Shown here in pieces: positions 1 through 64,000 of a stretch of 64,000 nucleotides of DNA; the stretch's first letter is position 1, and each line of letters begins with the position of its first letter. The notes beneath the pieces were generated by a model. That model searched no databases, had not been told where the DNA came from, and saw nothing but the letters and a program-made list of their open reading frames with translations. The stretch comes from an uncultured Acidobacteriota bacterium (lineage in GTDB: Bacteria > Acidobacteriota > Vicinamibacteria > Vicinamibacterales > Fen-181): positions 19,951-83,950 of the forward strand of contig CAVORY010000004.1 of assembly GCA_963698725.1 (NCBI GenBank). The letters are read 5' to 3'. The translations under genes and the position numbers were made by a program.

Positions 1-1101
1 CGCCCGCCAGAGATGTCGACACGCCGGAAGCCGACGCGCGTCGTGACGGCCTCGACCGCGGCGCCCGACTCGTCCTCGAGCGTCAGAAGCACGCGGTACA
101 GCGTGGGCGTTTCGGCGGTCCACCGGGCGACGTCCGGCACGGTGGCGTGGAGCGTCACGAGCGACGAACTCCCGCCCCCGACCGTCGCGGAGATGCGCGC
201 CGGGCCCCAAGCCGTCTTCCCGTCCGGACCGAGCAGCTCGGCGACGACCGTCCTCGGCGCGGCCGTGCCTTCGTCGTGCCGACGCAGCTCGACGTCGAGG
301 TCGAGCGTGCCGTCGCGGTACTGGCCGTTGAGGCTGGCGCGGGCCCAGAAGTCGCGGATATGCGTCTGGGGCGTCGCGAACAGGAAGACATCTCGGAAGA
401 TCCCGCTCAGCCGCCAGAAGTCCTGGCATTCCAGGTAGGAGCCGTCGCTGTAGCGATAGACCTCGGCCGCGAGGAGGTTGCGGCCCGGCTTCAAGAACTG
501 CGTGATGTCGAACTCGGCCGGCGTCCGGCTGTCCTCGCTGTAGCCGACGCGCTCGCCATTCACCCAGAGGTAGAACGCCGACGAGACGCCCGCGAAGTGG
601 ACGAGGACCTCGCGCCCCTGCCACGAGACCGGGAGGTCAAAGGTCCGGCGGTACGAGCCGACCGGGTTGTCGTCTTCTGGAACGCGCGGGGGATCGGCCT
701 TGAACGTGTAGCCCTCGTCGATATAGAGCGGCTTCCCGTGGCCCTGCCACTCCATCGTCCCGGGCACTGCGATATCGCCCCAGGCCGTGTCGTCGAAATC
801 GGCACGGAAGAACGCGAGCGGCCGGTCGGCCGGCCGCGGCGACCACCGGAACTTCCACCGGCCGTTCAGCGACACGACATTCGGCGACTGGTCGGGCCGA
901 AGCCGGAGCGCCTCGTCGCGCGACCGGAAGGGGACGAAGGTGGCGCGGGGCCGCTCGGTGTTGATGCCCGAGACGCGCGGGTTCTGCCAGTCGAGAGGAG
1001 CGCCTCCCTGGCCCGCCTCGCGTGCCACGGATCCGGCGGTCATGACGAGGAACCCGGCGACGCCGATCGCCAGGACGCGAGGCCTCAGGAGGAAGGGCAT
1101 G
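1..1101 (-). CDS. Glycoside hydrolase family 2 beta-galactosidase, N-terminal part (gene continues beyond the left edge)
   Basis: Absent from the ORF track (no stop inside the window). My minus-strand translation from ATG (comp. 1099-1101) gives MPFLLRPRVLAIGVAGFLVMTAG..NGRWKFRWSP..VHFAGVSSAFYLWVNGERVGYSEDSRTPAEFDIT..YRYSDGSYLECQDFWRLSGIFRDVFL. This is colinear with LacZ-type GH2 N-terminal domains. Confidence 0.8.
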
Positions 1102-1108
1102 GCGGATC

Positions 1109-1320
1109 AGAAGACAGAATTCAGAAGCCAGAAGCCAGAAGCCAGAAGCCAGAAGACAGAAGACAGAATCCAGAAGACAGAAGATAGAAGAGGCCTGTCA
1201 CGCGATCACACTGTCACGCTGAGCGAGCCGCGAGCCCCTTGGCGCGCCGAAGCCCCTCGGGCGAAGGCGGCTGAGCCCTGAGCCCTGAGCCGTGAGCCTT
1301 GAGCCGTAAGCCGCAGGCCG
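1109..1320. repeat. Composite intergenic repeat element, copy A: (CAGAAGN)n block, core, (TGAGCCN)n block
   Basis: 1109-1190 holds about 11 tandem heptamers (cagaaga/cagaagc/tagaaga). The core 1191-1272 contains ctgtcacgctgagcgagcc and gccgaagcccctcgggcgaaggcggc. 1273-1320 holds heptamers tgagccc/tgagccg/tgagcct. Confidence 0.9.
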
Positions 1321-1321
1321 G

Positions 1322-2608
1322 CTATTCTGCCAGCAGCCGCGCGATCAGCGCTGAGAGGCGCGCCTCGTTCGCCTCGTCGTAGCCGACCATGATCAGGCGG
1401 ATGACTCCCTTCTTGTCGATGATCTGGATCTGCGGGATCCCGCCCACCTTGTAGTTCGCGTCGTTGACGTCGCGCGCACCGGCCTGGCCCGTGACGCGGT
1501 TGCCCACGGCAATCGGGAACACGATCCCATGTTTCGGGAAGTACTCGCCGATCGCCTTCAGTTCGTCGGTCGGGGAGAGATTCCGCTGGCTCTCAAAGTA
1601 GCCCCACAGCTGGGTGGCCATCACGACGCGGAAGCCCTTCGGGCCGAAAGCGTTTGCGAGCCGGACGAGGCCCGGGTAGCTTTCGCGGCACGGGCCGCAC
1701 CAGTGCGCGGTGAACTCGAGCAGCGTCACGTGACCCGGCATTTCCAGGCGGCCGCTCGCGGGTGTCGCCTGCAGCCACTGCGGCGCCTCCAAGGCGGCGG
1801 CAGGCCGGCCGACCAGTTCGTACCGCTCGAGCGCGGGTCTGACCTGCGCGTCGACGCCTTCGATGGCGCCCAGGTCCCTGAGCGCTGTCCTCAGAAGGTC
1901 GAGCGCCTTCGGCGTCTGCTCCTGGCCCGCGTAGGCCTCGGCTGCGTTGACGTACGCCGCCACGATCGTCCGGACGACCGGCGTACGCTGCTCGGGCGTC
2001 AGAAGGTGGCCGAGCTCGATGATCTTCGCCGAGTGCTTCAGAATGCCCGCGTCGATGTCGTCGGCGCGGTAATAGCCGTTGAGCAGCCCGTGCCCTTCGA
2101 TCTTCTCGCGGGCGGACGATTCGGGCAGGGCGTCCAGCGCATCGACATACTTCTCGGCCTTCGCGTTGCGCTCGTCCGACTTCGGCTGCCGCATCACCAG
2201 CCGCGTCGCCGTGACCAGCGCGGCGGCTCGTCTGGCGGGGTCGCCGGTCGTCGCGTCGAGCGCGCGCTCGATCGCCTTGTCGGCCAGATCCGGCTGCGAC
2301 GCCTCGATGTAGAGCTCGGCGAGCGGCGCGAGCTGGGCGGCCGGGAGCGCGTCGAGCGCGATTCGCGCGATGCAGGCCCTCGCGAATTCGACCTTCTCCC
2401 GCTGCAGCGCCTGGTACTTCTCGGAGGTCATCGGAGGCGGAACCTCCTTCATCCGGGCGGTCAGGAACGACCGCGTGTTCGCCAGGCACGACGATGGCGT
2501 GGCTGGCGAGGCCGGCGCCGCACGCTCCTGGGTGGCGAGGGGCTGGGCGCAGAGGAGCAGGCCGAGAGCCAGGGCGGCGAAGGCACGGTTCAGCATGTTG
2601 GCGATCAT
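1322..2608 (-). CDS. Secreted TlpA/ResA-like thiol-disulfide oxidoreductase with a helical N-terminal domain
   Basis: ORF 1322..2947 trimmed to the internal ATG (comp. 2606-2608), giving the signal-like MIANMLNRAFAALALGLLLCAQPLA. C-terminal FTAHWCGPCRESYPGL (WCxxC) and GGIPQIQIIDKKG are typical of the redoxin/TlpA family. Confidence 0.75.
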   Translation of the reverse strand: MIANMLNRAFAALALGLLLCAQPLATQERAAPASPATPSSCLANTRSFLTARMKEVPPPMTSEKYQALQREKVEFARACIARIALDALPAAQLAPLAELYIEASQPDLADKAIERALDATTGDPARRAAALVTATRLVMRQPKSDERNAKAEKYVDALDALPESSAREKIEGHGLLNGYYRADDIDAGILKHSAKIIELGHLLTPEQRTPVVRTIVAAYVNAAEAYAGQEQTPKALDLLRTALRDLGAIEGVDAQVRPALERYELVGRPAAALEAPQWLQATPASGRLEMPGHVTLLEFTAHWCGPCRESYPGLVRLANAFGPKGFRVVMATQLWGYFESQRNLSPTDELKAIGEYFPKHGIVFPIAVGNRVTGQAGARDVNDANYKVGGIPQIQIIDKKGVIRLIMVGYDEANEARLSALIARLLAE

Positions 2609-2693
2609 GTACCACGAAACGCGTCGAAGCGCGCAGAGAAATCCGGGCGGACGTATACTACCTGCCGTCCGGCGAGACGGAGGCCCGAACGCG

Positions 2694-3926
2694 ATGGACC
2701 AGAAAGCAGCGCAGCAAGCGATTGCGTCCGACCCTGCGGAATCGGCACCCGCGCCCGAGACGAACGGGTCCGGCGACGCGGGAGGAGGCCAGGTGCGCCG
2801 CCGGCGGAGGGGCGTCCGATCGCTGAGGCCGCGCTTCCATGTGCCGAGAGTGCGCAAGCGCTCGAAGCCGGGGGCCGTCGCCGGCATCGAGCTGTCCGAC
2901 CTGGCCCGCATGCCGGCCACGCAGGAGCCGGTGGCGGTGACGTGCATCGACTACGGTCCCGAGCAAGCGCATGTGGAGAACGTCACCGACCTGGCGGCGT
3001 TCCTTTCGGGCCACCGCCCCGAGTGGGCGACGGTCCGGTGGATCAACATCGACGGCCTCGGCGACATGTCCGCCATCCGGGGCTTTGCCGAGAAGTACCA
3101 CCTCCACCCGCTGGCGGTGGAAGACGTGCTGAACGTCACACACCGGCCAAAGGTCGAAGCCTACCCAGAGGTCGGGAACATGCAGGCGAGGCTGTTCGTC
3201 ATCGCCCGCATGCTCGATCTGTCCGACGGCCACCTGCGCGGCGAGCAGATCAGCATCTTTCTCGGCCACCACACGGTGCTGACATTCCAGGAGAGTCCCG
3301 GCGACGTGTGGGACGGCATCAGGCAGCGCATCCAGGCGCCAGGGTCGCGGCTTCGCGCCAACGACGCGAGCTTCCTCCTGCACTCGCTGCTCGACGCGAT
3401 CGTGGACGCCTGCTTCCCGATCCTCGAGTTCTACGGCGACCGCCTCGAGGATGTCGAGGCCGAGGTGCTGGCCAGCCCGACGCCGGAGGCCATCCGGAAC
3501 ATCCATACGCTGAAGCGGGAACTGCTGCTGCTGCGTCGCGCGGTCTGGCCGATGCGCGAGGTGATCAGTTCGCTTCAGCGGGAGCCGCACGAGTGCATGA
3601 GCGACGCCACACGGACCTACATGCGCGACGTCTACGACCACACGGTGCAGATCATCGACATCGTCGAGACCTACCGCGAAATGACGACGGGCCTCACCGA
3701 GACCTACATGAGTGCGATGAGCCAGCGGCTCAACGAGGTCATGAAGGTCCTCACCATCATCGGCACGATCTTCATCCCGTTGACGTTCCTGGCCGGCGTC
3801 TACGGCATGAACTTCAGGCACCTTCCGGAACTCGAATGGGTGTGGGGGTACCCCTTCTTCTGGATCGTGTGCGTGGTGACGGCGGTCACCATGGTCATGT
3901 GGTTCCGGCGGAGGCAGTGGATCTGA
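2694..3926 (+). CDS. corA: CorA-family magnesium/cobalt transporter
   Basis: ORF 2370..3926 trimmed to ATG 2694 (MDQKAAQ). It has HPLAVEDVLN, the GVYGMNFRHLPE (GMN) motif and two C-terminal TM helices. Confidence 0.85.
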   Translation: MDQKAAQQAIASDPAESAPAPETNGSGDAGGGQVRRRRRGVRSLRPRFHVPRVRKRSKPGAVAGIELSDLARMPATQEPVAVTCIDYGPEQAHVENVTDLAAFLSGHRPEWATVRWINIDGLGDMSAIRGFAEKYHLHPLAVEDVLNVTHRPKVEAYPEVGNMQARLFVIARMLDLSDGHLRGEQISIFLGHHTVLTFQESPGDVWDGIRQRIQAPGSRLRANDASFLLHSLLDAIVDACFPILEFYGDRLEDVEAEVLASPTPEAIRNIHTLKRELLLLRRAVWPMREVISSLQREPHECMSDATRTYMRDVYDHTVQIIDIVETYREMTTGLTETYMSAMSQRLNEVMKVLTIIGTIFIPLTFLAGVYGMNFRHLPELEWVWGYPFFWIVCVVTAVTMVMWFRRRQWI

Positions 3927-3929
3927 GAC

Positions 3930-4121
3930 GGGCTCACGGCTCAGGGCTCAGCCGCCTTCGCCCGAGGGGCTTCGGCGCGCCAAGGGGCTCGCGGCTCGAT
4001 CAGCGTGACACCGTGACCGCGTGACGGTCTTCTTCTATCTTCTATCTTCTGTCTTCTATCTTCTATCTTCTATCTTCTATCTTCTATCTTCTGTCTTCTG
4101 GCTTCTGGCTCCTGGCTTCTA
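3930..4121. repeat. Composite intergenic repeat element, copy B (inverted orientation relative to copy A)
   Basis: gggctcacggctcagggctcagcc is followed by the core gccgccttcgcccgaggggcttcggcgcgccaaggggctcgcggctcgatcagcgtgac, a near-exact reverse complement of the copy A core. Then come about 13 heptamers tcttcta/tcttctg/gcttctg, running into the dus stop codon. Confidence 0.9.
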
Positions 4122-5207
4122 TCCGGCGACCTGCACCCCGTCGTCCCTCCCGACCCTGTCGATGTCTGCCGCCGGTGGCGCGGCTTCGGGGTCCACAGGG
4201 TCGTTCGCCAGCAGACGCTCGGTGATCCAGGCGTGGGCTGCCTGGTCCGCTCGGGCGAGCAGGCGCTCGAGCGGCGTGCGGCCGAACGTCATGTCCTCGC
4301 GGGCCTGCATCCCGGGCCACGATCCGTCCGGCCGCCGCGGAGCGTACCGGCACCAGAAACCGAAGTGCCAGCGCGTGAAGTCGGCCACCTGCGCGCGGCC
4401 GCGGTCGTCGTCTCCCCAGTGCTCGAGCGCGAGACTCACGTAACGGCGGTAGACGGCCAGCCGATCCCCCGCCGCCAGATCCCGATAGCCCTCGTTCATC
4501 TCCCGGTACAGCCACGGCTTGATCAGCACGCCCCTGGCGGCCATCACCGCCGCGCAGCCCGAGCGGGCGCGCGCGGCGTCCGCGTCGTGCGGGAACAGCA
4601 CGTCGCCGTTCCCGATGACCGGCACGGGCACCGCCCGCACGACTTCACCGACGGCGTCCCAGTCCGCGGCCGTCCTGTACCGGGCGTCCCGCGTCCGACC
4701 GTGCACGACGAGCGCCGCGGCGCCGCCGTCCACCGCCGCCTTCGCCACGTCCAGGTAGTTCAGGCTGCTGGCGTTCCACCCGAGTCTGAACTTCACGGTT
4801 ACTGGGATCCCGGGGACCCCGCGCACCATCTCCTCGACGATGCGCTGCACGCGCTTCGGCTGACGGGCGAGAGCCGCGCCCAGCCCCTTGCTCGTGAAGT
4901 AGTCGATCGGGCAGCCGAGGTTCAGATCCACGAACTCGGCGCCCCGTGATACGACCAGCGCCGCCGCCCAGGCCATCTCGTCCGGCTGGTTGCCGGCCAA
5001 CTGCACGCCGAAGCACGGCTCCTCCGGCGCCCGGCGGATCAGCGCGAACTCGGAGCGACGCTTCTGCTTCAGCCGGCGCGCGACGGTCATCTCGCTGACG
5101 GTCACGCGCGCGCCCAGCTCCACGCACAGCCGCCGGTACGGCAGATTCGAGCCTTTCGTCATCGGGCCGAGGACAAGGGCGCCGGGCAGGTGTGACAGGA
5201 AGGACAT
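4119..5207 (-). CDS. tRNA-dihydrouridine synthase (Dus family)
   Basis: ORF 4119..5282 trimmed to ATG (comp. 5205-5207); the first 25 codons of the long ORF read through the heptamer repeat. Motifs FVDLNLGCPIDY, VHGRTRDARY and GNGDV are Dus TIM-barrel motifs. Confidence 0.85.
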   Translation of the reverse strand: MSFLSHLPGALVLGPMTKGSNLPYRRLCVELGARVTVSEMTVARRLKQKRRSEFALIRRAPEEPCFGVQLAGNQPDEMAWAAALVVSRGAEFVDLNLGCPIDYFTSKGLGAALARQPKRVQRIVEEMVRGVPGIPVTVKFRLGWNASSLNYLDVAKAAVDGGAAALVVHGRTRDARYRTAADWDAVGEVVRAVPVPVIGNGDVLFPHDADAARARSGCAAVMAARGVLIKPWLYREMNEGYRDLAAGDRLAVYRRYVSLALEHWGDDDRGRAQVADFTRWHFGFWCRYAPRRPDGSWPGMQAREDMTFGRTPLERLLARADQAAHAWITERLLANDPVDPEAAPPAADIDRVGRDDGVQVAG

Positions 5208-5214
5208 GTGGGGC

Positions 5215-5441
5215 GAGAAGCTAGAATCCAGAATCCAGAATCCAGAATTCAGAAGACGACAGAAGACAGAAGACAGAAGCAAGTCAGACGGTCACGACGT
5301 CACGCTGATCGAGCCTTGAGCCCTGAGCCTTGAGCCCTGAGCCGTGAGCCGTGAGCCCTGAGCCCTGAGCCGTGAGCCCTGAGCCCTGAGCCTTGAGCCT
5401 TGAGCCGTGAGCCGTGAGCCCTGATCCTTGAGCCTTGAGCC
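5215..5441. repeat. Composite intergenic repeat element, copy C
   Basis: ctagaat/ccagaat/tcagaag/aagacag heptamers span 5215-5283. A short core follows: gtcagacggtcacgacgtcacgctgatcgagcc. About 18 tandem tgagccc/tgagcct/tgagccg heptamers then run to 5441. Confidence 0.9.
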
Positions 5442-5442
5442 G

Positions 5443-6528
5443 TCACGCCGAAGGGTCGGGCGATTCAGCAGCTCGCTGCTCGGCCAGGGCCTCCTCGGCG
5501 AACTCGAACAGCGCCAGCACCAGGGCGATGATCACCGGGCCGAGGAAGATGCCGATCGCGCCGAATGCGCCGATCCCGCCCAGCAGACCGATGAACACCG
5601 GCAAGGTGGTGATCTTCGCCCGGCTCGAGATGAACAGCGGCCGGATGACGTTGTCGGCCGACGAGACCACCGCCACGCACCAGATGACCAGGAACGCCGC
5701 CGCGCCGACGCGACCGGTGAGGCCCAGGTAGAGCGCGGTGGGCACCCACACGATTGTCGTGCCGACGAGGGGGATGATCGACGCGACCGTCGCGAGCACC
5801 GCAAAGACGACGGCCGACGGCAGGCCGATCAGGGCGAACGCGATTCCGACCAGCGTCCCCTGCGCCAGCGCCGTCACCAGCGACCCGAGGACGATGGCCT
5901 GGATCACGTTCGAGAGATGGGTGAGCAGCAGGTCCTTCCGGCGATTGTCGAGCGGGACCAGGCTCATCGTCCGGGCCACCATCAGCTCGCCGTCGCGCAG
6001 GAAGAAGAAGAGCAGGAACAGCGCGAGGATGATGGCCATGAGGGTCCCGACGACCGACGCGAACAGCGACCCGCCGACCGAGAGCACCGACTCGATGACC
6101 TGCTGGCCGGCGGAGACAAGCGAGCTCGCGATCTGATCGGATTGCACCGGCAGGATCGACTCGACCCATTGGATCGCCTGCTCGACGGCCGGGATCTGCA
6201 GGACGTCCGAGGGCCTCTGAATGTGATGCTCGGCGGCGCTCGTCTGCGCGCGGCCCGCGAGGTCCGCGGCCTGCCTGCCGAACACGATCCCCAGGACGGT
6301 CGCCGGCACCACCAGGACGAGGAGCGACGCGAGGGTCAGCGCCAGCGCCGCCCAGGTCTTCCGTCCGCGAAAGGCCGACCGCAGCCGCCGGTTGAGCGGG
6401 AACAGCATCAGGGCCAGCAGCGCCGCCCACAGGATCGGACCGACGAACGGCCGGAGGATGAGCAGCACCGCGGCGCCCAGCACCAGCGCCGTAACCAGGC
6501 CGAAGACGCGGGGGTAGAAGGTGGACAT
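5443..6528 (-). CDS. AI-2E (PerM/UPF0118) family transporter
   Basis: 361-aa polytopic membrane protein with LFFFLRDGE, IPLVGTTIVWVPTALYL and SSADNVIRPLFIS, matching the family pattern. Confidence 0.8.
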   Translation of the reverse strand: MSTFYPRVFGLVTALVLGAAVLLILRPFVGPILWAALLALMLFPLNRRLRSAFRGRKTWAALALTLASLLVLVVPATVLGIVFGRQAADLAGRAQTSAAEHHIQRPSDVLQIPAVEQAIQWVESILPVQSDQIASSLVSAGQQVIESVLSVGGSLFASVVGTLMAIILALFLLFFFLRDGELMVARTMSLVPLDNRRKDLLLTHLSNVIQAIVLGSLVTALAQGTLVGIAFALIGLPSAVVFAVLATVASIIPLVGTTIVWVPTALYLGLTGRVGAAAFLVIWCVAVVSSADNVIRPLFISSRAKITTLPVFIGLLGGIGAFGAIGIFLGPVIIALVLALFEFAEEALAEQRAAESPDPSA

Positions 6529-7925
<1,397 letters not shown>

Positions 7926-7929
7926 GGCT

Positions 7930-9177
7930 CTATTGTACCTTCCGCCCCTCGATCTGCCGCATGATCACGCGGCCGAGGCGCGCAATCCCCTCCTCGATCT
8001 GCTCGTCGCGCGCGTTGCTGAAGTTCACCCGCATGGCATTGTGGCCGCCGCCCCCGGGGAAGAACGGAGAGCCCGGCACGAACGCCACCTTCTCCTTCAC
8101 GGCCTCCTTCAGCAGCTCCGCCGCATCCATCCAGTCGGGCAGCGTGACCCAGAGGAACAGACCGCCCTGGGGCCGCGTCCAGCGGACGCCCACCGACGCC
8201 TCCGGGAATGCCTTCTCGAGCGCGGCGAGCATGACGTTCCGGCGTCGGCCGTAGACCTCGCGGATCCGCAGGACATGCCGGTCGATGAACCCGCCGCGGC
8301 CGACCTCGTAGGCCACCATCTGGTCGAACGTGCTGCACTGGAGGTCGGTACCCTGTTTGGCCTGCACCAGGCGGTTGATGACTTCCTTGGGCGCGGCCAC
8401 CCAGGCCATCCGCAACCCGGGCGCCAGCGTCTTGCTGAACGTGCTCAGATAGATGACGTTGCCGGTGTACTTCCCGTTGACGTTGCACTCGAGGCACTCG
8501 GCGTCGAGGACGACCAGCGGCTTGATGTGCTCCCCTTCGTAGCGGAGCTGGCCGTAGGGATCGTCCTCGATGATCGGGATCCCGTACCGTTCCGAGGTGT
8601 GGATGAGCGCCCTCCGGCGTTCGAGCGGCATGGTCACACCGGTCGGGTTCTGGAAGTTCGGCAGCGCGTAGATGAACTTGGGCCCGCACCGAAGCGCGTC
8701 TTCCAGCCTGTCGGTCACCATCCCGTCATCGTCGGCCGGGACCGTGACGAAATCGGCGCCGTACATGGTGAACGCCTGCAGCGCGCCCAGGTACGTCGGG
8801 TTCTCCATCAGCAGCTTGTCGCCGGGGTTGATCAGCACCTTGCCGATCAGGTCGAGCGCCTGCTGCGAGCCGCTCGTGATGAGGACGTTGTCGATGTCCA
8901 CGACGATGCCGTAGCGCGCCATGTGGCGGACGATCATCTCGCGCAGCGGCGGGTACCCCTCGGTGGTGGAGTATTGCAGCGCGATGCGGCCCTTGGTCTC
9001 GAGCACGGCCTCCGCTGCCTCCTTCATCTCCTCCACCGGGAACAGGTCGGGGCCAGGCAGCCCGCCAGCGAACGAGATGATGTCCGGCAGCGCCGTCAGT
9101 TTCAACAGTTCGCGGATGACGGAACTGGTCATCCGCTGGGTGCGCTGGGCGTAGCGGTGATTCCAGAGGGTGCTCAT
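7930..9177 (-). CDS. PLP-dependent class I/II aminotransferase (2-aminoadipate transaminase LysN-like)
   Basis: ORF 7930..9312 trimmed to ATG (comp. 9175-9177); the longer ORF reads through 16-bp repeats. Motifs: ISFAGGLPGPDLFP, NPTGVTMPLERRRAL, YLSTFSKTLAPGLRMAW (PLP lysine context). Confidence 0.8.
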   Translation of the reverse strand: MSTLWNHRYAQRTQRMTSSVIRELLKLTALPDIISFAGGLPGPDLFPVEEMKEAAEAVLETKGRIALQYSTTEGYPPLREMIVRHMARYGIVVDIDNVLITSGSQQALDLIGKVLINPGDKLLMENPTYLGALQAFTMYGADFVTVPADDDGMVTDRLEDALRCGPKFIYALPNFQNPTGVTMPLERRRALIHTSERYGIPIIEDDPYGQLRYEGEHIKPLVVLDAECLECNVNGKYTGNVIYLSTFSKTLAPGLRMAWVAAPKEVINRLVQAKQGTDLQCSTFDQMVAYEVGRGGFIDRHVLRIREVYGRRRNVMLAALEKAFPEASVGVRWTRPQGGLFLWVTLPDWMDAAELLKEAVKEKVAFVPGSPFFPGGGGHNAMRVNFSNARDEQIEEGIARLGRVIMRQIEGRKVQ

Positions 9178-9230
9178 GGATGACTCCCACTCCGGACGAG
9201 GCCGGATGTATGGGCAGATAGTATCATCAC

Positions 9231-9289
9231 GAATCTTGGGATCTTGCGAAGTAGGGATCTTGCGAAGTAGGTATCTTGCGAAGTTAGGG
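9231..9289. repeat. 16-bp tandem repeat (GATCTTGCGAAGTAGG) x3 in a divergent promoter region
   Basis: Sequence is gaatcttgg gatcttgcgaagtagg gatcttgcgaagtagg tatcttgcgaagttagg. It lies between the aminotransferase (-) and methyltransferase (+) starts. Confidence 0.9.
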
Positions 9290-9314
9290 ACTGGCGAGCA
9301 GTCGGGGGGCATCG

Positions 9315-10088
9315 ATGGGGGCGGAGGGCTGGAAGGGCTGGGACGAATACGCGCGGTTCTACGACTGGGAGAACGCGCGGACGATGGGCCGGAAGGACGT
9401 GCGGTTCTGGCAGGCGTTTACCCGGAGGGAGGGCGGCCCGGTCCTCGAACTCGGCTGCGGAACAGGCCGCGTGGTCATCCCGGTCGCGCGAACCGGTGTG
9501 CCGGTGGTCGGAATCGACCGGTCCGAGCCGATGCTGGCGTATGCCCGCCGGCGCGCCCGGCGGCTGCCTGTCGCGCTGCGACCCGGCCTGGTCAGGGGAG
9601 ACATCCGCACGCTGCCGTTCGAAGACGGCCGTTTCTCCGCGGCGATGGCGCCGTACGGCATCCTCCAGTCGCTGACGCGGGAGCGGGACCTCCGGGCGAC
9701 GCTGGATGAGCTGGCGCGGGTGCTCCGCCCGGGCGGGGCGCTCGGCATCGACCTGGTGCCCGACCTGCCGGCCTGGGACGAATACCGCGACCGCACGCGG
9801 CTGCGGGGCCGGCTCGGGCGCTCCGCCGGACACGTCACACTGGTCGAGTCGGTCCGGCAGGATCGGCGGCGGAAGCTGACCGTTTTCGATCAGGAATACG
9901 TGGAGCTGCGCGGCGGCAGGCGGGTGCGCCACCGGTTCTCGCTGACCTTCCGGACGCTGCCGCTGCCGCAGATGGTGGCGCGCGTCGAGCGGGCCGGGTT
10001 CCGAATCACAGCCGCGCTCGGCGACTACCAGGGCCGCCCCTGGGACCTGCGGGCCGACGTGTGGCTGCTGCTGGCTGTCAAGAGCTGA
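9315..10088 (+). CDS. Class I SAM-dependent methyltransferase
   Basis: VLELGCGTGRV (motif I), VGIDRSEPML and LRPGGAL; 257 aa. Confidence 0.8.
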   Translation: MGAEGWKGWDEYARFYDWENARTMGRKDVRFWQAFTRREGGPVLELGCGTGRVVIPVARTGVPVVGIDRSEPMLAYARRRARRLPVALRPGLVRGDIRTLPFEDGRFSAAMAPYGILQSLTRERDLRATLDELARVLRPGGALGIDLVPDLPAWDEYRDRTRLRGRLGRSAGHVTLVESVRQDRRRKLTVFDQEYVELRGGRRVRHRFSLTFRTLPLPQMVARVERAGFRITAALGDYQGRPWDLRADVWLLLAVKS

Positions 10089-10204
10089 GCGGGCTGGCGG
10101 CCACGTGGCTGACGGCCGGCGGCTGGGTGCCTTCGGCTGGCCATCGGGAGGCGAAGAGGCTCACAATCGCAGCGCCCGTTCTGAATCGGAGGCGGGCCAA
10201 GACG

Positions 10205-12646
10205 ATGAGATACGGCTGGCTCGTCCTCGTCGCGTCACTCCTTGCCGCCGAATCCTCGGCGGCGGCACCCCAATCCGGCCGGATCCAGGGAACGGTCCGC
10301 GATGCCTCGGGCCTGCCGCTGCCCGGCGTCGCCGTCACGCTCACCCGTGACGGGAGACCACCCCTGATCGTGCACACCGACGAGATCGGACGCTTCACGT
10401 TCGACGTGCCTTCCGGCCGCTATGCGCTGACGGCGGAGTTGATGGGGTTCGAGACGGCCGCCCGTCCGGACGTGGTGGCGGGGATCGACCCGGCGACACT
10501 CGACATCGTCCTCGCACTCGGGAAGTTCACCGAGGAGACGCAGGTCGTCGCCAGGGCGCCGCGCATCTTCACGGCGGCCGAGCCGACGGCGCCGGCGACG
10601 GTGGACCAGGAGATCATCAAGATCGCGCCGGTGCACGGGGTCCGCTATGACTCGGCGCTCCCACTGCTTCCCGGCACTGTTCGAGGCCCTGACGGTTTGA
10701 TCAGCATTTCCGGGTCCCGTTCGTGGCAAGGTACGGTCCTCGCGGACGGCCTGCGCGAAAGCGACCCGGTGTCGGGTGAGGCGGTGCTGTCGCTCCCGAT
10801 TTCCGCGATCGCCAACACCCAGGTGTACTCGCCCCTTCCCCCGGCTGACGCCGGGCCCGCCACCGGCGGCGTGACGCTCGTCAATACGAAGCCGGCGGTG
10901 GACGCGTTCGCGTTCAGCGTGCAGGGGCTGCTCCCGAGGCCGAGGCTCGACATCGACGGCGGCGTCGCGCTCGAGGCGTGGCAACCCACGTTCGGCCTGA
11001 GCGGACCGCTGGTGAAGGGCCGCGTGTGGCTGGCCGAGTCGGTCGAGTACCGGTGGGAGCGGTTTCAGACCACAACCGTGGTGGGCAAACAGGACACGAG
11101 CATCAGCGGCTGGACCTCGTTCACGCGGCTGGACATGAAGCCGGGCGGTTCGCACCACGTGACGTTCCGGCTGATTGTCACCCCCGATTCCAGCAGTCAC
11201 TACGGACTGGGGGCGTTCGAGCCGGCCGACACGGTGCCGGACCTGAAGACGACCGGTGTGAGCGTCGCGGTGACCGACCGCGTGGCGCTCGGCGGCCGCT
11301 CCACCCTCGACTCGCACGTCCACGTCAAGCGCGTGCAACTGGAGATGACGAGCGGCGGGAGCCTGCCGTATGTCATCGGCCACGAGCGGGTCGTGGGGAA
11401 CTACTACAAGAACCTCAACCAGACGGCCTCTCGCGTTGAGGCGGGCGCGACGTTGGCGACGGGCGTCGTGAAATGGCACGGCGAGCATCTGATCAAGGCC
11501 GGGGCGACGGTGGGGTACATGACCGTCACCGGTGTCGAGGACAGCCGGCCTGTCAACTACGTCAGAAGCAACGGCACCTTGGCGCGCCGGTACCAGTTCT
11601 CGGGCCCCGGCACGTTCGATGCCTCGCTCGTTGACGGCGCACTCTTCGTGCAGGACACCTGGGCGCTGCGCGCGGGTCTCAGGGTGGACCTGGGGGCTCG
11701 ATGGGATGCCAGCACGGCCGCCAGCGGGCTGGCGCTCTGGCCGCGCGGGGTCGTGAGCTACGACCTGCGGCCCAACTCGACGAAGCTGTCGAGCGGGGTC
11801 GGCGTCTTCGCCGACAAGGCGCTGCTCGCCGCGCCCATCTTCCCCGACCGCCAGGCACGGCGCGAGATGCTGTACGACGAATCCGGCCAGCACCTCCAGT
11901 CGTCGCACCTGTTCACGAACCAGACACAAGGTCCGATCGGGACCGCCCACTCGCTGATCTGGAACGTCCAGCTCGACCAGACGCTCAAGGGCGGCTGGAT
12001 GACTCGCCTGGCCTATCAGGAGCGCGTCGGGCGGGGCGACTACGCCGTGCAGCCCACGATCACCGGGCCACAGGACGGCGTACTGGTGCTGACTGGCGAC
12101 GCCACGTCGCGATCACGCAGTTTCGAAGTGACGTCCGGCTTCCGGTCAGCCCACGGCGCGAACCAGGCCTACGTGTCGTACGTCCGGTCCTCGACCGAGG
12201 GCAGCCTGAACGACCTGATCGCCGTGACCGGCAATCGGGCGCGCGCGCAGGTGCTGGCGGACGCGATCGCGCCGCTGAACGCCGACCTACCGCATCGCCT
12301 GCTGACGTGGGGCATGTTCTCGCTCCCGTGTCACCTGACGCTGTCGCCGTTCCTGGAGGTCCGATCGGGCTTCCCGTTCACGCGGATCGACGAGGAATGG
12401 AACGTGGTCGGCACCAGGAACGACTCCCGGTTCCCTCTGTTCGTTTCCCTTGACCTTGCGGGGGAGTTCAGCTTCACGGTGCCGCCGGGCATCCCGATGC
12501 GGCTCGGCCTGAAGCTCTTCAATGCCACAGGCCGGAAGAACGGCCGGGCGATACAGCGCGACGTGGAACGGCCCGATTTCGGCCAGGTCTATGACCCGGT
12601 CGGGCGCCAGCTGCGGGGGACGCTCGAGATCTCCTGGAACCGCTAG
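10205..12646 (+). CDS. TonB-dependent receptor-like outer-membrane protein with carboxypeptidase-regulatory-like domain
   Basis: ORF 10061.. trimmed to ATG 10205 (signal peptide MRYGWLVLVASLLAAESSAAA). RIQGTVRDASGLPLPGVAVTLT is a CarboxypepD_reg-type domain, followed by a long beta-rich region. Substrate is unknown. Confidence 0.65.
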   Translation: MRYGWLVLVASLLAAESSAAAPQSGRIQGTVRDASGLPLPGVAVTLTRDGRPPLIVHTDEIGRFTFDVPSGRYALTAELMGFETAARPDVVAGIDPATLDIVLALGKFTEETQVVARAPRIFTAAEPTAPATVDQEIIKIAPVHGVRYDSALPLLPGTVRGPDGLISISGSRSWQGTVLADGLRESDPVSGEAVLSLPISAIANTQVYSPLPPADAGPATGGVTLVNTKPAVDAFAFSVQGLLPRPRLDIDGGVALEAWQPTFGLSGPLVKGRVWLAESVEYRWERFQTTTVVGKQDTSISGWTSFTRLDMKPGGSHHVTFRLIVTPDSSSHYGLGAFEPADTVPDLKTTGVSVAVTDRVALGGRSTLDSHVHVKRVQLEMTSGGSLPYVIGHERVVGNYYKNLNQTASRVEAGATLATGVVKWHGEHLIKAGATVGYMTVTGVEDSRPVNYVRSNGTLARRYQFSGPGTFDASLVDGALFVQDTWALRAGLRVDLGARWDASTAASGLALWPRGVVSYDLRPNSTKLSSGVGVFADKALLAAPIFPDRQARREMLYDESGQHLQSSHLFTNQTQGPIGTAHSLIWNVQLDQTLKGGWMTRLAYQERVGRGDYAVQPTITGPQDGVLVLTGDATSRSRSFEVTSGFRSAHGANQAYVSYVRSSTEGSLNDLIAVTGNRARAQVLADAIAPLNADLPHRLLTWGMFSLPCHLTLSPFLEVRSGFPFTRIDEEWNVVGTRNDSRFPLFVSLDLAGEFSFTVPPGIPMRLGLKLFNATGRKNGRAIQRDVERPDFGQVYDPVGRQLRGTLEISWNR

Positions 12647-12678
12647 GCCAACGCCCCTACCTTCGCCGGGCGGGCCTG

Positions 12679-12687
12679 TGGTACAAT
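12679..12687 (+). promoter_or_regulatory. Candidate extended -10 promoter (TGgTACAAT) upstream of yebC
   Basis: ctgTGgTACAATccc lies 41 nt upstream of the yebC ATG. The same TGnTAnAnT form occurs upstream of the tRNA and of pyrR. Confidence 0.35.
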
Positions 12688-12727
12688 CCCGGATCCATTT
12701 TCCCGTTTGTTTTTCTGGAGTTGCACC

Positions 12728-13477
12728 ATGTCTGGCCATTCGAAGTGGCATACCATCAAGCACAAGAAGGGCGCCGCCGACGCCAAGCGCGGCCGCGTCT
12801 TCACCCGGATCATCAAGGAGTTGACCGTGGCGGCCAGGGCTGGCGGGGGCGACCCCGACACCAACCCGCGGCTGCGAACGATCATCGCGGAATCCAAGGC
12901 GGTCAACATGCCCGCGGAGAATATCAAGCGGGCCATCCGCCGCGGCACGGGCGAGGAGCCGGGGGTCAACTACGAAGAGGTCGTCTACGAGGCCTACGGC
13001 CCCGGCGGGACGGCGATCATCCTCGAAGGGCTGACCGACAACAAGAACCGCACCGTCGGCGAGTTGCGCCACCTGCTGGACAAGTACAACGGCAAGATGG
13101 CCGACCGCAACACGGCCCTCCGCAAGTTCAGCAAGCGCGGCCAGATCATCATCGACAAAACGAAGGTGGCCGAGGACACGCTCATGGCGGCGGTGCTCGA
13201 TGCGGGCGCCGACGACATGGTGGACGACGGCGACACCTGGGAAGTCCTCACGGCGCCGGCCGCCTACGACGCGGTGCGTGAAGCTGTCCGCAAGCTCGAG
13301 ATCGAGCCGATGAGCGCGGCGGTGGCGATGGTGCCGGCCGAGCTGGTCACCCTGACGGGCAAGCCAGCCCAGTCGATGCTGAAGCTGCTCGACGTGCTCG
13401 AGGACCACGACGACGTGCAGCACGTGTGGACGAACGTGGACATCGACGAGAAGGAGATCGAGGCGTCGCTCTCGTGA
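12728..13477 (+). CDS. yebC: YebC/PmpR family DNA-binding transcriptional regulator
   Basis: MSGHSKWHTIKHKKGAADAKRG signature; trimmed to ATG 12728. Confidence 0.9.
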   Translation: MSGHSKWHTIKHKKGAADAKRGRVFTRIIKELTVAARAGGGDPDTNPRLRTIIAESKAVNMPAENIKRAIRRGTGEEPGVNYEEVVYEAYGPGGTAIILEGLTDNKNRTVGELRHLLDKYNGKMADRNTALRKFSKRGQIIIDKTKVAEDTLMAAVLDAGADDMVDDGDTWEVLTAPAAYDAVREAVRKLEIEPMSAAVAMVPAELVTLTGKPAQSMLKLLDVLEDHDDVQHVWTNVDIDEKEIEASLS

Positions 13478-14016
13478 GAGTCTTCGGGATCGATCCCGGC
13501 TCCGAACGTACCGGCTATGGATGCGTGGAGAGCGATGGCAGCCGTCACCGGCTGGTCGCCTGCGGCGCCATTGTCACCTCCCCGCGCCTGGGTTTTCCCG
13601 CACAGCTGCTCCGGATCCATCAGCATCTGGCCGCGCTCCTGGCCGAACACCGGCCGGAGTGCGTGGCGGTGGAAAGCGTCTTCTACGCGGCGAATGTGCG
13701 GAGCGCGCTGAAGCTGGGGCACGCGCGCGGCGTGGCGATGCTGGCGGCGGCCGAGGCAGGCTACGCGATCGCCGAATACACGCCGGCCGAGATCAAGCGC
13801 GCCGTCGTGGGGTACGGGCGCGCCGAGAAGCGGCAGGTGCAGGACATGGTGCGGATGCTCCTCGGCCTGGCAGAGGTGCCCACGCCGCACGACGCGGCCG
13901 ACGCGCTCGCGGTGGCCATCTGCCACGTGCACAGCCAGGGCCCGACGGTCGTCGCCGAGCACCTGCGCGCGGCGCGAACGCAGCCGAAGTCGTGGCGCGA
14001 CGTGAAGCTGGATTGA
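13474..14016 (+). CDS. ruvC: Crossover junction endodeoxyribonuclease RuvC
   Basis: GTG 13474 overlaps the yebC stop (GTGA). Motifs: VFGIDPGSERTGYG, ESVFYAANVRSALKLGHARG, PHDAADALAVAICH. Confidence 0.9.
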   Translation: MRVFGIDPGSERTGYGCVESDGSRHRLVACGAIVTSPRLGFPAQLLRIHQHLAALLAEHRPECVAVESVFYAANVRSALKLGHARGVAMLAAAEAGYAIAEYTPAEIKRAVVGYGRAEKRQVQDMVRMLLGLAEVPTPHDAADALAVAICHVHSQGPTVVAEHLRAARTQPKSWRDVKLD

Positions 14017-14115
14017 CATCCGGCCTGCGGCTCGCGGCCTGCGACGACCGGCCGTGTCCCCGGGACACCGCCGGGAGCCGCACGTCGCCAGCCGGCAGCC
14101 GAGAGCGCATCTGAG

Positions 14116-14721
14116 ATGATTGCCAGACTGACCGGCCGACTCGTTGAGAAACAGGCGACGCGCCTGGTCGTCGACGTGCACGGCGTCGGCTACGACGTGC
14201 AGGTACCGCTGTCCACGTTCTACCACCTGCCGGAACCGGGCGCCGACGTGACACTTCGCATTCACACGCACGTCCGCGAAGACGCGCTCTCGCTGTTCGG
14301 GTTTGCCACCGCCCTCGAGCTGCGGCTGTTCGAGCGCCTCATCGGGATCAGCGGCATCGGTCCGAAGCTGGCTCTGGCCGTCCTGTCCGGGATCGATCCG
14401 GCCGATCTCGTCCGCGCCGTGCAGGCGGGAGACGTCGGCCGCCTGACCCTCATTCCGGGCGTCGGCAAGAAGACGGCCGAGCGCATCGGTCTCGAGTTGA
14501 AGGACCGGCTGTCCCAGCAGTTGGCGACCGAGCTGGGTGTCGACGGCGCCGCCCCCGCGGGCGGGACCGCGCTGCGCGCGGACCTCGTCTCCGCGCTGCT
14601 CAATCTGGGGTATCATCGCGCCCTCGCGGAGAAGGCCGTCGACGCCGCGATGACGGCGCCGGGTGAGCAGACGTTCGAGCGGGTGTTGAAGGACGCCCTC
14701 AGCCGGACCGGGAGGCGCTGA
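14116..14721 (+). CDS. ruvA: Holliday junction branch migration complex subunit RuvA
   Basis: MIARLTGRL, plus the HhH motifs LIGISGIGPKLALAVLSG and IPGVGKKTAERI. Confidence 0.9.
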   Translation: MIARLTGRLVEKQATRLVVDVHGVGYDVQVPLSTFYHLPEPGADVTLRIHTHVREDALSLFGFATALELRLFERLIGISGIGPKLALAVLSGIDPADLVRAVQAGDVGRLTLIPGVGKKTAERIGLELKDRLSQQLATELGVDGAAPAGGTALRADLVSALLNLGYHRALAEKAVDAAMTAPGEQTFERVLKDALSRTGRR

Positions 14722-14723
14722 GA

Positions 14724-14838
14724 ATCTCGCGATCGTGCGATGTGGCGATCTTGCGATCTGAAGCGGGCGGTCAGCTGGTTTGCCAGTCCGCAAGATCGCC
14801 AGTTCGCAAGATCGCCAGTTCGCAAGATCGCAAGATCC
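14724..14838. repeat. CGCAAGATCGCCAGTT 16-bp tandem repeat with an inverted upstream partner (GGCGATCTTGCGATC)
   Basis: tggcgatcttgcgatc .. gtccgcaagatcgccagtt cgcaagatcgccagtt cgcaagatcgcaagatcc sits immediately upstream of the ruvB ATG. It shares the word GATCTTGCGA with the repeats at 9231 and 35308. Confidence 0.9.
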
Positions 14839-14842
14839 CTGT

Positions 14843-15862
14843 ATGACTGATTCCCGTCTGATCACACCGGCGCGCGTCGACGACGACGCGCAGTTCGAAG
14901 CGGGACTCCGGCCACGCACGCTCGACGAATACATCGGGCAGGAGCGCGTCCGCGAGAACCTGGTCGTGTCGATCACGGCGGCACGTCAGCGGGCGGAAGC
15001 GCTCGATCACGTCCTGCTCTATGGCCCACCGGGGCTGGGGAAGACGACGCTGGCCTACGTCATCGGGAACGAGTTGGGCGTGCCGGTGCGTTCGACCTCG
15101 GGTCCGGTGCTCGAGAAGCCCGGCGACCTGGCGGCGATGCTGAGCAACCTCAAGGAGCGCGAGGTGCTCTTCGTCGATGAGATTCACCGGATGTCTCCCG
15201 TCATCGAGGAGATCCTCTATCCGGCGATGGAGGACTACCAGATCGACATCATGATTGGCCAGGGGCCGAGCGCGCGGTCGGTGAAGTTGCCGGTACCGAA
15301 ATTCACGCTCATCGGGGCGACGACGCGAGCGGGCCTCCTGACCTCGCCGCTCCGGAGCCGTTTCGGGATCGTCCACCGCCTCGACTTCTACACCGATGCC
15401 GATATCGAGGAGATCGTGAGGCGGTCGGCGCGGCTGCTCAATGTCGGCGTCGATGAGCGCGCGGCGCACGAGTTGGCCCGGCGGTCCCGCGGGACCCCGC
15501 GCGTGGCGAACCGGCTGCTGCGGCGGGTGCGCGACTACGCCCAGGTGCGCGCGGCAGGCGAGATCACCCTGCCGGTGGCCGAAGCGGGGCTCGCGCTCCT
15601 CGAGGTGGACGCGCACGGGTTCGATGAGATCGATCGGCGGCTGCTCCGCACGATCATCGACAAGTTCGGCGGCGGGCCGGTGGGCCTGAATACGATCGCG
15701 GCGGCCATCTCGGAGGAGAAGGACGCCATCGAGGACATCTACGAGCCGTTCCTGATCCAGATCGGCTTCCTGGATCGGACGCCGCGCGGGCGCGTCGCCA
15801 CGGTCCGGGCGTACGAGTACTTCGGCCTGACGGTGCCGGAGAGGGACCAGAAGTTGTGGTAG
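14843..15862 (+). CDS. ruvB: Holliday junction DNA helicase RuvB
   Basis: ORF 14780.. trimmed to ATG 14843 (the longer ORF reads through the repeat). Motifs: [14 protein letters not shown] (Walker A), LFVDEIHR (Walker B). Confidence 0.9.
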
Positions 15863-15962
15863 GCCCTGAACCTTGAGCCCTGAGCCCTGCCCTTCGACTC
15901 GCTCCGCTCGCTCAGGGCACCCCGAGCGAAGTCGAGGGGTGAGCCCAGAGCCCTGAGCCCTG
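15863..15962. repeat. Intergenic repeat element, copy E: TGAGCCC heptamers flanking an imperfect hairpin core
   Basis: Sequence is ccttgagccctgagccctg cccttcgactcgctccgctcgctcagggcaccccgagcgaagtcgagggg tgagcccagagccctgagccctg. The core word cccttcgactcgctYcgctcgctcagggc recurs at 59157. Confidence 0.85.
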
Positions 15963-15979
15963 TTGTAAGGAGGACGCGA

Positions 15980-17026
15980 GTGTCGAGCGACGGTCCAACC
16001 ATCATTCCCGACCATCGGCCAGCAGGCCTGGGCACCGGGCGCCCCACCGAGATTTCAAGCCTCGCGACCTACGTGCCGCCGCGACTGCTGACCAACGCTG
16101 ATCTCGAGAAGCTGGTCGACACCTCCAGCGAGTGGATTCTCCAGCGAACCGGCATCCATACCCGGCACATCGTCGATCCCGGCGTCGCCACGTCGGACCT
16201 CGGCACGCAAGCGGCCCTCGCCGCGATCGCTCAGGCCGGGCTGGCCCCCGACGACATCGATCTCATCATCGTCGGCACGACGACCCCCGACATGTTCTTC
16301 CCGAGCACGGCGGCGCTGGTCCAGCACAAGATCGGGGCCTCGCGTGCCTGGGGATTCGACCTGGCCGGCGCCTGCTCCGGCTTCACGTTCGCCCTCGCGA
16401 CGGCCAGCCAACTCGTCTCCACCGGCCGGCACCACCATGCGCTCGTCATCGGCGCCGACGTGATGTCGAGCATCATCGACTACAAGGACCGGGCGACGTG
16501 CGTGCTGTTCGGCGACGGCGCAGGCGCCGTCGTGGTCAGCGCCGCGAAGGACCCGGCGCTCGCCATCCTCGACTTCGCCCACGAGATCGACGGCGCGGGG
16601 GGGCAGTTCCTCAGGATGCCGGCAGGAGGCAGCCTCCAGCCAGCCACCCACGAGACCGTCGAGCAGCGCCTGCACTTCGTGAAGCAGGACGGCCAGGCGG
16701 TGTTCAAGTTCGCCGTCCGCAAGACCGAGGAGATCACCCGGATCATCATGCAGCGGAACCACCTGAGCGCGGACGACATCGCCCTGTTCGTCTCGCACCA
16801 GGCGAACCGCCGGATCATCACCGCCGCCGCCGACCGGCTGGGCATCCCAGAGTCGAAGGTGGTCATCAACCTCGAACGATACGGCAACACGACGGCCGCC
16901 ACCATCCCGCTCGCGCTCAACGACTGCGTGCAGGACGGCCGGCTGAAAAAGGGGGACCGGGTCATCCTCGCCTCGGTTGGCGCGGGGTTCACCATCGGCG
17001 GAGTCCTGCTCCGCTGGGCCATCTAA
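15980..17026 (+). CDS. fabH: Beta-ketoacyl-ACP synthase III
   Basis: GTG 15980 is preceded by AAGGAGG (15967-15973). Catalytic contexts: ACSGFTFALA (Cys), SHQANRRI (His), GNTTAATIPLAL (Asn). Confidence 0.9.
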   Translation: MSSDGPTIIPDHRPAGLGTGRPTEISSLATYVPPRLLTNADLEKLVDTSSEWILQRTGIHTRHIVDPGVATSDLGTQAALAAIAQAGLAPDDIDLIIVGTTTPDMFFPSTAALVQHKIGASRAWGFDLAGACSGFTFALATASQLVSTGRHHHALVIGADVMSSIIDYKDRATCVLFGDGAGAVVVSAAKDPALAILDFAHEIDGAGGQFLRMPAGGSLQPATHETVEQRLHFVKQDGQAVFKFAVRKTEEITRIIMQRNHLSADDIALFVSHQANRRIITAAADRLGIPESKVVINLERYGNTTAATIPLALNDCVQDGRLKKGDRVILASVGAGFTIGGVLLRWAI

Positions 17027-17345
17027 GTTCTGCTGCGTCAATCAGTTATACGTCATCAGACGGGGCGGCCCGCGCGCGGGCGGCCGTCCGCCTGTCGCCC
17101 CTGCCCAGCGCGGACACGCTGGCCTGTCCAGCAACGAGACACGGCCCGATTACAGAAAACACTAGAAAATTGCAGATTTCGCCATGCGCGCTCAGGAGAG
17201 CGTGTCTAATTTCTGCACGCCTCGGTCAGCAGGCGTCCCGCACATGTTGTCTCCCTGAATTCAGTAAGTAGTTGAAAAGAAGTGATTTATTCGCCTGATT
17301 GGAGCCCGTCCGGCTGGTGGCCGGCGGATTGCTCTTACAGGCGGC

Positions 17346-19272
17346 GTGAATACCCTTCGCTGCTTCGTCATCGTGGCGGTGGCTACGGCCGCCGCAGTCG
17401 TTTCTCCGGCGTCAGCTGACGGCCAGCCCTGGCGCGCCAAGCTCGATCTGGCGGTAGCCAAGGCGGCGGTGAATAGAACCGGCAACCAGCCGGTGATCGT
17501 CCGCGTGGCATCCGGCGCCCGCGCTGCCGTCAGAGACCGCCTGACGGCCGGCGGCCATCGCATCAAGGGAGAGCACGCTTCAATCGACGGCCTCGCCGTC
17601 GAGGTATCGGCGACAGCCCTCCTCGAGCTGGCCAAGGATCCCGACATCCTCTCAATCTCGTCCGACGCGATCGTCACCGCGACCAGCCGTTTCGACCGAA
17701 GGTCCGGACCGTCGTCGGCGGGAGACGACGGCAACCTGTTGCGCACGACGCTGGGCCTCGACGCCGACGCGCCGAAGGGCCAGGGCGTCGGCGTGGCGCT
17801 CATCGACTCCGGCGTCGATCCGACAGCGGACCTCGCCGGGCGCATCAGCGCCTTCTTCGATCTGAGCAGCGGCACCGTCCGCCGTGCGTGGCCGTACCGA
17901 TGACTATGGGCACGGCACGCACGTCGCCGGCCTCATCGCCGGCAAGGGGGTATTGTCTCGCGGGCAGTACGCGGGCGTCGCCACGGGCGTTCACCTCGCG
18001 GTGTTCAAGGTGCTCGACAAGACAGGGCAGGGCCGCACGAGCGACGTGGTGCTCGCCATCGACTACATCGTGCGGAATCGCCAGCGGCTCGGTATCGACA
18101 TCATCAACCTCTCGATCGGCCATCCCATCTTCGAGCCGGCCGAGTCGGACCCGCTGGTGCAGGCCATCGAGCAGGCGACGCGCGCCGGACTGGTCGTGGT
18201 GGCGGCCGCCGGCAACTGCGGCATCAACCCGGTCACCGGCGATCCCGGCTACGCGGGCATCACGTCGCCGGGTAACGCGCCGTCGGCCATCACGGTCGGC
18301 GCGCTGCTCACGCAGGGGACGGCGTCGAGGCTCGACGACGAAGTGGCGCCGTTCAGCTCGCGCGGACCGAGCTGGTACGACGCTTTCGCCAAGCCTGACA
18401 TCGTAGCCCCCGGGGACCGCCTCGTGTCGGTTGGCGTGCCCGGCAGCACGCTGTATGAGCAATACCCGACGCTGCGCGTGCCCGGGCGGGCGCCCTACCT
18501 GCGGCTGAGCGGCACCAGCATGGCGACGGCGGTGACGACCGGTGTCGTCGCGCTCGCCATCGAAGCCAACCGCGATCGCGAGCCGGGCGACCAGCCGTCG
18601 CTGTCCGCGAACGCGCTCAAGGCCATTCTTCAATTCACCGCGCTTCCGGTCCGCGATGGCAGCGGCGCCGACTATGACCGCCTGACGGCGGGAGGCGGCG
18701 GTCTCAACGCCGCGGGCGCGGTGGAATTCGCGGAGGCGGTGGACACCTCGGCCCCGCTCGGGTTCCCGTGGATTTCGCCGAGCCCGACGCCGGCTACGAC
18801 GATCGCCGGCGAGCATCTCGAGTGGTCCCAGAACATTGTCTGGGGCGTGTGGCAGGTGCCCGGCTCGGTCCTGTTCACGAACGAGCCGTGCTGGAGCAGC
18901 AACATCGTCTGGGGCGTGTCGGACGGCGCGAACATCGTGTGGGGCGTGTCGGATCCGCTCGTCGCCGGAGCCAACATCGTCTGGGGTGTGAACATCGTCT
19001 GGGGTGTGAACATCGTCTGGGGCGTGAACATCGTGTGGGGCGTGAACATCGTGTGGGGCGTGAACATCGTGTGGGGCGTCAACATGCTGGGCATGGCCGA
19101 CCCGGCGAATCCCGACCAGGTGACGTGGGGACAGGCGGCCGGACCGGCGAACACCGTGTGGGGGGACCTCGACGCGGCGAATATCGTGTGGGGTGTTTCG
19201 CGCAACATCGTGTGGGGTGTCAGTCAGGACGGCACGTCTGCGGCAGGCGCGCCGGCGGGTGCGATTCGATGA
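17346..19272 (+). pseudogene. Secreted subtilisin-like (S8) serine peptidase with C-terminal NIVWG repeats, split by a net +1 frameshift (true pseudogene or assembly indel)
   Basis: ORF 17346..17903 carries a signal peptide, a propeptide-like region and the catalytic Asp (VALIDSGVD). ORF 17884..19272, in frame +1, carries His (DDYGHGTHVAG) and Ser (SGTSMATAVTTG). The frames can only be joined between 17866 and 17903. Confidence 0.75.
18973..19080 (+). repeat. Perfect-period 18-bp tandem repeat x6 inside the S8 gene, encoding (NIVWGV)6
   Basis: aacatcgtctggggtgtg occurs 6 times, differing only at synonymous third positions. Dispersed NIVWGV copies occur at about 18832, 18898, 18928, 19180 and 19204. 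Confidence 0.95.
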
Positions 19273-19934
19273 TCGACAAGATGATGTTGAGGTCAGGGAC
19301 CGCTGCCGAGGCCGGCGTCTCGCCGGCCGGTCGGCCGGCTGAGGCGACTCGGTCGGACTGGACGTCCGGGTTGCCGGAACTGTCGAACGAACGGGTGACG
19401 CTGCGCGACCTTCGGGTCTCCGATGCGCCATCGCTCTGCGCGACGCTGTCCAGCCTGGAGGTGCACCGCTACATGTCGGCGCCGCCTTCCGACGTGGACG
19501 GCTTCGAGCGCTTCATCCGGTGGGCGCACGGCGAACGGACCGCCGGGCGCCTGGTGTGCTTCGCGGTGGTGCCCAAGGGCTACGACGTGGCCGTCGGCAT
19601 CATGCAGGTGCGACAGGTCGACCTGGCGTTCACCACGGGCGAGTGGGGCGCCGCCATCGGGTCGCAGTTCTGGGGGACGGGCCTCTTCGAAGCCGCCGTC
19701 GACCTGCTGCTCGCGTTCGTGTTCGACAGCCTCGGCCTCCGCCGTCTCGAATTGCGGGCGGCCGTGCAGAATGGTCGCGCGAACGGAGCGGCCCGCAAGG
19801 TCGGTGGGGTTCCCGAAGGAGTCGCCCGCCGGGCGCTGTTCTGCCGCGGCCAGTACCACGACCAGCTGATGTGGTCCATCCTGGCGGACGACTGGCGCCA
19901 GTCGCGGCAACAGCCGCAGGTGGTGGTGCACTAG
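19269..19934 (+). CDS. GNAT family N-acetyltransferase (RimJ/RimL-like)
   Basis: ATG 19269 overlaps the S8 stop (ATGA); only the last 221 codons of ORF 18768..19934 are credible. GAAIGSQFWGTGLFEAAVDLLLAFVFDSLGLRRLELRAAVQNGRANGAARKVG matches the acetyl-CoA binding core. Confidence 0.75.
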   Translation: MIDKMMLRSGTAAEAGVSPAGRPAEATRSDWTSGLPELSNERVTLRDLRVSDAPSLCATLSSLEVHRYMSAPPSDVDGFERFIRWAHGERTAGRLVCFAVVPKGYDVAVGIMQVRQVDLAFTTGEWGAAIGSQFWGTGLFEAAVDLLLAFVFDSLGLRRLELRAAVQNGRANGAARKVGGVPEGVARRALFCRGQYHDQLMWSILADDWRQSRQQPQVVVH

Positions 19935-19935
19935 G

Positions 19936-20231
19936 GAAGAATCCAGAATTCAGAATTCAGAAGACAGAAGACAGAAGATAGAAGACAGAAGAAAGAGCGG
20001 GACCGTGGCGCGGTCGCGGTGTCACGCTGATCGGGTTGCGGGTCGCGGGCCACCAGCAGCCACGCGCCAGGCGCCCCTCGGCTACTCTCGGGGCGGCCCT
20101 GAGCGAAGTCAAAGGGCCGGCAACGGACCGGAGATCACGCCTGCGACACGTGTGCCCAGACGACGCCTCGCAGAACCCGCCTCGGACGTTCCGAGATCCA
20201 CTGCCAGCTGCCAGCTGAGAGCTGCCAGCTG
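19936..20231. repeat. Composite intergenic repeat element, copy F: CAGAAGA heptamers, core, CTGCCAG heptamers
   Basis: 19936-19996 reads gaagaat ccagaat tcagaat tcagaag acagaag acagaag atagaag acagaag. The core contains gtgtcacgctgatcgggtt and gccctgagcgaagtcaaaggg. 20201-20231 reads ctgccag ctgccag ctgagag ctgccag. Confidence 0.85.
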
Positions 20232-20257
20232 TTGGCTGTCGAGGTACACTGTCCCTC

Positions 20258-21307
20258 GTGGACGTGGCCCTGTTCGATTATCATCTCCCACCCGAGCGCA
20301 TCGCGCAGGAGCCGCCCGCCGACCGTGAGTCCGCGCGGCTGCTCGTCCTCGATCGCACGTCGGGCGCCATCGTCACCCACTCCAGTGTCCGCGCCCTTCC
20401 CGACTTTCTCCGCCGGGGCGATCTCCTCGTCGTCAACGATACCAAGGTGTTTCCCGCGAGGCTGCTCGGACGCCGCGACCCGTCGGGCGGCGCGGTCGAG
20501 TGCCTGCTGATCAGGCGCCTGGAGGCCGATCGATGGGAGGCGCTGATGCACCCGGGGCAGAAGCTGCATCCCGGGGCCAGGGTCGTCTTCCGGCGTGAGG
20601 AACTCGAGCTCCGCGCCGAGGTGCTCGAGCAGCACTTCCACGGTCGTCGGACCATCCGCCTGTGGAGCGAAGCCGCCGAAAACGTCGACGCGGTGGTCGA
20701 TGCGATCGGGCACGTGCCGCTACCGCCCTACATCCACCGACCTGACGACCCGCAGGACTGCGAGCGCTACCAGACGGTGTACGCCAGCGTGAGGGGATCG
20801 ATCGCGGCGCCGACGGCCGGGCTCCATCTGACTCAGGGACTGATCGACCGACTGGCCGCCGCCGGCATCGACCGCACGGCGATCACGCTCCACGTCGGCT
20901 ACGGCACGTTCAAGCCGGTTCGGGTCGACCAGGTGGAGGAGCACCGGGTCGATGCCGAATTGTTCGACGTGCCGGCCGACGCGGCCTCGGCCATCAACGC
21001 GGCAACCGACGATGGCCGACGCGTCGTCGCCGTCGGCACCACGACGACACGCGCGCTGGAGGCGTCCGGGGAGCGGGCGCAGGGACGCGTGGCTGCCGGC
21101 TCGGGGACGACCGAGTTGTTCATCCGACCCGGGCACCGTTTCACGGTGGTCGGCGGCCTGTTCACCAACTTCCACCTGCCGAAGTCGTCGCTGCTGATGC
21201 TGGTGTGCGCGTTCGCCGGGCGTGAGGCGGTGCTCGGCGCGTACCGTGAGGCCGTCGATCGAGGCTATCGGTTTTACAGCTACGGCGATGCGATGTTGAT
21301 CCTTTGA
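20258..21307 (+). CDS. queA: S-adenosylmethionine:tRNA ribosyltransferase-isomerase
   Basis: GTG 20258. Motifs: DYHLPPERIAQEP, LLVVNDTKVFPARL, TLHVGYGTFKPV, AVGTTTTRALE, GYRFYSYGDAML. Confidence 0.9.
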   Translation: MDVALFDYHLPPERIAQEPPADRESARLLVLDRTSGAIVTHSSVRALPDFLRRGDLLVVNDTKVFPARLLGRRDPSGGAVECLLIRRLEADRWEALMHPGQKLHPGARVVFRREELELRAEVLEQHFHGRRTIRLWSEAAENVDAVVDAIGHVPLPPYIHRPDDPQDCERYQTVYASVRGSIAAPTAGLHLTQGLIDRLAAAGIDRTAITLHVGYGTFKPVRVDQVEEHRVDAELFDVPADAASAINAATDDGRRVVAVGTTTTRALEASGERAQGRVAAGSGTTELFIRPGHRFTVVGGLFTNFHLPKSSLLMLVCAFAGREAVLGAYREAVDRGYRFYSYGDAMLIL

Positions 21308-21324
21308 CAGGACGGGTCGCAGGC

Positions 21325-21403
21325 ATCAGAATCCAGAAGCCAGAAGCCAGAAGCCAGAAGGCCGGAGCCCCTGAGCCCTGAGCCCTGAGCCCTGAGCCGC
21401 GAG
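21325..21403. repeat. Core-less repeat element, copy G: (CAGAAGC)n directly abutting (TGAGCCC)n
   Basis: Sequence is atcagaa tccagaa gccagaa gccagaa gccagaa ggccggagccc ctgagcc ctgagcc ctgagcc ctgagcc gcgagc. It lies between queA and the next gene. Confidence 0.9.
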
Positions 21404-21417
21404 CAGGGAGCCGTGCC

Positions 21418-22374
21418 ATGACGCTCACGTACGAGGAATTCGATCTGTCGGACGTGCGGACCTACCCGCTGAGAAGCCGGACGAGCAAGGTCCGGGCGGG
21501 GGACTTCGCGAAGCCGTATCGAGCGGGGTCGGGCGTCCCGGGGCTCCTGGACTCGCTGCCGTCGGTGCTCGCCGCGCAGGATTTCAAGGCGGTGGTGGCG
21601 GCCATGGCGGAGGCGCGGCGTGCCGGCCGGGGCATCGTGTGGGGGATTGGCGCGCACGTGATCAAGACCGGGCTGTCGCCGGTGCTAATCGATCTGATGG
21701 AGCGCGGCTTCGTCTCGGCGCTCGCGACCAACGGCGCCGGGATCATCCACGACTTCGAGATCGCGCTGGCCGGCGCGACCTCCGAGGATGTCGAGGCATC
21801 GCTCGGGGAAGGGCGGTTCGGCATGGCCGACGAAACGGGCCGCCTGCTGAACGGGGCCATCGCCGACGGCGTGAGGGCCGGGCTGGGCATCGGGCAGGCC
21901 GTCGGGACGTTCCTGTGCGAGCGGCATCCGCAGCACGAGCGCGCGTCGGTCACGGCGTCCGCCTTTCGCCTTGGAATTCCCCTGACCGTCCACGTGGCGA
22001 TTGGCACCGACATCATCCATATGCACCCGGCGGCGTCTGGCGCCGCGCTGGGGGAGGGCTCGCTCCGCGATTTCCGGTATTTCGTCTCCAACGTCGCGCG
22101 GCTGGAACAGGGGGTCTTCCTCAACTGCGGGTCGGCCGTGATCCTGCCCGAGGTATTCCTCAAGGCGGTGGCGCTCGCGCGCAATCGAGGCTGCCGGCTC
22201 GACGGCCTGACCGCGGTGACGTTCGATTTCGCGAAGCTGTATCGGCCCCAGGTGAACGTGGTCAGCCGCCCGACCGCCGGGATCGGCCGCGGCTACTACC
22301 TGGTTGGCCACCACGAGCTGCTGATCCCGCTTCTCGCTGCCGCGCTGATTGAGAGCGACGGGAAGCCGTGCTAA
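21418..22374 (+). CDS. Conserved protein with deoxyhypusine-synthase-like pattern (function uncertain)
   Basis: The 318-aa ORF is clearly coding. GIGAHVIKTGLSPVLIDLMERGFVSALATNGAGIIHDFE resembles the DHS-family G..S.LI.SG...I..L......V..LVTT.AG..ED segment. This assignment is from memory, not from an alignment. Confidence 0.5.
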   Translation: MTLTYEEFDLSDVRTYPLRSRTSKVRAGDFAKPYRAGSGVPGLLDSLPSVLAAQDFKAVVAAMAEARRAGRGIVWGIGAHVIKTGLSPVLIDLMERGFVSALATNGAGIIHDFEIALAGATSEDVEASLGEGRFGMADETGRLLNGAIADGVRAGLGIGQAVGTFLCERHPQHERASVTASAFRLGIPLTVHVAIGTDIIHMHPAASGAALGEGSLRDFRYFVSNVARLEQGVFLNCGSAVILPEVFLKAVALARNRGCRLDGLTAVTFDFAKLYRPQVNVVSRPTAGIGRGYYLVGHHELLIPLLAAALIESDGKPC

Positions 22375-22377
22375 AAT
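22369..22377 (+). promoter_or_regulatory. Candidate extended -10 promoter (TGcTAAAAT) for the tRNA
   Basis: gTGcTAAAATcg ends 10 nt upstream of tRNA position 1. It overlaps the stop codon of the preceding CDS. Confidence 0.4.
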
Positions 22378-22387
22378 CGTCGTTTAC

Positions 22388-22464
22388 GGCGGTGTAGCTC
22401 AGTTGGTTAGAGCACGCGGCTCATATCCGCGGAGTCCGGGGTTCAAGTCCCTGCACCGCCACCA
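22388..22464 (+). tRNA. tRNA with CAT anticodon (elongator tRNA-Met, or tRNA-Ile2 substrate of TilS), CCA encoded
   Basis: Manual cloverleaf: acceptor GGCGGTG/CACCGCC, D arm GCTC-AGTTGGTTA-GAGC, anticodon arm CGCGG-CTCATAT-CCGCG, variable GAGTC, T arm CGGGG-TTCAAGT-CCCTG, discriminator A, CCA. The G1-C72 pair argues against an initiator. Confidence 0.9.
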
Positions 22465-22703
22465 TATTCACCGCTCGCCCTGACTGCGCTCGCTCTCGAC
22501 ATCTTCCAGGGCCCCGATCGTGAAACGTATGAAGCGGGTTTTCGAGGGTCGGCTCTGGAAGCTGTCTAGGGTCCCTTCGGGGTTCCTCTGGCCCTGGAAG
22601 ATGTCGAAGACGACGCCGAAGGTGTCGTCCAGAAACAGCGTGCCGGCAGCCAGTGAAGCTGCGCCGCACGGCTGCCCGGCGCTTTGAGTCGCAGCTTCAC
22701 TGG

Positions 22704-24130
22704 ATGCCTGTCCTCTCCGAGCGAGTCTGCCGGACGATCGATCGATATCGCCTGCTTCCGCCTGGCGCCGGCGTGCTCGTGGCCGTGTCGGGCGGTGCAG
22801 ATTCGACCGCTCTCGTTTACCTGCTTCGTGAGGCCTCGTCCCGGCTGGGGATCCAGCTCGCGGGCCTGGCGCACTTCAACCACCTGCTGCGGGGCGCAGC
22901 GTCGGACGCCGACGAGCGGTTCTGCCGGGATCTGGCCGGCCGCCTGGGCCTGCGGTTCGAGGCGGATCGCGGCGACGTGCGGGCCGCGGCCGGGCGGCGG
23001 GGCACCTCGATCGAAGACGCCGGGCGGCAGCTCCGGTACGAGTTCTTCGAGGAGGCGCGCGAGCGGACGGGCGCGAGTCACGTGGCTGTTGGCCACACCC
23101 GGGACGACCAGGCGGAGACGGTGCTGCTGAATCTCCTCCGGGGCGCCGGGACAGGCGGACTTGGCGGCATGCCGGTACGCCGCGGGTCGATCGTCCGGCC
23201 GTTGCTCGACTGCACGCACAGGGAACTGGTCGACTGGTTGGCCGAGTCGGAGATCGCGTTCCGCGAGGACGAGACGAACCGGGACCGGCGGTTTCTTCGG
23301 AACCGGGTCCGGCACGAGATTCTCCCGGCGCTGACGGCGGTCGTGCCCTCGGCGGCGGATGCCATCGCGCGCGCCGCGGAGGTTACTCGGGTCGATGCCG
23401 AGTTCCTGGACGAACTGGCAGCCTGCGAGCTTGCCAGGATCTCGACCACCCCGAGCGAAGGCCTGTGGGCCCTCGACGCCGCGGCGCTGGCCGCCATGCC
23501 GACCGCTCTCGGCCGGAGAGTGGCACGGCTGGCGCTCGGCGCCGGCTCGGGCGGCGAATTCGTCGGGTTCGAGCACACCCAAAGGGTCCTCGACCTGGCG
23601 CGAGGGGTCGTCGCCGGGTCCGTCAGGCTTCGGGGCCAGAGGGTATCCCGGACGGGGGCGGGGCAGATCGTCTCGGCGCCCGCCCGGGGACGCAGCCGAA
23701 AAGACCAAGGATTCGGCGAGTTTCGAGCCATTTCTCGCGTTCTGTTGTCTATTCCAGGAGAGACGCCTCTGGGCGACGGGCGGGTTGTTTCGTGTGAGCA
23801 TCGCCCGGGCGGGATGGCCGTTCTGGATGAGGTGCTGGCCGGCGGAGACCGGGCGACCGCCGTGGTGGACGCCGACCGCGTCGCCGGGCTGGCGGTGCGG
23901 TCCCGGCGTCGGGGCGACCGATTCCGTCCGCTGGGGCTGGCGGGGCGCAAGACGCTCCAGGACTTCTTCGTCGATCGGAAGGTGCCCCGGGCCGAGCGCG
24001 ACCGGACGCCGCTGGTGGTCGACGCGGGCGACCGGGTCGTCTGGGTCGGGGGACACGCGATTTCCGGGGATTTCCGCGTCACCGCGGGCACGCGGGCCGT
24101 GGTAATCTTGCAGTTGAGGGGAGAACGAGG

Positions 24131-24134
<4 letters not shown>
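22704..24134 (+). CDS. tilS: tRNA(Ile)-lysidine synthase
   Basis: [16 protein letters not shown] (PP-loop SGGxDS), [30 protein letters not shown] 22704 was chosen; GTG 22653 is also in frame. Confidence 0.85.
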
Positions 24135-26056
<1,922 letters not shown>

Positions 26057-26142
26057 TCGGCGATGAGCGCGGGGCGGGGCCATCCGCCCCGCCTCGCGAG
26101 TCGCCGCGCCGGATCACGTTGCACACACGACGACGCTACACC

Positions 26143-26988
26143 GTGCCCCTCACCGGCGGGCGCCGCCTCGAGCTCGGCGAGAGGACGCTGGTGATGGCCG
26201 TGATCAACATCACGCCGGACTCGTTTGCCGAGCCGCAGCCGTCGATCGATCCGGTCAGGGCCCTCGATCTGGCCCAGGCGGCCGAGGCGCAGGGCGCCGA
26301 CATCCTCGATCTCGGTGCCGAGTCGACACGGCCGGGGGCGGCCGCGGTCGACGCCGAGGAGGAGATGCGGCGCCTGCGGCCCGCCCTGCGGATGATAGCG
26401 GCGAAGACCCGGCTCCCGCTGTCGGTCGACACCGCAAAGGCCGCGGTCGCCCGCGAGGCGCTGGACCAAGGCGCGGCGATCGTGAACGATATCTCCGGCC
26501 TGAGGTATGATCCGGGCCTCGGGGAGGTCGTCGCCGCCGCTGGCGCCGCGCTGGTCCTCATGCACATGCGGGGGACGTCGCGCGAGATGTACCGGGAGGC
26601 GTCGTACGCCGACGTGGCCGCTGAGGTGCGCGACGAACTCGCCGCCAGCCTCGCGGCGGCCGGACGGGCGGGCGTCGCCCGGGAGTCGATCATCGTCGAC
26701 CCCGGCCTCGGGTTCGCCAAGCGCGCCGAGCACAGCTACGAGGCGCTGGGACGCCTCGCGGCCCTCGCCGCCCTCGATCGTCCGATCCTGGTCGGCAGCT
26801 CGCGCAAGTCGTTCCTGACGCGGGCGATCGGCGACGTGGCGCCGTCCGGTCGGGACTGGGGCACGGCCGCCACCGTCGCTGCGGCGATCCTCGAGGGGGC
26901 GCACATTGTCAGGGTCCACGCCGTCGGACCGATGGTCCAGGTCGTGCGGGTTGCCGACGAGATTGTGAGAGCGCGGAGCCGGCTGTGA
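26143..26988 (+). CDS. folP: Dihydropteroate synthase
   Basis: Only the 3' part of ORF 24193..26988 is credible. Motifs: VMAVINITPDSF, DILDLGAESTRPG, SVDTAKAAVA, VNDISG, GSSRKSF. The start is uncertain: GTG 26143 chosen, with TTG 26119 and ATG 26194 also in frame. Confidence 0.8.
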   Translation: MPLTGGRRLELGERTLVMAVINITPDSFAEPQPSIDPVRALDLAQAAEAQGADILDLGAESTRPGAAAVDAEEEMRRLRPALRMIAAKTRLPLSVDTAKAAVAREALDQGAAIVNDISGLRYDPGLGEVVAAAGAALVLMHMRGTSREMYREASYADVAAEVRDELAASLAAAGRAGVARESIIVDPGLGFAKRAEHSYEALGRLAALAALDRPILVGSSRKSFLTRAIGDVAPSGRDWGTAATVAAAILEGAHIVRVHAVGPMVQVVRVADEIVRARSRL

Positions 26989-27806
26989 CATTTGCCGAAT
27001 CTATCCTATCCGTGCTGCGCCACTTCGACTGGTGGGACCTCCTCGATATCCTGATCGTGGCGGTCCTCATCTACGAGACCCTCAGGCTGGTCCGCGGGAC
27101 GCGGGCCGTCCAGATGGCGCTCGGCGCCGGTCTGCTCGTCCTCACGTTCTATCTGTCGCGGTGGAGCCACCTCGAGACGCTGAACTGGCTCATTCGCAAC
27201 ATGGTCGGCTATCTCGTGTTCGCGCTGATCGTGCTCTTCCAGTCGGACATCCGGCGCGCACTGGCGCACGTGGGGCGGACGCCGTTCGGCGGGTACTTCG
27301 CGCGCACCAAACGCACCGAAGAGACCATCGAGGAGATCGTCGTGGCCGCGGGGCTGCTGTCGGCCCAGCGCGTGGGCGGCATCGTGGCGATCGAGCGCAG
27401 GATCGGCCTGCGGAACTACATCGAAGGGGGCATCCCGCTCGACGCGACGGTCACCTACGACCTGCTCGTGACCATCTTCCGGCCAGGGGCTCCGCTGCAC
27501 GACGGGGCGGTCATCATCCAGGGCGAGCGGATTGCCGCGGCTGCGTGCTTCCTGCCCCTGACGGTGAATCCGCAGGTCAGCAAGGATTATGGGACCAGGC
27601 ATCGCGCGGCCATCGGGCTGACCGAAGAAACCGACGCCGTGACGGTCATCGTCTCGGAGGAGACCGGTCGCCTGTCTCTGGCGCTCGATGGGAACATCGA
27701 GAGCGGGTTGACGGGCGATGCCCTGCGTCAGCGCCTGCGCGAGCTGCTGGCGCCAGCGCGTCGGGCCCGGGAATCGCGCGAGTTGTCCCAGCAGACGTAT
27801 CAGTGA
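26985..27806 (+). CDS. cdaA: Diadenylate cyclase CdaA (c-di-AMP synthase)
   Basis: GTG 26985 overlaps the folP stop. Three N-terminal TM helices are followed by a DAC domain: RPGAPLHDGAVIIQG, GTRHRAAIGLTEETDA, IVSEETG. Confidence 0.85.
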   Translation: MTFAESILSVLRHFDWWDLLDILIVAVLIYETLRLVRGTRAVQMALGAGLLVLTFYLSRWSHLETLNWLIRNMVGYLVFALIVLFQSDIRRALAHVGRTPFGGYFARTKRTEETIEEIVVAAGLLSAQRVGGIVAIERRIGLRNYIEGGIPLDATVTYDLLVTIFRPGAPLHDGAVIIQGERIAAAACFLPLTVNPQVSKDYGTRHRAAIGLTEETDAVTVIVSEETGRLSLALDGNIESGLTGDALRQRLRELLAPARRARESRELSQQTYQ

Positions 27807-28717
27807 TGGTCTACCATCCGTTTCGCCATCTCGGTCTCAAGTTCCTGTCGGTGTGTGTCGCCTTCGGCCTCTGGTTCACGGTGGCCGGCGAGCGAACCGT
27901 CGAGCGGACGCTGCAGGTGCCGCTCCTGACGAGCAACCCCCCCGAGCGGATCGAGCTGGTCGAGAGCCCCCCTGGGACCGTGGAGGTGCGCGTGCGAGGC
28001 GCATCGGGCCTGCTCAGCCAGCTGTCGACCGGCGCCGTGGTCGCGACGATCGACCTGTCGCTCGCCCGGGAAGGGCAGAAGGGCGCGTACCTGACGCTCA
28101 GCCATGTGCGGGCGCCGATCGGCGTCGAGGTTGTCAAGGTGACGCCCCAGGTGGTTCCCCTGAGGTTCGAGAAGTCGCTGACGAAGACCGTACCAGTTGT
28201 CCCCGTCGTCGAAGGCGAACCGGCGCCAGGTTTCGCGGCCGGCGCGGCGAGTGTCGAACCGGCGTCGGTCGAAGTGATCGGGCCGGAGAGCGCGATGAAG
28301 CGGCTGACGCAGGCCATGACCGAACCCGTCTCCGTCTCCGGCCAGCGCAGCCTGGTCCGTGCGGAGGTCGCCGTCGACGTTCGCGACGCCAGCCTGCGCC
28401 TCACAACACCCGTGACGGCGACGGTCACGGTGCCGATTCAGCCGAGACCGATCGGCCGGGTGATCGCGTCGGTTCCGGTTCAGGTCCGCAATGCTGGACG
28501 CGGTGTGTCGGCCCAGGTCGTGCCCAGCGTCGTGGCGATCACCGTGCAAGGGTCTCCGGACGTCGTGGAGGCCCTTCGCCCGGACACCATCGGCGCGTTC
28601 GTGGACCTTGCCCGCCTCGGCCCGGGCCGGTACAATCTTCCAGTTCAGGTCGATCCTGCGCAGGACTTCGTGGTGGTTCGGACCGAACCTGCCACGGTGC
28701 AGGTGAGGGTCAGGTAG
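27806..28717 (+). CDS. cdaR: CdaR/YbbR-domain regulator of CdaA
   Basis: ATG 27806 overlaps the cdaA stop (TGATG). An N-terminal TM (LKFLSVCVAFGLWFTV) is followed by repeated YbbR-like beta modules. The conserved cdaA-cdaR-glmM order supports the call. Confidence 0.75.
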   Translation: MVYHPFRHLGLKFLSVCVAFGLWFTVAGERTVERTLQVPLLTSNPPERIELVESPPGTVEVRVRGASGLLSQLSTGAVVATIDLSLAREGQKGAYLTLSHVRAPIGVEVVKVTPQVVPLRFEKSLTKTVPVVPVVEGEPAPGFAAGAASVEPASVEVIGPESAMKRLTQAMTEPVSVSGQRSLVRAEVAVDVRDASLRLTTPVTATVTVPIQPRPIGRVIASVPVQVRNAGRGVSAQVVPSVVAITVQGSPDVVEALRPDTIGAFVDLARLGPGRYNLPVQVDPAQDFVVVRTEPATVQVRVR

Positions 28718-28770
28718 CGTCTCCCAGCGGTCGCCCTGCCGTCGACGATCGAGTCCAGGTTCACCTGCCG

Positions 28771-30111
28771 ATGCCAGAACGACTCTTTGGAACAGACGGC
28801 GTGCGCGGGCGCGCCGGCGTCCCGCCACTCGACCCGTCGACCGTCCGCCGCCTGGGCGCCGCGCTCGTGCGCGCCCTGCCGAGGGCTTCGAGTGAACACC
28901 GGCTGCTGGTCGGTCGAGACACGCGGGAATCTGGCGAGTGGATCGGCCGCGAGCTCGCCTTCGGGGCGGGAACGGCCGGTGGCCACGTGACCAGCGCCGG
29001 CGTCATCTCGACGCCGGCCATCGCCTACCTGACGCGCGAAGGGCGGTTCGACGCGGGTGTCGTCATCTCCGCCTCGCACAACCCGTTCGAGGACAACGGC
29101 ATCAAGGTCTTCTCGGGCGCGGGCGAGAAGTTCACCGAGCGGATCGAGCGGGAGATCGAGCGGGAGGTCGCCGACCGGTCGTGGACGGTGCCGGACGGCG
29201 GCGCGCCGCCGATCCCGGACGAGGATTTATCGGGTCCGTACCTGGCGCACGCGTGCTCAGCTCTGCCGGGCGCGCGCGATCTCGGGGGGATGCGCGTCGC
29301 GATTGACTGCGCCAACGGCGCCACCGCTCGCCTGGCGCCGCGCCTCTTCGCCGAGCTGGGATTCGAAGTGGAACTCCTCGGCTGCTCGCCCGACGGCAGG
29401 AACATCAACCTGGCGTGCGGCTCGACCCACCCCGCACCGCTCGCCGACGCGGTCGTCGCGCGGGGGTGCCGTCTGGGGATCGCGTTCGACGGCGACGGCG
29501 ATCGCGCCATCTTCGCCGACCATCGCGGCCGCGTCGTCGACGGTGATGCGATCATGCTGCTGGCGGCCAGGCACCTCCAGGCGACAGGCCGGCTGCGCAA
29601 CGGCGCGATTGTCGCGACGGTGATGAGCAACATCGGCCTCGAAATCGCGCTGCGCGAAAGCGGCATCGGTCTGGTCCGCTGCCCGGTGGGAGACAAGTAC
29701 GTGATGGAGGAGATGATCGCGCGCGACATCGCCCTCGGCGGCGAGCAGTCGGGCCACATCATCTTCTCGGACTTCCTCTACACCGGCGACGGCCTGGTGA
29801 CGGCGCTGAACGTGCTTCAGGTGATCGCCGCGACGGGCCGTGAGCTGGCCGACCTCGCGTCGCAGCTGACGACGTACCCGCAGGTCCTGCTGAACGTGAG
29901 GGTGAGGGAGAAGCGCGATCTGGCCGAGTTGCCGCCAGTGGCCGCCGTGATGGCCGACGTGGAGCGCCGCCTGGGCGGGACGGGCCGCCTGCTCGTCCGG
30001 TACTCGGGCACCGAACCGCTGCTGCGGATCATGCTCGAAGGGCAGGACCAGGGTCAGATCCGCTCCTGGGCGGAGGAGATTGCCGCCGAGGTGCGGAGGC
30101 ACCTGGCGTGA
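28771..30111 (+). CDS. glmM: Phosphoglucosamine mutase
   Basis: ATG 28771 within ORF 27718..30111. Motifs: LFGTDGVRG, ISASHNPFEDNGIK (phosphoserine loop), FDGDGDR, GGEQSGH. Confidence 0.9.
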   Translation: MPERLFGTDGVRGRAGVPPLDPSTVRRLGAALVRALPRASSEHRLLVGRDTRESGEWIGRELAFGAGTAGGHVTSAGVISTPAIAYLTREGRFDAGVVISASHNPFEDNGIKVFSGAGEKFTERIEREIEREVADRSWTVPDGGAPPIPDEDLSGPYLAHACSALPGARDLGGMRVAIDCANGATARLAPRLFAELGFEVELLGCSPDGRNINLACGSTHPAPLADAVVARGCRLGIAFDGDGDRAIFADHRGRVVDGDAIMLLAARHLQATGRLRNGAIVATVMSNIGLEIALRESGIGLVRCPVGDKYVMEEMIARDIALGGEQSGHIIFSDFLYTGDGLVTALNVLQVIAATGRELADLASQLTTYPQVLLNVRVREKRDLAELPPVAAVMADVERRLGGTGRLLVRYSGTEPLLRIMLEGQDQGQIRSWAEEIAAEVRRHLA

Positions 30112-30134
30112 TGGGATGCCGTGACGGGACGTAG

Positions 30135-30154
30135 CGCGGGTCTTCAGACCCGCG
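30135..30154 (+). terminator. Hairpin downstream of glmM (terminator-like, no U tract)
   Basis: cgcgggtc-ttca-gacccgcg is an 8-bp perfect stem 24 nt after the glmM stop. The absence of a T run lowers confidence. Confidence 0.25.
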
Positions 30155-30166
30155 ATCAGAGGGGCT

Positions 30167-30874
30167 ATGCGACTTGCTGTCAACATCGATCACATCGCCA
30201 CCATTCGGGAGGCGCGTCGGGCGCGCGAGCCGGAGCCAGTGGCCGCCGCCATCCTCGCCGAACTGGCCGGTGCGCAGGGCATCACCGTCCACCTGCGCGG
30301 CGACCGCCGCCACATCAAGGAGCGTGACGTCGAGCTGCTCCGGCAGGTGGTGTCGACCAAGCTCAACATCGAGATGGCCGCGACGGCCGAAATGACCGGG
30401 ATCGCCGCGCGCATCCGGCCCGACCAGGTCACGCTGGTGCCGGAGCGGCCGCACGAGCTGACCACGCAAGGCGGCCTCGACGTGCTGGCGAACCGCGCGG
30501 CGGTCGGCGACGCGGTGGCGGCGCTTCGCGCGGCCGGCATCCGCGTCAGCATCTTCATCGATCCGGACCCCGCGCAGGTGAAGGCTTCGAAGGAGGTCGG
30601 CGCCGACGCGATCGAGATCAACACCGGGGGGTACGCGGACGCGCCGCCGGCCGAGCGGCCGGCGCGTCTGGCTGGCGTGCGCGAGGCGGCCTCTGCCGCC
30701 GTCGCGCTGGAGCTCGAAGTCCTGGCCGGCCACGGCCTCACCTACGTGAACATCCACTCGATCGCGGCCCTTCGCGACATCGAGGAACTCAATATCGGCC
30801 ACAGCATCGTCGCGCGTGCGTCGCTCGTCGGCCTCGAGCGGGCGGTGCGCGAGATGGTGGCGCTGCTGGAGTAG
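30167..30874 (+). CDS. pdxJ: Pyridoxine 5'-phosphate synthase
   Basis: [45 protein letters not shown]. Confidence 0.9.
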
Positions 30875-30879
30875 CCGCC

Positions 30880-31602
30880 GTGCGACGCGCCCTCCAGTTC
30901 GCCACGCTCTTCGCGGTGGTCGCCTCCGGGGCGATCGCCGCCACGCCGCAGGAGGTGACGCTCCGAACGGACGACGGCGTGGTGATTGCGGGCGCGCTGT
31001 ACCTGCCCGGCCGGCCCGGCCCCGGGATCGTCCTCGTGCACGCTCTGAGCCGGACGCACGAGGACTGGAACGCGGTGGCCTCGCGCCTCGCGGACGCGGG
31101 GTTCGTCGTTCTCGCGATTGACCTTCGCGGGCACGGCGCATCGGGGCCGCTTCCGGAGGGCGCCACCCTCGACGACCTGACGCCGATGGTGGCCGACGTC
31201 AGGGCCGCACGAGCCTTCCTCAAGACCCGCCGAGAGGCCATTCCCGGCCGCGTCGGGCTTGCCGGCGCGTCGATCGGTGCGAATCTCGCCATCCTGGCGG
31301 CTGCGGCAGACACGACCGTCCGCTCACTCGCGCTGCTGTCGCCCGGGACCGACTATCGCGGCCTGCGGCCGGAAGCGGCCATCAAGAAGTACGGCGATCG
31401 GCCCGCGCTGATCATCGCCAGCCAGGAAGACAACTACGCCACAGGTTCCGCCCGCCAGCTCGCCGTCGCCGGTGCCGGTCCAGGCATCGGCATCCGGGAG
31501 TTGCGTATTCTGAGTGGCGCCGGGCATGGCGCGGCGATGCTGGCGCGAGAGCCGGACCTCGCCTCGTCGCTGGTGGACTGGTTCAGGCGCACGCTGCTAT
31601 GA
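30880..31602 (+). CDS. Secreted alpha/beta hydrolase
   Basis: GTG 30880 with a signal-like N-terminus. Motifs: LAIDLRGHGAS, GLAGASIGAN (GxSxG nucleophile elbow), SGAGHGA. Confidence 0.7.
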   Translation: MRRALQFATLFAVVASGAIAATPQEVTLRTDDGVVIAGALYLPGRPGPGIVLVHALSRTHEDWNAVASRLADAGFVVLAIDLRGHGASGPLPEGATLDDLTPMVADVRAARAFLKTRREAIPGRVGLAGASIGANLAILAAAADTTVRSLALLSPGTDYRGLRPEAAIKKYGDRPALIIASQEDNYATGSARQLAVAGAGPGIGIRELRILSGAGHGAAMLAREPDLASSLVDWFRRTLL

Positions 31603-31629
31603 TCAGAAGATTCCCGGGGTGAACCAAAG

Positions 31630-32247
31630 ATGAAGCCTGAGTCGATCGTGCTCGCCGTGGCTGGAGCCTGCTTCGGCCTGATCGTCGGCTGGGTTCTTGG
31701 AAGCCAGCAGGCGGGGCCTGCTCGGTCCGCGGCCGCGCCCGCCGCCGTCCAGCAGGCCGCGCCCGCGCAAGGTCAGGCCGCCACGCCTCAGGCGCAGGCT
31801 CCGCGCCAGCTCGACCAGGCCGAAGTCCAGCGCCTCCAGGCAGCTGCCGAGAAGAACCCGACCGACCCGACGCCCCGCGTAGTTCTCGGGAACCTCTACT
31901 TCGACGCGGATCGATACGCCGATGCGGTCGTCTGGTACCAGCAGGCGCTGAAGATCAACCCGAACGACGCGAACGTCAGTACCGACCTCGGGGTGTCCTT
32001 CTACTACTCGAACGACCCGGATCGCGCGCTCCAGCAGTTCGAGGCGTCGCTCAGATCCGATCCGAAGCACACGAAGACGCTGCTCAACCAGGGCATCGTG
32101 AAGGCGTTCGGCAAGCAGGACCTGAAAGGCGCGGTGGCTGCGTGGGAGACGCTGATTCAGGTGTCGCCGGACTCGCCTGAAGCGGAAACCGCACGGAAAG
32201 CCCTGCAGGGGCTGAAGACGGCTCATCCGGAGCTCGCGGCCAAGTAG
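31630..32247 (+). CDS. Membrane-anchored tetratricopeptide (TPR) repeat protein
   Basis: An N-terminal TM (IVLAVAGACFGLIVGWVLG) and an Ala/Gln/Pro-rich linker are followed by TPR-like units (LGNLYFDADRYADAVVWYQQALKINPND..). Confidence 0.7.
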   Translation: MKPESIVLAVAGACFGLIVGWVLGSQQAGPARSAAAPAAVQQAAPAQGQAATPQAQAPRQLDQAEVQRLQAAAEKNPTDPTPRVVLGNLYFDADRYADAVVWYQQALKINPNDANVSTDLGVSFYYSNDPDRALQQFEASLRSDPKHTKTLLNQGIVKAFGKQDLKGAVAAWETLIQVSPDSPEAETARKALQGLKTAHPELAAK

Positions 32248-32268
32248 ACGGGCCAGAGGCCCCGCGCG

Positions 32269-32544
32269 ATGGGATTCCTGCTTCGCTATCTCCTGCTCTT
32301 CCTCCTGGGGATCCTGGTCCTCCGGGCGCTCGGGAGGCTCCTCACCGGCCTGATCGCCGGCGCCTCGCCGCCCGACCGGAGCCGCCGGAGCGGGCCTCCG
32401 GAACGGGGGGTCCAGATGGTCCGCGACCCGGTGTGCGGCACGTTTCTTCCTCCGGACTCGGCCTTGAGTCTCGCCGAGCGCGGCGGCGCCGTCCGCTACT
32501 TCTGCTCCGAGAAGTGCCGAGACGCCTACAGGGCACGCGGGTGA
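32269..32544 (+). CDS. Small membrane-anchored TRASH/YHS-type metal-binding domain protein
   Basis: An N-terminal TM (FLLRYLLLFLLGILVL) is followed by DPVCGTFLPPD...YFCSEKCRDAY, the Cys pattern of TRASH/YHS domains. Confidence 0.55.
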   Translation: MGFLLRYLLLFLLGILVLRALGRLLTGLIAGASPPDRSRRSGPPERGVQMVRDPVCGTFLPPDSALSLAERGGAVRYFCSEKCRDAYRARG

Positions 32545-33512
32545 AGCCCGGCGTCCTTCTCACGCGTCGCATTCCGCCGGCCGTAATGCAGCGCCTGGAA
32601 GAGGCGTGCGCGGTCGACCGGCACGACGCCGACTGCGCCATCCCGCGACACGAACTGCTCGCCAGGGTCCGCGGCAAGCAGGCGCTGCTCTGCCTGCTGA
32701 CCGATCGGGTTGACGCCGAGGTCCTGGATGCCGGATCGGACCTGAAGATCGTCGCGAACATCGCCGTCGGCTTCGATAACGTCGACGTGGCGGCGGCGCG
32801 CCGGCGCGCCGTGGTCGTCACCAATACCCCGGATGTGCTGACAGAGGCGACCGCCGAGTTCACGTGGGCGCTGATCCTCGCCGCCACTCGGCGGGTCTCA
32901 GAGGGCGAGCGCCTGCTGCGAAGCGGGGAGTGGAAGGGGTGGGCGCTCGACTTCATGCTGGGCATGGAGCTGCGCGGCAAGCAGCTGGGGATCATCGGGC
33001 TCGGCCGGATTGGCGCGGCCGTGGCGAAGCGGGCACCAGCCTTCGGCATGCGCGTGGCGGCCTGTTCGCTGGACGGCGCCGAGCCGCCGTGGCCAGGAGG
33101 TGCCGTTCCGCCGCCCGTCGAGATGATGGCGCTCCAGGACCTTCTGGGCACTTCGGATGTGGTCACGCTCCACGTTCCGCTGACACCCTCCACCCGCAGG
33201 CTGATCGACGACCGAGCGCTGTCGTGCATGAAGCGATCGGCGTTCCTGGTGAACACATCGCGGGGGCCGGTTGTCGACGAAGCGGCGCTCGCCGCGGCGC
33301 TTCGGGAGGGACGGATCACCGGGGCGGCGCTCGACGTCTACGAACACGAGCCGCGCGTGCACCAGGACCTCGTGGGCCTCGAGAACGTCGTCCTGGCGCC
33401 GCACCTCGGCAGCGCGACGACGGAGACGCGGACCGCGATGGCTGCGCTCGCCGTCGAGAACGTCCTCGCCGTGCTCGGCGGCCGTCCTCCGCTGACACCG
33501 GTCGGCGTTTGA
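32541..33512 (+). CDS. D-isomer-specific 2-hydroxyacid dehydrogenase (glyoxylate/hydroxypyruvate reductase-like)
   Basis: GTG 32541 overlaps the upstream stop. Motifs: GIIGLGRIGAAVAKR (NAD fold), LVNTSRGPVVDE, APHLGSAT. Confidence 0.8.
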   Translation: MKPGVLLTRRIPPAVMQRLEEACAVDRHDADCAIPRHELLARVRGKQALLCLLTDRVDAEVLDAGSDLKIVANIAVGFDNVDVAAARRRAVVVTNTPDVLTEATAEFTWALILAATRRVSEGERLLRSGEWKGWALDFMLGMELRGKQLGIIGLGRIGAAVAKRAPAFGMRVAACSLDGAEPPWPGGAVPPPVEMMALQDLLGTSDVVTLHVPLTPSTRRLIDDRALSCMKRSAFLVNTSRGPVVDEAALAAALREGRITGAALDVYEHEPRVHQDLVGLENVVLAPHLGSATTETRTAMAALAVENVLAVLGGRPPLTPVGV

Positions 33513-33518
33513 GACCTT

Positions 33519-34178
33519 ATGCCCTCAGCATCGCTGCCCATCGCCCAGGTGATGCGCGCGCTGTCCCGCGCGATCACGGACCACGAACTTCCCGCTGTCG
33601 AGAAGATCGCCAAGTCGCGACAGCAACAGGCCTTCCACGTGCTGATCGGCACGCTGCTTTCGGCGCGCACCCAGGACGCGACGACCGCCGCGGCCTCGGA
33701 GCGGTTGTTCCGCGCCGCCGCCACGCCCGCAGCGATGGCCAGGCTCGCGCCGCGCCAGATCGAAAAGCTGATCTACCCGGTGAGCTTCTACCGCAACAAG
33801 GCGCAGCACGTGCGCGCGACGTGCCGGCTGCTGCTGGACCGGTTCGACGGCCGCGTGCCAGGCACGATGGCAGAACTGCTCACGCTGCCGGGCGTCGGTC
33901 GCAAGACTGCCAACCTCGTGCTGATTCTCGCGTTCGGGAGCCGCGACAACATCTGTGTCGACACGCACGTCCACCGGATCTCGAACCGGCTTGGATGGGT
34001 GAAGACCCGATCGCCCGAAGACACCGAACAGGCGCTCTACCGCGTCGCGGATCGCCGCTGGTGGGCCGACATCAATCTTTACCTCGTCACGTGGGGCCAG
34101 AACGTCTGCCGGCCGATACGGCCGCGCTGCGCCGCCTGCGTCATCAGCCGCTGGTGCCCGAGGGTGGGGGTCCGATAG
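33519..34178 (+). CDS. nth: Endonuclease III
   Basis: LIGTLLSARTQD, LPGVGRKTANLVL (HhH-GPD), VDTHVHR, and the FeS cluster CRPIRPRCAACVISRWC (C-x6-C-x2-C-x5-C). Confidence 0.85.
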   Translation: MPSASLPIAQVMRALSRAITDHELPAVEKIAKSRQQQAFHVLIGTLLSARTQDATTAAASERLFRAAATPAAMARLAPRQIEKLIYPVSFYRNKAQHVRATCRLLLDRFDGRVPGTMAELLTLPGVGRKTANLVLILAFGSRDNICVDTHVHRISNRLGWVKTRSPEDTEQALYRVADRRWWADINLYLVTWGQNVCRPIRPRCAACVISRWCPRVGVR

Positions 34179-34343
34179 TCGGGGCTGACGATGGTCAGTC
34201 GGGGCTGACGATGAAGGGTCGGGACTGACGATGAAGGGTCGGGACTGACGATGAAGGGTCGGGACTGACGATGAAGGGTCGGGACTGACGATGAAGGGTC
34301 GGGACTGACGATGTCAGTCGGAACTGACGCGGTCAGTCGGGAC
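34177..34343. repeat. 20-bp tandem repeat array (GGTCGGGACTGACGATGAAG), about 8 copies, between convergent genes
   Basis: Four identical units span 34217-34296, flanked by diverged units (agtcggggctgacgatggtc, ggtcgggactgacgatgtca, gtcggaactgacgcggtca). The array starts in the nth stop codon and ends in the last codons of the DUF72 gene. Confidence 0.95.
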
Positions 34344-35307
34344 GATTCGGGATGCCCAGATCGAGCAGCGACGATGGCGAGACGATGTCTCGGAGTTCCG
34401 GGTACGCGTCGAGCATCTCCTGGCGATACTCGCCCGGTACGGGCTGACCGAGCTCGTGCTTGAGGATCGCCGCGTTGACCACCGCCTTGGCGGCGAAGTG
34501 GTTGTTCAGGTAGAGATAGGCCTTCCGCTCATCCGAGCGGCCGACGGTCGCGGCCGCCGCGAACGGCTTCAGCTCCTCGCGCGAATACAGGTAGTTGTAG
34601 CGATCTTCCGCCGCGTCTGGCGACCACCATTGGGCGGCGTTGCGCCCGTGCAGGCGCATGTACGAGAAGCAGTGGAGGTCTGGCGCCACATCCTGGCGAA
34701 TCGAGGACCGGAACTTGGGTTCGTCGATTTGCACCCAGGCGGCCTGGAATCGTCCGAGCAGCTCCGTCGTGGTCGCGGTGGCGTCGCTCCATGAGCGGTG
34801 ACGGAGTTCGACGGCGACGGGGTAGTCGCGAAGCGTGTCGAGGAGACCGGCGACGTACTCCAGAGATTCCTGGTTGCAGTGGAACCCTGGCGGGAACTGC
34901 ACGAGCACGGCCCCCAGCTTGCCGCCCGCGACGATCGGATCGACCCCCGCCTTGAACAGATCCGCCTCGCCCGGCGCCGGCCGCGGGATGGCGGAGGCCG
35001 ACCGGGCCGTCCCCGCGGCCGCCGGCCCCCGCCCGACCGGGGTGACGTGGGTGAACGCCTGGTAGAGCTTGACCGAGAACTCGAAGCCCGCCGGCGTCTG
35101 CGCGACCCACCTGGCGGTCGTGTGAGCGCTCGGCTGGCGGTAGAAGGTCGAATTCACCTCGACGGTATCGAAGTGCTCCGCGTAGAACGACAGTTCGTCA
35201 GACGCCCGGAAGCCCCTGACGCCGCGCCGCGGATAGAAGATCCCGCTCCACGTCCCCCGCCCCTCGGGGTAGCTCCAGCCGGACGTTCCGATACGGATAC
35301 TCGTCAT
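34333..35307 (-). CDS. DUF72 domain-containing protein
   Basis: ORF 34333..35424 trimmed to ATG (comp. 35305-35307); the longer ORF reads through 16-bp repeats. Motifs: IRIGTSGWSYPEGRGTWSGIFYP, FDTVEVNSTFYRQP. Confidence 0.8.
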   Translation of the reverse strand: MTSIRIGTSGWSYPEGRGTWSGIFYPRRGVRGFRASDELSFYAEHFDTVEVNSTFYRQPSAHTTARWVAQTPAGFEFSVKLYQAFTHVTPVGRGPAAAGTARSASAIPRPAPGEADLFKAGVDPIVAGGKLGAVLVQFPPGFHCNQESLEYVAGLLDTLRDYPVAVELRHRSWSDATATTTELLGRFQAAWVQIDEPKFRSSIRQDVAPDLHCFSYMRLHGRNAAQWWSPDAAEDRYNYLYSREELKPFAAAATVGRSDERKAYLYLNNHFAAKAVVNAAILKHELGQPVPGEYRQEMLDAYPELRDIVSPSSLLDLGIPNRPD

Positions 35308-35392
35308 CTTGCGATCTTGCGAAGTGGCGATCTTGCGACCTGGTGACCTCGCGACCTGGTGACCTCGCGACCTGGTGACCTCGCGAAGTGGT
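35308..35392. repeat. Tandem repeats: GATCTTGCGA words followed by (GACCTGGTGACCTCGC) x3
   Basis: Sequence is cttgcgatcttgcgaagtggcgatcttgcgacctggtgacctcgc gacctggtgacctcgc gacctggtgacctcgc gaagtgg. It lies between the DUF72 start and the ArsC-like stop. Confidence 0.9.
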
Positions 35393-35404
35393 GCACCGGG
35401 GTCT

Positions 35405-35785
35405 TCAGTTCGCGCGATCCCCACCTCGCAATACCGCGAGATTCTGTTCCGCCGTCAACCCTTCGTACTGGGCCTTGTCGAACCCGAAAACCACCCGCCG
35501 TCCCGCGACGAGGACGGGTCGCTTGATCAGGTTCGGCTGCTCGAGCATCAGGTCGATCGCCTGCTTCCTGGTCGCCGGAAGCGGCCGTTCCTTCCAGACC
35601 GGGCTGCGCCGGCTCAGGAACTCGAGGAAGCGGCGCTCGTCGACGTGCTTCTCGAGGAAAGCTCGAGACGGAGGCTCCTTGACGATGTCCCGGTCATCGA
35701 CGTCGATGCCGGCCTCTGCCAGGAAACTCCTGGCGTTGCGGCAGGTGGTTCAGGTCGGTTTGCAGTAGAAGAGCGGCTTGGCCAT
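35405..35785 (-). CDS. ArsC/Spx/YffB-family thioredoxin-fold protein with in-frame TGA at the CxxC position (candidate selenoprotein, UxxC)
   Basis: Not in the ORF track. My translation is MAKPLFYCKPT[TGA]TTCRNARSFLAEAGIDVDDRDIVKEPP...DLMLEQPNLIKRPVLVAGRRVVFGFDKAQYEGL..RAN*. The TGA is at comp. 35750-35752. The frame is open and family-like on both sides of the TGA. Confidence 0.6.
35707..35743 (-). promoter_or_regulatory. Candidate bacterial SECIS hairpin downstream of the in-frame UGA
   Basis: The mRNA reads UGCCG-CAAC-GCCAGGA-GUU-UCCUGGC-AGAGGC-CGGCA. The upper stem is 7 bp, the lower stem 5 bp, GU is in the apical loop, and the loop lies about 21 nt 3' of the UGA. Confidence 0.45.
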
Positions 35786-35828
35786 GGGACGATCATAGCC
35801 GGCCACCGCTACACTACAATACGGAAGA

Positions 35829-36470
35829 ATGCTGACGGTGAACGAGGTCTTCCATTCGATCCAGGGCGAGTCCACCCACGCCGGGCGTCCATGCGTGTTC
35901 GTCCGGCTGACCGCCTGCGACCTGCGTTGCGCATGGTGCGACACGCCCTACGCGTTCACGGAGGGGCGCAAGCGCGAGGTCGCCGACGTGATGGCCGACG
36001 TGGCGTCGTACGGATGCCGGCTGGTCGAGGTGACGGGTGGCGAGCCGCTTCTGCAGCCGGACGTGTACTCGCTCATGCAGGGCCTGCTGGACGCCGGATA
36101 CGAGGTGCTGGTCGAGACCGGTGGCCACATCTCGATTGAACGCGTGCCGGCCGGCGTCGTCCGAATCATGGACGTCAAGTGCCCCGGCAGCGGCGAGGCC
36201 GGGAAGATGTGCTGGGAGAATCTCGCGAGGGTCGGCCCGCGTGACGAGGTCAAGTTCGTGATCCGCGACCGGGCGGATCACGAGTACGCGAAGGCGGTCA
36301 TGCGGCGAGGCGACTGGGCGTCCCGCGTGGCCGCGATCCTGTTCTCGCCCGTGCACGGCCAGTTGCCACCGGCCGAACTCGCCGCCTGGGTACTGGCCGA
36401 CAGGCTGCCGGTCAGGGTACAGCTGCAGGTGCACAAGTACATCTGGCAGTCGGGGACGCGCGGCGTCTAA
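35829..36470 (+). CDS. queE: 7-carboxy-7-deazaguanine synthase (radical SAM)
   Basis: VFHSIQGEST, CVFVRLTACDLRCAWCDT (CxxxCxxC), EVTGGEPLL. Confidence 0.9.
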   Translation: MLTVNEVFHSIQGESTHAGRPCVFVRLTACDLRCAWCDTPYAFTEGRKREVADVMADVASYGCRLVEVTGGEPLLQPDVYSLMQGLLDAGYEVLVETGGHISIERVPAGVVRIMDVKCPGSGEAGKMCWENLARVGPRDEVKFVIRDRADHEYAKAVMRRGDWASRVAAILFSPVHGQLPPAELAAWVLADRLPVRVQLQVHKYIWQSGTRGV

Positions 36471-36605
36471 GGAGGAGACCGCGATTCGGGATCGCGGCAG
36501 GCAAGGGTCCGTCGGCCTGCCGCGACTCAGTATCGCGGTCTCTCGGATAGTCGGGCGGCCGAACCCGATCCGGTTCGGGTCTGCCGGCGAAAAGGGAGAG
36601 GGTTC

Positions 36606-37355
36606 ATGTTCGCTCGGCCCCGCGCCATCGTGCTCCTGAGCGGCGGCCTCGACTCGGCCACCGCTGCGGCCATCGCCCGGAGCGACGGATTCGACCTCTT
36701 CGCCCTGACGATCGCCTACGGCCAGAGGCACCGCGTCGAGGTCGAGGCGGCGAGGGCGGTGGCGCGCGCCCTGGGCGCGGCGCGGCACGTGGAGCTGCAG
36801 GTGGACCTGTCGGCATTCGGCGGGTCGGCCCTGACCGACCGCATCGACGTGCCGAAAGACCGCGACCTGGAGGGGACCGGCATCCCCGCCACCTATGTGC
36901 CCGCGCGAAACACGGTCTTCCTGTCGCTGGCGATGGCGTGGGCGGAGGCGGTGGGAGCGCACGACATCTACATCGGCGTGAACGCGCTCGACTACTCGGG
37001 CTATCCGGATTGCCGGCCCGAGTTCATCGCCGCGTTCGAACGGCTGGCGGCGCTCGCCACGAAGGCCGGCGTGGAGGGCGCGACGCTCCGCATTCACGCG
37101 CCGCTGATGCGGATGACCAAGGCGGAGATCATCGGGCGAGGGATCGAATTGCGGGTGGACTACGCCCTGACGCACAGCTGCTACGATCCCGACGCTGGCG
37201 GCGCGCCGTGCGGCCACTGCGACAGCTGCAGGCTTCGAGCGAAGGGATTCGCCGAGGCGGGCATCGCCGATCCGGCGTTGAAGGACGGGCGGGTTCGCGA
37301 AGGCCACCAGGCGCCAGCCGCGAGCCGCAGGCCGCCAGCCGCGGGGGGGGCCTGA
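36606..37355 (+). CDS. queC: 7-cyano-7-deazaguanine synthase
   Basis: [13 protein letters not shown] (PP-loop), [17 protein letters not shown] (Zn cysteines). Confidence 0.9.
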
Positions 37356-38545
37356 TGTCCCATCGCATCTACTACACCGACGCGCAGCAGACCGACTTCG
37401 ACGCGGTCGTGACTGGAGCCGCGAGCCTGAACGGTCGGGCCGCGGTCTCGCTGGATGCGACGGCGTTCTATCCGCTCTCCGGCGGTCAGCCGTGCGACAC
37501 CGGGACGCTCGGCGACGCGCTCGTCGTCGATGTCGTCGAGTCTGACGACGGTGAGGTGTGGCACGTGCTCGACCGCGAGATCGCGGTCGGGAGCCGCGTG
37601 CACGGGGCGATCGACCGGGCCCGGCGGTTCGATCACATGCAGCAGCACACCGGCCAGCACATCCTCTCCGCGGCGTTCGACAGGCTCAGCCGGGCCCGCA
37701 CGGTCGGCTTCCACCTGGGCGCCGTCGTCTCCACGCTCGACCTCGCCATCCAATTGCCCGCCGAGGCCGTCGCCGCGGCGGAGGCCGAAGCCAATCGCAT
37801 CGTCTGGGAGGACCGCCCGATCGGCATCCGGTTCGTGTCCGACACCGAGGCCGCGGCCCTGCCGCTCCGCAAGGAGCCGGGCCGCGGCGGCACGCTCCGC
37901 GTGATCGACGTCGAGGGGTACGACATGTCGGCGTGCGGAGGCACCCACGTGTCGCGTACCGGCAGCGTGGGGCTGATCGCCATCCTGTCGGCCGAACGCC
38001 TCCGCGGCGGCGTTCGCGTCGAGTTCGTGTGCGGCGGCCGCGCACTGACGTTCCTGCGGACTTTTCGCGATGCGGTGGCAGGCTGTATCCGGCACGTGTC
38101 GGTCGCGCCGCAGGAACTGCCCGCCGCGCTCGAGCGGCTGCAGGCCGAGAACAAGGAACAGCGGAAGGCGATGCGTGACCTGCAGGAACGACTCGGCGAC
38201 TACGAAGCCGCGGCGCTGGCGGCTGATGCCGAAACGGTGAGCGGCGTCCGCCAGGTGGTCCAGGCGCTGGACGGCCGCGACCAGAGCATGCTGAAGAGCA
38301 TGGCGCTGGCCATCTGCGGCGCGCCCGGCTTTCAGGTTGCGCTCTTCACCACCGCCCCGCCGTACAACGCGGTGCTCGCCCGATCCAAGGACGGGAAGAG
38401 CGACTGTGCGGCCGCCCTCAAGGGGCTGCTGGCGGCGTTCGGCGGACGGGGCGGCGGGAAGCCTGAACTCGCCCTTGGCGGCGGCTTGACGGGCGACCTT
38501 GCGCAGATCCTCGCCGCCGCCCGCGCCGAGTTCGGACGGACCTGA
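37355..38545 (+). CDS. alaX: Alanyl-tRNA editing protein (AlaX-L type, with DHHA1-like C-terminus)
   Basis: ATG 37355 overlaps the queC stop; only this part of ORF 36938..38545 is credible. Motifs: HTGQHILS, MSACGGTHV (editing-site metal motifs), GGRGGGKPELA. Confidence 0.8.
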   Translation: MSHRIYYTDAQQTDFDAVVTGAASLNGRAAVSLDATAFYPLSGGQPCDTGTLGDALVVDVVESDDGEVWHVLDREIAVGSRVHGAIDRARRFDHMQQHTGQHILSAAFDRLSRARTVGFHLGAVVSTLDLAIQLPAEAVAAAEAEANRIVWEDRPIGIRFVSDTEAAALPLRKEPGRGGTLRVIDVEGYDMSACGGTHVSRTGSVGLIAILSAERLRGGVRVEFVCGGRALTFLRTFRDAVAGCIRHVSVAPQELPAALERLQAENKEQRKAMRDLQERLGDYEAAALAADAETVSGVRQVVQALDGRDQSMLKSMALAICGAPGFQVALFTTAPPYNAVLARSKDGKSDCAAALKGLLAAFGGRGGGKPELALGGGLTGDLAQILAAARAEFGRT

Positions 38546-38802
38546 CGCAGCTCCGCCAGCCAACCACAGAGGACACGGAGAACACGGAGACGGGCGCGCG
38601 TCACACGTGTCCGCGTGACGGTCGATCGGGCTTCGACGCCGGGCCCACGGGCCCGGGCGGGGAGCCGTGCGTTGCGCGCACGAACCCGTCTCGACGCAAA
38701 CCGGGCTCGCGCGTGCATCGCACGGCTTCCCGCCAGCCGCCCCGGCGAGGCCGGGGCGCCGTCGAAGCCCTCCGCGAGGGAGCCTCCGTGCTCGCTGTGC
38801 TC

Positions 38803-40429
38803 TCAGTGGTTGAATTCGTGGGGGACGTTCTTGTCGCTGGTATTCCGCACGAAGGTGGCCAGGCGGACGATGGCTTCGTCGGTGGCGGCGTCGATCGCCG
38901 CCTGGGGCGCGGTGAAGTTGTTGGCGATGATCGAGAAGACGAGCGGTTCGCCGTTTGCCGACGTCACGTAGCCGGACAGCGCGCGGACGTTCGCAATCGA
39001 CCCCGTCTTCGCGCGCACGTTACCGGCCGCGGCGGTGCCAGCGAACCGGCGCGCAATCGTCCCGTCCTCGCCGCCGACCGGCAACGCCGCCAGGAACGGC
39101 TCCTTGTGCCGCGGGTCGACGTGCATCTGCCGCAGGATCGCCACCAGCATCTCCGCGCAGAGGTAGTTGTACCGCGACAGCCCCGAGCCGTCGGCCAGGG
39201 CGTAGGCCTCGCGCGGGATGCCCCACGCATCGAGCACTTCCTTCACCGCCGTCCGGCCGGCGTCCGGCGTGCCCATGCCCGAGCGGCCCCCGAGGGTGCG
39301 CAGCAGCGTTTCGGCGTACTGGTTCTGGCTCGCCTTCATCAGGACGCGCGCGATCTCCCGCAGCGGCGCAGACTGGTGCGAGAGCAGCATGCGGGTCGGC
39401 TCCTCCGGCGGGACCGCGTAGGCCTCCTCGGTACTCGGCCGCGGCGCCGGCGACGCGGATGCCCCGCGCGACGAGCACCTCGCGGAGAACTCGCGCGAAA
39501 TACAGGGCGGGCCGGTCAACTGTCGCCGACCGCAAGACGTCTTTCGCGCCAGCGGGCACGGTGCCGCTTACGACCAGCCGGTTGGAGCCAGCGAGCCTGG
39601 AGACCTCGAGGTCCGCGTCACCGCCAGACGACGTCGTCACGCGCGGATCGACGATGAGGCCGCTTTCGATCGGTCGCACTTCGATGACAGCCGGCTGGCC
39701 CGCCGACATGCCTGGCTTGATCACCACATCGGCCACGCTCTCGTTGAACTGGAGCGCCGACACGCCGGCGGCATAGCCGGACCCGAGGTAGTCCCATGAC
39801 CATCCCGCACCCAGGGTGTCCTGACCGAACGCCCGGGCGTCGGCCACAATCCGGCCCGTGATCCCGTCGAGGCCAGCGGCCCGCAGCCGGTCGGCCCACT
39901 CCTCGAACACGCGGGTGGCGCTGCCGCCGCGGCCTCCGATAGTCGGATCGCCTGAGCCGACGACGACGAGATCGCCTTTCAGAATGCCGTTCACGACCGG
40001 GGCGGCCGTGACGAGCGTCGTCTCGTAGGTGTAGTCCCACCCCAGCCGTTCCGCCGCCGCGGCCAGCGTCACGACCTTCATGTTCGACGCCGGCATCATC
40101 AGCTTCGAGGCGTTCGCGCTGTACAGCGTCTCGCCGCTCTCGAGCGACTGAACCAGGACCGCCCACTGCATGCGGCCAAACGCGGGGTTTTCGAAGGTCT
40201 GGGCGAGGTCGGCGCGCAGGGCATCGATTCCAGCGCGCGAGGTCCGAACGGTGCCCGAGGAAGGCGGCGGCGGTGTCGGCAGGGGCCGCGCCCCCGTTGC
40301 CGTCGCAGGACCCGGAGGCGGAACGGTGGCCGGCGGCGTCCGCTTGACGCAGCCGCCGCCGAACGCCAGGACGCCGAGCAGAACCGCGGCGGCGAACCGC
40401 GTGGATGGGCCCTGGCTGGAGTGGGACAT
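38803..40429 (-). pseudogene. dacB: D-alanyl-D-alanine carboxypeptidase/endopeptidase (PBP4, peptidase S13) split by a net +1 frameshift
   Basis: ORF 39020..40429 carries a lipoprotein-like signal and PASNMKVVTLAAAAERLG (SxxK), and is credible down to ..VLVARGIRVAG. ORF 38803..39519 continues the family (..EEAYAVPPEEPTRMLLSHQSAPLREI..SQNQYAETLL..KTGSIANVRALSGY). The junction is about 39425-39460. Confidence 0.75.
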
Positions 40430-40457
40430 TCGTGATCCTGCCGTCCGGCCCTGCGGC

Positions 40458-40510
40458 CTGAGCCCTGAGCCTGACTGAGCCTTGAGCCCTGAGCCTTGCG
40501 CCTTGAGCCC
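40458..40510. repeat. TGAGCCN heptamer block, copy H
   Basis: Sequence is ctgagcc ctgagcc tgactgagcc ttgagcc ctgagcc ttgcgcc ttgagcc. It lies between the dacB start and the DUF4340 stop. Confidence 0.85.
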
Positions 40511-41856
40511 TACTTGATCGCCTCGAACGCCTTCAGCATCTCGTCGAACTCCGTGGCGTCGAGTTTGGCCGCCCCGGGCTGGCCCGCCATCGCCGCGTGC
40601 GCGTCGCCTCCGGCGCGCCCGAAGGTGACCGTCTCTTCCTTCTTGCCGTCGTCGAAACGGACGGCGACGATCAGGGCCGGCGCGTCGAGTCCCGTCCTGG
40701 TCTTGCCGCCAGCCTCGACGAACGACTGCGCACGCAGGTTCGTCAGCTTCGTCAGGAAGGCGTCGAACGCGGCCGCATCGACATCCTTGGCCGTTGGCTT
40801 CGCCTGGCGCCAGACCTCGGCGGCGTCCTTGCCCGGCGCCTTGATCTTCTCGAACACGATCGTGCTGGTGCCGCGCGTAATCTGAACGGACGTGGCGTTG
40901 AAGGCGCGGAACTCGAACACGTCCTTCCGCCGAAGCTGGTCGGCCGGCTTCTTCACGTCGTCGAGCAGCGTCGAATCCACCGTGAAGACCATCGGCCTCG
41001 AGGCGTCCTTCGCGTACACCGTGCTGGCGTCAGCCTTGCCGCCGATGTGGAGTGTCGCCCGCGAACTGCCGAGACCGAAAGTGACCGAGGCCACCGGCTT
41101 CTCCAGGCCGTAGGGCTTGAGGTCGCCGGCTTCCTGCGCCGTGATGGCCTTCATCTGCGCCGACTGCACCCGCCCGATCAGCCCCTCGACCGTGCCGTAG
41201 TCGGCCGGCGCCTGAATCGGCTTCGTCAGCGCCCACTGGTCGGCTCTTCGCGCGAGTTCAACCGCCGCCGCGTCGGACGTCACCGTGACCAGGTCGACCT
41301 TGTCGCGCTCGAAGGTGAGCACGCTCTTCTGCCGCAGGTCGAACGTGCCGCGGTTGAACGTGGCGTCGTGGTGGCCGGCGATCAGGAAGACCCTCTTGTC
41401 GCCGGGCAGTTTCGCGTACAGGTCGCCCGACGTCGCCGTCTTGTCGCCGATCAGCAGGCGCTGCATCGACTTGCCACCGGCCTCCTTGAAGTCGATCTCG
41501 ACCCTCGGCTCTGCCAGGCCGAACGGTGCGAGATCGGCTGCGTTCTCTTCCACAGTGCGCACGATGTCGACGGTCGCGAGGTTGGTGACGATGCCCGAAA
41601 CCTCGGCCTCGTCCGCCGGCGCCGTCACCGGCGCGGTGATCTGCCAGGTCCCGCCGGACTTCTTCAGCGTCGTCCGGTCGCCGCCGGCCGACTTCACCGT
41701 GATCTGCTCGACCGCGTCCGACTTCACCGCGGCGAAGACCTTCGGCCCGGCCGTCGCGGCGCCTCCCTCCGGCTTCTTCGACTCGACGAAGTAGATGTAC
41801 GCCGCCAGGCCCGCCAGCACCGCCGACAGGACGATCAGGGATTTGAATCCGCGCAT
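40510..41856 (-). CDS. DUF4340 domain-containing protein (accessory to GldG-like ABC system)
   Basis: 448 aa with an N-terminal TM (LIVLSAVLAGLAAYIYFV) and repeated beta-rich modules. It sits immediately downstream of the GldG-like gene (stop/start adjacent), a typical DUF4340 context. Confidence 0.7.
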   Translation of the reverse strand: MRGFKSLIVLSAVLAGLAAYIYFVESKKPEGGAATAGPKVFAAVKSDAVEQITVKSAGGDRTTLKKSGGTWQITAPVTAPADEAEVSGIVTNLATVDIVRTVEENAADLAPFGLAEPRVEIDFKEAGGKSMQRLLIGDKTATSGDLYAKLPGDKRVFLIAGHHDATFNRGTFDLRQKSVLTFERDKVDLVTVTSDAAAVELARRADQWALTKPIQAPADYGTVEGLIGRVQSAQMKAITAQEAGDLKPYGLEKPVASVTFGLGSSRATLHIGGKADASTVYAKDASRPMVFTVDSTLLDDVKKPADQLRRKDVFEFRAFNATSVQITRGTSTIVFEKIKAPGKDAAEVWRQAKPTAKDVDAAAFDAFLTKLTNLRAQSFVEAGGKTRTGLDAPALIVAVRFDDGKKEETVTFGRAGGDAHAAMAGQPGAAKLDATEFDEMLKAFEAIK

Positions 41857-43454
41857 CTACCGCCTCCGCCACCACGCGTAGACGCCGCTGCCGAAGACGA
41901 GCACCGGAACGACGAGCAGCGCCAGAATCAGCACGCGCAGCTGCTGGTTGGCGGTCATCGTCACGCGGCGGTCGTCGGCTTCCTTCGGCCGGATCGCGAT
42001 CAGGTTCTCCTGCTGCGCGAGCCAGCTGACGGCGTTCATGAACAGATCGCGGTTGCCGCTGATGCCGAGCGCCGCGGTCGACGCGAAATCCGAGTCGCCG
42101 AACACGACCACCCGAGCCTCGGGCTTCGGGGCGTCCTCGGCCGGCTTCTCCTGTACCCGGCTTGTCCCCGGCCGCCGGGGCGTCGACCGGTGCCGACGCA
42201 GCGGCCGCAATCGCGACCGGTCCTCGCTTGTCGCCCTTGGCCTCGTCGAGGCCCACCTTCCCGCCGGCGAGCACGGTCTTCACGTCGGTTTCCGCCCAAC
42301 TCTGAGCGCTGGTCTCGACAAACGCCTGAGCGGAGTGGCCGCCGACGCCGCCCGACACCACCGACACCGATCGCGCCAGCGGATAGGCGGTCAGCAGGTC
42401 CATGTCCTGGACGATCGGGTGCGACGGGTAGTTCACCGCCACCGGCACCGTCGCGTCGGTGCCGAGCAGGCGGCCCATGCCGCTCACGTCGACGACGACG
42501 TTGTTGCCGAGGTCGATCGCCCACTCGTGAGCAAGCGCCGTCAGGTTGGCCAGCGACGGATCATCGGCCTTCTCCGGGGGATCCATGAGCAGCATCAGCT
42601 TGCCGCCCTTGGCGAGGTACGCCTTCAACGCGTCGATTTCGCCCGGCAGAAAATCGGCCTTCGGGCCGGCAACCACGACGACGGAGGCGTCGTCCGGCAC
42701 GGCGGCCTGCTGGGCGAGCGGCAGGCGCTCGACCTTGTAGTTGTCGCGCGCCAGCTGCCCGGCGATGCCGCTGTAGCCCGTCCGCTCGGTGCCGGACGTG
42801 TCCTTCTCGCCGTGGCCCTGCGTGAAGTAGACCTTGCGCTCCTTGCCCGTGACGACCTTGATGATGCCGTTGGTCAGGTCCTGCTCGGAACTGCCCACGA
42901 CCCGCTCGATCTTGTCCTTGTATTCGATGGCGACCGTGCCGTAGGCCTGGATCTGCTTCTGCTTCGCCAGCGCCGGTTTCTTGTCGGGATCCACGTACTC
43001 GACCGAGACCTTCTTCGAGACGTACTCGTATTCGCCGAGCCGTTCGCGGTAGGTCTGCAACTCGGTCTCTTTCGCGAACGCCGTCAGTTTCAGCGGGGCG
43101 TCCAGGCTCTGGAGCACCTTGGTCGACTGCGGCGACAAGGTGAACTGGCTCGTCGCGGTCAGGTCCCAGCGCTTGTGCTCGCGCGACGAGATGTAGTTGA
43201 GCGCGGCCAGGATCCCGAGGACCACGATGACCGAGGCCGCCGAGATCGTGCCGAGGCGCGCCGATCGCCCGGCGAACAGCCGCGCCATCTCGCGCCACTG
43301 GCCGAGGGTGTAGAGCAGGACGCAGACCAGCCCCCCCCACGCCAGCCAACGCGATGTACGGCTGCCATTCGGGCTTGAGGAAGAACACGGCGACCGCGGC
43401 CAGTACGAGCGCGGTTCCCAGCCACCCGATCGCGTCAAAGGCTCGTTTCAGCAT
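41857..43454 (-). pseudogene. GldG-like ABC-transport auxiliary component, interrupted by two net +1 frameshifts
   Basis: The gene sits in three frames. 43454-about 43335 gives MLKRAFDAIGWLGTALVLAAVAVFFLKPEWQPYIALAGVGG. About 43335-42160 gives LVCVLLYTLGQWRE..VYFTQGHGE..KLMLLMDPP... About 42160-41857 gives QEKPAEDAPKPEARVVVFGDSDFAS...C-terminal TM. The first shift falls at a C8 run (43331-43338). Confidence 0.7.
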
Positions 43455-43458
43455 CGCC

Positions 43459-44223
43459 CTACCCCCGCCACCGTTCGCTGTCGACCGCCTTGGCCGTCAG
43501 GAACAGACCGAAGGTGATGAAGCTCAGGTAGTAGACAACATGCTGGCTGTCGATGACGCCCCGCAGGAAGTCGTCGACATGGCTCGTCAGCGAGAGATAA
43601 CCCGTGAGCCGCTCGACCGTCGGCCCGGAGAAGTTTCCGATCCACCCGATGACCCAGAGCAGCAGCAGGACGACGAACGTGAACATCCCGGCGACGATCT
43701 GGTTCTTCGTCAGGCTCGAGAAGAACAGGCCGACCGACACGAAACAGCCGCCGAGCAGCACCAGGCCCAGGTATCCGGTCAGGATCGGCTTCCACTCGGG
43801 GTTGCCGTAGGCGAACAGCACCCCGATGTGAATCAGCGTGACGCCCAGCATCGCCCCGTAGAGCGACATGGCGCCCAGGAACTTCCCGATCACGATCTGG
43901 AAGTCCGTGATCGGCGACGTCATCAGCAGCTCGATCGTGCCCGACCGCTTCTCCTCGGCATACGCCCGCATCGTGATGAGCGGCACCACGAACAGGAAGA
44001 TGACCATCGAATTGTCGAAGACGCCGCGAATCATCTGCTGGTTGACGTTCATCGGGCCGCCGCCCATCTGCGGCCCCTGCATGCTCTGCCGGAGGAACCA
44101 GCTGAGGTAGACCGTGTAGAAGTAGCCGAAGACCAGCGCGTACATGCCGATCACGACGTAACCGACTGGCGACGCGAAGTACCCTCTCCACTCCTTGCGC
44201 ACAATCGCGAGGATGTTCGTCAT
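43459..44223 (-). CDS. ABC-2 type transporter permease (GldF-like)
   Basis: 254 aa with six predicted TM segments. Motif: RAYAEEKRSGTIELLMTSPIT, typical of ABC-2/GldF permeases. Confidence 0.8.
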   Translation of the reverse strand: MTNILAIVRKEWRGYFASPVGYVVIGMYALVFGYFYTVYLSWFLRQSMQGPQMGGGPMNVNQQMIRGVFDNSMVIFLFVVPLITMRAYAEEKRSGTIELLMTSPITDFQIVIGKFLGAMSLYGAMLGVTLIHIGVLFAYGNPEWKPILTGYLGLVLLGGCFVSVGLFFSSLTKNQIVAGMFTFVVLLLLWVIGWIGNFSGPTVERLTGYLSLTSHVDDFLRGVIDSQHVVYYLSFITFGLFLTAKAVDSERWRG

Positions 44224-45176
44224 TGGATGGTCGCCTCCCCGGTCTGCTCCTCAGTTGTCAGCTGCAGGAAGATGTCCTCCAGGCTCACATGGACCGGCCG
44301 CAGTTCCAGCAAGCCCCAGCCCGCCGTCACCACCGCGCGTGCGATGTCGCGGCGCAAGTCCCGTCCTGCTTCGCACTCCACCTCGTAGCCCACCACGCCG
44401 TCCAGCCGATCGACCTCGGTGACGCGAGTGGTGCCCGCGATCCGTTGCAGCGCATCGGCGGGGGCGTCGGCGCCGCCGTCCACCTGCACGTACATCGCAT
44501 GGGCGCCGCCCAGGCGCCGGGTCAGGTTGGCGGGGGAATCGACCGCGACGACGCGGCCGCGGTTGATGATGACCACGCGCTGGCACGTCTGCGAGACCTC
44601 GGGGAGGATGTGCGTGCTCAGCACCACCGTGTGATCGCCCGCCAGCGCCTTGATCAGCTCGCGGGTCTCGATGATCTGCTTCGGGTCGAGGCCCGCGGTG
44701 GGCTCGTCGAGGATGAGCACATCCGGATTGTGGAGCAGCGCCTGCGCGAGGCCCACCCGCTGGCGGTAGCCCTTCGAGAGCTTGCCGCAGGGTCGGGCGG
44801 CCATGTCGGTCACGCGCGCCTTCTCCATGGACGTGTCCACGCGACCCTTGCGCTCGCCCGAGGGGACGCCCTTGATCCGCGCGACGAACTCCAGGTACTC
44901 GCGGACGGCCATCTCGGGGTAGAGCGGCGGCGTCTCGGGCAGGTAGCCGGTCCGGCGCTTGGCTTCGAGCGGCTGCTCGAACACGTCGAAGCCCGCCACA
45001 ATCGCGCGCCCGGACGTCGCGGGCATGTACCCGGTCAGCACGCGCATCGTGGTGGTCTTTCCGGCCCCGTTCGGGCCGAGGAATCCGAGGATCTCTCCCC
45101 GTTCGACCCGGAACGTCACGTCGTCCACGGCCGTCACCCGGCCGTATCGTTTCGTCAGGTGTTGGACCTCGATCAC
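44220..45176 (-). CDS. ABC transporter ATP-binding protein (GldA-like)
   Basis: ORF 44220..45563 trimmed to GTG (comp. 45174-45176), which is preceded by GGAG. Motifs: GPNGAGKTTT (Walker A), LSKGYRQRVGLAQAL (signature), LILDEPTAGLD (Walker B). Confidence 0.85.
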   Translation of the reverse strand: MIEVQHLTKRYGRVTAVDDVTFRVERGEILGFLGPNGAGKTTTMRVLTGYMPATSGRAIVAGFDVFEQPLEAKRRTGYLPETPPLYPEMAVREYLEFVARIKGVPSGERKGRVDTSMEKARVTDMAARPCGKLSKGYRQRVGLAQALLHNPDVLILDEPTAGLDPKQIIETRELIKALAGDHTVVLSTHILPEVSQTCQRVVIINRGRVVAVDSPANLTRRLGGAHAMYVQVDGGADAPADALQRIAGTTRVTEVDRLDGVVGYEVECEAGRDLRRDIARAVVTAGWGLLELRPVHVSLEDIFLQLTTEEQTGEATIQ

Positions 45177-45372
45177 TCTAGTGCTCCATTCTCGCGGACC
45201 CGAACCCCCATGGTAGTCGAAGCCTTGGATGGGCGGCAAGACCGCGCGCGCCCCGCGCCGGCTGGCCGGGGCTGCGCGGGCCGCCGGGGCGGGGTAGGAT
45301 AGAGAGCGAACCAGCTGTTCAGACGCGCCGACCGCCTGTCCGGTCTGCCGCCGGCGGGCGGACGCGGCGCAC

Positions 45373-47556
45373 ATGGGAGCCACGATGTCCGCCGGTGCCG
45401 ACGGCGCCGTCTGCACGGTGTGCGAGCTGCACACGGTGTCGCGTTTTCGGATCGAGGGAATGGACTGCCAGGACGAAGTCCGCCTCCTCGAACGGCGGCT
45501 CGGGCGGCTGCCCGGCTTCGAGGGGCTTTCCGCCGACATTCTCAACCAGCGCATCAGCGTCACGCACGACGCCGCGCGGCTTCAGGCAGGGGGCGTCGCC
45601 GAGGCCGTGAACGCGACGGGCATGCGGGCCTGGCTCGAACACGAGGGGCCAGCGCCTGCGGGTAGCGGGGCCGCGGCGAACCAGGTGCGGGTGGTCGTGT
45701 TCTCGGGCGTGGCGTTCGCGGCTGGCATGCTGCTGGAAGCATCAGACGCGGGTCGCGTCGCCGCCCTCACCGCCTACGCCGTGTCGATCGCGGCCGGAGG
45801 CGTGCAGACGACCCGCCGAGCCTGGTCGGCCGCGCGCCTATTCTCGCTCGACATGAACGTCCTGATGCTCGTGGCCGTGTGTGGAGCCGTGGCCATCGGG
45901 CAGTGGTCGGAGGCCGCGGCGGTCATCTTCCTGTTCGCTCTCGCCCAGTACCTCGAGAGCCGCAGCATGGGCCGCGCACGGCACGCCATCAGAGCCCTGA
46001 TGGAGCTGGCGCCGGCCCAGGCGCAGGTGCGCCGGGACGGCCGCGAGCTCACCATTCCCGCGGAGGCCCTGGTGCTCGGCGACACGATTATCGTCAGGCC
46101 CGGCGAGAAGATACCGATCGACGGACGGATCACGGATGGGACCAGCGACATCAACCAGGCGCCGATCACCGGCGAGGCTCTCCCGGTCGACAAGCAGGCG
46201 GGTGACGAGGTGTTCGCCGGGACGATCAACGGGCATGGCGCGCTCCTCATCGAGGTGACCCGGGTCCGGCATGACACGACGATGGCGCGGATCATCAGCC
46301 TGGTGGAGACGGCGCAGGCCCGTCGGGCTCCCGCACAGGCCTTCGTCGACCGTTTCGCCCGCTACTACACCCCATCCGTCATCGCCGTCGCCGCCGCCGT
46401 GGCGGTGGTGCCGCCGCTGGCGTTCGGCAGGCCGTTCGGCGACTGGTTCTACCGGGCGCTCGTCCTGCTGGTGATTTCGTGTCCGTGCGCGCTCGTCATC
46501 TCGACACCGGTATCAGTCGTGTCCGCGCTGGCGGGAGCGGCTCGCCGGGGCCTGCTGATCAAGGGGGGCGTCCATCTCGAGCGCGCGGCCGCGGTGCGCG
46601 TGGTCGCGTTCGACAAGACCGGCACGCTGACCCTCGGGCGGCCCGAGGTCGTTGAGACGGTCGGGTTCGATGGGATCGAACCCGCCGAGGTGCGGCGCGT
46701 GGCGGCCGCGATCGAAGCCAGGTCGGAACACCCGATCGCGCGGGCAATCATCCGCGGCTCCGCCGGTGACGGCACCGCGCTTCCGGCAGGCGAGGGGTTT
46801 CGCGCCTTGCCGGGCCTTGGGGCGGAAGCGACGGTGGACGGCCAGCCGGTGGTCGTCGGCAACCACCGGCTCTTCGAAGAGCGCGGCCTGTGCTCGCCTG
46901 CCATCGACCGTCAGCTGGAGGCGATGGGGCAGGCGGGCCGGACGGCGGTTCTCGTCGCGCGTGCGGGGACGACGCTCGGGATGGTTGGCGTGGCCGACCG
47001 GACGCGCGAGATGGCACGCGCGGCTGTCGACCAACTGCGGCGCGCCGGCGTGGCGCACGTCGTGATGCTGACCGGCGACAACGAGCAGACGGCCGCCGCC
47101 ATCGCGTCGCACCTCGGGATCGCCGAATGGCGCTCGGAGCTGCTGCCGGCCGACAAGGTGGCGGCGATCGAGGACCTGAAGCGCCGTTTCGGGGCGGTCG
47201 CGATGGTCGGCGACGGCGTGAACGACGCCCCCGCGCTGGCGGCTGCCGACATCGGCATCGCCATGGGGGCTGCCGGCACCGATGCGGCGCTCGAGACCGC
47301 CGATGTCGCGCTGATGTCCGACGACCTGATGGCCGTGCCCGGCTTCTTCCGCCTCGGGCGGGCGACGGTCCTGAACATTCGGGCGAACGTCGCTGTCGCG
47401 CTCGGGCTCAAGGCCGCGTTCCTGGCTCTTGCGGTGGCGGGCGTTGCGACGCTGTGGATGGCCGTGGCCGCTGACATGGGCGCGTCGCTGCTCGTCATCG
47501 CCAACGGCCTTCGCCTGCTCCGGCCCGACAGCAGCGTTTCTGGTTCCAGACCCTGA
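45373..47556 (+). CDS. Heavy-metal translocating P1B-type ATPase (Zn/Cd/Pb-like subtype)
   Basis: An HMA-like domain (FRIEGMDCQDEV), SCPCALVISTP (CPC), DKTGTLT and GDGVNDAPAL. The Lys in ALGLKAAF and Asp in ADMGAS resemble ZntA-type TM5/TM6 residues. Confidence 0.85.
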   Translation: MGATMSAGADGAVCTVCELHTVSRFRIEGMDCQDEVRLLERRLGRLPGFEGLSADILNQRISVTHDAARLQAGGVAEAVNATGMRAWLEHEGPAPAGSGAAANQVRVVVFSGVAFAAGMLLEASDAGRVAALTAYAVSIAAGGVQTTRRAWSAARLFSLDMNVLMLVAVCGAVAIGQWSEAAAVIFLFALAQYLESRSMGRARHAIRALMELAPAQAQVRRDGRELTIPAEALVLGDTIIVRPGEKIPIDGRITDGTSDINQAPITGEALPVDKQAGDEVFAGTINGHGALLIEVTRVRHDTTMARIISLVETAQARRAPAQAFVDRFARYYTPSVIAVAAAVAVVPPLAFGRPFGDWFYRALVLLVISCPCALVISTPVSVVSALAGAARRGLLIKGGVHLERAAAVRVVAFDKTGTLTLGRPEVVETVGFDGIEPAEVRRVAAAIEARSEHPIARAIIRGSAGDGTALPAGEGFRALPGLGAEATVDGQPVVVGNHRLFEERGLCSPAIDRQLEAMGQAGRTAVLVARAGTTLGMVGVADRTREMARAAVDQLRRAGVAHVVMLTGDNEQTAAAIASHLGIAEWRSELLPADKVAAIEDLKRRFGAVAMVGDGVNDAPALAAADIGIAMGAAGTDAALETADVALMSDDLMAVPGFFRLGRATVLNIRANVAVALGLKAAFLALAVAGVATLWMAVAADMGASLLVIANGLRLLRPDSSVSGSRP

Positions 47557-47642
47557 ACGCGTTTCGGTTGACGACCGGGACGGCGACTCGGCCGCGGCTC
47601 GGCCCCCCGCTCCGCAAAGACGCCAAAGGCCTTGCTTCGGGG

Positions 47643-47662
47643 AGGACCCTTCACCGGGTCCT
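47643..47662. terminator. Hairpin between convergent ATPase and REC-PilZ genes (possible bidirectional terminator)
   Basis: aggaccc-ttcacc-gggtcct is a 7-bp stem followed by ttcc. It lies about 87 nt from both stop codons. Confidence 0.3.
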
Positions 47663-47749
47663 TTCCGTCATCGTCAATTCAACCGGACTCTGGGAGTAGC
47701 AAGGCGGGCGTGGTCGCCGGACGTGCTTGGCGGTCCGAGGCCCGCCTCG

Positions 47750-48466
47750 CTAGACCTCGGGCACGAAGAAGTGGCCGTCCACGAACTCGGCGACAGCCCC
47801 GTGATCGGCCGCCTCGAGTCTCTGGAACTCGAGTCCCATGCCGATGCGATGGTCGCACCAGGTGACTGCGGCCTCGGCCTCGATCTCGCGCTTGGCGCCC
47901 GGCAGGCAGAACCGAAGCCTGACCTGCGAACCGGTCGGGAGCGGGCTCATCGTGCGCACGCTCATGCCGCCCTTGCCGAGATTGAGCGTGAGCGCGGCCG
48001 TGATGGTGTCGCCGAACCGGTAGGCCACCGGGATGCCGAGCACGACCCGCGGGCTGGAGCGGCGGTTGAAGCTGTCGGGAAACAGGTGTGGCGCGAGCGA
48101 CGGCATGATGTGCTGCGCCGCACTGTATTCGTTGATGTAGCCGGCGACGCCGAGCGACGCCAGCTCCCGAACCTCTTCCGCGCTGCTGATCGTCCCGGAG
48201 AAGACGAGGATCGGCAGGCGGCCGCCGTCGAGTGCGCGGACGGCGCGCAGCAGCTCGATCCCGGACGCGAACGGAAGCCGCAGGTCGAGCACGAGGAGAT
48301 CGATCTCGGCGAGGTCCGCCGTCACGCGATCCAGCAGCTCCGCCGCGCTCGTCGCGACCACGGCCCGATGCCCCGCATCCTCGACCGCGGTTTGAAACCG
48401 CTCCCGCACGAATGTCGCGTCGTCCGCGATCAGGACGGTCTTGCTGGCGGCGGTTCCGGCGGTCAT
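47750..48466 (-). CDS. Response-regulator receiver domain fused to a PilZ (c-di-GMP binding) domain
   Basis: VLIADDATFVRE...LLVLDLRLP (phospho-acceptor Asp context) is followed by NRRSSPR (RxxxR) and LNLGKGGMSV (D/NxSxxG), the two PilZ motifs. Confidence 0.75.
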   Translation of the reverse strand: MTAGTAASKTVLIADDATFVRERFQTAVEDAGHRAVVATSAAELLDRVTADLAEIDLLVLDLRLPFASGIELLRAVRALDGGRLPILVFSGTISSAEEVRELASLGVAGYINEYSAAQHIMPSLAPHLFPDSFNRRSSPRVVLGIPVAYRFGDTITAALTLNLGKGGMSVRTMSPLPTGSQVRLRFCLPGAKREIEAEAAVTWCDHRIGMGLEFQRLEAADHGAVAEFVDGHFFVPEV

Positions 48467-48553
48467 CGTTCCGTTGTATCGGAAGGGAACGCGTGGGACG
48501 TTAGAGCTGGCCCGGCCGCGCCGCGGACAGACGAACGGCGCGTCGCTCCGCGA

Positions 48554-48583
48554 TTGCGGACGGCGATCGAATCCCGCTATAAT
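48554..48583 (+). promoter_or_regulatory. Candidate sigma-70 promoter upstream of the LysW-like gene
   Basis: TTGCGG (48554-48559), an 18-nt spacer, then TATAAT (48578-48583), about 100 nt upstream of ATG 48684. Identified by eye only. Confidence 0.3.
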
Positions 48584-48683
48584 CCGACACCCTCTTGACG
48601 AATCAACCGGACGCGAGCGATCGTGTCATGTCAGGCGGGCAAGTTGGTTCCGCCGCGGGAAACGACCTCCAGGAGGGTGGGGT

Positions 48684-48911
48684 ATGGCCACGTGCCCCGA
48701 GTGTGAAGCCGACATCGACGTCGACGAGGATGAAGTCGACAAGGGCGACGTGATCACGTGCCACGAATGCGGGAGTGATCTCGAGGTGGTCAGCCTCACG
48801 CCGCTCGAACTCGATGTCGCGCTGGAAGACGACGACGAGGACGACGACGAGGACGACGACGAGGACGGCCTCGACGAGGATGACGACGAGGAAGAGGATT
48901 GGGACACGTAG
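48684..48911 (+). CDS. LysW-like zinc-ribbon protein with expanded poly-acidic tail
   Basis: ATG 48684 follows AGGAGGG. MATCPECEADIDVDEDEVDKGDVITCHECGSDLEVVSLTPLELD matches the LysW CPxC...CxxCG..LEV fold. The tail is [28 protein letters not shown]. Confidence 0.65.
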   Translation: MATCPECEADIDVDEDEVDKGDVITCHECGSDLEVVSLTPLELDVALEDDDEDDDEDDDEDGLDEDDDEEEDWDT

Positions 48912-49759
48912 TCGATGCGGAGCGCCGCGACCCGGCCGATCCGCTTGCATCCAAGGAGACGGCGCTCCGCCGTTGCCTCCGGGAACTCGGGTCGGTCGTG
49001 GTGGCGTTCAGCGGGGGCGTTGACAGCACCTGCCTCGCTGCCGTCGCCGCCGAGGTTCTGGGTGACCGCGCCCTGTCGGTGACCGCCGACAGTCCAAGCT
49101 ACCCGAGGCGGCACCGTGACCTGGCGCTTCGCATCGCCCGGGACTTCTCGCTCCGGCATGAGTTCATCTCCACCGCGGAGATGGACGATCCCGCCTATAC
49201 GGTCAATGCCCCCGACCGCTGCTACCACTGCAAGCAGGAGCTGTTCGGGCGCCTGACGGCGCTCGCGCGCGCGCGGGGGTTCGCCGCCGTCGTGGACGGC
49301 AACAACGCGGACGACCGGGGGGACTACCGGCCGGGCCGCGAGGCTGCACGGGAGCGCGGCGTCCGCAGTCCGCTGGACGAGGCCGGCCTCACGAAGGCGG
49401 AGATCCGGCAGATCTCGCGCCGGCTCGGCCTGCCGACCTGGGACGAACCGGCATCCGCCTGCCTGTCCTCCCGCATCCCCTACGGGAGGGAAGTGACGGT
49501 CGACGCGCTCCGGATGATCGAGCAGGCGGAGGACGTGCTGCAGTCGCTCGGGTTCCGGAGCTGCCGCGTGCGGCACCATGGAGACGTCGCGCGCCTCGAA
49601 CTGGATCCGGCGGACATGGCCCGCGCCCTGGCGACCGACGTGAGGGACGCGCTGGTCACTGACCTGAAGGCCATCGGCTTCCGCTACGTCAGCCTCGATC
49701 TCCAGGGTTACCGTACGGGTAGCCTGAACGAAGTGCTCCCGCTCCGGCCGGTATCGTAG
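48899..49759 (+). CDS. LarE-like PP-loop ATP-dependent sulfur transferase (TIGR00268 family)
   Basis: [15 protein letters not shown] (PP-loop), [34 protein letters not shown] (the Cys equivalent to the LarE sacrificial Cys), [20 protein letters not shown] 48899 is the only upstream in-frame start. Confidence 0.7.
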
Positions 49760-50495
49760 ATATGCAGCTCTTCGCGATCGCCTCGGCCGCAGCCCGCGGG
49801 TCGTTCGCGGCAATAATGGGGCGTCCCACGACCAGGTAGCTGGCGCCGGCGGCGAGCGCCTCGGCCGCGCTCAGCGTCCGCGCCTGGTCGTCGATGCGCG
49901 GGGCTTCCCCGGGCGCCGGAGCGCCAGGGGCGACGGCGGCAGTCCCGCGTATCCCGGGTGTCACGATCACGAACTCGCGACCGCGCCGCTCGCGAAGCCA
50001 TCGTGTTTCCTGCGGCGAGGCCACCACGCCGTCCAGGCCGGCGTCGGCCGCGAGTGCCGCGAGCGCGGCCACCTGGTCGAGCACCGTCGCGCCCACGCCG
50101 ACGCGGGCGAGCGCCGCCTGGTCGAGGCTCGTGAGCACGGTGACGGCGATCACCAACGGCCGCGGCAGGCCCTCGGCCGCCGCGGCCTCGGCCGCCGCCG
50201 CGGCCGCCGCGCGCATCATCTCGAGGCCTCCCGACGCGTGAACGTTCACCATCCAGGCGCCGAGACGAGTGGCCGCGGCCACGGCCCCGGCCACGGTGTT
50301 CGGGATGTCGTGGAATTTCAGGTCCAGGAACACCCGGTGCCCCTCGCCGACCAGCCGCCTGACGATCGCGGGGCCCTCGGTCGTGAACAGCCGGCTGCCC
50401 ACCTTCACGCCGCCGACGACGCCGGACAGCTCTTTCGCCAGTTCGCACGCCCGGTCCGCGGAATCCACGTCGAGTGCCACCAGCAGTGCGTTCAC
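49689..50495 (-). CDS. pyrF: Orotidine 5'-phosphate decarboxylase
   Basis: GTG (comp. 50493-50495) overlaps the pyrD stop. Motifs: [28 protein letters not shown]. The C-terminal tail overlaps the convergent LarE-like gene by 71 nt. Confidence 0.85.
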
Positions 50496-51427
50496 GCGCG
50501 CTTCTCCCCGGGGACGTCCATCGTCCCCGTCAGGTCGGCGATCCGTTCGATCCGGTGGCGGCTCATGTAGTCGCGCACCCCCGCCTCGAGCTTGCCCCAG
50601 ATGAACGGGTCGACGAAGCTGGCGGTGCCGACCTGCACCGCCGTCGCGCCGGCAATCACGAACTCCAGGACGTCGGCCGCCGAGGCGATGCCGCCCATTC
50701 CGATGACCGGGATGCGCACGAGGCGCGAGCATTCGTACACCATCCGGACCGCGATCGGCCGGATGGCGGGACCGCTCAACCCGCCCATGACGTTCGACAG
50801 CCTGGGCCGCCGCGTCTCGACGTCGATCGCCATCGCGAGGAACGTGTTGACGAGCGAGACGGCGTCCGCTCCGGCCTCCTCGGCCGCCCTCGCGAACGCC
50901 GCGACGCTGGTCACGTTCGGCGTCAGCTTCGGGATGAGCGGCAGCGTCGTCGCGCGCCGCACGGCGGACACCACCTGGTGGGTGTTGCCGAGGTCGCACC
51001 CGAAAGAAATGCCACCCTCTTTGATGTTCGGGCACGAGATGTTCAGCTCGATGGCGGCGACGCCGTCGGCGTCCGACAGAATCCGCGTCACCTCGACGTA
51101 CTCGTCGATCGTCGTGCCGCACACGTTGACGATGACCGTCGCGCCGCGTTCCCGCAGTTCCGGCAGTTTCTCGCGCACGAACCGGCGCACGCCGATGCCC
51201 TGCAGGCCGATGGCGTTCAGCATCCCGGCCGGCGTTTCGACGATCCGGGGCGGAGGATGCCCCGGTCGCTCGTTGAGGAAGAGCCCTTTGACCACGACGG
51301 CGCCGAGCGAGGAGAGATCGACAACGCCGGCGTACTCGACGCCGTAACCGAAGCACCCGCTCGCCGAGAGGAGGGGCGTCTTCAGCGTCAGCGCACCGAT
51401 CCGGACGGAGAGATCCATGGATGTCAT
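50492..51427 (-). CDS. pyrD: Dihydroorotate dehydrogenase, catalytic subunit (class 1B)
   Basis: ORF 50492..51670 trimmed to ATG (comp. 51425-51427). Motifs: [31 protein letters not shown]. Confidence 0.9.
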
Positions 51428-51444
51428 CCCCGGAGCGGCGGTCG

Positions 51445-52269
51445 TCAGGGCCGCCGGTCGTCCCACACGATGTCCTCGGCTGCGAACACCGGGCCCTCGA
51501 CGCACGACCGCGCGTAACGAGTACCGCCCTCCAGCGCTCGGACCCTGATCACGCAGCTGTAGCAGCCGCCCATTCCGCACCCCATCCGCCGCTCGGTGGC
51601 GACCTCGCACGATCGGCCGTGGCGGGCCGCGAGCGCAGCGACCGCCTCGAGCATCGCTTCCGGCCCGCACGCGTAGACCATCACCGGCAGCGCCGGCGGA
51701 CGGGCCGCGAGTTCGCGCGACAGCGGCACCGTTACCCGGCCCCGTTCACCCAGCGTGCCGTCCTCGGTGGCCAGCGTCACGCCGACGCCCATTCCCTCGA
51801 AGCGCTCGACGCAGAAGATCTCGACGCCCGTCCGCGCGCCATAGAAGAGCCGGCCGGAGATGCCTGCGGCCGCCAGATCCTCGCTGAGCGTCGCGAACGG
51901 GGCGAGACCCGTCCCGCCGGCAACCATCCACGCTTCCGACCCGGCCGGCGGCGGCGAGAACGGGCGGCCGAGCGGTCCGAGGCACGACAACCGGCTGCCC
52001 GGCGCGGCGTCCGCAATCAACCGGCTGCCAACGCCGACCCGCTTGTTGAGAATCGAGAACCCTACGACCTCTCCGGCCGGCCCGCGCAGGCGCTCGAAGA
52101 CCGAGTACGGCCTCCGCAGCAGCGGCGTGTCCCCGGCGGCCGCTCGGATCATCACGAACTGGCCCGGCCGAATCGTGCGGGCGAGTTCGGGAGCGCGGAA
52201 GGCCACCACCGCGTAGTCGTCCGAGAGGCGGGTCGAAGCGAGGACTTCGGCGTCGACGTCCACTGGCAT
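51445..52269 (-). CDS. pyrK: Dihydroorotate dehydrogenase electron-transfer subunit
   Basis: RRPYSV (FAD), VAGGTGLAP (NAD), and the C-terminal Cys cluster [13 protein letters not shown] (2Fe-2S). Confidence 0.85.
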
Positions 52270-52346
52270 CGCGCTGAGTATAGCCGAATGGGGGCGGGAC
52301 TTCCGCCGCGGGCTGCTATCATGCCGGCTTCAGGTAGGATCTACCG

Positions 52347-54116
52347 ATGCGGTTCCTCCGGATGTTCAGCAATGCCGTGATCGCGGCCGGCGTCGGCGCG
52401 GTCTACCTGAGCATCCTGTTCCTCCAGCTGAACCCCGGCGTGCCGCTCTATCCCCTGAATCTCGTCGCCCTCACCGTCACCCTGGCGCCGTTCTACGGCG
52501 TTCATCTCGTCGTCGGGTTCTACGCGCTCATCGTCCTCCGGCTGATGATCGGGACCGAACGCCTGTCGCCCGGCTGGGTGAGCCTGCGCCTGCAGACGTG
52601 GCTGCTGACGGCCGACGCGGCCGGGGCGGCAGCGCTCATGTGGTCGAACCTGCGAACGTATTCCGCGATGCTCAGCCTCGACACGTCGCGGCGCATGGCC
52701 GCCGGCGCGGCGATCCTGAGCGTCTGCGCGCTGCTGTTCCTCGGTGTGGCCGTCGCGCACTACTCCTTCGGGCGCCGGAAGGGCCGGGTGGGCGCGAGCG
52801 TCACGGGCATCGCGCTGGCCGCCTCGCTGGTCCTGCCGCTCGTGGCGCGCGGGCCGGGCAAGCTGGCGCCGCTGGTGTCGCGGCCGCTGGATGTCGACGC
52901 CGCCGTCTCGCGGCCTGCCGTGACCGGCCGCGTGATGCTCATCGCCCTCGACGGCGGGTCACTCGACTTCGTGTCCGCGGCGGCGCTTGAAGGGCGCCTC
53001 CCCAACTTCGGGAAGATTCTCGACAGCGGCGCCGCCATGCACCTGGCCACCATCCGGCCGACGCAGCCCGACCCGGTCTGGACGACCGTGGCCACCGGCA
53101 AGCTGCCGGCCCGCACGGGCGTCCGATCGGCGGCCCGCTATCAGGTGCCGGCATCCAGCGATCCGCTCGAGCTGCTGCCTTCCAACTGCTTTGCGCACGG
53201 GCTCGTGCACTTCGGCTTCATCACGGCCGTGCCGCACACGTCGGCGTCCGTGCGCGCGCGGCCGCTGTGGAGCATCCTCGGTTCGGCCGGGCTGATCTCG
53301 GGCGTCGTCAATTGGCCGCTGACCTATCCCGCGCAGCCGGTGCGGGGCTACCTGGTATCCGACCAGTTCTACCGGCCCGGCGCCGCGTTGGCAGAGCCGA
53401 ACGAACCCGGGCGCGACGCCGATCCCGCCGCGCGGCCGTCGCTCCTCTCGATACAGCCGCCCGCGCTGTTCGAGGAGGCCCGCGCGGCTGGCTACAGGGC
53501 GGCCCCGGCAACAGGCGACGTGGCCAGCAGCGGCCTCCTCGACACCCTGCCGGTCGTCACCGATCGCATGTACGAGCAGGTGGCCGCCGCGCTCGGCGAG
53601 GCGGTCCGCCCGGACCTTTCGGTGGTCCGATACCGCGAGCTCGACTCGGCCGGCCACGGGTTCCTCCGTTTTGCCATGCCGCGGGACTTCGGCGACGTGT
53701 CGCCGGAGGAGCAAAGGCGCTACGGTCTCGTCCTCGAGGGGGCGTACGCGCGCGTCGACGTCATCGTCGGGCGGGCTCTGGCCACCCTGGGACCCGACGA
53801 CCTCCTGCTGATCGTGTCCGGCTTCGGCATGGAGCCGCTATCGGTCGGCAGACGGATGCTCGAGCGCTACCTGGGATCGCCGGACCTGTCCGGCACCCAC
53901 CAGGAGGCGCCCGACGGCTTCATGCTCGCCTACGGCGCGGTCATCGCGCCAGGGCGGAAGAGTCGGGCCTCGATTCTCGACGTCGTGCCCACCATCCTCT
54001 ACTTCCTGGGATTGCCCGTCGCGCACGACATGGACGGCCGGGCGCGGATCGACGTGTTCCGCCGGGAGTTCAGCGAGGCCCGCCCGGTGACCGGCATCCG
54101 GACCTACGAGCGCTGA
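52347..54116 (+). CDS. Membrane-anchored alkaline-phosphatase-superfamily (type I phosphodiesterase/nucleotide pyrophosphatase-like) protein
   Basis: About 5 N-terminal TM helices are followed by LIALDGGSLDF and TIRPTQPDPVWTTVATGKLPARTG (metal-ligand Asp and nucleophile Thr context of the AlkP family). Confidence 0.6.
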   Translation: MRFLRMFSNAVIAAGVGAVYLSILFLQLNPGVPLYPLNLVALTVTLAPFYGVHLVVGFYALIVLRLMIGTERLSPGWVSLRLQTWLLTADAAGAAALMWSNLRTYSAMLSLDTSRRMAAGAAILSVCALLFLGVAVAHYSFGRRKGRVGASVTGIALAASLVLPLVARGPGKLAPLVSRPLDVDAAVSRPAVTGRVMLIALDGGSLDFVSAAALEGRLPNFGKILDSGAAMHLATIRPTQPDPVWTTVATGKLPARTGVRSAARYQVPASSDPLELLPSNCFAHGLVHFGFITAVPHTSASVRARPLWSILGSAGLISGVVNWPLTYPAQPVRGYLVSDQFYRPGAALAEPNEPGRDADPAARPSLLSIQPPALFEEARAAGYRAAPATGDVASSGLLDTLPVVTDRMYEQVAAALGEAVRPDLSVVRYRELDSAGHGFLRFAMPRDFGDVSPEEQRRYGLVLEGAYARVDVIVGRALATLGPDDLLLIVSGFGMEPLSVGRRMLERYLGSPDLSGTHQEAPDGFMLAYGAVIAPGRKSRASILDVVPTILYFLGLPVAHDMDGRARIDVFRREFSEARPVTGIRTYER

Positions 54117-54134
54117 ACGCGACGCCGGCCGGCG

Positions 54135-54143
54135 TGCTATACT
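54135..54143 (+). promoter_or_regulatory. Candidate extended -10 promoter (TGcTATACT) of the pyrR-pyrB-pyrC operon
   Basis: gcgTGcTATACTgcc lies about 10 nt upstream of the PyrR-site-like hairpin. Confidence 0.4.
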
Positions 54144-54152
54144 GCCGGCCGC

Positions 54153-54186
54153 TCTTTAAGCCGGCCCCGAGAGGCCGGCAAGATCC
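54153..54186 (+). promoter_or_regulatory. PyrR-binding-loop-like hairpin in the pyr leader
   Basis: The RNA is CUUUAAGCCGGCC-CCGAGA-GGCCGGCAAGAUCC. The stem is GCCGGCC/GGCCGGC. The loop plus closing bases read CCCGAGAGGC, one mismatch from the CCAGAGAGGC core of known PyrR binding loops (from memory). Confidence 0.5.
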
Positions 54187-54287
54187 TGCATGCGCCACCA
54201 AATCTCTCTCGGCGACTCGATTCCCATCGTCACGGTAGCGGCCGGCGCCTGGCCCTGCCCCTGCACTCGTTCCAGCGAGGAGTTCAT

Positions 54288-54836
54288 ATGCCCGTTGTGA
54301 TGGACGCCGATCGGATGGGCCGGACGCTCACCCGGATCGCCCACGAAATCGTGGAGCGCAACCGCGGGGTGGAGAGCCTGGGGCTGGTGGGCGTGAGGAC
54401 CCGCGGCGTGCCGATTGCGACGCGGCTGGCGGCGCGGCTTCGCGAGATCTCGGGGCACGACGTGCCCGTCGGCGCGCTCGACATCACGCTCTACCGCGAC
54501 GACCTGATGCTGAATCCGGTCGGGCCGCAGCCGCTGGTCCGCAGCACCGACATCCCGTTCTCGATCGACGACCGGATCATCGTCCTCGTGGACGACGTAC
54601 TCTACACCGGCCGGACCGTGCGGGCGGCGCTCGACGAGTTGATCGACTTCGGCCGGCCCCGCGCCATCCAGCTCGTCGTCATCGTGGATCGGGGCCACCG
54701 GGAGCTGCCGATCAAGGCCGACTACGTCGGCAAGAACCTGCCCACGTCGCGTGCCGAGAGCGTGTCGGTGCGGCTGCTCGAGACCGACGGGTGCGACGAA
54801 GTCGTCATCGAGAAGGCCGCCGGGGAGGACGCGTGA
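54288..54836 (+). CDS. pyrR: Bifunctional pyr operon regulator / uracil phosphoribosyltransferase PyrR
   Basis: ATG 54288 follows GAGGAG. Motifs: [29 protein letters not shown] (PRPP loop). Confidence 0.9.
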
Positions 54837-55846
54837 TGAGTGCCGAGACATCCAGCACGACGAACGCCACGCCGCCTGCGCTGCCGGACGAGACGCCGAT
54901 GTCGGCGAACCGGCTGAGGCGGAAGGACCTGGTTGGTATCGCGGAACTGTCCGTCGAGGAGATCGCGCTGATCCTCGACACCGCGGTGGCGATGAAGGAA
55001 ATCTCCTCGCGGACGATCAAGAAGGTGCCGGCGCTGCGCGGGAAGACGGTCGTGAACCTGTTCTTCGAGGCGAGCACCCGCACGCGGACGTCGTTCGAAA
55101 TCGCCGAGAAGCGGCTGAGCGCCGACACCCTCAGCATCGCGGCCAGCACGTCCGCCGTCGTCAAGGGGGAGACGCTGGCCGACACCGCGCACAACATCGA
55201 GGCGATGTCGCCCGATCTGCTCGTCGTCCGCCACTCCTCGTCCGGGGCCTGCCACTTCCTGTCGCGGATCTGCCGGTCGGGCGTGATCAACGCCGGCGAC
55301 GGCATGCACGAGCACCCGACGCAGGCGCTGCTCGACGCGTTCACCATCCGCGAGCGGAAGGGGCGGCTCGCGGGGCTGAAGGTGGCCATCTGCGGCGACC
55401 TCCTCCACAGCCGCGTGCTTCGGTCCAACGTGCTGCTGCTCACGCGGATGGGCGCCGACGTCTGGCTGTGCGGTCCCCCGACGCTCGTGCCGGCCGGCTT
55501 CGGGCGGTCGGGCGTGCACATCACCTCGTCGCTCGACGAGGCCGTCGAGGGCGCCGACGCGGTGATGATGCTGCGCATCCAGCTCGAACGGATGCTCGGC
55601 GGGTACTTCCCGACGCTGCGCGAGTACTTCAACGTGTTCGGAATGACGGTCGAACGCGCGCGGCGCGCGAAGCCCGACGTGCTGATCATGCACCCCGGCC
55701 CGATGAACCGCGGCGTCGAGATTGCGTCGGACCTGGCCGACGGTCCCGACTCGGTTATCCTCGATCAGGTGGCCAACGGCGTGGCCGTTCGTATGGCGGT
55801 GCTGTACCTGCTGTCCGGTGGAGCTGAACATGAAGCGGTTGCTTAA
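54836..55846 (+). CDS. pyrB: Aspartate carbamoyltransferase catalytic subunit
   Basis: ATG 54836 overlaps the pyrR stop. Motifs: [28 protein letters not shown]. Confidence 0.9.
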
Positions 55847-57167
55847 GGGCGGGCATCTCGTCGACCCGCTGCAGGGAATCGACGGCGTGAGGGACGTGCT
55901 GCTGGACGGCGACCGCGTGGTGGAGGTCGGCATCGACCTGCCCGCGGCCGCAGGCGTCGAGGTGGCCGTCGTTCCGGCCGGCTGCGTGGTCTGCCCCGGC
56001 TTCGTGGACATGCACGTGCACCTTCGCGAGCCCGGTCAGGAGCACAAGGAGACCATCGCTACCGGCACCGCGGCGGCGGCGGTCGGCGGCTTCACGGCGG
56101 TCGCCTGCATGCCCAACACGCTGCCGGTGAACGACACCGCCGCCGTCACGCGCGCGATCCTCGAGCGCGCGTCCCTGGTCGGCGCCGTCCGCGTCTACCC
56201 GATCGGAGCGGTGTCGAAGGGCATGAAGGGCGAGAGCCTCTCCGAGATCGCCGACCTGCGCGAGGCGGGCTGCGTGGCGATCTCCGACGACGGGAAGCCG
56301 GTGTTGACCGCGCTGCTGATGCGGCGGGCCCTGGAGTACGCCGGCATGTTCAACCTGCCGGTGATCGACCACTGCGAGGAGCCCACCCTGAAGGGGGAGG
56401 GGGTCGCGCACGAGGGATACATCGCGTCGATGCTCGGTCTGCGCGGCATCCCGGCCACGGCCGAGTCGATCATGGTCGAGCGCGACATCGCGCTGGCCGA
56501 GATGGCGGGCGGTGTCGTCCATATCGCGCACCTGAGCACCCGGCAGGCGCTGCGCGCGGTGTCGGCGGCAAAAGCCAGGGGCGTCGCGGTGACCTGCGAA
56601 GTGACGCCGCACCACTTCGTACTGACCGACGAGCGCCTGACCGCGCCGGTCAGCTACGACACGAACCTCAAGATGAACCCGCCGCTCAGGGAGCAGGCCG
56701 ACGTCGATGCCATCCTTGAAGGCCTCAGGGCAGGAACCGTCGACGTGATCGCCACCGACCACGCGCCGCACCAGCGGGACGAGAAGCACGTGGAATTCGA
56801 CCGGGCGCCGTTCGGCATCATCGGTCTCGAGACCGCCGTGGCGCTGACGCTCGACCGGCTGGTGCACACGGGCGTCATCACGCTCAGCCGAATGGTGCAG
56901 CTGATGTCGGTCAATCCCAGCCGCATCCTGAATCTCCCCGGCGGTACGCTCAGGCCAGGGCGGCCGGCCGATCTCACCATCATCGCCCCGTCGGTACCGA
57001 TGACGGTGGACCTCTCGAAGTCGAAATCGCTGTCGCGCAACTCCCCGTTCGACGGCTGGACGCTGCGCGGCTCGGTGGCCGCCACCATCGTCGGCGGACG
57101 GACGGTTCACGTGAACCACCAGGTCCCTGGCGCCGAGGTGTTCGGGCCGGCCGCCGTCCGCTCATGA
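55830..57167 (+). CDS. pyrC: Dihydroorotase
   Basis: ATG 55830 (17-nt overlap with pyrB). Motifs: [12 protein letters not shown] (HxH), ATDHAPH. Confidence 0.9.
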
Positions 57168-58076
57168 GGTCGAGCGCCGTCGCGTCGCCGGGTTGGCGCG
57201 ACGGCCTGAAGGCCGCCCTTGACCGCCTCTACGCCGAGTACAACCGGGCCGACGCCGTCCCGGATCCGATCGACATCGTCCGCCGGTATCCCGAGCGGGC
57301 CGACAGGGAAGTGGTCGGGTTCTGCGCGTCAGGGCTCGCCTTCGGACGGGTGGCCAGCGTGCTGCAGTCGGTGGAGCGCGTGCTGGCGGTGATGGGCCCC
57401 TCGCCCGCGGGGTTCGTCCGCCGCTTCGACCCGCGGCACGACGGTCGCGCCTTCGAGCCGATCGTGCACCGCTGGACCCGGGGTGACGACCTGGCCGCGT
57501 TGATGCTGACCCTGCGCCGGATGATGGACGAGGCGGGTTCGATTGAGGCGTTCTTCCTGCTCGGGCACGGCGCGTCCCGGACGGACGTCGAAGCTTCGAT
57601 CGAGTCGTTCTCGACGCGCGCGCTGGCGCTGGCGCCCGCGGAGGCGCGACGGCGCCCGACCGGTGTGCCGTATTTCTTCCCGCGGCCGTCGACAGGCAGC
57701 GCCTGCAAACGCCTGAACCTGTATCTCCGTTGGATGGTCCGGCGGGACGCGGTCGACTTCGGCGCGTGGTCGGGCGTCTCTCCGTCGCAGCTGATCGTGC
57801 CGCTCGATGTGCACGTCATCCGGCTGGGGCAGTGCCTGGGCTTGACCGCGCTACCGAAGCCCGGGCTGGAAGATGGCGTCCGACATCACGGCGTCGCTTC
57901 GCCGGCTGGACCCGGCCGACCCGGTCCGCTATGACTTCGCGCTGTGCCATGTCGGCATGCGCGACCAGTGCGGCTTCAATCGGCCGGCGGCGGATGTCCG
58001 GTGCCCGCTCCGCGGGTGGTGCCGGCCACGGCGGCGTAGACGGCGAGCGTCGCCTCCACCATCCGGTCGACGCTGA
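57164..58076 (+). pseudogene. TIGR02757/DUF2400-like protein, split by a net +1 frameshift
   Basis: ORF 57164..57934 (ATG overlaps the pyrC stop, ATGA) is credible to ..LIVPLDVHVIRLGQCLGLT. The expected C-terminus (RYRSPGWKMASDITASLRRLDPADPVRYDFALCHVGM..C) lies in frame +1 (ORF 57873..58076). The family assignment is from memory. Confidence 0.55.
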
Positions 58077-59115
58077 ACGCCGTTCGGACGCGCGCGAACC
58101 CCGCCTCAGCCATCCGCCGTCGTTTCGGCTCGTCGCGCAGCATGCCCCGAACGGCCGCCGCGAGGGCGGCGCCGTCGCCCGGAGGCACGAGCACGCCCGT
58201 CTCGCCATCGACGACGACTTCCGGGATCCCGCCGGCCCGCGTCGCGACGATCGGGCGGCCCGCTGCCATCGCGTCGAGCAGCGACGTGCCCAGTCCTTCC
58301 GTCACGGAACTCATCACGAACAGGTCCAGCCCCTTCAGCACGGCCAGCACATCGGTGCGGAAGCCGGCGAAGACGACGTGCTGGGAGAGGTGAAGATGCT
58401 TGACCTGGTGCTCGAGCGTCGGGCGAAGCTCGCCCTCGCCGAGCACGAGGAAGCGGGCCTCCGGCACGTCGCGCACCACGATCGCGGCCGCATCGATCAG
58501 GTGCTTCTGTCCCTTGTGAGGCACCAGCGCGGCGATGTTGCCGACGATCAGCGAGTGAGGCGGGAACCAGTACTCCTCGCGGACGTTCAGCGGCTCGATG
58601 GCGGCCACGCGATCGACGTCGATCCCCTCGTGCACCGTCGTGGCCCGCTCCGCGGGCACGCCGTCCTCGACGAGCATCGCCCGAATCGCGTCCGAGGCGG
58701 TGACGAAGCGATCGACCTGGCGGTACTTCCAGCGTGAAAACGAGTTGCTCTTGATGTGAAAATCGACACGGCGCGCGGCGACGAGCGCCGGGCGCCTCGG
58801 CGGCGAGGCAATCGAAAGGGCGGTGGCCGCGACGGCGACGCCGTGTGGATCGTGCGCGTGGATGACGTCGGGCTGCAGGTCGCGGATGACCCGCGACAGT
58901 CGCCAGGCGGCTGGCAGGTCCACTTCGCCGCGCGGCGCGAGCGGCACCACCTCGATGTCGGCAGGCAGGCGGTTCCGCAGCTCGCCGTTCGGGTGGGCGA
59001 CGACCGCCACTCGGTGGCCGCGGGCCCGGAGGCCCAGGGCGGTCAGCAGCACCTGGTTCTGGCCGCCCCGCCACGTCCGCGCGGTGTCGATCTGGAGTGA
59101 GAACATCTCCGTCAT
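57976..59115 (-). CDS. Glycosyltransferase family 4 (GT-B fold)
   Basis: TWRGGQNQVLLTALGLRARGH, and SVTEGLGTSLLDAMAAGRPIVATRAGGIPEVV (EX7E motif). An alternative ATG lies at comp. 59104-59106. Confidence 0.8.
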   Translation of the reverse strand: MTEMFSLQIDTARTWRGGQNQVLLTALGLRARGHRVAVVAHPNGELRNRLPADIEVVPLAPRGEVDLPAAWRLSRVIRDLQPDVIHAHDPHGVAVAATALSIASPPRRPALVAARRVDFHIKSNSFSRWKYRQVDRFVTASDAIRAMLVEDGVPAERATTVHEGIDVDRVAAIEPLNVREEYWFPPHSLIVGNIAALVPHKGQKHLIDAAAIVVRDVPEARFLVLGEGELRPTLEHQVKHLHLSQHVVFAGFRTDVLAVLKGLDLFVMSSVTEGLGTSLLDAMAAGRPIVATRAGGIPEVVVDGETGVLVPPGDGAALAAAVRGMLRDEPKRRRMAEAGFARVRTAFSVDRMVEATLAVYAAVAGTTRGAGTGHPPPAD

Positions 59116-59118
59116 CCG

Positions 59119-59218
59119 CTGCCAGCTGCCAGCTGCCAGCTGCCAGCTGCCTGCCCACCCTTCGACTCGCTTCGCTCGCTCAGGGCAAGCTGCCTGCGGC
59201 CTACTGCCTACGGCCTGC
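59119..59218. repeat. Intergenic repeat element, copy I: (CTGCCAG)x4, hairpin-core word, CTGCCTA/CGGCCTG repeats
   Basis: Sequence is ctgccag x4, then ctgcctgcccaccc ttcgactcgcttcgctcgctcagggc aagctgcctgcggcctactgcctacggcctgc. The core word is shared with copy E (15885). Confidence 0.85.
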
Positions 59219-59965
59219 TTCTTCCTTCCTCCCCAGCTCCCACAGCTTCGCGAACTTCAGGAACACGTAGTAGCTGTTGAGGATGGACACGACGAAGCCC
59301 ACGGAGCCGTCCCGCCAGCCCCCGCGGGCCAGGTAGTTCCTCAGGAAGGCGCCGAGCGGCCGCGCCGCCAGGCCCGCCATTCCGACCGTTCGCCCGCGCT
59401 CCTGCAGCTGCCGAGCCGCCAGCGTCGTGTACCGGTCGATCGTCTGCAGGTGATGCGAGATGTCGCTGTAGGGGGTGTGCTGCAACTCGGCGCGAAGCCG
59501 TCCGACGGCGCCCGCTACTCGGACGCCCTCGTGCACGTCACCAGCCCAGCTCGCCGCCCGGCGGTCGTACAGCCGGAGTTGATGGTCGGGGTACCAGTCC
59601 GTCGTTCGAATCCACTTCCCGAGGTAGAAGCTGACGCGGGGTATCGCATAGCCGCGCGCCGCGGGCTGGCCGTCCAGGAGGGCCCGGATTTCGTCCGCGA
59701 GAGCCGGCGTCACGCGCTCGTCGGCGTCGAGCGACAGGATCCAGTCGTGCGACGCCTGCTCGGCCGCGAAGTTCTTCTGCGCCGAGTAGCCGGACCACTC
59801 GCGGACGAGGACGCGATCGGTCCGCTGCCGGGCGAGGGCCACCGTCTCGTCCGTACTCCCGGAGTCGACGACGACGAGTTCGTCGGCCCACGCCACCGAA
59901 TCGAGGGCGGCGAGGATGTTCGCCGCCTCGTCGCGCGTGATGACGGTGACCGTCAGCTTCGGCAC
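59201..59965 (-). CDS. Glycosyltransferase family 2
   Basis: GTG start (comp. 59963-59965). Motifs: VTVITRDEA, VVVDSGSTDET, SLDADER (DxD). Confidence 0.8.
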   Translation of the reverse strand: MPKLTVTVITRDEAANILAALDSVAWADELVVVDSGSTDETVALARQRTDRVLVREWSGYSAQKNFAAEQASHDWILSLDADERVTPALADEIRALLDGQPAARGYAIPRVSFYLGKWIRTTDWYPDHQLRLYDRRAASWAGDVHEGVRVAGAVGRLRAELQHTPYSDISHHLQTIDRYTTLAARQLQERGRTVGMAGLAARPLGAFLRNYLARGGWRDGSVGFVVSILNSYYVFLKFAKLWELGRKEEAGRRQ

Positions 59966-59985
59966 ACCGGGGAGTATAGCGCGTC

Positions 59986-61611
59986 CTACTGCACCTGGCC
60001 CACGCGCCCGGCCACGGCCAGCGAGATGCCGCCGCCCACGACCGGGGCTTCCTGGACGGTCTCGAAATCGACGACGGATCGGCTGTAGTCGAGGATCGCC
60101 TGCAGCTCGGCGTTGCGAGCCGACGCGAGATCCCGCTGCGCCTGGATGACGAGGAAGTTCGTCGACAGCCCGGCCTGGAATTTCTTCTGCTCGGCGTCGA
60201 GCCGCCGCTGGGCCAGATCGCGGGAGGCCCGCGTCGCGTCGACGCGCTTACGGTTGGTGTTCAGCGTGCGGGCGACCTCGCGCACCTGGGTGGCCACGGT
60301 CAGCTCGAGGCTGCGCAGTTGCAGCTGATCCTGCGCGTACGACACTCGCGCGCGCGCGAGCGCCGCCTCGGCGCCACTGCGGCCCAGTGGGTAGCCGACG
60401 GTGACCGCCACCGACCAGTTGTGGAAGTCGTTGCTGAGCATCTGCGAGTACACGCTGCCCCAGCCCTTGTCGACGATCGAGATTGGAACGGGGGGGAACT
60501 CGTCGGAGAACGTGTAGCTGGTGCCGCCCTGTCCGGTCAGGCCATAGCCGGCCCGCACGTTCAGGTCCGGCAGGATCTGGTTCTTGAAGTACCGGATGTT
60601 GATGTCGGCCGCCTCGAGGCTCTTCCGCATGTTCACCAGGTCGGTGCGGTTCTCCAGGGCGCGTTTCACCGCGGCATTCAGGTCGACGTCCTGCGCCCGG
60701 AACGCCGGCGGGTCGGTCAGATCGAACGTCGTCTCCCAGAATTCGGGGTTCTTCGGATCGAAGATCAGCGCCCGCAGCACGTCTTCCGCACGGGTGATCT
60801 GCGCCTCCGCGATGATCACCGCCTCTTCGTTGCGGGCGACCTCGGCCTCGGCCTCGACGATGTCGATCGGCGCCATGGTGCCGATGCCGACCCGCGACTT
60901 GTTGTTCCTGAGCGACTCGCGGGCGATGTCGAGCGACTGCTGCTGCACCTTCAGGTTCCCGAGCGCGTACGCGAGGTTCCAGTACGCGTACTTCACCTGG
61001 CGGACGGTGGTGACCACGGTCTGGCGAAGCTGCACGTCGGTCATCTCCCGGTTCTTCTTGCTGATGAGCAGCTGCTGCCGGGTGCTGTCGACCGCGAAGT
61101 TGCGGAGCAGCGGCTGCGTATAGCTCGCACCGAGCACGGAGCCGAGCGCCGGGTTCGGGCTGTCGTAGACGCTGTTGCTCTTGGCGCGGTTGTTGTTCCA
61201 CGTGACGTTGTAGTTGGCGCCCCACGGCAGCAGCTGGTCGGCCTGCGCCGTGGCCCCGAACCGGGCGTTGGTGAGCGCGTTGGTCGCGCCGGCGAAGTAG
61301 CCGCTGACCGGGTTCGTCGAGCTCACGTTGCTGAACGTCCCGCTCACCACCGGCGTCCACGCCGTCTTGATGAGGTCGATGTTCAGCCCCTGGATCTGCG
61401 GGTCGAGCCGCTGGACCTGGAGCGACAGGTTCTGTTCCAGCGCCAGGCGCACCGCGTCGTCGATCGAGATCCGGCTGACGGGCCCGGCCTTGGCGCCGGC
61501 GGGCGCCTGTCCGGCGACGGCCTGCTGCGGGGACTGTGCGTACGACGACGCGGCGAGAAGCATGGCGGCGAACACGAATCCGAGCGGGCGTCGGCAGTCG
61601 GTCTGAAACAT
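59986..61611 (-). CDS. TolC-family outer-membrane efflux protein
   Basis: A signal peptide (LGFVFAAMLLAASSYAQ), then ISIDDAVRLALEQNLSLQ and two repeated coiled-coil/beta-barrel halves typical of OEP/TolC. Confidence 0.85.
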   Translation of the reverse strand: MFQTDCRRPLGFVFAAMLLAASSYAQSPQQAVAGQAPAGAKAGPVSRISIDDAVRLALEQNLSLQVQRLDPQIQGLNIDLIKTAWTPVVSGTFSNVSSTNPVSGYFAGATNALTNARFGATAQADQLLPWGANYNVTWNNNRAKSNSVYDSPNPALGSVLGASYTQPLLRNFAVDSTRQQLLISKKNREMTDVQLRQTVVTTVRQVKYAYWNLAYALGNLKVQQQSLDIARESLRNNKSRVGIGTMAPIDIVEAEAEVARNEEAVIIAEAQITRAEDVLRALIFDPKNPEFWETTFDLTDPPAFRAQDVDLNAAVKRALENRTDLVNMRKSLEAADINIRYFKNQILPDLNVRAGYGLTGQGGTSYTFSDEFPPVPISIVDKGWGSVYSQMLSNDFHNWSVAVTVGYPLGRSGAEAALARARVSYAQDQLQLRSLELTVATQVREVARTLNTNRKRVDATRASRDLAQRRLDAEQKKFQAGLSTNFLVIQAQRDLASARNAELQAILDYSRSVVDFETVQEAPVVGGGISLAVAGRVGQVQ

Positions 61612-61780
61612 CGGAGTCGCTCCAATCCTGGTCCCAGTACTAGACGGTTTTCAGGGCCCCAAGGTTCAGGCGGCGCCCGCCGTCGAGGGCACGCGACCGC
61701 CTTGACAAGGGGCCGCATCTGCACCCACGATCAGAGACCCGGGCCAGTACGGGGCAGTGTATCAGGCGCGACTGCCCGCA

Positions 61781-62383
61781 ATGGAGTGGACGATGAACCG
61801 CGACGAGTTGCTCGACCTGTTCCGCCGGTGTTCGGCCCTCCTCGAGGGGCATTTCCGCTTGTCGTCGGGGCTGCACAGTCCGGGGTACCTTCAATGTGCG
61901 CTCGTTCTTCAGCACCCCCAGCACGCGGCGGCGCTCGGCGCGGCGCTCGCCGACCGGGTGCGCGACCTGCGCCCGACCACCGTGCTGTCTCCCGCGCTCG
62001 GCGGTCTGATTATCGGCCATGAGGCGGCACGGGCGCTCGGCGCCCGGGCGATCTTCGCCGAGCGCGAAGACGGCGCGCTCCGCCTGCGCAGAGGCTTCAC
62101 GATCGCCGAGGCCGAGCGGGTCCTGGTGGTCGAAGACGTCGTGACGACGGGCGGGTCGACGCGGGAGACGATGCAGGTGGCGACCGCCGCCGGCGCGCAG
62201 GTCGTGGCGGCCGCGGCCGTCGTGAACCGGAGCAGTGGCCGCGCCACGCTCGGCGTGCCGCTCCACGCGCTGCTCGACCTGTCCCTGCCCACCTACGAGC
62301 CGGACGCCTGCCCGCTGTGCGCCCAGGGCGTTCCGATCGTGAAGCCGGGCTCGCGGCAGGTCGCCGTTCCACACGATCAATAG
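61781..62383 (+). CDS. pyrE: Orotate phosphoribosyltransferase
   Basis: GHFRLSSGLHS, VLVVEDVVTTGGST (PRPP loop). The start is uncertain (ATG 61781 or 61793; GTG 61757). Confidence 0.85.
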   Translation: MEWTMNRDELLDLFRRCSALLEGHFRLSSGLHSPGYLQCALVLQHPQHAAALGAALADRVRDLRPTTVLSPALGGLIIGHEAARALGARAIFAEREDGALRLRRGFTIAEAERVLVVEDVVTTGGSTRETMQVATAAGAQVVAAAAVVNRSSGRATLGVPLHALLDLSLPTYEPDACPLCAQGVPIVKPGSRQVAVPHDQ

Positions 62384-62420
62384 GCGCCCGGGCGGCGCCG
62401 GCGCCAGGCGCGGCTCTCCC

Positions 62421-63245
62421 ATGCCCCGCACCCTGAAGATCGTCCTCGCCTACGACGGAACGGACCTGGTGGGCTGGCAGCGCCAGGCCGCCGGCGCCTC
62501 CGTGCAGGCGCGCCTCGAGGACGCGCTGTCGGCCATCGAAGGCCGCCCGGTTGCCGCCGTCGGGGCCGGACGCACAGACGCGGGGGTGCATGCGCTCGGC
62601 CAGGTGGCCAGCTGCCGTATCGACCACCCGCTGCCCGTCGTACGCCTCGCGGCGGCGCTCAACGCGATGCTGCCCGGCGACATCCGAGTCCTCGAGGTCG
62701 CGGAGGTCGATGGCGCGTTCCACGCGCGTTACGGGGCGCGGCTGAAGACCTACCGCTATCTCCTCCTCAACAGCGCCGTCGTCAGTCCCTTCGAACGTCG
62801 GTACGTGTGGCACGTGCCGCAGCCGCTGGACATCGGGGCGGTGGCGGCCGGCGCCATGTCTCTCGAGGGAGAACACGATTTCGCCGCGCTGCGCGCCGCG
62901 GGCAGCGCCACGAAGACCACCGTGAGGAGGCTGACGGCGGTGACCGTGCGCGAGTCCACGTCGGCAGAGGTGTTCGGCGGCAGCCTGGCTGTTCGGCGCG
63001 CCAGCGGTCCGGGCCGGATCGTTGCCTTCGAGTTCACCGGCACCGGCTTCCTGCGTCACATGATCAGGAACGCGGTCGGCACCCTGGTCGAGATCGGCCT
63101 CGGGAAGCGGGAGCCGGCCTGGATGGCGGAGGTGCTGGCGTCCGGGGACCGGGCGCAGGCCGGCCCCACCGCTCCGGCCCAAGGCCTGTTCCTCGTCGGC
63201 GTCGTCTATGACCCGTCCCTGAGCCCTGCCCGCCTTCGCGCGTAG
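62421..63245 (+). CDS. truA: tRNA pseudouridine(38-40) synthase
   Basis: LAYDGTDLVGWQRQ, GAGRTDAGVHALGQV (catalytic Asp), FLRHMIRNAVG. Confidence 0.9.
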   Translation: MPRTLKIVLAYDGTDLVGWQRQAAGASVQARLEDALSAIEGRPVAAVGAGRTDAGVHALGQVASCRIDHPLPVVRLAAALNAMLPGDIRVLEVAEVDGAFHARYGARLKTYRYLLLNSAVVSPFERRYVWHVPQPLDIGAVAAGAMSLEGEHDFAALRAAGSATKTTVRRLTAVTVRESTSAEVFGGSLAVRRASGPGRIVAFEFTGTGFLRHMIRNAVGTLVEIGLGKREPAWMAEVLASGDRAQAGPTAPAQGLFLVGVVYDPSLSPARLRA

Positions 63246-63320
63246 CGCTTCGGCGGGTCCGCCATAGCCCGCATGGTCCTCGAGGCGGGCGACGGCGGAA
63301 GCCGAGAGCCCTGAGCCTGT
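63217..63320. repeat. Degenerate repeat element, copy J, overlapping the truA 3' end
   Basis: Sequence is ccctgagccctg cccgccttcgcgcgtagcgcttcggcggg ... gagagccctgagcctg. The TGAGCCC words and the gccttcgc/gcgaaggc-type core resemble copies A and B. Confidence 0.6.
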
Positions 63321-63385
63321 CTGGGTTCCCTTGCCCCGCCGGAACGCAGCCTGTAAGATCAGACCTCGCCTCGACTGGCACACGT

Positions 63386-64000
63386 ATGTCTCTCGAACAG
63401 GTCCTGGAAGGGATCGCGCCAGGGTCGCCCGAGGAAGCGCTCGTGCGACAGGTCGACTTCGCGCGCCTGCCCGCGCACGTCGCCATCATCATGGATGGCA
63501 ACGGGCGCTGGGCTGCCAGACGTCACCTTCCGCGGGTCGAGGGGCATCGAGCGGGCATCGACGCGGTGCGTGACGCCGTCGAGACGTCCGCCCGGCTGGG
63601 CATTCGCGTCCTGACGCTCTACGCCTTTTCGATGGAGAACTGGAAGCGGCCACGGGCCGAGGTGTCCACGCTGATGACGCTGCTCAAGCGGTACCTCAGG
63701 CTCGAGTTGGACACGCTGCTGCGCAACGGGATCCGGTTCAGGGTCATCGGCCGGCCGGACGCTCTGGCGCCGGACGTGCGGGGCGAGCTGGCGCGCGCCG
63801 TCGAGCGGACGTCGGGCAACACCGGGATGCAGTTCAACATCGCCCTCAACTACGGCGGGCGGGCGGAGATCGTGGATGCTGCGCGTCAGCTCATCGAGTC
63901 GGGTGTCGCCGCCGCCGCCGTGGACGAGCAGCGGCTGGCCGCCTGTCTCTACACGGCCGGCCAGCCGGATCCCGATCTGCTGATCCGCACGAGCGGCGAG
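63386..64000 (+). CDS. uppS: Isoprenyl transferase (undecaprenyl diphosphate synthase), 5' part; runs off the right edge
   Basis: Absent from the ORF track (no stop in the window). ATG 63386 gives MSLEQVLEG..HVAIIMDGNGRWA..LTLYAFSMENWKRP..ALNYGGR..LIRTSGE. Confidence 0.9.
   Translation, partial: MSLEQVLEGIAPGSPEEALVRQVDFARLPAHVAIIMDGNGRWAARRHLPRVEGHRAGIDAVRDAVETSARLGIRVLTLYAFSMENWKRPRAEVSTLMTLLKRYLRLELDTLLRNGIRFRVIGRPDALAPDVRGELARAVERTSGNTGMQFNIALNYGGRAEIVDAARQLIESGVAAAAVDEQRLAACLYTAGQPDPDLLIRTSGE

Follow-up and report, generated by a model that had tools for sequence, protein, structure and literature searches.

On the minus strand of the window, by which we mean the whole 64-kb stretch of DNA that was analysed, lies a coding sequence of the ArsC/Spx family which is interrupted by one in-frame TGA (Table 1). 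The frame opens with an ATG (35783-35785), closes with a TGA stop (35405-35407) and counts 126 codons when the Sec codon is included. Retranslation of the complement of 35785..35405 gave MAKPLFYCKPT*TTCRNARSFL...GGDRAN*, in which the one internal TGA occupies 35750-35752, and in this respect it agrees fully with the initial annotation, which had been made from the letters of the stretch. The same annotation had described the six-frame view as blank at this locus, and it is blank because the ORF listing yields only fragments around the TGA, one of 64 aa which ends at the TGA and one of 47 aa which starts at an internal ATG. The public gene calls (NCBI, ENA and JGI) for relatives bearing the TGA are also pieces, of 54-93 aa.

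The divergent neighbour of this gene is queE (7-carboxy-7-deazaguanine synthase), whose match to its NCBIfam model reaches 267.8 bits, under the curated cutoff of 300, and which is followed by queC. Where the related loci had enough flanking sequence, queE was found divergently upstream of the ArsC-like gene in 55 of 62, with a short divergent promoter region common to both genes. A DUF72-family gene lies on the 3' side. In the orthologues which carry Cys at the active site, DUF72 adjoins or overlaps the ArsC-like gene, and the gene order there is PBP4, AlaX, QueC, QueE, the ArsC-like gene (on the opposite strand) and DUF72. DUF72 follows the gene in only 19 of the 56 related loci, and for this reason it was rejected as an obligate partner. 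The PBP4 gene of the window itself shows an apparent frameshift. Further, no other UGA followed by the CCAGR/YCUGG motif and no other TGA-interrupted ORF was found in the window, where the ArsC/Spx-family gene is the only one to qualify.

Table 1. Coordinates in the window of the candidate selenoprotein gene, its internal elements and its neighbours.
Feature	Position	Strand	Basis
queC, after queE	about 36606-37355		Pfam QueC, 249.5 bits
queE (7-carboxy-7-deazaguanine synthase), divergent neighbour	35829..36470	(+)	NCBIfam TIGR04349
ArsC/Spx-family (seleno)protein CDS	35405..35785	(-)	translation, Pfam ArsC, fold model, orthologues
In-frame TGA, codon 12, predicted to be read as selenocysteine; opens the U-T-T-C redox motif	35750..35752	(-)	
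TGC, codon 15, putative resolving Cys of the UxxC motif	35741..35743	(-)	conservation and Spx alignment
SECIS-type hairpin GCCAGGA-GUU-UCCUGGC, codons 18-23, inside the CDS	35718..35734	(-)	conservation, covariation
Conserved core of the hairpin, CCAGG/CCUGG	35719-35733	(-)	
Apical loop of the hairpin, GUU	35725-35727	(-)	
Lower extension of the hairpin, UGCCG/CGGCA, window-specific	35709..35745	(-)	window minimum-energy fold; not conserved
DUF72-family gene, 3' of the candidate selenoprotein gene (start approximate)	34333..35290	(-)	Pfam DUF72, 191 bits

The product was initially placed in the ArsC/Spx/YffB group. This membership is borne out by the Pfam ArsC model (PF03960), which matched residues 7-108 with 54.5 bits against a gathering threshold of 24, and by the alignments to Spx structures. 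Among the NCBIfam models the top score came from TIGR01617 (Spx/MgsR), with 73.8 bits marginally under its cutoff of 75.05. The models NF041106 (ArsC family (seleno)protein; 19.6 bits, E 1.1e-3, cutoff 85) and TIGR00014 (glutaredoxin-type arsenate reductase; 36.3 bits, cutoff 106) also stayed below their cutoffs. In the AlphaFold2 model (pLDDT 87.6) residue 12 is located between a strand (5-8) and a helix (14-24), and the Foldseek matches of this model were Spx, YffB and ArsC-related proteins with E values of 2e-8 to 6e-5. The model shows a thioredoxin fold of the ArsC/Spx/YffB variant, strand 1 being followed by the active-site residue and then by helix 1.

HMMER alignment to solved Spx structures paired the TGA with Spx Cys10 and the next Cys of the product with Cys13, which brings U12-T-T-C15 into the register of the CxxC redox switch (C10-T-S-C13). 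Moreover, the Cys orthologues read KPTCTTCRNAR at the place where the window has KPT-TGA-TTC. Both observations confirm the earlier proposal that the TGA occupies the position of the first Cys in a Spx-type CxxC. The wider resemblance to Spx, which had also been proposed, holds for the CxxC register but not for the glycine which contacts RNA polymerase. The HMMER alignment with chain G of 7F75 pairs Spx G52 with Arg52 of the product, and Arg is also found at this place in most of the relatives that were aligned.

Related loci were searched with peptide patterns from which the TGA codon was left out, and 88 relatives with 60-94% protein identity were collected from Acidobacteriota/Vicinamibacteria genomes and from soil and sediment metagenomes. 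Codon 12 is TGA in 87 of these loci (8 of 8 from genomes and 79 of 80 from metagenomes), the remaining one being TGT. Assemblies with the TGA include CAWARN01, CAVQXT01 (1.6-Mb contig), CAVZMW01 (2.0-Mb contig), JANYLG01, JBKPTE01, JBGPJH01 and QHWR01. The start ATG is kept in all the 82 distinct orthologues, and codon 15 encodes Cys in every one of them. The residues K9-P10-T11 are invariant and their third codon positions are free to vary, and pN/pS was found to be 0.24 for codons 2-11 and 0.33-0.56 downstream. In the same frame, purifying selection acts on the ten codons 5' of the TGA. The initial annotation had proposed an orthologue comparison at this column and at the stem-loop, and the outcome favours its reading: the column holds TGA in 87 of 88 relatives and Cys in the Cys orthologues, and the stem-loop is conserved in the Sec forms. 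The hairpin is absent from the Cys orthologues which lie in identical synteny, and some Cys forms still hold relic codons of the hairpin. In this Acidobacteriota (Vicinamibacteria-like) orthologue group Sec appears to be the ancestral form, with repeated Sec-to-Cys replacements.

The 7-bp stem of the window hairpin begins 15 nt and the loop 22 nt after the UGA. The hairpin described initially is present, and the distance of about 21 nt which was given for it fits the loop and not the stem. Comparison of 77 distinct sequences gave the conserved pattern CCAGR-loop-YCUGG, in which the loop is G[U/G]N or N-G-[U/G]-N-N and is found 21-22 nt past the UGA; the loop of the relatives starts with G, or with A and then G. 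Two orthologues have the loop GGUC, which we take to be the loop sequence of the fdhF SECIS. Four base pairs are invariant among the 77 sequences, whereas the fifth is AU in 55, GC in 20 and GU in two of them and is broken in none. The covariation score was above those of 500 out of 500 shuffles and of every slid control, although the real covariation is confined to one pair and the invariant pairs are uninformative on their own. Synonymous sites are frozen in the Sec forms, with GCC in 82/82, AGR in 82/82, AGT for Ser in 76/76 and CTG in 82/82 sequences; in the codon usage of the window AGR makes up 8.4% of the Arg codons and AGT 3.2% of the Ser codons. The covariation, the frozen synonymous sites and the loss of the hairpin in the Cys forms show that it is maintained by selection acting on the RNA.

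The 60 nt which start from the UGA fold with -24.3 kcal/mol (z = -2.95), a value equalled by none of 200 shuffles, and the 30-nt segment holding the window hairpin with -12.2 kcal/mol. The bacterial SECIS model specifies a loop of 3-9 nt with a G within its first two positions, a stem of 4-16 bp, a location 16-37 nt from the UGA and an MFE <= -7.5 kcal/mol (PMC13188914). The window hairpin, with its 7 bp, its GUU loop at 22 nt and the energy of its 30-nt segment, fits this model, in agreement with the initial claim of a compatible geometry, and the loop, stem and spacing rules are satisfied by all 77 distinct orthologues. The bare 17-nt hairpin, however, reaches -7.5 kcal/mol in only 32 of the 77, and the commonest A-U variant gives -6.2 kcal/mol when the bare 17 nt are folded without flanks, which is weaker than the threshold. 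The extension of the hairpin by UGCCG/CGGCA, also part of the initial description, is paired in the minimum-energy structure of the window sequence but is not conserved: the G25-C41 pair was formed in only 25 of 77 sequences and RNAalifold drops everything beyond the 5-bp core. Hence we do not assign the extension to the conserved element.

Like the bacterial SECIS elements of the Zhang and Gladyshev model (via PMC13188914; prototype E. coli fdhF), the hairpin of the window lies inside the coding sequence and directly 3' of the UGA, and hairpins of its type have the same small apical loop, in which U or G comes after a G, at a spacing of 21-22 nt. In comparison to the prototype, its conserved part is short (5-7 bp) and has neither a conserved lower stem nor a bulged U. 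The covariance-model check which had been suggested for the hairpin did not lend support, as the SECIS families of Rfam gave no match in the whole window at gathering thresholds and none in 35600-35800 at E <= 10. This null result weighs little because bacterial SECIS elements, according to reviews, show little mutual resemblance.

The selenoprotein reading of this ArsC/Spx-family gene is strongly supported by these sequence comparisons, in which each sequence-level prediction of the hypothesis that was put to the test held. The conservation of the TGA, the purifying selection upstream of it, the covarying SECIS-like hairpin and the loss of this hairpin in the Cys orthologues all uphold the initial proposal of a candidate selenoprotein. 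Very probably, the locus is a functional gene which encodes a small thioredoxin-fold protein, in which the UGA is decoded as Sec via SelB and the hairpin and the product acts as a selenol/thiol oxidoreductase. According to this mechanism, SelB would bring Sec-tRNA(Sec) to the UGA at codon 12 so that selenocysteine is inserted there, and SelB itself would be recruited through the short hairpin in the coding sequence (stem 15 nt past the UGA, core CCAGR/YCUGG, loop starting G-U). The product of ~110-126 aa, belonging to the ArsC/Spx/YffB superfamily, would carry the active-site motif U-T-T-C. The probable nucleophile is Sec12, located at the N-terminal end of helix 1, and it would form a selenenylsulfide with Cys15. 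The selenol/thiol oxidoreductase activity is predicted from the family and the motif.

In case of the decoding machinery, selA, selB and selD were not found among the ~55 ORFs scanned in the window, including those in the gaps of the gene map (NCBIfam and Pfam scans), nor in the scanned flanks of 52 related loci. ARAGORN detected no tRNA-Sec in the 64-kb window or in the same 52 loci, and tRNA-Met is the only tRNA of the window. The earlier statement that no sel genes lie in the window is in line with these scans. TGA terminates 24 of the 47 predicted genes of the window and is their commonest ordinary stop, hence a reassignment of TGA in the genetic code was rejected. Acidobacteria are on record with four selenoproteins in three families (Zhang 2006), and Occallatibacter riparius is among the Sec-utilising test bacteria of deep-Sep. 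Nothing relevant was found in the literature tying Vicinamibacteria or Luteitalea to selenocysteine.

ArsC-like selenoproteins with UxxC or UxxS motifs have been on record since 2006-2008. The UxxC arsenate reductase-like selenoprotein (NF041106; PMC2398784, PMC9312934, PMC13188914) has the ArsC superfamily and the thioredoxin fold in common with the window protein, and so has, in the Global Ocean Sampling selenoproteome, the 'Arsenate reductase 2' group (cd03032 ArsC_Spx, UxxC). In the catalogued UxxC proteins as well as in the window protein, Sec stands first in the UxxC near the N-terminus, the prediction was made by Sec/Cys pairing together with SECIS, and many Cys homologues exist. With its score far from the NF041106 cutoff the window protein falls outside the curated family, and its lineage is one of soil and sediment Acidobacteriota, whereas the catalogued UxxC group is marine or deltaproteobacterial. 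'Arsenate reductase (ArsC) 1' (TIGR00014/pfam03960; PMC2398784, PMC13188914) is of the same Pfam family and, as in the window protein, its Sec stands where ArsC of plasmid R773 has its catalytic Cys12. Its motif is UxxS with no resolving Cys, whereas the window protein has UTTC and misses the TIGR00014 cutoff. The glutaredoxin-coupled ArsC enzymes were also the weakest superfamily matches of the window protein in the PDB searches.

Bacillus subtilis Spx (PDB 1Z3E, 3GFK and 7F75) shares the fold and the CxxC register and gave the best sequence and Foldseek E values. On the other hand, its identity to the window protein is 24-28%, and the window protein has Arg at the Gly52 equivalent, Sec in place of Cys10 and a lineage outside the Firmicutes. 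The best superposition (TM 0.75-0.81) was obtained with YffB/PA3664 (PDB 1RW1) and the ArsC-related proteins 3GKX and 2KOK, which have similar sequence E values and small size; in the 2KOK alignment the residue opposite the resolving Cys of the window protein is not Cys. It seems unlikely that this orthologue group forms a third selenoprotein lineage in the ArsC superfamily, so far uncatalogued and perhaps with a role new to ArsC-like selenoproteins. Such a role may be that of a selenium-based Spx-like redox sensor or of a dedicated reductant linked to queE-queC, the genes for 7-deazaguanine (queuosine).

We also consider it doubtful that the product, with the same Sec decoding, would serve as a Spx-like redox-sensing regulator which binds RNA polymerase and uses the U-x-x-C selenenylsulfide as its switch. 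The Spx/MgsR model is the best of the NCBIfam models, the best Foldseek E values come from Spx structures and the UxxC is in register with C10-x-x-C13, but the score of that model is just below its cutoff. YffB and a Bacteroides ArsC-related protein also superpose better than Spx, for which TM was 0.63-0.74, and the equivalent of Gly52 is the Arg described above. In Spx, G52R is the classic mutation which abolishes the binding to the alpha C-terminal domain. Moreover, nearly all the selenoproteins known so far are catalytic.

A read-through of the UGA without Sec appears quite improbable. Here a suppressor or near-cognate tRNA, e.g. an acidobacterial tRNA(Sec)-like 'allo-tRNA' or a Cys-inserting tRNA, would insert Cys, Trp or another residue, and the hairpin would only slow the ribosome or compete with RF2. 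Acidobacteria own unusual 8/4 and 9/3 tRNAs which are maybe missense or nonsense suppressors, some deltaproteobacteria own a tRNA(Sec)-like tRNA(Cys) which may read UGA (Mukai et al., PMC5389517, for both), and the search for the Sec machinery in the window and in the flanks of the 52 related loci was negative. Against this stand the fit of the hairpin to the spacing, stem and G-U loop of a SelB-type SECIS in 77 of 77 sequences and the position of the recoded site at the nucleophilic Cys of the CxxC, a classic site of Sec/Cys exchange. TGA is also the main stop, so a general suppressor would be costly. If Cys were to be inserted, a plain TGC would suffice, and the TGA and rare-codon hairpin kept in 87 lineages would be needless.

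It is hardly credible that the TGA is a true stop, the locus being a pseudogene, an assembly error or the source of an N-terminally truncated protein made from an internal start, as the public gene calls suppose. The short fragments recorded by gene callers, the apparent frameshift of at least one other gene in the window (PBP4), which shows that the assembly contains errors, and a frameshift in one orthologue (L008) are in its favour. Against it, the identical TGA recurs in 87 sequences which are independent and come from many samples and assemblers, purifying selection acts in the same frame on the codons before it, the first start after it is not conserved (residue 29, 57 or 80, varying by relative), and a truncated product would be without the first strand and the first helix of the fold model and without the active site.

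The very probable decoding of the UGA as Sec makes this gene an example of a selenoprotein gene which is split or dropped by standard annotation. No new kind of biology is involved, as UxxC thioredoxin-fold selenoproteins, ArsC-like ones included, are already well known. The curated NCBIfam model of ArsC-like selenoproteins misses this Acidobacteriota lineage. The 87 Sec forms, the syntenic Cys orthologues and the Cys forms with relic codons provide a natural series for the study of Sec-to-Cys replacement and of a minimal bacterial SECIS. Our analysis indicates that, among the Acidobacteriota of soil and sediment, a widespread group uses UGA as the selenocysteine codon of a small redox protein.

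The minus-strand ArsC-like gene was described in the initial annotation as a hidden ArsC/Spx-family frame with one internal TGA, and this description is borne out by its translation and by a Pfam ArsC match of 54.5 bits (cutoff 24) for the product with Cys substituted for the stop. The mechanical ORF list yields only two fragments of this frame, due to which it is inconspicuous in the six-frame view. The top NCBIfam model for the product is that of the Spx/MgsR family, TIGR01617, with 73.8 bits, which is under its cutoff of 75.05. About 1,700 homologues were found by protein search, and the full-length ones read KPTCTTCRNAR at the active site; the TGA is therefore placed exactly at the first Cys of the CxxC motif, as had been proposed. 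The two nearest protein matches are N-terminally truncated gene calls.

Conservation of the TGA was analyzed in two scans. One genome per species was scanned with peptide patterns derived from the query, and all eight loci obtained, which belong to Acidobacteriota/Vicinamibacteria metagenome-assembled genomes (61-86% identity), have TGA at codon 12. Metagenome contigs were scanned with two patterns, QPNLIKRP and an RSPV block, which lie in the C-terminal half and hence could introduce no bias at codon 12; among the best 80 of these loci TGA is found in 79 and TGT in one, L033. Overall, TGA is kept in 87 of the 88 relatives (60-94% identity). One genome-derived locus on a 2-Mb contig (L008:3001-3351) keeps both TGA and hairpin and shows an unrelated frameshift about 50 codons past the TGA, possibly through misassembly. 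A set of 82 distinct coding sequences shows no change in the start ATG, K9, P10, T11, T13, T14 and C15, with free third codon positions, and the pooled pN/pS of codons 2-11 is 0.24 vs 0.33-0.56 downstream; the short peptide ahead of the UGA is therefore translated in frame with the remainder.

The 60 nt from the UGA in the window sequence fold with -24.3 kcal/mol (z = -2.95), and none of 200 shuffles was found to be as stable. In 77 distinct sequences the pairs C26-G40, C27-G39, A28-U38 and G29-C37 are invariant, pair 30-36 is A-U in 55, G-C in 20, G-U in 2 and never unpaired, and pair 31-35 is standard in 65. The outer G-C pair is present in just 25 of the 77 and RNAalifold independently predicted the identical 5-bp core with no further pairs; hence, the core hairpin of the initial annotation is conserved, and its UGCCG/CGGCA extension is specific to the window and is rejected as a conserved element. 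Neither any of 500 shuffles nor any slid control reached the observed covariation and percentage paired; this test is given limited weight because one pair alone truly covaries. The codon evidence is judged to be stronger. Codons of the hairpin are restricted to GCC for Ala, AGA or AGG (never CGN) for Arg and CTG for Leu in 82/82 sequences each, and to AGT for Ser in 76/76; outside it, the adjacent Thr, Pro and Lys codons are free and Arg16 is CGC, CGA, CGG or AGG. The AGR and AGT codons are rare in the genes of the window, where they account for 8.4% of Arg and 3.2% of Ser codons, respectively. Moreover, residue substitutions in the hairpin preserve the structure (ARGAL gives CCAGAG-GUG-CUCUGG and ARRFL gives CCAGGA-GGU-UCCUGG). 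The loop, 21-22 nt past the UGA, is GUU in 62 sequences, AGUUA/AGUUC in 10, GGU in 2, and GUG, GGUCA and GGUCG in one each. The published bacterial SECIS model has a loop of 3-9 nt with G within the first two positions, usually followed by G or U, a stem of 4-16 bp, a spacing of 16-37 nt and an MFE <= -7.5 kcal/mol (PMC13188914). The predicted hairpin fits this model, although the bare 17-nt A-U variant reaches only -6.2 kcal/mol against the MFE limit.

Four Cys-containing proteins traced to their DNA served as the control set. Their gene order is PBP4, AlaX-type editing protein, QueC, QueE, ArsC-like (opposite strand), DUF72, PPIase, Nth and 2-hydroxyacid dehydrogenase, which is the order of the window except for the PPIase, found in three of the four contexts and missing from the window; they are therefore orthologues and not paralogues. 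At the hairpin site their DNA reads GCC AAG GCG TTC CTG ACG, GCC CGC GAG TTC CTT CGG, GCC AGA GGC TTC CTC GAG and GCC AGA GCT TTT CTC GCC, and the CCAGR/YCUGG stem is formed by none of the four. In L033 (L033:1258-1641), the sole Cys form among the 88 closest loci, the site reads GCC AGA AGC TTC CTG G and the hairpin GCCAGAAGCTTCCTGG is decayed, with an A-C mismatch and a loop changed from GU to GC, as would be expected if Sec had recently given way to Cys. The rare AGA Arg codon is also retained in two other Cys forms, L092 and L093. A neighbour-joining tree of 196 sequences, which is a rough guide only, intermingles the Sec with the Cys forms in several blocks. Taken together, this intermingling, a hairpin that is the same in every Sec clade and the AGA codons left behind in Cys forms suggest that Sec is likely ancestral and was repeatedly replaced by Cys.

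The ArsC-like gene is thus very probably Sec-decoded, and the selenoprotein interpretation of the initial annotation is supported by the retained TGA, the conserved SECIS-type hairpin and the absence of its stem in Cys orthologues. No sel genes or tRNA-Sec were found in the 64-kb window, as had been noted for the sel genes, or in the scanned flanks of related loci. The phylum does include Sec users: four selenoproteins of three families were reported in Acidobacteria (Zhang 2006, PMC1794560), and Occallatibacter riparius, with three known selenoprotein genes, is among the deep-Sep Sec-utilising test bacteria (PMC12013277); nothing was found in the literature on Sec in Vicinamibacteria specifically. 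The main residual rival is read-through of the UGA by something other than Sec-tRNA, for which the odd tRNA(Sec)-like 'allo-tRNAs' of Acidobacteria, proposed as suppressors (PMC5389517), could be considered; it is unlikely, since the hairpin geometry is of SelB type and upkeep of a TGA with a rare-codon hairpin would be pointless if only Cys were inserted. Reassignment of the genetic code is ruled out, as TGA, the commonest ordinary stop of the window, closes 24 of its 47 genes.

Coordinates of the ArsC-like gene and surrounding features (window positions)
Feature	Position	Strand	Remarks
ArsC-like gene	35785-35405	minus	product MAKPLFYCKPT*TTCRNARSFLAEAGIDVDDRDIVKEPPSRAFLEKHVDERRFLEFLSRRSPVWKERPLPATRKQAIDLMLEQPNLIKRPVLVAGRRVVFGFDKAQYEGLTAEQNLAVLRGGDRAN*
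Single internal TGA	35750-35752	minus	codon 12
Hairpin GCCAGGA-GUU-UCCUGGC	35734-35718	minus	stem from 15 nt, loop from 22 nt past UGA
C-terminal tail	35405-35455	minus	TAEQNLAVLRGGDRAN, residues 111-126
ArsC-like/queE intergenic region	35786-35828		43 nt between divergent start codons
Tandem repeat	35335-35386		GCGACCTGGTGACCTC, 16 nt, 3.2 copies, 100% match; array reaching ~35306
PBP4 gene	~38803-40219	minus	frame switch ~39400-39450
tRNA-modification, tRNA-Met and pyrimidine genes	4119-5282, 20258-21307, 22388-22464, 22653-24134, 35829-37355, 62421-63245

In the related loci queE is the sole conserved neighbour, lying divergently upstream in 55/62 with a start-to-start spacing of 18-308 nt, whereas DUF72 is downstream in just 19/56. 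As all loci belong to one lineage, the queE linkage may be plain synteny. No sigma-70-like promoter was found by consensus scan in the ArsC-like/queE intergenic region. The tandem repeat array lies between the ArsC-like stop and the DUF72 start, adjoined by degenerate 8-nt and 24-nt periodicity, and seems to be an insertion confined to the lineage of the window, because the two genes abut or overlap in the three Cys orthologues traced with intact neighbour calls. The PBP4 gene (Peptidase_S13, D-Ala-D-Ala carboxypeptidase) occupies two reading frames, the N-terminal domain in one and the C-terminal part SHQSAPLREIARVLMKASQNQYAE... in the other, with the switch near GCCGAGTACCGAGGAGGCC; it is intact in related loci (486-536 aa), and the split points either to a pseudogene or to an indel in the assembly. 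The window is also rich in tRNA-modification genes (dusB-like, queA, tilS, queE, queC and truA), with one tRNA-Met, and holds the pyrimidine biosynthesis genes pyrR-pyrB-pyrC, pyrD with its partner subunit, and pyrE.

The AlphaFold2 model (pLDDT 87.6) shows strand 5-8, helix 14-24, strand 30-33, a helical insert and strands 91-94 and 97-100, with residue 12 directly ahead of helix 1 at the canonical thioredoxin-fold active-site position. The best Foldseek E-values were obtained with Spx structures (2e-8 to 1e-7) and the best superposition with YffB/PA3664 and a Bacteroides ArsC-related protein (TM 0.75-0.81); glutaredoxin-coupled ArsC enzymes scored weaker, and the PDB sequence search agrees with this picture. 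In Spx, the G52R change abolishes binding to the alpha C-terminal domain, and the window protein, like most aligned relatives, has Arg in place of Spx Gly52. On this residue, the protein is quite probably an oxidoreductase rather than an Spx-like regulator, in which the second Cys would resolve a selenenylsulfide. The 16-residue C-terminal tail, modelled with low confidence, is absent from most orthologues and shared with a few close relatives (the related protein P0117, ending VRTGDRANW, and the loci L009 and L010, whose matches reach residue 126). B. subtilis Spx has a C-terminal LAN degron, and the loose likeness of the tail's -RAN end to it is probably a coincidence.

The TGA-bearing relatives appear in public gene calls as truncated fragments, among them the NCBI calls for contigs L004 and L005. 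One 55-aa truncated call, P0124, shares a 90% cluster with P0125 and P0128, proteins of 260 and 573 aa, which points to such fragments being joined to neighbouring ORFs in some assemblies or by some gene callers. The reviews list an 'arsenate reductase' with UxxS, under COG1393 in 2022 and TIGR00014 in 2026, and an 'arsenate reductase-like protein' with UxxC, under COG1393 in 2022 and NF041106 in 2026 (PMC9312934, PMC13188914). The window protein fails both models, with 36.3 bits vs a cutoff of 106 for TIGR00014 and 19.6 bits vs 85 for NF041106. ArsC-like selenoproteins have been known since 2006, when they were reported in Desulfotalea and Desulfuromonas (PMC1794560), so the gene represents no new type of system. 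The failed models and fragmentary gene calls indicate that the window protein is a further lineage of this known selenoprotein kind, which BSepDB may already list and which current annotation models have apparently missed.
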